This document shows, in pieces, positions 1 through 32,000 of a DNA stretch of 32,000 nucleotides. The stretch lies in contig NZ_CP006932.1 of the NCBI RefSeq assembly GCF_000582535.1, positions 540,001 to 572,000 on the forward strand. Reading direction: 5' to 3'. Both the position numbers and the translations under genes were made by a program. This DNA comes from Candidatus Saccharimonadota bacterium. Its GTDB lineage: Bacteria > Bacillota_I > Bacilli_A > Mycoplasmatales > Hepatoplasmataceae. The stretch's first letter is position 1. Each line of letters starts with the position of its first letter. The notes beneath the pieces were generated by a model, which did not search any database, was not told where the DNA came from, and saw only the letters and a program-made list of their open reading frames with translations.

Positions 1-2
1 GT

Positions 3-164
3 TTATTTTGTTTCTTTATGTAAGGTTATTTTATTACAACTTTTGCAATATTTCTTAAGTTCTAGTTTTTCTGTAGTTCCTAAAGATTTATTAACAATAT
101 AGTTTCTCGCAAAACATTCACTGCAGGCTAAAGTAACTTTATTTTTTCCTTTTTTATTTTTCAT
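3..164 (-). CDS. rpmG: 50S ribosomal protein L33
   Basis: Absent from the ORF track (53 aa). ATG at 164, TAA at 3-5. Translation [53 protein letters not shown] has the L33 CxxC...CxxC zinc ribbon and the HKETK C-terminus. It lies downstream of a sigH-like gene, as in Firmicutes. Confidence 0.9.
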
Positions 165-230
165 CTATTTTTAAATTTAATACTTAAATTATATAAAATT
201 TGAAACTTTTATGAAAATAAAACAACATAG

Positions 231-866
231 TTAGCCTATGTTGTTAAAATTATTTAATTTTTTTGTAATTTTTTTGCGATAACGATAAATAGTTTTTTCT
301 GGAATATTTAAATTCTCCGCAGTTTTCTTTACGCTTCCTTCTGTTTCTAGTAATTTTATTAAAATTTTACTTTCTTTTTCTGTAAAAATTTTAAAATCAA
401 TTGTTTTAAATACTCATGTGATAAAATCTTCTTCATCTTTAAAAATTTTTTCTCCTATAGAAGATGAACTAGAATCAGTACTATCAATTGATATTGCATA
501 ATTTAATAAAATATGATTTTTTGTTGTAAATTTCTTTGCATAATTTTTTAAGTCATATTCAATAAAAGTTTCAATATAACTTGCAAATCTTTTAGGTCCT
601 TCCAACTTATAATTTATTGTTCTTTTATAAAAACAATAAATTCCATATTGATAGTAATCATCAAATTTTAAAGGTGAATTTTCAAATCTCGATGCCACTT
701 TATTTGAAATTTTTTTAATAAAAGATTCATACTTAATTAGTAATATTCTAAAATTAATATCATTTCTATTATTCTTGTTATTTTGTATTTTTTCTATTAG
801 TTTTTTCTGTTCTTCATAATCTATCTGTTGATAATTTGTTTTTTCAAAACTTTGTTTAATTATCAC
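231..866 (-). CDS. Small sigma-70-family (SigH/ComX-like) alternative sigma factor candidate
   Basis: The 414-866 track fragment reads through TGA at 414-416 to TAA at 231-233 (211 aa). The GTG start at 866 overlaps the upstream rlmB-like stop by 11 nt. It has a region-2-like segment (DDYYQYGIYCFYKRTINYK) and a C-terminal HTH (FTEKESKILIKLLETEGSVKKTAENLNIPEKTIYRYRKKI). The order cysS-rlmB-[this gene]-rpmG mirrors the Bacillus cysS...rlmB...sigH-rpmG neighbourhood. Confidence 0.6.
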
Positions 867-1572
867 TTGTTAGAGCGTAAAGAAAAATACCAACCGAAGA
901 TGAAACATTAAGTGATTCAACTTTCGAGTCAATATTAATCTTTGATGTGTAATCAGATGAATTAATTAGTGATGAACGAATACCTTTGCCTTCATTTCCA
1001 AAAATTAAAACTAGTTTTTGTTTTAATTTTTTCAATTCACTTGGCTTATATTTTCCATCTAAAGTTGTTGAAACAATTCAAAAATTATTATTTTTCAATT
1101 TTTTAATTACGTTTGCAGATGAAGTTATTGTTAATATATCAATATCTAATCAAGTACCAGCAGATGCCTTCATTGCAATATTTGTTAGTTTTGCACTATT
1201 ATCTTTTGTAATTAAAATTCCATCAACATTAAAAGCAACAGCGTTTCGTATAATAGCTCCCAAATTTTGTGGATCTTGTATTCTATCTAAAAATAATAAA
1301 ATAGGATTTTTATTATTTTTTATTTTAGAAATTAATTGATCCAAATTAATTTGATTTGGAAGATCAATTTCAGCAATAATACTTTGAAAATTGCCTATTT
1401 CTGGAAATCTTTTTTTTCAATAATGAAAATCAAATTTAAGTACATTTATATCGTTTTGTTCTAATTCTTGATAAAAAGAAAAATGTTTATTTTTATCTAA
1501 ATAAACTTTTTTTATCAAATCTCGCCTTTTATAAAAAATTTCCTTTACGGAATTTATTCCATATATTTGCAT
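856..1572 (-). CDS. rlmB: TrmH/SpoU-family 23S rRNA 2-prime-O-methyltransferase (RlmB/YacO-like)
   Basis: ATG at 1572 (MQIYGINSVKEIFYKRR...). TGA codons are read as Trp and the stop is TAA at 856-858 (238 aa). SpoU motifs are present: LDRIQDPQNLGAIIRNAVAFNVDGILI, LIFGNEGKGIR, ESLNVSSSVGIFLY. Firmicute synteny places it after cysS. Confidence 0.8.
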
Positions 1573-1576
1573 AACA

Positions 1577-2746
1577 CTATTTTTTCATTAAATATTTTAA
1601 ATCAAATCCAAGAATCTCTAAATTAAAAATTAATTTTTGATATTCAATTTGATTAAATTCTTTATTTAGTTTTTTAACCTGCAACATTAAGTATGAAACT
1701 GCATTTGCAGTATCTAAATCATTTTCTAAGATTTTAATAAAATTTTCATCTTGTATTGATTTTGGCATTTTTTTATCGAAGATTTTATCATCAAATTTTC
1801 TTAAACAATTTTTAATCTTTTGCATCTGTATCTTTGCATTTTCAATAACATTTCGATTTATATCAATTGGTTTGCGATAATGACTTAATAAAAAAAGCAT
1901 TCTTAAGATCATTGGAGAATAATTTTCAATAAAATCTTTTGCATATATAATATTACCCAAGGATTTTGACATTTTTTTTAAATTGAAATTTATATGACCT
2001 ATATATAATCAAGCTTTTGCTAATTCATTTTGATAAATTGCTTCATATTGTGCCATTTCATTGATATGATGGGGGAAATATAAATCAATCCCTCCGCCAT
2101 GAATATCAATACCACTATCACCAAAATATTTTTCAATAAGATAAGAGCATTCAGTGTGTCAACCAGGTCTTCCTTTACCTCAAGGAGAATTAAACATAAG
2201 ACCTTGGTTTGTTTTTTTTCACAAAGCAAAATCATTTTGGCTATTTTTACTAATGATTATGCCTTGTTTACTTATTAATTCATCCATATCTATATTAAGT
2301 TTTGAATTATATTTTTCTCATTTATTTATTGAAAAATAAATACCATCAACAGTTTGGTATGCATAACCTAAATTTATTAATTTTTCAATAAATAATATCA
2401 TCCCGCTAATATTATCAGAAACTTTTGGAAGATGAGTAGGAAGAAGAATATTAAGTTTTTGTAAAAGATTAAGATAATTTTTTAAATATTTTTCAGAAAT
2501 TTCTTTTTCTGATTTTTTTTCAAAAATTGCACGATTTATTATTTTATCATCAATATCTGTAATATTATGAACATAAATTATTTTTTGTTTATTTAAAATA
2601 GCTAGACGATGCAAAACATCAAAAATAACAACTGATCTTAAATTACCAATATGCGGATAATCATAAACGGTTGGTCCACAAAGATAAATTTTAAGTGTTT
2701 TTTTAAATTCTATTTTCTTTTTTGTATAAAAATCCACTACTAACAT
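1577..2746 (-). CDS. cysS: Cysteine--tRNA ligase
   Basis: Track fragments 2318-2746 and 1577-1972 share a frame and are joined through TGA codons (389 aa). It has the HIGH motif (YPHIGNLRS) and the KMSKS motif (KMSKSLGN). ATG at 2746, TAG at 1577-1579. Confidence 0.9.
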
Positions 2747-2761
2747 AGTTTAATTATAAAT

Positions 2762-2799
2762 AAAAGTAGAAAAGTTTATCAATAAACGATTCTACTTTT
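2762..2799 (-). terminator. Long hairpin plus U-run 15 nt upstream of the cysS start (terminator or leader attenuator)
   Basis: AAAAGTAGAA...TTCTACTTTT forms a perfect 10-bp outer stem, with an inner GTTTAT/ATAAAC stem. On the minus-strand RNA it is followed by UUUUAUUUAU. Confidence 0.4.
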
Positions 2800-2872
2800 A
2801 ATAAATAAATTTAAAAACAATTAATATATCTAAAAATGATTAAGCCACGTAAATAATATTACTCGAACCAAA

Positions 2873-2995
2873 AAAATAAAAAAGAGCAACATTTATGCGA
2901 GATGCCAAGTATCTTAATTAAATAAGAATGCATAAATGCTGCTTTTTTTCTCTTATTTAATTAATAAATACAAGGCAATATATATATTATATATA
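2873..2995. repeat. Copy A of a ~120-bp duplicated structured intergenic element
   Basis: Positions 2873-2956 are identical to 3164-3247. The next ~40 nt differ from copy B by 3 substitutions and a 2-nt indel. It contains a 14-bp stem (AGCAACATTTATGC / GCATAAATGCTGCT) that pairs fully, with one G-U, only as minus-strand RNA. The stem encloses two small hairpins and is flanked by A/T runs. Confidence 0.85.
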
Positions 2996-3053
2996 TTAAT
3001 AAATTAATCTCATATATTGTAAAATTTTTAAATTATTTTTATAAAATAAAAAA

Positions 3054-3088
3054 GCAGGCTTAATCTTAATAAAATAAGATCTGCCTGC
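3054..3088 (-). terminator. Rho-independent terminator-like hairpin between the two repeat copies
   Basis: GCAGGC...GCCTGC stem with an inner ATCTTA/TAAGAT stem. On the minus strand it is followed by UUUUUUAUUUUAU. Confidence 0.55.
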
Positions 3089-3163
3089 AAAATCATTAAA
3101 TGCACTTAGGGGATTAATATCTTTTAAATATTTAATGAAACTTTTTGTTGCTCAATTAATTTT

Positions 3164-3284
3164 AAAATAAAAAAGAGCAACATTTATGCGAGATGCCAAG
3201 TATCTTAATTAAATAAGAATGCATAAATGCTGCTTTTTTTCTCTTATTCAATCATAAATACAAGGCAATACATATTATATATTT
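3164..3284. repeat. Copy B of the ~120-bp duplicated structured element
   Basis: Direct repeat of 2873-2995 at an offset of 291 bp. It starts about 27 nt after the DUF3800 stop codon on the minus strand. Confidence 0.85.
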
Positions 3285-3310
3285 TAGAAATTACTATTTC
3301 TCAAAATTAT

Positions 3311-4066
3311 TTAATTAATTTTAAAGAAGAAATATTTATTAATATTCTTTTGTAAAAAATCTTTTTTAATTAAATAATTATTATGATAATTTTTATCAAT
3401 ATAAAAATCTTTTTTGATTAAAGGTTTATGATAAAAAGTAAATCATCTCTCTAAATAAGAAATGAGATCTGCTATTTCAATTAATAAGTAATATTCAAAA
3501 TCTTTTTTACTGATAAATTTAAAATTTTTTGTTGTAATTTCCGAATTTAAAGAAATTTTAAAATTTCTTTTAAGCAAAAAAATAAGTTTTTGATCTAATT
3601 TATTACCTCGTGTTTCAACAAAAAATTTACTATTAAGTAGCAATTTATTTAAAATCAATTGATCAAGAAAAATTTTAATTCCATAAAAATAGGGATCTAT
3701 TGTTTTTTCTTGATATTTTTTATAAAGAGAATTTATATCTATTCTAATTTGATAGATTTTAAAATGATACAATTCTAATAAATTTAGAAATTTATGAATA
3801 TAAATTTTACAATTTTTATCGTAGCGAATTTTAAAATTAAAAAATTCATAACTATGAAAAATAAAATATTCTGTTTGAAAATATTTTATTTTTAATTCTT
3901 TAATTAACAAATTGAGATAATCAAAAGTACTTTTTTCAAATAAAATAAGAGTAATAAAATTTAAAATTTCATTTTTATTGAAATCTATTCTATATTTACT
4001 TTTATAAATTCTTTGTATATGATTATTTGTTATTCCAGATTCGTCAATTCCAATGTAATATTTCAT
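3311..4066 (-). CDS. DUF3800-like protein of unknown function
   Basis: The start was moved to the internal ATG at 4066 (MKYYIGIDESG...), because the track's N-terminal extension overlaps tRNA-Cys. The frame reads through TGA at 3443-3445 to TAA at 3311-3313 (251 aa). The N-terminal IDESG motif and the C-terminal LLIEIADLISY motif resemble the DUF3800 hallmarks. Confidence 0.6.
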
Positions 4067-4131
4067 TACATTAAATTTATAAAGAAAATTCTTTTTTTCA
4101 ATTTTTTTTATAAATTTAAATAAACAAAAAA

Positions 4132-4206
4132 TGGAGGCGCGAATCGGATTCGAACCGACGATCAAAGAGTTGCAGTCTTCTGCCTTACCAGCTTGGCTAT
4201 CGCGCC
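4132..4206 (-). tRNA. tRNA-Cys (anticodon GCA), CCA encoded
   Basis: Reverse complement: GGCGCGATAGCCAAGCTGGTAAGGCAGAAGACTGCAACTCTTTGATCGTCGGTTCGAATCCGATTCGCGCCTCCA. It folds as a cloverleaf with a 7-bp acceptor stem. The anticodon loop is CUGCAAC, the T-loop is TTCGAAT, and the discriminator is U73, typical of tRNA-Cys. Confidence 0.93.
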
Positions 4207-4276
4207 AGTTAATTAAAAATAATTAAAATTAACTAGAAAAACATATATATTATATCTTAAATTTTTTCAATAAAAA

Positions 4277-4303
4277 AGAACCTCTATAAATTATAGAAGT
4301 TCT
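4277..4303 (-). terminator. tuf terminator hairpin
   Basis: On the minus strand, AGAACTTCTATA-loop-TATAGAGGTTCT is followed by UUUUUUAUU, just after the tuf stop codon. Confidence 0.65.
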
Positions 4304-4320
4304 TTTTTCTTTTTATACTT

Positions 4321-5508
4321 TTACTGTAAAATTTCAACTACAGTTCCAGCGCCAACTGTTCTTCCACCTTCACGAATTGAAAATTTAGTATTTTTTTCAA
4401 TTGCAACAGGAGAAATTAATTCAATAATTAATTCTGTATTATCACCAGGCATTACCATTTCTGTTCCTTTTGGTAAAGTAACAATTCCAGTAACATCTGT
4501 TGTTCTTAGATAAACTTGTGGACGATAATTTGTAAAAAATGGTGTATGTCTTCCACCCTCTTCTTTTTTAAGAGCATATATTTGTGCTGTAAATTTTTTA
4601 TGAGGAGTAATTGAACCAGGTTTACATATAACTTGGCCACGTTGTATTTCTTTGCGATCAACACCACGAAGTAATAAACCAACATTATCTCCTGCTTCAG
4701 CATAATCTAATAATTTTCTAAACATTTCGATTCCAGTAACAATTGTTTTTTTAGTTTTGCTGCTCAAACCAACAACTTCTACTTCAGAACCTTCTTTGAT
4801 TTCACCACGTTCAACTCTTCCAGTAGCAACAGTTCCACGTCCAGTAATTGTAAATACATCTTCTACTGGTAATAAGAATGGTTTATCTTTTTCACGTACA
4901 GGAAGTGGGAAGTATTTATCGCATGTATCAACAAGTTCACCGATTGCTTTTTCATATTTTTCATCACCTTCAAGTGCTTTTAAAGCAGAACCATAAATAA
5001 AAGGTGTATTATCACCATCAAAACCATATTTTGATAATAATTCACGAACTTCCATTTCTACAAGTTCAATCATTTCTTTATCATCAATCATATCTACTTT
5101 ATTAATAAATACAATTAATTTTTGAATTCCAACTTGTTTTGATAAAACAATATGTTCACGAGTTTGAGGCATTGGACCATCAGTAGCAGAAACAACTAAA
5201 ATTGCACCATCCATTTGTGCAGCTCCAGTAATCATATTTTTAACATAGTCAGCATGACCAGGAGCATCAATATGTGCGTAATGTCTTTTTGCTGTTTCAT
5301 ATTCAACGTGTGCTGTATTAATAGTGATACCACGTTCTTTTTCTTCTGGAGCAGCATCAATTGCATCATAGGTCATTTTTTTTGCATAACCTTTTTTTGA
5401 TAGATAACTTGTAATTGCTGCTGTTAATGTTGTTTTTCCATGATCAACATGTCCGATTGTTCCAATATTAATATGTTCTTTTGAACGATCAAATTTTTCT
5501 TTTGCCAT
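4321..5508 (-). CDS. tuf: Elongation factor Tu
   Basis: Unmistakable EF-Tu sequence ([28 protein letters not shown]..., [12 protein letters not shown]). The start is taken at ATG 5508 rather than the track's upstream GTG at 5517. Confidence 0.98.
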
Positions 5509-5636
5509 TTTTCTCACTTTCTTTAAATTATTATTAATTTAACAAATTTAAGATCTGTTAATTAAATACAATGACACTTAATATTATATATTATCAAATC
5601 TTATATTAAATAATCTAAATTTTCTTAATTAATATA

Positions 5637-5849
5637 TTAATTAATTTGACGAACCTCAAATTCTTCATTAAAACGTTTTTCAAGTTCTTTTTCAATTTTT
5701 GTTAAACTAACGTGACCAAGATATCTTAAGGTGTTTCCATTTTTAAAAATAACTTTTATATCATCTTTATTTTTATGTAAAAGATAATCCTCGATCTCAT
5801 TTGATGAAATTTGTAAATCTGAATTTCAACGTATTTGAAATTTTGACAT
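5637..5849 (-). CDS. Hypothetical small protein (70 aa)
   Basis: Absent from the track because of an internal TGA. A strong RBS (AAAGGAGAAGAGAAAATG) precedes ATG at 5849; the stop is TAA at 5637-5639. Translation: MSKFQIRWNSDLQISSNEIEDYLLHKNKDDIKVIFKNGNTLRYLGHVSLTKIEKELEKRFNEEFEVRQIN. No family recognised. Confidence 0.6.
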
Positions 5850-5872
5850 TTTCTCTTCTCCTTTATAATAAT

Positions 5873-6517
5873 TTATAAAATATTCTTAGAAATTTCTAGA
5901 TAATAAACAGATCTTTCAAGTTCAATAAATTTTTCTTCATATTCTGTTTTGATAATTTTTTCATTTGTATATTGATGTAAATTTGCTGATTTTTCAACTA
6001 TAAAAAATTTATCTTTTAAATCTTTATCATTTAAATTTTCAAGAACAAAGTTAAATAAATCTTTTTGATCAGTTTTAATTAAAATTTTTCCTTGATTTTT
6101 TAAAATTTGATGATAATAAATTAACAATTCTTTTGTAAGCAATCTTCTTTTATAATGTCTTTTTTTTGGTCAAGGATCTGGAAAATTTATAAAAATCTTT
6201 TCAATTGAATTTTTTGAAAAATAAGATTTTAAATTATTAATATCACCTAAAATAAATTTAAGATTATTTAATTTTAAATTTTCTATCCTTTTTATAGCTT
6301 TTACTTGAATTGTTGCGTTTTTTTCAATTCCAATTATTTTGGCATCTTTATTTTCAAGAGCAATCTCTGTAATAAATTGTCCTTTTCCATGTCCAATTTC
6401 AAGAAAAATCTTTTGATCATTTTTAATTCATTTTTTATATTTATCTTCTGAATCTAAAAGATTGTTTGATTTTTTTAAGTAATTTATTGCACCTGGTTTT
6501 ATCCGTACTCTTCCCAT
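5873..6517 (-). CDS. trmB: tRNA (guanine-N7)-methyltransferase
   Basis: Translation starts MGRVRIKPGAINYL and includes EIGHGKGQF and the FPDPWPKKRH motif (the W is TGA). The 5873-6142 track fragment extends upstream in frame to ATG at 6517 (214 aa). Confidence 0.88.
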
Positions 6518-6553
6518 AATTAAATTTTATCTTTTTTTTATTAAAAGTAAAAA

Positions 6554-6568
6554 GTGGGAAAATCCCAC
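6554..6568. terminator. Bidirectional terminator hairpin between uvrA and trmB
   Basis: GTGGGA-AAA-TCCCAC, flanked by A5 on one side and T6 on the other. Confidence 0.6.
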
Positions 6569-6574
6569 TTTTTT

Positions 6575-6594
6575 AAGTAAATGGCCATTTACTT
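6575..6594. other. Perfect 20-bp palindrome AAGTAAATGGCCATTTACTT
   Basis: The sequence is its own reverse complement. It lies next to the terminator hairpin in the uvrA-trmB spacer and could be a second hairpin or a protein-binding site. Confidence 0.5.
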
Positions 6595-6657
6595 GTAAAT
6601 CACCCCTTTTTTCTCCCGTTCTTCATTACAAAAAAGATTTTGATTTTACAATTAGTT

Positions 6658-6666
6658 ATTATAGCA
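6658..6666 (-). promoter_or_regulatory. Extended -10-like box TGCTATAAT (minus strand)
   Basis: The reverse complement of attatagca gives TGnTATAAT, 7 nt after the uvrA stop and about 140 nt upstream of the trmB ATG. Chance matches to this box are common in AT-rich DNA. Confidence 0.3.
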
Positions 6667-6672
6667 CGATAA

Positions 6673-9492
6673 CTATTTTAAAATATACCTAAGATATTTT
6701 CCTGTTTCAGAAATTTTACTATTTGAAATCTCTTCAGGGGTACCATGAGCAATAACTTTTCCTCCATGATTTCCTCCTTCAGGTCCCATATCTATAATAT
6801 GATCAGCAACTTTAATTACATCTAAATTATGTTCAATTATAAGAATTGAATCACCATTATCGACAATCTTATTTAAAACTACCAATAATTTTTTAATATC
6901 ATGATGATGTAATCCTGTTGTTGGTTCATCTAAAATATATAAAGTTTTCCCTGTTGCTTTTTTTTGTAAATAAGTAGCAAGTTTTACTCTTTGAGCCTCT
7001 CCTCCTGAAAGTAAAGTAGAAGAATGTCCTAGTTTAATATAATCAAGACCAACATCTTTTAAATATTTAAGTTTTCTACTAATTTTTGGTTGATTTTTAA
7101 AAAAGATATTCGCTTCTTCTACTGACATATCTAAAACATCTGCAATATTTTTATCTTTAAAAGTAATTTGTAAAGTTTCTTCGTTATATCTTTTCCCATT
7201 ACATTCATCGCATTTTACATAAACATCGGGAAGAAAATGCATTGGAATTCGTAAAATTCCATCACCTTGACATTTTTCGCATCTTCCACCTTTTACATTA
7301 AATGAAAATCTTCCTGCAGCATAGCCTTTTATTTTTGCTTCATTTGTACTTGCGAAAAGTTCACGAATATCAGAAAAAACACTGGTATAAGTAACAGGAT
7401 TAGAACGAGGAGTTTTACCAATAGGATCTTGTGATATTCTTACAACTTTATCAATATTTTCGACACCTTTAATTGCATCACATAAACCAGGAATATCAAA
7501 ATGATTTCCATGCGAAGTCAGATTATGTAATTTTTTGTAAATTATTTCATTTACAAGAGTTGATTTTCCTGATCCAGATACACCAGAGACAACAACAAAT
7601 TTTTTAAGAGGAATTTTGACATTGATGTTTTTTAAATTATTTGCTTTTGCTCCATATATTTCAAGATATTTTTGCTCAGAAATATTTCTTCGCTTTTTCG
7701 GAATTTCTATTTGATCTTTTCCTGAAAGAAAATTTCCAGTATGTGTTTCTTTTTTTGCGACTTCTTCTGCTGTTCCTGTAGCAATTACTTTTCCCCCATA
7801 AATTCCAGCATCAGGACCAATATCAATTAAATAATCAGATTCAAGCATCATTTCTTCATCATGTTCAACAACAACAACAGTATTACCTAAATCTCTAATT
7901 TCTTTTAAAGTATTAATTAATTTTTCATTATCTCTTTGATGAAGTCCGATTGATGGTTCATCTAATACATAAATAACACCGGTAAGTTTTGAACCTAGTT
8001 GTGATGCTAATCTTATTCTTTGACTTTCTCCTCCCGAAAGAGTATTAGCCATTCGATTTAAAGTAAGATATCCTAATCCAACATTTATTAAAAATTTAAA
8101 TCTTGATTTAATTTCACTAATTACAAGATTTACAATTTTTAATTCTTGTTCACTTAATTTAAGATCTTTAATTCATTTATTTGCTTCTTCAATTGAAAGT
8201 GCAGTAACCTCAAAAATATTTTTATGATTAATTTTTACAGCAAGAGCATGTTGATTTAGTCTTGATCCATTACATTTATCACATGTACTTGTTGCAAAAA
8301 ATTGTTTATAATAGTTTCTTGCAAAATCTGATGCTGTTTCAAGATTTAATCTTTCAATCATTGTAGCAAGTCCCTCAATATAATCATATTTACGAACTGT
8401 AAGAGATTTTGTTTTTACTTTAAAATTAATTGGTTCTTTTGAACCATATAAAATAATCTCTTGTTCTTTTTCTGTAAAGTCTTTTAATTTTTTGTCAAGC
8501 GAAATATTATATTCTTTTAATAAAACAATAAATTTTTCTCAATTATATCCTGATAATTTATCACCAAAATATTTAATTCCTCCCTCTAATATTGTTTTAT
8601 CTTGATCCACCATTTTTTCTCAAGTTACTTGCTGAATAAATCCTAATCCATTACATTTATTACAAGCTCCTAAAGGTGAATTAAAAGAAAATAATTTTGG
8701 TTCAATTTTTGGCATTGAAAAATCACCATGTTTACAACCTAATTTAAGAGAATATAATTCTTCCTTTTTTTCTGTAAGGTTTTCAACACTTACTAAACCA
8801 TCAGCATATTTTGTAGCTAACCCTAAACTTTCATAAATTCTTGATCTATTTTCTGTATTTAAGATAATTCGATCTACTAAGATATCAATTGTATATTTTT
8901 TATGTTTATCTAATTCTTCGATATTATCTAAATGTAAAATTTCATTATTTACTCTTATTCTTAAAAAACCTTCTTTTTTAAGTTCTGAAATTTCATTTTT
9001 AAATGACCCTTTTTTATTAGAAACTAAAGGAGCAAATATTTGCAATTTAGAATTTTCTTTTCAATTATAGATTTGATTAATAATTTGCGTAATTGTCTGT
9101 GATGATATTTCTATATTGTGAATAGGACAATAGGGAATTCCAATTCTTGCAAATAATAATCGATAAAAATCATAAATTTCAGTAATTGTTCCTACAGTAG
9201 ATCTTGGATTATTAGAAGTTGTTTTTTGATCTATTGCAATTGCAGGTGATAACCCTTCAATTGAATCAACAGCAGGTTTTGCTGTTCCTCCTAAGAATTG
9301 TCTTGCATAATTTGAAAGAGAATCAACATATCTTCTTCTTCCTTCATTATATAAAACATCAAAAGCAATAGAAGATTTCCCTGATCCGGAAACACCAGTA
9401 ATTACAATTAGTTTATTCTTTGGTAATTCTAAATCAACATTTTTTAAATTATTTTCTTGTGCATTTTTTATTATTATTTTATCGTTTATCAT
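6673..9492 (-). CDS. uvrA: Excinuclease ABC subunit A
   Basis: Four track fragments (9061-9492, 8620-9045, 8173-8361, 6673-8052) share one frame and are joined through TGA codons (939 aa). It has two ABC ATPase modules ([23 protein letters not shown] signatures) and zinc-finger CxxC pairs. Confidence 0.96.
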
Positions 9493-9574
9493 AGTCTTTT
9501 TTATTATAATTTTATAAATTATAGGTATTTAAATTATATATATTATTTAAATAAAAATAAAAGACAGAAAAATA

Positions 9575-10309
9575 ATGGAATGAGAATGATTAAATAATAA
9601 ATTAAAAAATTATGAAATAGATTTTGAAATAGTTAATAAAAGATTAGAAAATCATAAAAATGAATTTAATTTTTGAAAAATTCAAATTGAAAATTATTAT
9701 AACTTAATGAAAAATAATTATATCAAAAAATATTTTGAAAAAATAGAAGAATTAGAAACATTTATTAATGAAAATCAAATAAATGATTTATCTAAATTAA
9801 ATAATTTTTTAAATTCAAATGGGGGTAAAATTGATGAATTTTATTATGAACACTTAAATTTAATAAAAACTGATTCATTAAAAAATTATTTAAAAAATTT
9901 TATATTTTTCTCTTTTGAAGGAAGTATAAATAATTTAATTATGTTAGAAAAAATAATAGACGATATAGAACAATACAATAAAAATGAAAATCAAAAAAAT
10001 TTAAAAATAATAATGGATTTTTTATTTAAAATTCTATTTAAGGAAATTATTGAAAATTTTGAATTGGCTAAATCAAAATTTGAATATCTATTACAAAATA
10101 ATGTTTTAATAAAAAAATGTAGTAAATTAAAAATCAATAATAATTTAAATTATTGATCAAAATACTTTGATCTTTTCTTTAATGAAAATGCTATTTTTAT
10201 AAGTGAAGCAGAAAAATTTGCAGAAAATCATCAATTTAAATTGATGAAAAGTATTAAAAAATTTAAAATATTTTGATTTTTACCAGAGAATTTTGAAAAA
10301 AATAAATAA
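9575..10309 (+). CDS. Hypothetical Asn/Lys-rich protein (244 aa), possibly the 5-prime part of a disrupted gene
   Basis: ATG at 9575 (MEWEWLNNKL..., both W are TGA). It reads through several TGA codons and the 9707-10156 track ORF to TAA at 10307-10309. No family recognised. Confidence 0.55.
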
Positions 10310-10721
10310 AATTTACTTTTGAAGAAAAATGTTGAAAAAATGATTGATTAGAAAAAAATAATTTCATTTTTGAAAAAATTAAGCAAGAGAGAAATTTTTT
10401 TGTACATAAATACAATTTAGATGATACTCTGCTAATATTATCAATTTTAAATGTAGGAAAAGAAAAATTAAAAGAATTTTCTAATATTTTTTTTCAAAAT
10501 TATAAAATTTCTCTTTTTTTATTTATTTCTTTTTTAAAAAAAATAAACCAATTATTTTTAAATTTAATTGAAAATGAAGTTATAAAAAAGCAAAAAAAAT
10601 AGATTTTAAAAAAGTTGAAGAAATTGATGATTTGAAAGAATATTTTAATTTTATTAAAAAATATAATTATAATGAAATACAAATTATTGATGTTTTTTAC
10701 AGTTTTATTAAAATTAAATAA
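10306..10721 (+). pseudogene. Out-of-frame coding remnants downstream of the 9575-10309 CDS
   Basis: Two protein-like open frames have no start codon. The first runs 10306-10602 and ends ...NLIENEVIKKQKK-TAG. The second is open from 10506; its protein-like part begins near 10602 (DFKKVEEIDDLKEYFNFIKKYNYNEIQIIDVFYSFIKIK) and ends at TAA 10719-10721. One extra A in the A8 tract at 10592-10599 would fuse them. Confidence 0.45.
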
Positions 10722-10795
10722 AAAAAAGGTAAATATAATAATGGATTGTTAAAACATATTATAACGCTTATTGTAATTTATAAATAGTACAAAAA

Positions 10796-10816
10796 AGAGA
10801 GTACGAAGTACTCTCT
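10796..10816. terminator. Bidirectional terminator hairpin
   Basis: AGAGAGTAC-GAA-GTACTCTCT is a perfect 9-bp stem flanked by A6 and T4. It sits between the convergent plus-strand remnant and the minus-strand small membrane gene. Confidence 0.75.
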
Positions 10817-10831
10817 TTTACTTTATTTTTC

Positions 10832-11056
10832 CTATACAAATCAAATTCAATAAATTCCAACTATAATCGCAGGAATTCAAAAGATTACAAAAACTACTGA
10901 AACAATTATTCTAATTGCCATGTTTTTTTTCATTCATTCAAATGATTCTGTTGAGAATCAAACAATGAATAAATTCAACAATCAAACAAATGCCATTATT
11001 GTAGCAACAATCTTTCATCCAGTACCACTTTTTAATTTATTTTTGAAATCGTCCAT
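10832..11056 (-). CDS. Hypothetical small membrane protein (74 aa, 2 predicted TM helices)
   Basis: Invisible to standard-code ORF calling because it contains 7 TGA (Trp) codons. The RBS AAGGGGGACTAACAGT precedes ATG at 11056; the stop is TAG at 10832-10834. Translation: MDDFKNKLKSGTGWKIVATIMAFVWLLNLFIVWFSTESFEWMKKNMAIRIIVSVVFVIFWIPAIIVGIYWIWFV. Confidence 0.6.
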
Positions 11057-11117
11057 ACTGTTAGTCCCCCTTATTTTGCTATTATAACACAGAAAAAATT
11101 AAAAATATATTTTGTAT

Positions 11118-13070
11118 TTAATAATTACTTTTAAGTTCTGTAATAAGATCTCGTAATTTTATAGCTCTTTCAAAATCATATTCTTTTGCTGCTTTTTTCA
11201 TTTCTTTTTCAAGAACAGCAATTTTTTGTTTTGATTTTAATGATGATAATTTTAGTTTTTTATCTAATTCAAATTCTTTAATTAAAGGTTGAGGAATTGT
11301 CTTTTTAATAGTAACAGGAGTAATATGATGTTTCTTATTAAATTCTAATTGAATCGCTCTTCTCCGATTAGTTTCATCAATTGCTCCTTGCATTGAATTG
11401 GTAATTTTTTTTGCATAAAGAATTGCTTTTCCGTTTACATTTCTTGCAACTCTTCCAATCATTTGAATAAGTGATCTTTTATTTCTTAAAAATCCATCCT
11501 TATCAGCATCTAAAATTACAATTAAGGAAACTTCAGGAACATCTAATCCTTCTCTTAAAAGATTAATTCCAACTATTGCATCATAAAAACCAACTCTTAA
11601 TTTCCTAATTACTTCTTCTCGTTCAAATGTTTTTAAATCACTATGTAAATAAGCAACAGAAAATTCTGTTTCAGTAAGATATTTTGCAATATCTTCTGCT
11701 AATTTTTTTGTAATAGTATTTACAAAGACACGTTCATTATTTTTCTTACGTTCTCTTATTTGATTTGCAATATCTTCTAATTGATTTTCAACATTTTTAA
11801 TTTCAATTATAGGATCTAATAAACCGGTCGGTCTTATAATTTGTTCTACATATTGATTTTTTGTTTTCTTAAGTTCATAATCACCAGGAGTAGCAGAAAC
11901 AAAAATTACTTGATTCATTCGATCTTCAAATTCATGGAATCTAAGTGGACGATTATCAAGTGCACTTGGTAATCTAAATCCATATTCTACCAATGATTTT
12001 TTACGAGAATAATCTCCTTCGTACATTCCTCCTATTTGTGGAATTGTAATATGAGACTCATCTACAATAAGTAAATAATCTTTTGGAAAATAAGAAAATA
12101 AAGTAGCTGGTGGTTCATTATGTTTTCTTCAAGGTTCAAAATAAATTGAATAATTTTCAATTCCTGAAGTAATTCCAAATTCTCTTAATTGCTCAAGATC
12201 ATAATTTGTTCGATTTTCAATTCGTTGTTTTTCTAATAAAAGATTTTTTTCTTCAAAATATTTTATTCGCTTCTCAAGATCTTTTTTAATATTTACTATT
12301 GCATTTTTTAAAAGATCAGAGGAAACTACATTTGCATCAGCAGGGGTAATTGTAAAATGATTATATCTTTCTATTATTGTTTTTTTAAGCGAATCAATTG
12401 CTACAATTTCTGTAATTTCATCTCCGAAAAAATCAATTCTTATATTAAATTGATCAGATCAAGCAGGAACTAATTCCACAACATCTCCTCTAAGAATAAA
12501 AGAACCAGGAAAGAGATCTTCTCCTCGTTTGTAACCCAAACTAACAATTTTTGTAAGAAATTCTTTTCTTGTAATTTTATTTCCTAAAGAAATTTCAAAA
12601 TGATGTTTTTTATATTCTGAGGGTTCACGATGACCATAAATAGCAGCAACAGAAGCAACTACAATTACATCATTTTGTGATGTAAGAGCATTTAATGTTG
12701 AATTTCGCATCATTTCAATCTGTCAATTTTGAACAGATCTTTTTTCTACATATAAATCTTTTTTTGGAAGATAAGCTTCTGGCTGATAGAAATCAAAATT
12801 AGAAATATAATATTCTATACGATTGGAAGGAAAAAGTTCCTTAAACTCTACGTAAAGTTGATTTGCAAGCGTTTTATTATGTGCTAGTACAAGCGTAGGT
12901 TTATTAAGATTTTTAATTACGTTTGCAATTGTAAATGTTTTTCCTGTTCCTGTAGCACCTAATAAAATATTATATTTAGTTTTATTTTTGATTGAATCAG
13001 TTAATTTAACAATTGCTTGTCCTTGATCTCCTGCTGGTCTTTTTTCTGTAGTTAATGAAAATTTTTCCAT
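11118..13070 (-). CDS. uvrB: Excinuclease ABC subunit B
   Basis: Fragments 12723-13070, 12459-12713 and 11118-12026 share one frame and are joined through TGA codons (650 aa). It has the Walker A motif GATGTGKT, helicase motifs, and the C-terminal UVR domain ([11 protein letters not shown]). Confidence 0.96.
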
Positions 13071-13074
13071 AAAG

Positions 13075-14061
13075 TTATTTTAAGATATCTTTTAGATAAA
13101 AAATAACTCCTCCTTTTAATACAATTTCTGATCAATCTACTTCTAATATATTTGCTTCTTTAATTCAATCATTTAATGATAAATCATAATTATAATTAAA
13201 TTCAAACATCTTATTTTTCTTATAAGTTCTTACAATAACTTTTGGAATCTTATCTCCAATTTTATAATTAAGTTCAACTAATACTGTTTTTACTTTTTTT
13301 TGTTGTGATATCTTATAAGCAAGTTTCGAAGCAATTAAAACACCAGTTTTATCAACTTTTGAAAAGTCTTTTCCACAAAATGCTCCACCACCATGTGAAA
13401 CTCCTGCTCCAAAAGCATCAATCATTAATTTTCTTCCTGTAAGTCCAGTATCTGAAAGGGGACCACCAATTAATCATTCTCCTTTTGGATTTACAATTAC
13501 ATTAATTTTTAAGTTATATTTTAAAAATTGCTGCTTAAGAAATAAATTAATATTTGGATGGACTTTTGCTTTTACTCCACAAACAGAAATTGAAAGTTCT
13601 TTTAATTCTTGATTAAAAAGTAATTTTCAATCAGGTGCAATCGGAAATTTTTTTTGTAAACTATCAATAATTTGATAGAGCATAATAATTCTTTCATATC
13701 TTTTTTGATTATAAAAACCATAGATAACACCTTGATCAGCAGCAACAATCTCTTCTTGTTGAATTTTAATAAGTTCAGGAGACTGAGCTTTGATATCATT
13801 TATAATTCTTACATTTTGATAATTTGGTCATCATTTATTTCCATAAACTTTTTCAATTGCTTCATAAACTAATTTTTTATAATCAATTTTTGCCTTCGAA
13901 TATATTTCTCCTCCCAAAAAAACAATATTGCGAGTTACCATTACTTCTGCTGCAACTTTTGCTTTTTGATCTTGTTTTAAATTTTCTACTAAAATTTTTT
14001 CAGAAATATAATCAGCAAAGCGATCCGGATGTCCATAACCAACTAATTCTATTGTTTTCAT
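13075..14061 (-). CDS. metK: S-adenosylmethionine synthetase (short, divergent form)
   Basis: The frame was followed codon by codon from ATG 14061 to TAA at 13075-13077 (328 aa). Conserved motifs: [37 protein letters not shown]. The stop lies 5 nt before the uvrB start. Confidence 0.85.
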
Positions 14062-14066
14062 TTAAA

Positions 14067-14453
14067 TTATTTTTTTAACATTTGATAAATTTCTTCGATA
14101 CTTAAATTATTCAATCTTTGTGATGTTTGTCCATCAAAAAAAGGAATAATATGCATATGTGTATGAAAAACTTTTTGTCCAGCAAAAGCTCCATTATTGA
14201 AAAGAATCTTTGTTCCTTTTGCTTTTAATTTTTTCTCTTGTAAATCGCTTATTTTTTTTGCTGTTTTAAATAAAGCAAGGATAGTTTTATCGTCCTCTTG
14301 ATAAATATTTTCTTTTCATATTTTGGGAATAATAAGAATATGCCCCGGATTAAAAGGATAGATATCCATAATCACAATCAAAAGATTATCTTCGTATAAT
14401 TTTAACGCTTCTGTTTTACCTTCTATAATTTTTAAAAATATTTCTTTTTCCAT
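14067..14453 (-). CDS. HIT-family nucleotide hydrolase/transferase
   Basis: Absent from the track because of an internal TGA. ATG at 14453, TAA at 14067-14069 (128 aa). It has the histidine triad HTHMHIIP and an N-terminus MEKEIFLKIIEGK typical of HinT-like proteins. Confidence 0.85.
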
Positions 14454-14484
14454 TTTTATTCCTTGTACACTTTTATATATTTAA

Positions 14485-15894
14485 TTAAACTGTTATTTTA
14501 CGGAATTCTCTTTTTGTAGCTAATAAAACTTTTGTATTTTTCTTAATTCCTGCATCAATTAATAATTTTCTTACTTTTTTATCATCATTATAATCTGATA
14601 GATTTAAATGATGTTGTGCATATACACCATAAGTTGAACCAAATTTATTTACTTTATTTTTATCTTTTATAAAACCTAAAATAATTGCATTAGCACGAAA
14701 TCTTGAAAGAGCATTAATCATTCTTCCTTTTTCTGAAAATACAGCAATATATTTTGCATCATTTGTGAGAGCCTTTTTTGCTACAAGATATGCTGTTTCT
14801 GCATTAGATGAATCAACATAAGCATATGCTTTTTCATAAGAATCTAAATAATTATAATTTTTCTCTGCTTCTAAATCAATTCGAGACATTGTTTCTACTG
14901 ATTCTAAAGGAAAATCCCCTGATGCTGATTCTCCCGAAAGCATTGTAGCATCAGTTCCTGAAATTGCTGCATAATAAATATCAGTAACTTCTGCTCTTGT
15001 AGGTCTTGGATTTTCCATCATTGAATCTAGCATTTGTGTTGCTATTACAATTGGTTTTCCTCATGCTCTACATTTTTCAATTACAAGTTTTTCATAGAAA
15101 GGAACTTCATAATAAGGAATTTCAACACCCAAATCTCCTCTTGCTAGCATAATTGCATCAGAATGATTGATAATTTCATTTAAATTTTCAATTGCTTTTA
15201 ATGCTTCAATTTTAGACATAATAAGAACTTCTTGTCCATCATTTTGATCTAAAAATTTTCTTAAATCAATTAAATCTTTTTGATTACGAACAAAAGAAGC
15301 AGCAACATAATCAATTCCTTCTTTAATCCCTCATTTGATAAAATCTTTATCATGTTTATTTAAAAAAGGAAGAGTAAGATCAGCACCAGGAATATTTACA
15401 GCTTTTTTTGTTCCAATAAAGTGATTATTTTCTGCTTTTACTGTTACTATTCCATTTTCTTGATCAATATTTTTTACAATAAGAGAAAGTTTTCCATCAT
15501 CTACCATAATTAATTGACCAATTCTTACTGTATTAGCAAGATCTCCATAAGTAACAGAAAATTTATTATCTTTTCCAATAATTTCTTCTTTACAATAAAT
15601 TTTTAATAATTCATTTCTTTTTACTTTAATTTTTCCACCTTCGATTTGATGAATTCTAATTTCTGGTCCTTTTGTATCCAAAAGAATAGAAATCGGTAGA
15701 TCTAATTTTGCTCTTACATTTTTAATTGCTTTAATTCTTTTTCCGTGTTCTTCTTGATCACCATGAGAAATATTTAAACGAACAACATTAACACCATTTT
15801 TAAACATTTTCTCCATCAATTCTTCTGTTTCAAATGTCGGTCCTGCTGTTGCAATTATTTTTGTTTTTTTGATAAAAGTATTATTTAATTTCAT
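14485..15894 (-). CDS. pyk: Pyruvate kinase
   Basis: Fragments 15331-15894 and 14485-15033 share one frame and are joined through TGA codons (469 aa). Motifs: [35 protein letters not shown]. Confidence 0.95.
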
Positions 15895-15914
15895 AAATTT
15901 TTTGTGCTTTCTTG

Positions 15915-16871
15915 TTATACGATTTCGTCATACTCACTTAATATTTTTTGTTTTGAAGGTCTTTCCATTTTTACTATATCAAGAATTGGTTTTGTTTGAA
16001 ATTTATTGTTTACAATATTTACGGCAACTCCTGTTTTTCCTTTAATAAGCATTTTAACAGCATAATTAGCCATTCTAATTGTAAGTAGTCTTTCAATTGC
16101 GTTTGCTCGTCCTCCTCTTTGAATATGTCCTAATATTGTAACTTTTGTTTCTTGTTTAGTTGCTCTTTCAATTTCTTCTGCTATTTTATTTAAATCATCA
16201 TACATAAGTTCAGAGACAAGAACAATTTTTGAACGTTTAGAATCACTTGCTAATAATTTATCAATCATTTGTTTTGTTGTCAATTTTCTTTCAGGAACTG
16301 AAAGAACTTCTGCTCCTGTAATAATTGCAGCATTAATTGCAAGATCACCGCAACCATGACCCATAGTTTCAACAACATTAATTCGATTATGTGATTCTGA
16401 TGTATCTCTTAAATTATCAATTGCATTTGTAATTGTTTCAAGTGCTGTATTAAAACCAATTGTAAAATCTGTAGATGAAATATCATTATCAATTGTTCCC
16501 GGAAGACCAATTGTTTTAATTCCCATTTCTGTAAGTCTTGCTGCACCTTTATAAGTTCCATCTCCCCCTATACAAACAAGTGCTTCTATTCCTTCTGCTT
16601 TTAAGTTTTCTACCGCTTTTTTGCGAATATCTAAATCCGCAAATTGGGGAAATCTTGCAGAATAAATTACTGTTCCACCCTTACGATCAATAAACTTAAC
16701 TTCTTCTTTACTTATCTTTTCAAAATTATTTTCATAAAGTCCTTTATAACCTTCGAAAACAACATAGGGTTCAATATTATTATTTATTGCAGAATTTACA
16801 ACTGCTTTTAAAGCTACATTCATTCCAGGACAATCGCCCCCTGATGTTAAAATAGCGATTTTCTTAATCAT
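15915..16871 (-). CDS. pfkA: ATP-dependent 6-phosphofructokinase
   Basis: Intact 318-aa ORF. Motifs: ILTSGGDCPGMN, IGGDGTY, GLPGTIDND, GHIQRGG. Confidence 0.96.
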   Translation of the reverse strand: MIKKIAILTSGGDCPGMNVALKAVVNSAINNNIEPYVVFEGYKGLYENNFEKISKEEVKFIDRKGGTVIYSARFPQFADLDIRKKAVENLKAEGIEALVCIGGDGTYKGAARLTEMGIKTIGLPGTIDNDISSTDFTIGFNTALETITNAIDNLRDTSESHNRINVVETMGHGCGDLAINAAIITGAEVLSVPERKLTTKQMIDKLLASDSKRSKIVLVSELMYDDLNKIAEEIERATKQETKVTILGHIQRGGRANAIERLLTIRMANYAVKMLIKGKTGVAVNIVNNKFQTKPILDIVKMERPSKQKILSEYDEIV

Positions 16872-16938
16872 TATTTTTCCTTTTCATATTTAAAGTAAAA
16901 AGAAAGCGAAAAATTATCCACTTTCTTTTTAAAAAAAT

Positions 16939-18237
<1,299 letters not shown>

Positions 18238-18408
18238 AAAATTATATATCTCCTTGTTTAAGATTTTATTAAAAAATACTTTAAGTGTCAGTTTAATTAA
18301 AAAATCAAACTATATATACTTTTGTATATATATAAAAAAATTATAAACAAATTGAAATAAAAAAACGTAAGAAATTTAGGAAAATTAATATTAAATAAAA
18401 TAAAAAAA

Positions 18409-18428
18409 CCCTTGTTTTTGAACAAGAA
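18409..18428 (-). terminator. rpmE terminator
   Basis: On the minus strand, CUUCUUGUU-CAAA-AACAAGGG is followed by U7, about 35 nt after the rpmE stop. Confidence 0.65.
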
Positions 18429-18461
18429 GTTTTATTATTTTATTTAAAAAGAATTAGGAAA

Positions 18462-18671
18462 TTATTTTTTTTGCTGTAGAGCTCTTTTGTTGAATTTGTC
18501 AATTCTTCCAGCTTTTGTATTAGCTCCCATTTTACCTGTATAAAAAGGGTGACATTTTGAACAAACATCAATATGTAATTCTTCTTTTGTTGAATTAACT
18601 TTAAATTCTGTTCCACATGTAGCACATTTTACTAAAATTGTATGATACGTTGGATGAAAATTTTCTTTCAT
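18462..18671 (-). CDS. rpmE: 50S ribosomal protein L31
   Basis: MKENFHPTYHTILVKCATCGTEFKVNST...CSKCHPFYTG is the typical zinc-binding L31 sequence (69 aa). Confidence 0.95.
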   Translation of the reverse strand: MKENFHPTYHTILVKCATCGTEFKVNSTKEELHIDVCSKCHPFYTGKMGANTKAGRIDKFNKRALQQKK

Positions 18672-18741
18672 AGCAATTCTCCTTTTTCTTCTTATTAAGT
18701 TTTAAAAGTATAACAATTTTTATCAAAATTTAGATATACTA

Positions 18742-19605
18742 TTAAGCTTTATTTGCTGTTCCAAATAATTTGATTTTTTCAGAAACTGTTTCTTTCATAT
18801 ATTTATATGCATATGTTCCAATTATTTTTCTTGGATCATATCCAGTTCCTTTTTGATCAAGTTTTTCTTCAATATATTTACGAATTCCTTTTGCAAAAGC
18901 TTCTTGAATTTCTGTATTTACATTAATCTTAGCTTCGCCACAACCAATTGCTTTTTTGATTTGATCATTAGGAATTCCACTTCCACCATGTAATACTAAA
19001 GGTAAATTAGTTGCTTTTGCATATTTAGACATTTCTTTGAAACCAAGTTTAGGTGTTCCCTGATAATGTCCATGTACTGAACCTAAAGAAGCAGCTAGCA
19101 TTGTAATTCCAGTAGTAGTGATTCTTTCACATTCTTCAAGCGAAGCATAATTTATACCACCAACAATACCATCTTCTGTTCCACCAACAGTTCCAACTTC
19201 TGCTTCTACTGAAGCATTGTGTTTATTAGCATAATTTACAACTTCTTGTGTTCTTTTTACATTTTCATTAATTTCTAATTCTGATCCATCAAACATTACA
19301 GATTTATATCCAGCATCCATTGCTTTTTTACAATTTTCAACAGATTGCCCATGATCTAAATGTAAAACAACAGGAACAGTAATTTTTAGATCTTTCATTA
19401 AACCTTCTACCATTCCGACTATTGCATTAAAACCACCCATATATTTTACAGCACCTTCTGATGTTCCTAAAATTACTGGAGCTTTTTTTTCTTGCGAAAC
19501 TTCAAGAACAGCTTTTGCTCATTCTAAATTATTGATATTGTATTGACCAACAGCATATTTACCTTTTTTTGCATCATTTAGAATTTTTTTGGCATTTGAT
19601 AACAT
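18742..19605 (-). CDS. fba: Class II fructose-bisphosphate aldolase
   Basis: The track fragment extends upstream through a TGA to ATG at 19605 (287 aa). Motifs: YAVGQYNINNLEW, HLDHG, GSVHG, LVLHGGSG. Confidence 0.93.
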
Positions 19606-19678
19606 AGTATTTCCTTTTGTTTATATTTATTAAGCTTCTTATTTTTAAGTATATAGATAAATAATTTTGTACTTAAAA

Positions 19679-20059
19679 TTAATTTTCTTCTTCTTCGATT
19701 TCTTGATAAATTGAAGGAGTATCAATTTCTTCTTCTTCATCCTCATCAAGAGTAAGATCATTATCTTTTAATAATTCTTCACTATCTTCTTTTTCGATTT
19801 GATTTCCAAAGACTTTAATATTAATATCTTCAATCTCTGAAAGAGAATATTTTCCTTTTAAATCTCAAGTATCATCACCTATCATAATTAGTCTTTCATC
19901 ATTCATCATTGATATGAAAAAGTCTGATTTGATATTTGCTTCTTTTTTGATAGTTTTAATCTCTAAAAACAGATCATCTTTTACATGATCTCAAACTTCA
20001 CTAAATTTTTTCTTTCCAGTTTTTGTAATAAAGTCTATTGCTAAATCTACATTCAACAT
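19679..20059 (-). CDS. rpoE: DNA-directed RNA polymerase delta subunit
   Basis: Absent from the track (2 internal TGA codons). The RBS AAGGAGATATTAAT precedes ATG at 20059; the stop is TAA at 19679-19681 (126 aa). The N-terminal HARE-HTH-like domain (DFFISMMNDERLIMIGDDTWDLKGKY) and the strongly acidic C-terminal tail (LDEDEEEEID...EIEEEEN) are the RpoE hallmarks. Confidence 0.8.
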
Positions 20060-20135
20060 ATTAATATCTCCTTGAAACTTAATAATCTGTATTTTTTATA
20101 TAATAAAAATATTATATTAGATAAATCTAATTAAT

Positions 20136-21788
20136 CTACATTTTTTTGATAGGTTCTATTTTTAATATATTAAAAATACGTTCAAATAAATTTTTTAAAC
20201 TAATTATTAAAAGTAATCTTTCTTCTTCTATTTCTTTATTTTTATTAATTATTTTGCAACTATTATAATAAGCATGAAATGCTTGTGCTAATTCTTTTAA
20301 ATAATTAATAAGAATTAGTGGTTCACGATTATTTGCTGCTTGTAATATTTGGTCTGCAAAAGCAATAATTTTTAATAAAAGATTTTGTTCAGCTTGCTCT
20401 TTTCCTAAATAAAAATAATCATTTTTTAATTTTAAATTAGCAATAGTTTTTGCTTCTACTTTATTTAGTAATTGATTAATTCTTGAATTTGCATATTGAA
20501 TATATCAATAAATATTATTATTTATATCTTTTTTATTTACTTTTGCAATATCAATTGAATGCATTTGTGATTTTGCTTTTGCAAGAATTGAAAATTTAAA
20601 AGCAGGAACATCAATAAGATCTAAGATTTCACGAATTCTTATTGCTGTTCCTTTTCGTTTGGACATTTTAAATTCTTGACCATTTTCTAATAATTTAACA
20701 AGGGTAATATAATCAATTTTTAATTTATTAGAATCATATCCTAATATCTCTAATCCTGCTTTAATTCTTGCTTCATATCCATGATGATCTGCTCCTCAAA
20801 GATCAATCATTAAATCATATCCACCTTGATATTTTTTAACATGATTTGCAAAATCAGCAACCATATAAGTATAAGTAAGATCTTTTTTAATTAAAACTCT
20901 GTCTTTTGGATCACCAAAGGCCGATGTTTTAATTCAAATTGCATCATCTTTTTTATAATAATATTTGCTTTTTTGAAATTTAGCTAAAATTTTATCAACT
21001 TTTTTATCTTCAATTAATTTTTTATCAGAAGTAAAAATATCATAATTAGCAACATTTAAAGCTTTTAAATCCTTTTTAATTTCTTCTAAAAAATGATCAA
21101 CAGCTAATTTTTTAATTTTAATAATTGCTTGTTCTTTATTTTTATCTATAAATAAATCTTGATGATTTTTTGCAAGATAAGAAGCATAATCAATTATTTC
21201 ATAACCATTATATTGAGAATTATCTTGATCACTTTTTTTAATATTTAATTTAATTAAAGCGTGATTATAAATAGAGTGAGCAAGATTATCGATTTGTACT
21301 CCTGCATCATTTATATAATATTCTCTTATTACATCATGACCAACATATTTTAAAATCATTACAGTTGTTTCCCCGATTATTGCATGTCGAGCATGACCAA
21401 GATGTAAATATCCTGTTGGATTTGCAGAAACAAATTCATAGTTTATCTTTAGTTTTTGAAGTGTATTAAATTTATCATGATAATTTTTATCAAAATAAGA
21501 AAGGGCATATTTAATAATTTCTTTTTCATTAATAAAAAAATTAATGAATCCTGGTTTAGTAATTGTAATATCTTTAAAAAGGGAAACTTTTAAAAGATAT
21601 TCTTTAATTTCATTTGCAATTATCAAGGGATCTTTATTATTTTTTTTTGCAATGATAATTGCAAGATTTGTATTAAAATCACCAAAATTCTTACTTTTGC
21701 TATTTAAAATAATTATTTTTTCTGTAAAATGTGAAAATTTATTTAAATCAAGATATTTTTTTAAATAGAGAATTATTTTATCTTTCAT
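20136..21788 (-). CDS. argS: Arginine--tRNA ligase
   Basis: The N-terminal 20934-21788 fragment (with [15 protein letters not shown]) continues in frame through TGA codons to ...[18 protein letters not shown] at 20136-20138 (550 aa), a typical ArgRS C-terminus. Confidence 0.93.
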
Positions 21789-22934
21789 TATATTTTTAAA
21801 CCTATCTTTTCTGTTTCTAAATTTTTATAATCTGTAATTTTTAAATTTACTACCGTTGAAACATCGCGTAATTTTTTAATTTTATTATTATCAAATAAAA
21901 TTAAAGCTTCTTTACTATGATTACTTTCTTGATAAAAATAAAAAGAAGTTTTAAGATCAATCTTTTCTCAAGTAAAACCTTCTTCTTCTAATAGATTAGT
22001 AATTTTATTAAAGTCAACAATTGATGCTCTTTTTTGATACATTAAATGATTTGCAATTTTTTTAAGAATTGGATCTTTTTCATTTAATGCTTCTTTAATA
22101 TAAGAAAAAATATCGTAATCATCAAATTCAATAAATTGTTTTACTGTTAATTTTTGATCGAGAAAAAGAGGAATAAATTTTTGATAATTATAATTTAATT
22201 TATTTTGCTTAAATAAAAATTTTAAGCGATTAAAAAATCAAATAAATAGAATTGAACAAGCAACATTTTTTGCACTATTATAAACAACTTTATTCATATG
22301 ATATCTTCCAAGTATCATTGCTTCAATTGTTGATATTGCTTTTTGTAAAAATACTAATTTATTATCAATTATTTTACTATTACGTATTAATCAATTATAT
22401 TCAATTTTCCCATAGTCAAGACCAACATGATAAGAATCTCTCAACAAATAATCTAAGCGATCAACATCTATTTCAGATGAGATTAATTGATTTACCCATT
22501 CTAAATGATATTTCCCTTTTAAAATTAAAGAAACATTTTCAACTAATTTTTTATTTTCTTCATTTAATACTTTATTTATCTCACTATCCTTATCATTAAT
22601 GATAAGTAATGAATATTTTTCATGATTTATATTAGAAATTTTTTCAAATAAATGTGAAAAAGGGCCATGTCCGATATCATGTAATAAAGCAGCAGCTAGC
22701 GTTGATTTATAAGTTAATTCATCTATTTTAATCTGATCTTGAATAATAAATTTATTCAAGAATTTTTTTGCTAATTGATAAGCACCCAAGCTGTGAGCTA
22801 AACGAGTATGAGTTGCTCCAGGAAATAAAAAATTTGTTAATCCTAATTGATTAATTCTTCCTAATCTTTTAAATTCTTTTGTATTAAAAAGCTTTATTAA
22901 AAATTGCTCTTCGAATGTAATATTTTTTAAAACA

Positions 22935-22954
<20 letters not shown>
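21788..22954 (-). CDS. HD-domain phosphohydrolase (dNTPase/SAMHD1-like family)
   Basis: The 22391-22954 fragment (THTRLAHSLG, LLHDIGHGPFSH, DVDRLDYLLRD) reads through TGA codons to TAA at 21788-21790 (388 aa). Its stop overlaps the argS ATG (TAATG), and its start lies 20 nt inside gltX. Confidence 0.8.
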
Positions 22955-24365
<1,411 letters not shown>

Positions 24366-24420
24366 ATATATATTAAATAATTAAAATAATTATACTATTT
24401 AAATTTAATATAATAAAAAA

Positions 24421-24438
24421 GCAAAACTTTCGTTTTGC
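24421..24438. terminator. Bidirectional terminator hairpin
   Basis: GCAAAAC-TTTC-GTTTTGC is flanked by A6 and T4, immediately after the stop of the 157-aa gene. Confidence 0.75.
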
Positions 24439-24454
24439 TTTTAATTACTTTTCT

Positions 24455-24928
24455 TTATTGATGTTTAATGTTATAAGATTGTAAATATTTTTGATCTAAT
24501 TTTGTGATAACTTGTCTTACTTTTTCACCTAAATATTTATTTAGTTTTTCTTCGTAAATTTCGTTTCCAAGTTCTTCTTTTTCTTTTTCAAAAACTTTTA
24601 CCTTATTTTTTAATTTTGATAATTTTTTACTTATTCTTTCGTAAGTTTCATTTTTATAATAATCACTAAAATCTTTATCTTTATTTTGGTCATAAATTCC
24701 AAAAAGAAAATCTATCTGATTTTTATTAATAAGAATTTCTGCAATAAGATGAATCATCTTTTCAATATTCTCAATTTGATCATTAATTTTACCTTCAATG
24801 AAAAGACGATCTATAATTCTTAAATCGTTTCTCATTTTAGGTCCGAAACTTTCTTCTGAAATAGGAGTTTCATTTATTTTTTTGTTATCCATTCGATTAA
24901 GTTCGTTTACCATTTCTCTGTTTTTCAT
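24455..24928 (-). CDS. Hypothetical 157-aa Lys/Glu-rich, probably all-helical protein
   Basis: Intact ORF ending at a true TAA. It has an AGAGG RBS and a TATAAT-like box upstream. No motif I can assign. It lies downstream of the DUF2075-like gene. Confidence 0.65.
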   Translation of the reverse strand: MKNREMVNELNRMDNKKINETPISEESFGPKMRNDLRIIDRLFIEGKINDQIENIEKMIHLIAEILINKNQIDFLFGIYDQNKDKDFSDYYKNETYERISKKLSKLKNKVKVFEKEKEELGNEIYEEKLNKYLGEKVRQVITKLDQKYLQSYNIKHQ

Positions 24929-25084
24929 GTTAACCTCTAAAATCTTCTGTTCATTAACATTTGTAAGATTATAAATATACTATATTTATACTAAATAATA
25001 GAAAATTTATATTTATATATTTTAAAAATAAAAATAAAAATATCCCATTTTTCTTAATTTTGCATTTTATTTGCATAAATAAAT

Positions 25085-26824
25085 TTATTTTTGAAAAATT
25101 TTTTCCGTCTTATAATTAAATAATTTTAAAAAAAATATATTTTTGTATTTTAATAAAAATTCTAAAACAAATTTATTTTCAACATATATATTTAATCTTT
25201 TTGAAGTTCTTGTTATATTGATATACATTTCTCTTCAATTTTTAATATTTTCCTTTTGAATTTTTTTAAAATCAGAATAATTATTTTCTTTATTTACAAA
25301 AAGGATTCTATTATTATCAATTTCATCATCTTTATAATTTTTGAAAATTTTATTTAACTCATTTGAAAGAAATATATTTGAATCAAAAATAATGTTTACG
25401 CTTTCATACTCTTTCCCAAGATTTAAACGAGTTAAATCAATATTAACTTTATCTTCATTTAATAAATTTGTCTCTTGTAAATATGTAATTAATGTAGAAT
25501 CTGCTTTTTGTTTATATTTATCTAAAAATCCAGGATTATATAAGTAAAAATTTAAATTTTCATAAAAGTAAATTAATTCTTCAAAATCAAATTTAATATT
25601 ATTTTGATCTTTTATAAATGATTTAACATTTATTAATTTCGCTAATTTTTCTTCTGTTATTTTCAATAAATTTCAAAAATGAAGGAATAATTTATTTGTT
25701 CTTATGGAATTTTTTAATTTGCAATCCTTAAAAGAAAGTGAACTTTTTATATTTTCAATTATTTCATCAATATCTTCATTTGAATTATTTCCTAACAATT
25801 GATTTTCACTTAAAAATAAAATAATTTTAATATTTTTATTTTTTTTCATCATTTTTTTCAAATTTTCAAATTGTTTCTTTTCAATTCTTTGAAATTCATC
25901 TATAAAAATAAATTCAATATTATTTATTAAATCATATCTAGGGTTTCATTCATTTAATATTTTTTTAGGATATCCTAAAATATCTTTACCTTGATAAATT
26001 TCTGGTAAATTTTCTTTATTTCAATTTTCATGAAAATCATACAATTTTGAACCCAAAAAAACAATTTTAGATTTTTTAAATTCCTTTTCTTTTGCTAAAT
26101 GATGAAGAATCAAAGATTTTCCTGTTCCGGGATCTCCTTTTATAAGTATTCATTTTTTATTTTCTTTAATTCAATTTTTAATTTTACAAATTGCACATTT
26201 TTGAGATTCATTTAATAAATAATTCCCATTATTAAAATTTTCAAAATCATCAAATAAATTTATTTTTGAATAGATGTAATTATATTTTAATCATTTATTA
26301 TCTTCCGAATTAGATTCTAAATTTAAAATTTCTTTTAAAAATTTATTTTTTTCAATTTTTTTTAAATTACCATCAGATAAAAAATAATAAGAATTTTCAT
26401 TATCATTTTTATTGTATAAAATTCCATAAATAATTAATTTTTTATTTTGCTTATTTGATATTTTTTTTAAATGGTTATTTTTATTAATTAATTGTGATTT
26501 TAATTTTTTTTTTACCTCTTTTTTATTTTCTTTATTAAAATTTTTAATTTCAATATCTAATATTTCATGTTCCCCATATTTAAAAAAATCAAATTCTTGA
26601 TTTAAATAAATATCATTAAAACATAACATTACTTCTTTATAAAAATATTCTTTTTTTTCTTCTAAATCATTAAAAGAATTAATATCTTCTAAAAACTTTT
26701 TAATAGAATCAATTTCTTCTAAATTTATTCCATTGTCACTAAAATATATTTCTTCCATTTTCATTTTTTGATTAAAAATAGATAAATTGTCCCGCTCTAC
26801 TGAATATATTTCTTTTAAATTCAT
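25085..26824 (-). CDS. DUF2075 / SF1-helicase-like P-loop NTPase with an uncharacterised N-terminal domain (579 aa)
   Basis: Translated codon by codon. Fragments 26291-26824, 25862-26290 (untracked), 25673-25861 and 25235-25666 form one frame joined by TGA codons, ending at TAA 25085-25087. Walker A is GDPGTGKS (26114-26137) and the Walker B-like motif is FIFIDEFQR (25886-25912). These are followed by LKNSIRTNKLFLHFW and GKEYESVNIIFD, which match the DUF2075 motif order. The N-terminal part contains LDIEIKN (26540-26560). Confidence 0.6.
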
Positions 26825-26936
26825 TATTTTTATATAAATTTAGTATTAAATTTATTAATATTTTAATTAGTTTAATATAAAATTATTCTCTCCTTTTTAT
26901 TAATTAGTTCTTATTTTTAATTTTATTATTGATTAT

Positions 26937-26964
26937 TAATATTTTTAAATATTTAAAAATATTA
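26937..26964. promoter_or_regulatory. Perfect 28-bp palindrome TAATATTTTTAAATATTTAAAAATATTA
   Basis: The sequence is its own reverse complement. It lies about 115 nt upstream of the DUF2075-like gene start and is a candidate operator, although pure-AT palindromes are more likely by chance here. Confidence 0.3.
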
Positions 26965-27036
26965 TAATTACTTTAAGGTAATATAAGTACGTTTAAAAAT
27001 TGTTAATCAGAACTGTTCATATTGCTTTAACAAAAA

Positions 27037-27054
27037 GGGAACTGTATAGTTCCC
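27037..27054. terminator. Bidirectional terminator hairpin after the ROK kinase gene
   Basis: GGGAACT-GTAT-AGTTCCC is flanked by A5 and T7. Confidence 0.8.
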
Positions 27055-27082
27055 TTTTTTTATAAAATAAATTTAAATTTAA

Positions 27083-28072
27083 TTATTTTTGATCTTTTAA
27101 AAGAATTGCTGAATAACAAGCTCCGTATAATCCTGCATCATTTCCTACATTACATAATTCAATTCTTGTTGTTTCTCTTATAAAATCATGGGTAAATCTT
27201 TTATATACTGGTTGCAAATATTCTAATAAAGTATCATTATCATGTGCTAAACCACCACCAAGAATAATTGTTTCTGGATTAAGAATCATTGCAATAGTAG
27301 CAAGAACTCTTCCTCCATATTCAGAAAATTCTTGTGCAGATTTAACTGCTAATGAATCTTTTTTTCGTACAGCATCTCAAATCTTTTTTCCATTTATTTC
27401 TTGACCATCAAGAATTGATTTTACTTGAGGATTATTCTTTTTAATATCATTATAAATATTTATAATACCAGTTGCTGAAAAAAGTGGTTCAGCACATTCA
27501 GGTAATCCACAAGTACATTGAAATCTTGTTTTAAAACCTTGAATTGGAATATGGCCAATTTCACCAGCCGTTCCCCCTGAACCTTGATATAATTTTCCAT
27601 TAATTACAACACCAGCCCCAAGACCAGTTCCTAAAGTAAGGAAAACAAAATTATCAACATCTCGTGCTTTTCCAATAAATTTCTCCCCTAGAGCAGCCAT
27701 ATCACAATCATTATGTACAGCTATTGGTAAATCATTTCATCATTTCTTAAGATCTTTTTTTACATCGTAATTTTTTCATCCAATATTTCCGGAAAACTTA
27801 ACAGTTCCATCAAGTGCAGGAAAACCGGGAATTCCAATTCCCATTGCAATTGCTTTTTTCCCATCATATTTAGGACCTTTTAATTTATCTTTAAATTCTT
27901 TTGTTATTTCTTCTGGAATATATTTTCCTTTATCACTTAAATTAGTTTTTATTTTTCATCGATCAAGCATCAATCCTGATCTAGTAATAATAGCTAATTT
28001 AATAAAAGTCCCACCAATATCAACGGCAAGTAAAAGATCTTTTTTATTATATTTATCTTTTATCTTAATCAT
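27083..28072 (-). CDS. ROK-family sugar kinase (glucokinase-like)
   Basis: ATG at 28072 (MIKIKDKYNKKDLLLAVDIGGTFIK...). Fragments 27377-27700 and 27083-27289 share the frame (329 aa). ROK signatures are present: LGTGLGAGVVINGKLYQGSGGTAGEIGH and the CxCGxxxC zinc motif (CTCGLPEC). Its start overlaps the lacB stop by 8 nt. Confidence 0.85.
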
Positions 28073-28559
28073 GATATTTTCCTTCATCTCAATCTTTTAA
28101 TTCTTTTGCAAAAGAAACTTCTTTATATTCTTTTACAATTGAATCTAGATATTCAACAACTTTACGATCTCCTCTAAATTTAGTTCTAATAAAAATATCA
28201 ATCGCCTCTTCGATTATCCCTAATCCTGTTATTTTGCCACCAAAAGCAATAATATTTGCATCGTATTGTTTACGTGCAAATCTTGCTTGTGTTAAATCCC
28301 TTACAAGAGCAACTCTTGCTCCTTTTACTTTTTGTGCAGAATTTGAAATTCCAACTCCTGTACCACAAATAATTACAGCTATATCAGCTTTTTTATTTAC
28401 AACTAATTCTGCTGCATTTTGTCCAAAAATTGGATAATGCGTTCTTACGAAGTCATATGTTCCAACATCAATTACTTGATGTCCATCTTTTGTTAATTTT
28501 TCTTTTAATTTGTCTTTAATATCAGTTACGATATGATCACAACCTAATGCTATCTTCAT
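28065..28559 (-). CDS. lacB: Galactose-6-phosphate isomerase subunit LacB (RpiB/LacA/LacB family)
   Basis: MKIALGCDHIVTD, VIDVGTYDFVRTHYPIFG and ICGTGVGI are near-identical to the staphylococcal/lactococcal LacB blocks as I recall them. Reading through TGA at 28089 adds W-DEGKYHD, matching the conserved LacB C-terminus WDRGEYHD (164 aa). Confidence 0.85.
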
Positions 28560-28579
28560 AAATTTTCCTTCTATTATCT

Positions 28580-29014
28580 TTACGCTAATTTATTGAGCAT
28601 ATCTATTCTTATCATATGTCTTCCAGCCGCAAATTTTGTTTCTAAAAAGAGTCTCGCAATTTCTTTTGCAAGATAAATACTTGTAATATTCGCCCCTAGT
28701 GCAATCCCCATTGCATTATTATGTTCTCTAGTCATATGTGCTGAATGTTCATCAGCACATTGTGCTACGATCATTTTTTTTACTTTTGCAGAAGCTGCAA
28801 AACCAAGACCACCAGATTCATCAATTGTAATCAATCGGTCTTCTCCATTTTTTTCTACTATTTTTCTGCTTATCTCTGTTACTTTTTTTAAGTAAGCAAG
28901 TTCATCTTCAAATAGAAAGATTTCAACATCTTTTCTTAATCTTTTTTCTAAATAGTTTTTCAGATTATTAGAATAACCTTGAAATCTATCTTTACTTACA
29001 ATAAAAATCTTCAT
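28580..29014 (-). CDS. lacA: Galactose-6-phosphate isomerase subunit LacA-like
   Basis: Intact 144-aa ORF. EHSAHMTREHNNA and the C-terminal GRHMIRIDMLNKLA match LacA (DERSGYMTRGHNN ... GRHQIRVDMLNKM). Confidence 0.8.
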   Translation of the reverse strand: MKIFIVSKDRFQGYSNNLKNYLEKRLRKDVEIFLFEDELAYLKKVTEISRKIVEKNGEDRLITIDESGGLGFAASAKVKKMIVAQCADEHSAHMTREHNNAMGIALGANITSIYLAKEIARLFLETKFAAGRHMIRIDMLNKLA

Positions 29015-29022
29015 AATTTTCC

Positions 29023-30102
29023 TTAATTTGTTGCTTTTGCTTGTTTTACTTGTTTTGCTGATTTTTTGTTCATTGTAAATCAGTAATATAAAGGTAATAA
29101 ATTAGAAATAAATAATAAGATACTTTGAATTGATAATATCAAGTTTCCTGATTCAAAATAAACTACCATTTGTGCAATCATTGCAACTTCAAATGAAATT
29201 CAAGCTCAGTATGTTTTTTTAGTAAGAAGAATTAATCCAACTACTTGGAAAATTCCTACTACCATATCTCAATAAGGAGCAACATCATATACTACACCCG
29301 ATTCGATCGTATAACTATATGTTATTTGTCCAAATTCATTACTTATTTGAGTGTAATTATCAAGTGTTGTATCAGGATTTGTTGCATAACTATAAAATGT
29401 TTTAGTATCTGTAAAAATTACAGGTGTAATTAATAATAAAGAAAAAACAACAAAAACTGCAGCAATTGCAAGACAAATTCCTCATCATTTATAATTCATT
29501 TGTGATAAATATGGATTTAGATCTACTTTTTGATCTTGTTTTTCTCATTCAAAATAACGTCACTGTCCAAGAACAAGTCCAATTATTTGTGAAATAGCAA
29601 TTCATCATGCTCCATAAACAACATCAACAATTAAAAATGAAGTCATAGAAATTTGATTTCATCAAATAAATCTTTTTGAAAATTTAATTAAAAAGATATT
29701 TGCCATAAATTGACAAACAGATGCAATTAATGATAAAAATAGTAAAAATCAGGAAATTATGTAAAATGCATTACTTTTAGAAAATCCATCTTCCGTAACT
29801 ATTCCATATTTTCCATTTATTGTTTTACCAAAAGCGGTTTGATTTGATGAATTATTACCAACACCAAATAAAATTATATTTACAACAGAGATAACTAATA
29901 AAATTCCAATAAATATAATCATTGTATATAAAGTGAAATCTTCTTGTGATCACTGTTTGGGTTTAAGAAATCTTGAAAAATCAATAAAGGAATCACGATG
30001 AGCAGCAGAAGTAATATCTTTTTGATCTGCTTTTTTAACTTCCGTTTTTTCTTTTGATTTTTCCTTATTTTCTTTTGAGGGGGGGGGTGAATTATTACTC
30101 AT
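29023..30102 (-). CDS. PnuC-family (nicotinamide riboside-type) transporter-like membrane protein with an N-terminal extension
   Basis: Absent from the track because it has many TGA codons. ATG at 30102, TAA at 29023-25 (359 aa). Two internal repeats fit the PnuC pattern: ...IFLIKFSKRFIWWNQISMTSFLIVDVVYGAWW...LGQWRYFEW and ...GLILLTKKTYWAWISFEVAMIAQMVVYFESGN...LLPLYYWF. The stop lies 8 nt before the lacA start. Confidence 0.55.
30079..30087 (-). repeat. G9/C9 homopolymer inside codons 6-8 (PPP) of the pnuC-like gene
   Basis: The plus strand reads tgagggggggggtga, so the coding strand is TCA-CCC-CCC-CCC-TCA (MSNNSPPPSKEN...). It is the only long G/C run in the window. Confidence 0.9.
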
Positions 30103-30250
30103 ATTGTATCTTCTTCCTCATTTATATTTATTTTTATTTAAATTTTTTTATAAAAATCCCCTTTTATATAATTCTTTATATTTACCTTTACAAATAAATA
30201 ATAATACTTTCTAAAATTATTGTTTTGTTTTTGTCTTAATTATTTTAAAT

Positions 30251-30262
30251 TTGTCTAGACAA
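30251..30262. promoter_or_regulatory. TTGTCTAGACAA palindrome, a GntR/HutC-type (dre-like) operator candidate
   Basis: Perfect 12-bp palindrome with the core GTCTAGAC, in the divergent pnuC-like/aldolase intergenic region. It lies 90 nt upstream of the aldolase ATG. Confidence 0.4.
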
Positions 30263-30351
30263 GTTAATTTTTAATATCAATTTTTAAGCAAAAAATAGTA
30301 TATTAAAAATAAAAAGATAATAAGATTTTTATTATTTTAAATGGAGAAAAA

Positions 30352-31209
30352 ATGCCACTTGTAAAAGGAAAAATTTTAATAAAAGATGCAATAAAAAGAA
30401 ATTATGCGATTCCTGCTTTTGGAATAGTAAATTTAGAAGGAGCTAAAGCAGCAATAGAAGCTGCAGAAGAATTAAATGCTCCAATCATTTTACAAACAAC
30501 AGAAGGAGGAATAAATTATGCTGGTCATGAAGAATTAGCAGCAATTGCAATTGCGAGTGCAAAAAAAGCAAAAGTTCCTGTTGCTGTTCATTTAGATCAT
30601 GGAAGAAATATTGAATATCATAAAAGATCATTAGAACTTGGATATACTTCCCTTATGATAGATGGTTCTACATTACCATTTGACGAAAATATTAAAATTA
30701 CAAATAAAGTAAAATCATTAATAAAAGATCAAGATATATCATTAGAAGCAGAACTTGGAATGATAGGCGGAAAAGAAGATGATATCGAAGAAGAAGCTGA
30801 TCATTTTACAAAAGTAGAAGATGCTATTAAATTTATTAATAATACCAATATTGATATGCTAGCTATTGCTTGTGGTACTAGTCACGGTTTTTATGTAAAA
30901 GAACCTAAAATAAATATCTCTTTAATTAAAGAGATATATGATAAAACAAAAAAACCACTAGTATTACATGGCGGAACAGGAGTTCCTTTAAATCAAATTA
31001 CTAAAGCTGTACAAGCAGGAATAAGAAAAGCTAATTTTGATAGCGAACTTAAAAAAGCAATTATCTGTGGAATATTAGAATATATGTATAAAAATCCTGA
31101 TGCTTTTGATCTTAGAAAGATCTTCCAAGAAGGAATTAATCAAGCAAAAGAAGTAGCAAAAAGTAAGATAAAAGCTGTACAAGCAGATGGAAAAAATTGA
31201 TTAAGATAA
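30352..31209 (+). CDS. Class II ketose-bisphosphate aldolase paralogue (GatY/KbaY/FbaA-type)
   Basis: A GGAG RBS precedes the ATG. Motifs: AIPAFGIVNLE, HLDHG, GTSHG, LVLHGGTG. The track stop at 31198-31200 is TGA; reading through gives ...GKNWLR-TAA at 31207-31209 (285 aa). Confidence 0.85.
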
Positions 31210-31421
31210 TGGATATATTTTGAAATATATTTTATCAAATTTTAATGTTTATATTCGCTTGTTGAATTATTTGATTTTTCTTTGAATCTAAAAATATTTT
31301 TTTAAAAGCAGGAGGAGTAATAATTTTATTAATTTTATTAGTATTATTTATTATAAGTATTTTAAATACATATTTTAATTTTGATATATTTAATTTAAGT
31401 TTAAATGCAAATTATAAATAA
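31209..31421 (+). CDS. Hypothetical small membrane protein (70 aa, 2 predicted TM helices)
   Basis: Its ATG overlaps the aldolase TAA (TAATG). It has 3 TGA codons. Translation: MDIFWNIFYQILMFIFACWIIWFFFESKNIFLKAGGVIILLILLVLFIISILNTYFNFDIFNLSLNANYK. Confidence 0.5.
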
Positions 31422-31564
31422 ATAATTAAATTAGTAAAATTTTATAATGACAAAAAATAGAAAAATCAAAAATTTTCAAGAAAATAGAACAAAAATAGAA
31501 AAAATATAAATATATAAATTTATTATGAAAAGCAAAATACATACTAATTACTTCTATACTATAA

Positions 31565-32000
31565 TTTGAAGAAAATATTAAAATTACAAATAAAGTAAAA
31601 TCATTAATAAAAGATCAAGATATATCATTAGAAGAATAACTTGGAATGATTGAGGAGAAAGAAAATAATAGAAGAAGAAGTTGATCATTTTGCAAAAGTA
31701 AAAGATGCTATTAATATTTATTAATATTATAAATATTGATATGTTAGTTATTCTTGTGGTAATTATTAACGGTTTTTATGTAAAACAACCAAAAATAAAT
31801 ATCTTTTTAATTAAAGAAATGTATGATAAAACAAAAAACCAATAGTATTATATAGGAGAAAAAGAGTTCCTTTAAATCAAATTAATAAAACTTTAAAAAT
31901 AAGAAGAAGAAAAGCCAATTTTGATAGTGAATTTAAAAAAAATTGCGGAATTTTAGAATATATGTATAAAAATCCTGATGCTTTTGATCTAAGAAAAATC
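31565..32000 (+). pseudogene. Decayed partial duplicate of the aldolase gene's 3-prime half (runs off the window)
   Basis: It aligns to 30679-31122 at an offset of about 886 bp. The first ~66 nt have a single mismatch. Beyond that there are substitutions and small indels, including an in-frame TAA at 31637-31639 (originally GAA) and frameshifts. Confidence 0.85.

Follow-up and report, generated by a model that had tools for sequence, protein, structure and literature searches.

What does the long minus-strand gene between gltX (22935-24365) and the ROK/lacAB genes (27083-29014) encode, and does it act together with the small gene downstream of it? Both genes lie in the window (the whole analysed stretch of 32,000 nucleotides) from Candidatus Hepatoplasma crinochetorum Av. 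A sequence-only reading had described them as a two-gene module inserted between two housekeeping or metabolic operons and as a candidate for an undescribed immunity system. The features of the locus are as follows:

25085-26824, (-) strand: AbiO/Nhi-family nuclease-helicase gene X271_00533 (579 aa, translation table 4)
24455-24928, (-) strand: gene of a 157-aa Hepatoplasma-specific helical protein, 156 nt downstream of the nuclease-helicase gene
25044-26936: strain-specific cassette of 1893 bp (nuclease-helicase gene and its upstream region)
27037-27054, (-) strand: intrinsic terminator of the upstream lacAB-ROK operon (-15.2 kcal/mol, z -4.4)
24417-24442, (-) strand: intrinsic terminator downstream of the 157-aa gene, found by terminator scan (-13.8 kcal/mol, z -7.0)

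Under translation table 4, X271_00533 is a single ORF containing seven in-frame TGA codons (aa 178, 218, 225, 268, 293, 384, and 530) and zero TGG codons. Under table 11, the same frame is split into pieces of 177, 30, 62, 143, and 47 aa. The table 4 translation confirmed the earlier proposal of one 579-codon minus-strand CDS with TGA read as Trp, and all sequence motifs quoted for the protein were found in it. Its domains and motifs are:

26249-26824, (-) strand: N-terminal PD-(D/E)xK-type nuclease domain (aa 1-192, family N-domain profile)
26588-26590, (-) strand: D79 codon (within EFD), Asp predicted to bind the metal, invariant in 69/69 sequences
26540-26560, (-) strand: LDIEIKN (aa 89-95)
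26543-26551, (-) strand: codons of E92-I-K94, the ExK of the PD-(D/E)xK motif, inside LDIEIKN; E92 and K94 invariant in 69/69 sequences
25145-26227, (-) strand: SF1-type helicase / DUF2075 (SLFN-g3) ATPase region (~aa 200-560)
26114-26137, (-) strand: Walker A GDPGTGKS (aa 230-237); G233, G235, and K236 invariant in the family
25886-25912, (-) strand: Walker B / motif II FIFIDEFQR (aa 305-313); D309 invariant, E310 and R313 conserved in at least 96%
aa 370-384 of the 579-aa protein: LKNSIRTNKLFLHFW
aa 470-481 of the 579-aa protein: GKEYESVNIIFD

According to the PADLOC analysis, the protein matches the models of AbiO and Nhi end to end. The best-scoring defence model was AbiO (E = 4.7e-35, 119 bits; aa 1-558 on profile positions 4-464 of 468), and the Nhi model was matched with E = 1.4e-29 and 101 bits (aa 1-550 on profile positions 4-458 of 470). 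A family HMM constructed from 68 relatives, with the analyzed protein left out, gave 133 bits. Since 500 shuffled sequences reached only 1.1 bits or less, this score is not compositional. In an exhaustive HMMER search of 1.8 billion representative proteins, the closest relative was at most 31% identical. All 69 full-length relatives from this search match the AbiO and Nhi models with much the same strength, and the two names therefore do not mark distinct clades in this set; the same proteins have been labelled AbiO as well as Nhi by other workers (PMC11811056). A word-indexed protein search, run with the protein or with a 69-sequence profile, returned the self-match only, probably because low-complexity words crowded its candidate list.

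The protein shows 29% identity to the family consensus, and only 20-25% of positions are identical. Even so, 29 of the 38 family columns with at least 90% conservation are kept, the kept residues including D79, E92, K94, Q111, G233, G235, K236, D309, E310, R313, R375, E472, and R539, and all family-invariant residues are retained (69 sequences including X271_00533). Nine strongly conserved positions are altered, e.g., D339S, E348S, and P187K, and about 76 extra residues form approximately ten Lys/Asn-rich loop insertions of low pLDDT. The assignment to an anti-phage family is thus borne out at the sequence level by the PADLOC matches, and the proposal of an undescribed system has to be dropped, the protein being a full-length homolog of a family with published activities (bioRxiv 10.1101/776245). 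X271_00533 is a new, very diverged but intact copy of the already known AbiO/Nhi defence protein.

The N-terminus, previously regarded as novel, corresponds to the family's own nuclease domain: analyzed alone, it scored 35.5 bits with the family N-domain profile, whereas none of 1000 shuffles exceeded 2.5 bits. The AlphaFold2 model of this domain (pLDDT 86) shows a beta-beta-beta-alpha-beta core. In the Foldseek search of PDB, the top matches were all PD-(D/E)xK nucleases, but they were weak (E from 3e-3 to 0.25), with no fold match at E ≤ 0.001. The domain models as PD-(D/E)xK-like. The D-x-E-x-K motif noticed in LDIEIKN was correct in part: its ExK is E92-I-K94, while the predicted catalytic Asp is D79 and not D90, whose counterpart in the family consensus NIELK is a non-conserved Asn. 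Q111, located downstream of E92-I-K94, is likewise invariant in the family (69 sequences). Matches to the Pfam NERD and Cas4 families were found in 3/40 and 1/40 family N-domains, respectively. NERD membership was rejected, as NERD (PF08378) has no Pfam match in the 579-aa protein and the best of the three weak family matches had E = 0.0029.

The DUF2075 domain (PF09848) expected in the centre of the protein was detected by Pfam with 40.9 bits (cut-off 24) at aa 223-377; the alignment covers the first half of the profile only (positions 1-162 of 354). R375 of the helicase region is invariant in the family (69 sequences). The best PDB sequence match in a profile search was Dda (3upu, E = 5.9e-8), which is the helicase homolog given for Nhi by Bari et al. 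(bioRxiv 10.1101/776245). Foldseek analysis of the helicase part indicated similarity with SLFN11 (top match, E = 1e-8), Pif1, Dda, and GajB (E from 1e-8 to 1e-5). The AlphaFold2 model of the whole protein had a pLDDT of 78 and a pTM of 0.80, with pLDDT above 90 for 170 residues. The motifs and profiles support the suggested fusion of a PD-(D/E)xK-type nuclease to an SF1 helicase, and the model shows a PD-(D/E)xK-like N-domain followed by a helicase of the Dda/Pif1/SLFN11 type.

The GC content of X271_00533 is 16.3%, versus 22-30% in the flanking genes, and F, Y, I, N, and K account for 53% of the residues of its product. The A+T-richness ascribed to both genes applies to the large one; the 157-aa gene (22.2% GC) is not unusual. 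A foreign origin of the nuclease-helicase gene was considered on the basis of its low GC and rejected: GC3 is 8.8%, equal to that of the host, all seven Trp codons are TGA, and it is codon positions 1 and 2 that are poor in GC, a feature shared with other genes of this genome that are under weak constraint.

The accessory character of the insertion was confirmed by comparison with relatives. In blastn alignments with the contigs L003, L004, and L005, homology ends at 26937 and resumes at 25043, which sets the limits of the cassette; in its flanks, identity to other H. crinochetorum-like contigs is 96-98%. In L003, a 98%-identical strain, the cassette is replaced by 1124 bp with a Doc/Fic gene, and in H. 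scabrum the slot contains nothing. Neither the nuclease-helicase gene nor its remnants were found at this site in H. scabrum, the second Hepatoplasma lineage, or the 98%-identical strain. The identical protein in the same context was found in three further sequencing runs. Direct repeats around the cassette were limited to A+T-rich ones at chance level. A palindrome of 28 nt is present at the left cassette junction.

Both hairpins described earlier as brackets of the gene pair are real terminators, but they are owned by conserved neighbours, namely, the ROK operon and the 157-aa gene. The ROK terminator is also present downstream of ROK in L001, L002, and L003, where its stems differ yet stay complementary. 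The idea that the terminators delimit the insertion was rejected.

Since the two genes are adjacent on the same strand, 156 nt apart, and no terminator was found after the nuclease-helicase gene and before the 157-aa gene, the small protein might be a sensor, inhibitor, or antitoxin partner of the nuclease-helicase. As a conserved module, this two-gene arrangement is refuted, and a partnership of the two genes is very improbable. In all Hepatoplasma relatives examined (five contigs, including H. scabrum, the second lineage, and the 98%-identical strains), the 157-aa gene is found in the same place between ROK and gltX without the helicase gene; its protein homologs are 98%, 68%, and 64% identical and equal in length. 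No homolog of it was detected beside AbiO/Nhi family genes (0/123 loci), and Nhi acts as a single gene (bioRxiv 10.1101/776245). The cassette boundary (25043/25044) lies upstream of the conserved promoter region of the 157-aa gene, and the sequence just upstream of this gene is conserved in relatives. The separate promoter proposed for it was not substantiated, as promoter-like matches in the region were fewer than in shuffles (20 versus 32.9). The 157-aa protein had no match in Pfam, PADLOC, NCBIfam, or PDB sequences. The co-occurrence implied by the two-gene reading is thus absent from the relatives, and the 157-aa gene is a conserved resident flanking gene unrelated to the defence gene. Scarcely credible is a housekeeping function of X271_00533 in DNA repair or replication with a Dna2/AddAB-like role, even though Dna2 likewise combines a nuclease with an SF1B-like helicase and Pif1 and Dda are among the structural neighbours. 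The gene is missing at the syntenic site of the closest relatives, no copy above 31% identity was found elsewhere among 1.8 billion representative proteins, and the family is plasmid-borne and patchily distributed.

A rather doubtful explanation is that X271_00533 is an inactive relic, i.e., an acquired defence gene that drifts under A+T pressure and remains open by chance. The extreme composition, the low-pLDDT loops, the altered family positions, and the occurrence of the gene in one strain lineage only are consistent with such a relic. Nevertheless, a stop-free frame of 1740 nt (TGA = Trp) is unlikely to outlast drift at 16% GC, all family-invariant catalytic residues are kept at such low identity, and the core is modelled with confidence. 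Within the same family, the protein could instead be an AbiO-like abortive-infection toxin damaging host DNA on infection, as opposed to a cell-sparing Nhi-like degrader. This alternative deserves attention but is unlikely. The higher score of the AbiO model, the Doc/Fic toxin-type cargo of the sister strain in the same slot, and the toxicity of an induced Staphylococcus aureus Nhi homolog (bioRxiv 10.1101/776245) speak for it; all 69 relatives match both models about equally, the two names are used for the same proteins, and the outcome for the cell cannot be read from a sequence.

Most likely, X271_00533 encodes an AbiO/Nhi-family enzyme that defends against phages or plasmids as a single protein and is carried as the cargo of a 1.9-kb cassette. 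The present analysis establishes its full-length homology, retained invariant catalytic residues, modelled fold, accessory status, and independence from the neighbour gene. By analogy with Nhi, whose nuclease, helicase, and anti-phage activities and single-gene action were described previously (bioRxiv 10.1101/776245), the N-terminal PD-(D/E)xK domain (D79, E92, K94) would be a Mg2+/Mn2+-dependent nickase and 3'-5' exonuclease, kept inactive in the full-length protein as in SERP2475 of Staphylococcus epidermidis. The SF1 helicase (K236, D309/E310, R375) would perform ATP-driven DNA unwinding from single-stranded overhangs. The trigger may be the replication intermediates that an invading phage forms and probably marks with its own replication or SSB proteins, and the enzyme would engage and degrade invader DNA without a recognition sequence. 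The cassette occupies a variable slot between the ROK-operon terminator and the 157-aa gene, and the nuclease-helicase gene has presumably resided in the TGA = Trp, extremely A+T-rich lineage long enough for full recoding. The Nhi-type activities are published for SERP2475 and a few homologs only, and family membership is no guarantee of activity, because a tested Bacteroidetes Nhi homolog gave no protection in the assay (bioRxiv 10.1101/776245). Phages or plasmids of Hepatoplasma are not known (PMC3942034).

Among the closest known systems is Nhi, with SERP2475 of S. epidermidis RP62a as the reference (PADLOC PDLC02372; Bari et al. 2022, preprint 10.1101/776245). Both are single polypeptides (579 aa here and 606 aa in SERP2475) with N-terminal PD-(D/E)xK residues followed by a DUF2075/P-loop SF1 helicase in the middle, and among solved helicases Dda is nearest to each; both are accessory and horizontally spread and have no obligate partner. 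X271_00533 differs in its low identity (about 31% at most to any relative), in having TGA for all Trp codons, and in its extra residues in short Lys/Asn-rich loops. The poorly conserved glyoxalase/bleomycin-like C-terminal domain of SERP2475 is not seen in it, and its host is a Mollicute, outside the phyla named by the above study. AbiO (PADLOC PDLC02350) has the same domain order, whereas X271_00533 is chromosomal and belongs to a reduced symbiont genome. AbiO, a lactococcal abortive-infection protein, was originally described from a plasmid of Lactococcus lactis. Similarity with Schlafen group 3 / DUF2075 proteins (human SLFN11 and SLFN5) includes the PF09848 match above threshold and the top Foldseek position of SLFN11, but the N-terminus is of the PD-(D/E)xK type and not a Schlafen-core RNase; the likeness is at the superfamily level only. 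Hna, Gabija (GajA/GajB), and Hachiman (HamA/HamB) also couple a helicase sensor or motor to a nuclease effector, and GajB is among the structural and weak HMM neighbours. The PADLOC models of these three systems gave no significant match with X271_00533; Gabija and Hachiman, unlike it, are two-protein systems. The domain order of Hna is opposite to that of X271_00533. Phage SSB or replication intermediates act as the trigger of several nuclease-plus-helicase defences (PMC10732053).

Members of the AbiO/Nhi family were found on 199 plasmids by tblastn with the canonical member P0016, frequently in Bacillus, Enterococcus, and Lactococcus; tblastn of the X271_00533 protein against plasmids with the low-complexity filter on gave no match. 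A DNA pattern scan of genome contigs for the family motifs revealed at least 120 loci, 113 of these being true family members, and no Mollicute was among the matches listed. One streptococcal homolog adjoins AbiGi/AbiGii. In Hepatoplasma relatives, GmrSD, KAP NTPase, a methylase, and a weak ThsB-TIR match are present in the flanks. The slot between ROK and the 157-aa gene carries AbiO/Nhi, Doc/Fic, or nothing; that between a membrane gene and the aldolase carries a pair made up of ThsB-TIR (weak match) and 8xMP, with a 47-nt direct repeat on its flanks; and that beyond the aldolase carries GmrSD, KAP NTPase, or a methylase. The 10-kb neighbourhood shows no gene for an integrase, a transposase, or another mobile-element function. 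We tentatively suggest that this neighbourhood may consist of strain-exchanged defence/toxin slots, that a genome described as mobile-element-free may be under active phage or plasmid pressure, and that the AbiO/Nhi copy may represent a TGA-recoded Mollicute lineage of the family that is deeply diverged and functional.

The published defence inventories of Hepatoplasma include restriction-modification and CRISPR-Cas only (PMC10928387, PMC3942034, PMC4536667), and no relevant paper came up when the literature was searched for DefenseFinder surveys of Mollicutes. X271_00533 brings no new mechanism or system class; it adds one system to these inventories, and what was a "hypothetical protein" in a minimal symbiont of the isopod gut becomes a recognisable anti-phage gene. 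This fits the reported pattern of few gene differences between the Av and Ps strains, mainly in defence genes. The gene also indicates how far an AbiO/Nhi protein may drift with its catalytic residues kept (20-25% identity, 16% GC, all Trp codons recoded), which would be useful for better detection of defence genes in Mollicutes.

Translation of the window with table 4 confirmed that reading TGA as Trp fuses the apparently separate fragments into one CDS of 579 codons, as had been proposed from the sequence alone, and every motif quoted in that sequence-only reading was recovered in place. The ORF contains seven in-frame TGA and zero TGG codons; with the standard bacterial code, the frame splits into five pieces. 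The protein is exactly X271_00533, annotated as “hypothetical protein” in the 657-kb genome of Candidatus Hepatoplasma crinochetorum Av. Three more public sequencing runs contain the identical protein in the same context, which excludes an assembly artefact. The features of the locus are as follows.

24417-24442, hairpin ending the 157-aa gene (-13.8 kcal/mol, z -7.0)
24455-24928, minus strand, 157-codon ORF, 156 nt downstream of the nuclease-helicase ORF
25085-26824, minus strand, 579-codon nuclease-helicase ORF (X271_00533)
27037-27054, hairpin, terminator of the ROK operon (-15.2 kcal/mol, z -4.4)

According to the Pfam analysis, X271_00533 shows a partial match with the DUF2075/Schlafen-group-3 helicase family (PF09848, 40.9 bits, aa 223-377) and matches generic P-loop families. 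The PADLOC defence models AbiO (E=4.7e-35, aa 1-558 on profile positions 4-464 of 468) and Nhi (E=1.4e-29, aa 1-550 on profile positions 4-458 of 470) were both matched end to end. Among 1.84 billion representative proteins, searched exhaustively with HMMER, 97 relatives were found, most of about 500 aa and all at most 31% identical to X271_00533. Since all 69 aligned full-length relatives matched both models (best E 4e-185 and 7e-179), the names AbiO and Nhi label one family here; the same proteins have been called by both names by other authors (PMC11811056). Against a family HMM built without it, X271_00533 scored 133 bits and 500 shuffled sequences at most 1.1 bits, indicating that the match is not compositional. 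Invariant columns of the 69-sequence alignment are D79, E92, K94, Q111, Y202, L204, G233, G235, K236, D309, and R375. Of the 38 columns with 90% conservation or more among the other sequences, X271_00533 retains 29, although its overall agreement with the consensus is only 29%. At the sequence level, these comparisons show that X271_00533 is a member of the AbiO/Nhi family and that the predicted catalytic residues are conserved in both of its domains.

The N-terminus, previously regarded as novel, proved to belong to the family: its ~190 residues alone scored 35.5 bits against the N-domain profile of the relatives (1000 shuffles, at most 2.5 bits), with the alignment spanning residues 1-176. 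The conserved signature of this domain, EFD(79)...I-E(92)-x-K(94)...Q(111)L, is a PD-(D/E)xK motif, which makes D79 rather than D90 the predicted catalytic Asp. Thus, of the LDIEIKN motif proposed earlier, the E92/K94 part holds and the Asp does not. In the confident AlphaFold model of aa 1-192 (pLDDT 86), E92/K94 lie on the strand that follows that of D79. Among PDB structures, the top Foldseek matches shown for this model were PD-(D/E)xK nucleases, all weak (best E=3e-3), namely, bunyavirus/arenavirus cap-snatching endonucleases, the archaeal Holliday-junction resolvases Hjc/Hje, HincII, and the R2 endonuclease domain. Pfam analysis of the family N-domains gave only faint NERD and Cas4 matches, in a few relatives. 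The PD-(D/E)xK fold is therefore assigned tentatively, mainly on the motif and published work.

The full-length AlphaFold model (pLDDT 78, pTM 0.80) resembles SLFN11, Pif1, Dda, Gabija GajB, and other SF1 helicases (Foldseek E 1e-8 to 1e-5). The best PDB sequence match of the family profile was T4 Dda (3upu, E=5.9e-8), which is also the helicase homolog named for Nhi by Bari et al. (10.1101/776245). No domain is added in X271_00533 relative to the family: the excess of ~76 residues over the family median (502 aa) is distributed among ten short Lys/Asn-rich insertions, several of which fall in low-confidence loops of the model.

The nuclease-helicase gene and the 157-aa gene had been proposed to form a two-gene module. 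The 157-aa protein has homologs at 98%, 68%, and 64% identity, each exactly 157 aa long and one of them in Ca. Hepatoplasma scabrum. All contigs with such a homolog place it between ROK and gltX, with unchanged orientation, and lack the nuclease-helicase gene; no 157-aa homolog was found beside AbiO/Nhi at any of 123 loci. These results refute a conserved module, and the adjacency of the two genes is accidental. No terminator-like structure was found between them. The strong hairpins suggested to bracket the pair do exist, but do not bracket it, since one terminates the ROK operon and the other ends the 157-aa gene. The ROK-operon hairpin is kept in all relatives with different yet complementary stems, a clean example of compensatory change. 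In three Hepatoplasma lineages (window 27037-27054; H. scabrum contig L001, ~7745-7765; second-lineage contig L002, ~7607-7635), the stems are entirely different: GGGAACT/AGTTCCC, GGGTATC/GATACCC, and AGAGAACATC/GATGTTCTCT.

The proposal of an accessory insertion between conserved operons was confirmed by the ROK-gltX intervals of the relatives, all of which lack the helicase. In H. scabrum, the order is ROK, a 270 nt gap, the 157-aa gene, and gltX; in L002, the gap contains only a 39-aa ORF; in three contigs 96-98% identical to the window (L003-L005), it holds a 313-aa Fic/Doc-type protein and a 36-aa ORF. No helicase gene remnant was detected in these five contigs (tblastn, code 4). Homology with L003 ends at window position 26937 and restarts at 25043, so that a strain-specific 1893-bp cassette (25044-26936) is exchanged for 1124 bp of different cargo. 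As far as sequence comparison goes, the gene is shown to be accessory and to stand as a single gene. At the same site, L003 (6757-7821), from a 98%-identical strain, encodes the 313-aa Doc-type Fic protein (motif HPFSNGNKR, Pfam Fic E=9e-7) with the 36-aa ORF, whose 39-aa homolog stands alone in L002 (7692-7811); the two may represent a toxin-antitoxin pair resembling Phd/Doc, of which L002 has lost the toxin. Exactly at the left cassette junction (26937-26964) is the perfect 28-nt palindrome TAATATTTTTAAATATTTAAAAATATTA, imperfect in its L003 counterpart; it may reflect chance in DNA this rich in A+T, or serve in recombination or regulation.

The GC content of the gene is 16.3% vs. 23% for gltX and 30% for the ROK/lacAB genes. 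Its GC3 (8.8%) does not differ from that of the window's housekeeping genes (7-10%), and Trp is encoded by TGA at all seven positions; the composition is no evidence of recent import. The low overall GC stems from codon positions 1 and 2, reflecting a Phe/Tyr/Ile/Asn/Lys-rich protein, as in two other unannotatable ORFs of the window. Host-like GC3 and exclusive TGA usage show that the gene has long been part of an A+T-rich lineage with TGA=Trp. No donor can be named, the closest relatives being metagenomic and Firmicutes proteins of only ~30% identity. Two further very low-GC ORFs, 3311-4165(-) (16.5% GC) and 9575-10309(+) (14.1% GC), matched neither Pfam nor PADLOC models and may be further accessory or fast-evolving genes; the latter is the sole plus-strand gene within a long minus-strand block and coincides with a local GC-skew reversal.

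Further variable sites lie nearby. A ThsB-TIR-like gene (weak match) and an 8xMP membrane-protein gene occur in L003 (2325-3450) between the gene of a 359-aa membrane protein and that of fructose-bisphosphate aldolase. A direct repeat of 47 nt (98% identical) borders this gene pair and is single-copy in the window (~30248-30294), making the site a second cassette slot, one in which a duplication is visible. The 359-aa multi-pass protein (window 29023-30102(-), 14 TGA=Trp codons) weakly matches a nicotinamide-mononucleotide transporter (E=1.3e-3), and a second, diverged paralog adjoins the aldolase gene in H. scabrum (L001 2660-3622). Beyond the aldolase gene, the relatives differ in their defence-type genes, which encode a KAP NTPase (L001 917-2584), a KAP NTPase with a DNA methylase (L002 1-1216), or GmrSD (L003 1-1337), and window positions 31246-32000 contain no ORF longer than 93 aa; this is a third variable spot within ~10 kb. 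The neighbourhood thus seems to hold several integrase-less variable slots with defence or toxin cargo, the most interesting lead here, though modest.

Nhi (SERP2475 of Staphylococcus epidermidis, 606 aa) is a single-gene defence whose N-terminal 230 aa contain a PD-(D/E)xK nuclease, a metal-dependent nickase and 3'-5' exonuclease, with activity nearly absent in the full-length protein; its DUF2075 region is a bipolar SF1 helicase (10.1101/776245). Immunity is lost when alanine is substituted into either domain; the defence keeps phage DNA from accumulating, with no appreciable death of cells, and sensitivity is determined by a phage SSB (10.1101/776245). Homologs occur in <1% of Firmicutes, Bacteroidetes, and Proteobacteria genomes and are frequently plasmid-borne; for 72% of them, a defence gene lies no more than 20 genes away (10.1101/776245). 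Our own distribution scans agree: a family-motif DNA pattern matched at least 120 loci (113 verified members) in Bacillota, Bacteroidota, Proteobacteria, Patescibacteria, and other phyla, and 199 plasmids were matched by a canonical member. In an oral Streptococcus metagenome contig (L006, 5120-8835), a 524-aa homolog is inserted after rplM-rpsI and immediately precedes AbiGi and AbiGii genes, forming with them a small defence island where the ribosomal-protein operon ends.

By analogy with Nhi, the nuclease of X271_00533 would be autoinhibited and its helicase ATP-driven; activation would occur on phage replication intermediates, and invader DNA would be degraded sequence-independently. The cell may then survive, as with Nhi, or undergo AbiO-like abortive infection. 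The intact frame and conserved residues favour continued activity of this diverged protein, whereas nine altered conserved positions and the expanded loops call for caution. The earlier suggestion of a nuclease plus SF1-helicase defence candidate stands as to the family; X271_00533 is not an undescribed system, since the AbiO/Nhi family and its mechanism are already published. The defences named in genome papers on Hepatoplasma are confined to CRISPR-Cas and restriction-modification (PMC10928387, PMC3942034, PMC4536667), and no published report of AbiO/Nhi in a Mollicute was found; other Mollicute members may exist. What is new, at the level of annotation, is the addition of AbiO/Nhi to the defences of Hepatoplasma and the occurrence of this family in a Mollicute.

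What the first reader, a model, noticed from the sequence alone, without database searches (positions are those of the whole stretch)
30079..30102. C9 homopolymer at codons 6-8 of the pnuC-like transporter, a candidate slipped-strand ON/OFF switch
Seen in sequence: the coding strand reads ATG AGT AAT AAT TCA CCC CCC CCC TCA. This nine-base G/C run is the only one of its kind in the 32 kb. It sits 15 nt into a membrane-protein gene that heads the pnuC-like/lacA/lacB/ROK operon. A change of one base in the tract would shift the frame at codon 9 and truncate the protein, possibly with polar effects on the tightly coupled downstream genes. Established knowledge: mycoplasmas and other small-genome pathogens use homopolymer length changes in promoters or 5-prime coding regions for high-frequency phase variation. 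The present length is in frame (ON).
Basis: partly seen in the sequence, partly recalled or inferred. Interest (0 to 1): 0.6.

Follow-up and report, generated by a model that had tools for sequence, protein, structure and literature searches.

The report
Conserved poly-C tract in symbiont transporter gene
A run of nine C's at the start of a membrane-transporter gene in an isopod gut symbiont (Candidatus Hepatoplasma crinochetorum) is real and looks preserved by selection, which fits a slippage on/off switch, but every public assembly examined has it in the ON frame, so switching has not been shown.

Summary
A C9 run (G9 on the + strand, 30079-30087) fills codons 6-8 of a 359-aa gene (29023-30102, minus strand; code 4). 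It is the only G/C run longer than 5 in the 32 kb. The window is Ca. Hepatoplasma crinochetorum, Av lineage, 24% GC.

Evidence for a switch:
- Ca. H. scabrum keeps the same C9 in a different codon register, although synonymous C sites between the two species are almost fully replaced (1 of 14 retained).
- A second tract, G8, sits mid-gene in H. vulgare and two Ps-like strains.
- All five G/C runs of 8 or more in about 117 kb of Hepatoplasma DNA lie in this one gene.

Evidence against:
- No length variant exists in any of about 12 tract-bearing assemblies, including a frame-unbiased sample.
- Predicted OFF products are absent from a 15-billion-protein collection.
- Two sublineages carry tracts broken by point substitutions (C7TC; GTGGTGGGGG).

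Verdict: this is a credible but unproven contingency locus, held ON in every sampled population. It would be a new member of a known kind. Read-level data would decide it.

The parts
30079..30087 (-). C9 homopolymer (G9 on the + strand), codons 6-8 (CCC CCC CCC = PPP) of the PnuC-like gene; candidate slipped-strand site
   Evidence: Same C9 in L001, L005, L006, L007, L013 and in H. scabrum L008/L017. C7TC in L002-L004.
29023..30102 (-). PnuC-like membrane protein gene, 359 aa under code 4. About 8 predicted helices arranged 1+3+1+3. The first ~34 residues are K/E-rich, disordered and poorly conserved.
30110..30119 (-). Purine-rich Shine-Dalgarno-like stretch GAGGAAGAAG, 7-16 nt upstream of the ATG
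   Evidence: Read from the sequence
30157..30193 (-). Conserved upstream block: TTGTAA, 17 nt, TATATAAAAGGGGAT. Inferred promoter and transcript start. The consensus scan did not call it.
   Evidence: Alignment and sequences. Not found by the scan.
28580..29014 (-). LacA-like RpiB/LacA/LacB-family sugar-phosphate isomerase subunit; starts 8 nt after the PnuC-like stop and has its own AAGGA site
28065..28559 (-). LacB-like sugar-phosphate isomerase subunit
27083..28072 (-). ROK-family sugar kinase (329 aa from the ATG at 28072, which overlaps the lacB-like stop)
30352..31209 (+). Divergently transcribed class II ketose-bisphosphate aldolase

Best explanation
The C9 run is a hypermutable slipped-strand site kept in the gene by selection, that is, a contingency (phase-variation) tract.

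How it would work: during replication, gain or loss of one C shifts the frame at codon 9. The PnuC-like permease is then lost, because no alternative start can rescue the conserved region from residue ~35 onward. A later slip restores it. Each population would then carry a minority of transporter-negative cells, and ON cells predominate wherever the symbiont has been sampled so far.

Other Hepatoplasma lineages carry the equivalent switch as a G8 in the middle of the same gene, and some sublineages have locked the gene ON through a point substitution in the tract.

Shown: the tract exists, it is extremely rare for this composition, it is conserved at the nucleotide level, a second tract exists, and a +/-1 change has the stated consequences in silico.

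Inferred: hypermutability, reversibility, any fitness benefit of the OFF state, and the absence of mismatch repair in this genome.
For: 1. Rarity. This is the only G/C run above 5 in 32 kb. The expectation is 0.01 or less per window.

2. Concentration in one gene. In about 117 kb of Hepatoplasma DNA held here, all five G/C runs of 8 or more lie in orthologues of this ~1.07-kb gene:
- C9 in the window
- C9 in H. scabrum (L017)
- G8 in H. vulgare (L016)
- G8 in L019
- G8 in L022
The only other run of 6 or more is a G7 in a surface-anchored protein. Leaving out the ascertained window, 3 of 3 runs of 8 or more fall in a gene covering 10% of the sequence (p about 1e-3 if the three are counted separately, about 0.1 if counted as one event).

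3. Nucleotide-level conservation.
- Av against scabrum: fourfold sites in the five genes of the locus are 53% identical, and only 1 of 14 sites with C in Av is C in scabrum. Yet all nine C's are kept.
- The codon register differs (CCC CCC CCC against TCC CCC CCC CTA), so different tract positions are the synonymous ones in each species.
- Ps-like against vulgare: only 2 of 32 fourfold G sites are retained, yet GTG GGG GGG GTY is identical in both.

4. Protein-level constraint is weak at both sites. The N-terminal ~34 residues are absent or unalignable in other orthologues and in the paralogue. The mid-gene site reads VGGV, VVGV, VGAV, VLAV or VIGI in different lineages.

5. The two tracts lie on opposite strands in sense (C run and G run in the mRNA) and at different positions. 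That fits a strand-symmetric DNA property better than an RNA motif. The leader RNA has no unusual fold (z = 0.24).

6. Consequence of a slip. A +/-1 change truncates the protein at 12 or 68 aa, with no in-frame start before codon 61.

7. Precedents.
- 5' coding homopolymers switch M. fermentans p78 (an ABC-transporter operon) and M. hominis vaa at 1e-3 to 1e-4 (PMC2831843).
- Poly-G/C tracts are the switches of AT-rich C. jejuni (PMC13317227).
- MutHLS homologues were reported missing in mycoplasmas (PMC4007778).
Against: No length variation was seen anywhere.
- Five Av-lineage haplotypes from 8 samples differ by up to 25 substitutions in 1650 bp. They have no indel at all, and the tract segment is always 9 nt.
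- The LacA-anchored look-up, which does not depend on the frame, gave a 359-aa gene in 7 of 7 contigs.
- The predicted OFF products (the 299-aa protein from M61, and the 68-aa and 73-aa frameshift peptides) are not among about 15 billion proteins.
- No truncated cluster appeared in the homology search.
- No contig breaks at the tract.
- C9 is the same length in two species and G8 the same in three sources, whereas classical contingency loci differ in length between strains.

Interrupted alleles exist: C7TC in ERZ27262795 and ERR1051325, and G2TG5 in strain Ps.

Limits of the data:
- Whether this genome lacks mismatch repair was not tested.
- Assemblies show only the majority allele.
- The enrichment statistic rests on loci centred on this gene, not on whole genomes.
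Confidence: 0.5

Rival explanations
1. The tract is stably ON and never acts as a switch. Its C/G purity is kept for a translational reason: a cluster of rare codons (CCC, GGG, TCC) or a Pro-Pro(-Pro) stalling motif that slows early elongation or membrane insertion of the permease.
For: - CCC (8.9% of Pro) and GGG (6.7% of Gly) are rare codons.
- Every allele keeps at least Pro-Pro (PPP, PPL, SPPL) at the 5' site.
- The length is invariant and always in frame.
Against: - CCG and GGC are rarer still but are never used, so what is kept is homopolymer purity rather than rarity.
- Many orthologues and the paralogue lack the N-terminal segment and the Gly-Gly entirely, so no general need for a pause is evident.
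- The codon register differs between Av and scabrum while the nine C's stay.
Confidence: 0.2
2. The tract is a mutational accident with no function. It is slippage-prone and mildly harmful, tolerated by drift in a small symbiont population, and OFF mutants are simply purged.
For: - All consensus alleles are ON.
- Interrupting substitutions have arisen and persisted in two sublineages, as expected if purity were not needed.
- The N-terminal segment is dispensable and rich in indels.
Against: - A useless C9 should decay quickly under the AT bias. Only 1 of 14 fourfold C sites and 2 of 32 fourfold G sites survive between the species compared, yet both tracts stay pure.
- Synonymous C-to-T changes would give the preferred codon CCT (47.5% of Pro), but none is seen.
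- Two separate long tracts in the same gene, with none in the other ~108 kb, is unlikely by accident.
Confidence: 0.2
3. The run acts at the RNA level. RNA polymerase slips on the C9/G8 template and produces a fixed fraction of out-of-frame transcripts, which tunes expression down without any heritable change.
For: - Transcriptional slippage on long homopolymers is documented in AT-rich endosymbionts (as summarised in PMC2831843).
- An invariant DNA length is compatible with this reading.
Against: - The documented cases are A/T runs.
- Nothing here measures RNA.
- It is unclear why expression would be tuned this way at two different positions in different lineages.
Confidence: 0.07
4. Homopolymer sequencing or assembly artefact.
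For: None found.
Against: The same C9 appears in at least six independent data sets, including Illumina-only assemblies (PMC3942034; PMC10928387).
Confidence: 0.01

Closest known systems
Mycoplasma fermentans p78 (poly-A tract in the 5' coding region of a gene in an ABC-transporter operon) and M. hominis vaa (A8/A7)
   Same: - The organism is a mollicute.
- A mononucleotide run lies near the 5' end of a coding sequence.
- A +/-1 frameshift abolishes a membrane or transport component of an operon (PMC2831843).
   Different: - Those tracts are poly-A of 7-8 nt, and switching has been measured (1e-3 to 1e-4 for vaa).
- Here the run is poly-C, far rarer at this base composition.
- The host is an arthropod gut symbiont rather than a vertebrate pathogen.
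- No variant has been observed.
Campylobacter jejuni poly-G/C contingency genes
   Same: - The genome is AT-rich and long G/C runs are few.
- Tracts of 8-9 nt and more sit inside reading frames.
- Experimental 'locking' by interrupting the run (GGG GGG GGG to GGA GGC GGG; PMC13317227) mirrors the natural C7TC and G2TG5 alleles seen here.
   Different: - C. jejuni tracts differ in length between strains and within cultures, and there are 15-30 of them per genome.
- Here the length is constant in all assemblies, and the genome-wide number is unknown.
Listeria monocytogenes inlA 5' A7 tract and its interrupted A2GA4 allele
   Same: A 5' homopolymer allows gene inactivation, and some lineages carry an interrupted, stabilised version (PMC2831843).
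   Different: - The inlA tract is poly-A, and truncated alleles are actually found in nature.
- No OFF allele has been found here.
PnuC family of vitamin/nucleoside facilitators (Pfam PF04973)
   Same: - A profile of the Hepatoplasma family reaches proteins that pass the PF04973 cut-off.
- The direct match spans nearly the whole model (positions 3-173 of 175).
- The predicted helices are arranged 1+3+1+3.
- A kinase gene sits in the same operon. From general knowledge of PnuC/NadR, that would suit uptake by phosphorylation trapping.
   Different: - The direct score is below the cut-off (19.2 against 27.3 bits).
- There are long extra loops with beta strands (residues ~95-110 and 233-267).
- The gene neighbours are sugar-phosphate isomerase, ROK kinase and aldolase genes rather than NAD or thiamine genes, so the substrate is probably different and remains unknown.

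Membership tests
SSR-mediated phase-variable (contingency) locus | A long mononucleotide run inside or just upstream of a reading frame, far above the compositional expectation | tested here: met
   C9 at codons 6-8. Expectation is 0.01 or less per 32 kb. It is the only G/C run above 5 in the window.
SSR-mediated phase-variable (contingency) locus | A +/-1 change in the run abolishes the product, with no rescue by another start | tested here: met
   In silico, the products are 12 aa (+1) and 68 aa (-1). The first in-frame ATG, GTG or TTG is codon 61, inside the first helix.
SSR-mediated phase-variable (contingency) locus | Tract length differs between strains or isolates (ON and OFF alleles in nature) | tested here: not met
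   All 8 Av-lineage samples, H. scabrum and three G8 alleles are in frame with constant length. OFF products are absent from the protein collection. Only substitutions were seen.
SSR-mediated phase-variable (contingency) locus | Length heterogeneity within a population, and reversible switching of phenotype | not testable with these tools
   Raw reads and cultures are not available; assemblies give only the majority allele.
SSR-mediated phase-variable (contingency) locus | Repeat purity maintained by selection (conserved at synonymous sites; repeats recur in the same gene) | tested here: met
   Only 1 of 14 fourfold C sites and 2 of 32 fourfold G sites are retained between species, yet both tracts are pure. 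There are two tract sites in one gene.
SSR-mediated phase-variable (contingency) locus | Weak or absent mismatch repair in the organism | not tested
   Only general literature on mycoplasmas was consulted (PMC4007778). The Hepatoplasma genome could not be scanned as a whole.
PnuC / NMN_transporter family (PF04973) | Match to the family model at or above the curated cut-off | tested here: not met
   19.2 bits against 27.3. Five of 11 family members give sub-threshold hits.
PnuC / NMN_transporter family (PF04973) | Homology by transitive profile search | tested here: met
   The family profile finds P0019-P0023 (E from 1e-14 to 5e-4), and all five pass the PF04973 cut-off (27.6-78.9 bits).
PnuC / NMN_transporter family (PF04973) | PnuC/SWEET-like fold (3+1+3 helices with an extra N-terminal helix) | tested here: inconclusive
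   The AlphaFold model has mean pLDDT 60.7. Its helix order 1+3+1+3 is compatible, but Foldseek against the PDB gave no match, and the PDB sequence profile search gave nothing.
LacA/LacB galactose-6-phosphate isomerase | Match to the equivalog models at the curated cut-off | tested here: not met
   LacA-like scores 109 against 164, and LacB-like 204 against 234. Both pass Pfam PF02502, and the LacB-like protein passes the RpiB/LacA/LacB subfamily model (117 against 88.3). They are family members, but the substrate is not established.

The most novel reading that the evidence does not exclude
Hepatoplasma species have kept, over the time in which synonymous sites became saturated, exactly one long G/C slippage tract in this PnuC-like permease gene. 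The tract sits either at codons 5-8 or at codon ~205. This would give a beneficial gut symbiont of isopods a heritable on/off lottery for a surface-exposed transporter. In a wall-less cell such a protein could also be a phage receptor, and the gene lies next to a strain-variable block of defence genes. Some strains would since have locked the gene ON by point mutation.
Probability: 0.3. Interest if true: 0.6.

Novelty: new member of a known kind. Interest (0 to 1): 0.42.

Why it matters
Phase variation through homopolymer slippage is known mainly from vertebrate pathogens, where it is read as immune evasion. A conserved switch on a nutrient permease in an extracellular, probably beneficial, arthropod gut symbiont would widen its use to a different setting, such as bet-hedging over nutrient uptake, phage exposure or transmission outside the host.

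It would also give a simple, testable marker (C8/C9/C10 ratios) for population dynamics of an uncultured symbiont.

The comparative signature used here needs no read data and could be applied to other AT-rich genomes. It has two parts: purity of the tract at synonymous sites that are otherwise saturated, and recurrence of tracts in one gene.

If reads show no heterogeneity, the finding becomes an oddly conserved rare-codon run of modest interest.

Tried and rejected
I went through homologues instead.
- Two scans of JGI metagenome contigs found nothing: a DNA pattern allowing 4-16 nt in place of the tract and a protein-profile scan.
- The mRNA-structure idea (the 5' GGGG or the ribosome-binding site pairing with the C run) was rejected. 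The leader folds no better than shuffles (z = 0.24), and lineages without the C run keep the GGGG.
- The consensus promoter scan did not call the conserved upstream block, and no terminator-like sites were found.
- The structure route to the PnuC fold failed: the model was low-confidence and the Foldseek matches meaningless. The PDB sequence profile search was empty.
- Three Hepatoplasma papers were searched for homopolymer, phase variation, PnuC, repair and indel, and none mentions them.
- Recent horizontal transfer as the reason Av and scabrum share C9 was rejected, because the flanks differ by several substitutions and by indels that are not multiples of 3.
- Assembly artefact was rejected by replication across assemblies.

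Full report
**What is there**

The window has 24% G+C and its genes are intact only when TGA is read as Trp. The closest proteins name Candidatus Hepatoplasma crinochetorum, the mollicute of isopod midgut glands. The gene product is identical to AHK22637.1/BDV03218.1.

On the minus strand, gene 29023-30102 (359 aa) begins ATG AGT AAT AAT TCA CCC CCC CCC TCA. The C9 run (30079-30087) is the only G or C run longer than 5 in 32 kb. Dinucleotide-preserving shuffles give 0.01 such runs per window. CCC makes up 8.9% of Pro codons.

**The gene and its neighbours**

- The direct Pfam match to the PnuC model is below threshold (19.2 against 27.3 bits), although it spans the whole model.
- A profile of the family finds only seven representatives among 1.84 billion proteins. 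The five distant ones all pass the PnuC cut-off. The protein is therefore a very divergent, lineage-restricted PnuC relative of unknown substrate.
- The structure model was too poor for a fold search.
- Downstream lie a LacA-like and a LacB-like sugar-phosphate isomerase subunit and a ROK kinase. The gaps are 8 nt and 20 nt, then an 8-nt overlap, and each gene has its own AAGGA site.
- A class II aldolase gene is transcribed divergently.

C10 gives a 12-aa product and C8 a 68-aa product. The conserved part of the protein starts near residue 35, and there is no in-frame ATG, GTG or TTG before codon 61, which is inside the first helix. A +/-1 change should therefore be a null allele.

**Variation between strains**

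I collected the locus from independent assemblies. Some came through the protein itself. Others came through the exact LacA protein next door, a route that does not depend on the frame of the tract.

Over 1650 bp there are five Av-lineage haplotypes, differing by up to 25 substitutions and no indel:

| Haplotype (samples) | Tract |
|---|---|
| window = SRR3458570 = SRR4046665 | C9 |
| SRR17180998 | C9 |
| AP027132 | C9 |
| SRR35255167 | C9 |
| ERZ27262795 / ERR1051325 | CCCCCCCTC (P8L) |

- The interrupted allele has the same length as C9. It lies only 5 differences from the nearest C9 haplotype, so it is derived.
- All 7 LacA-anchored contigs that reach the tract carry a 359-aa gene.
- The products expected from OFF alleles are absent from about 15 billion proteins.
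- The homology search shows no truncated cluster.

At the level of assembly consensus, then, there is no length variation.

**Variation between species**

Average nucleotide identity is 98.4% between Av and Tokyo2021, 81.3% between Av and H. scabrum, and 76.7% between Av and H. vulgare (PMC10928387).

- H. scabrum has the same nine C's but reads them as TCC CCC CCC CTA. One extra T lies before the run and a compensating indel that is not a multiple of 3 lies after it.
- Strain Ps, two Ps-like strains, L020, L021 and H. vulgare lack the 5' run. In the Ps lineage the segment is deleted and the start codon has moved.
- H. vulgare and the two Ps-like strains (3% apart) carry a G8 at one homologous mid-gene site, GTG GGG GGG GTY. 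In strain Ps this site is interrupted to GTG GTG GGG GTC.
- No lineage has both tracts.

**Is the run itself conserved?**

- Av against scabrum: at fourfold sites of conserved residues in the five genes of the locus, the two are 53% identical, and only 1 of 14 sites with C in Av is C in scabrum.
- Ps-like against vulgare: 54% identical, and only 2 of 32 G sites are retained.
- Each tract contains three fourfold sites in each lineage, and because of the different register they are different sites in Av and scabrum. All remain C (or G).
- The amino acids are not conserved at either site.
- A synonymous C-to-T change would give the preferred codon CCT, yet none is seen.

This points to constraint on the homopolymer as DNA. 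An RNA motif is unlikely because one tract is C and the other G in the mRNA, they sit at different positions, and the leader has no unusual fold.

**Interpretation**

The most economical reading is a contingency tract, selected for mutability, with ON cells dominant in every sampled host.

Precedents:
- M. fermentans p78 and M. hominis vaa (PMC2831843).
- The poly-G/C genes of AT-rich C. jejuni, where interrupting the run locks the phase (PMC13317227).
- The N-terminal bias of such repeats (PMC3315296).

The natural C7TC and G2TG5 alleles look like locked-ON versions.

Against this reading stands the complete lack of length variants, which is the defining feature of the class. It was tested at consensus level and not met. 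Whether this genome lacks mismatch repair is only presumed from other mollicutes (PMC4007778). The enrichment figures also come from loci centred on the gene rather than from whole genomes.

I put 0.5 on the switch. The rest is shared between a translational (rare-codon or Pro-Pro) role, a functionless liability, transcript slippage and artefact.

**Novelty**

None of the Hepatoplasma genome papers mentions homopolymers, phase variation or this gene. If real, it is a new member of a known kind of system in an unusual host setting. Read pile-ups would settle the question.

Noticed in passing
L016:3576-3583 (H. vulgare), L019:8091-8098, L022:1218-1225; interrupted in L015 near 3580: A second long G/C tract (G8, GTG GGG GGG GTY, inside predicted helix 5) at one homologous mid-gene site in orthologues that lack the 5' C9. 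In each of these loci (7-18.5 kb) it is the only G/C run of 6 or more.
   Followed up: yes
window 31210-32000: A degraded copy of the neighbouring class II aldolase gene with multiple frameshifts; recognisable pieces appear in all three frames. AP027132 has similar fragments (L005:138-868).
   Followed up: partly
L002:884-1796, L003:268-1180; L001:1-1187; L019:1394-4106; L021:110-1444 and 8640-12107: The space upstream of the PnuC-like gene varies between strains and holds defence-type genes. The C7TC strains have a ThsB/TIR-like gene plus an 8xMP membrane protein starting ~200 nt upstream of the ATG. Other lineages carry GmrSD, a KAP NTPase plus DNA methylase, or Cas9/Cas1/Cas2.
   Followed up: partly
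window 30157-30193 (minus strand): A block TTGTAA-17 nt-TATATAAAAGGGGAT is conserved upstream of the gene in Av and scabrum. Its core, TATATAAAAGGGGAT, is also present in the Ps, Ps-like and L020 lineages. It is probably the promoter and transcript start. The consensus scan did not call it.
   Followed up: partly
L018:1170-1176 (H. crinochetorum Ps): The only other G/C run of 6 or more seen outside the PnuC-like gene is a G7. It lies inside a ~730-aa protein with an N-terminal signal-like segment and a C-terminal membrane anchor, so a likely surface protein.
   Followed up: partly
window 27083-31209: The gene set is a PnuC-like facilitator, a ROK kinase, LacA/LacB-like isomerase subunits and a class II ketose-bisphosphate aldolase. 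It would suit uptake of a sugar by facilitated diffusion and kinase trapping followed by a tagatose-like pathway. No 6-phosphate kinase gene was seen in the cluster, and the substrate is unknown.
   Followed up: no
L017:917-1900 and L018:3016-3990: A paralogue of the PnuC-like gene (about 46% identity, lacking the N-terminal extension and both tracts) lies ~1 kb upstream of the orthologue in H. scabrum. A related paralogue lies ~17 kb from the orthologue on the same contig in strain Ps.
   Followed up: partly
window 25085-26824 (minus strand): A 579-aa protein with a P-loop (GDPGTGKS) lies just downstream of the operon and was not matched to any family here. The corresponding position differs between lineages.
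   Followed up: no
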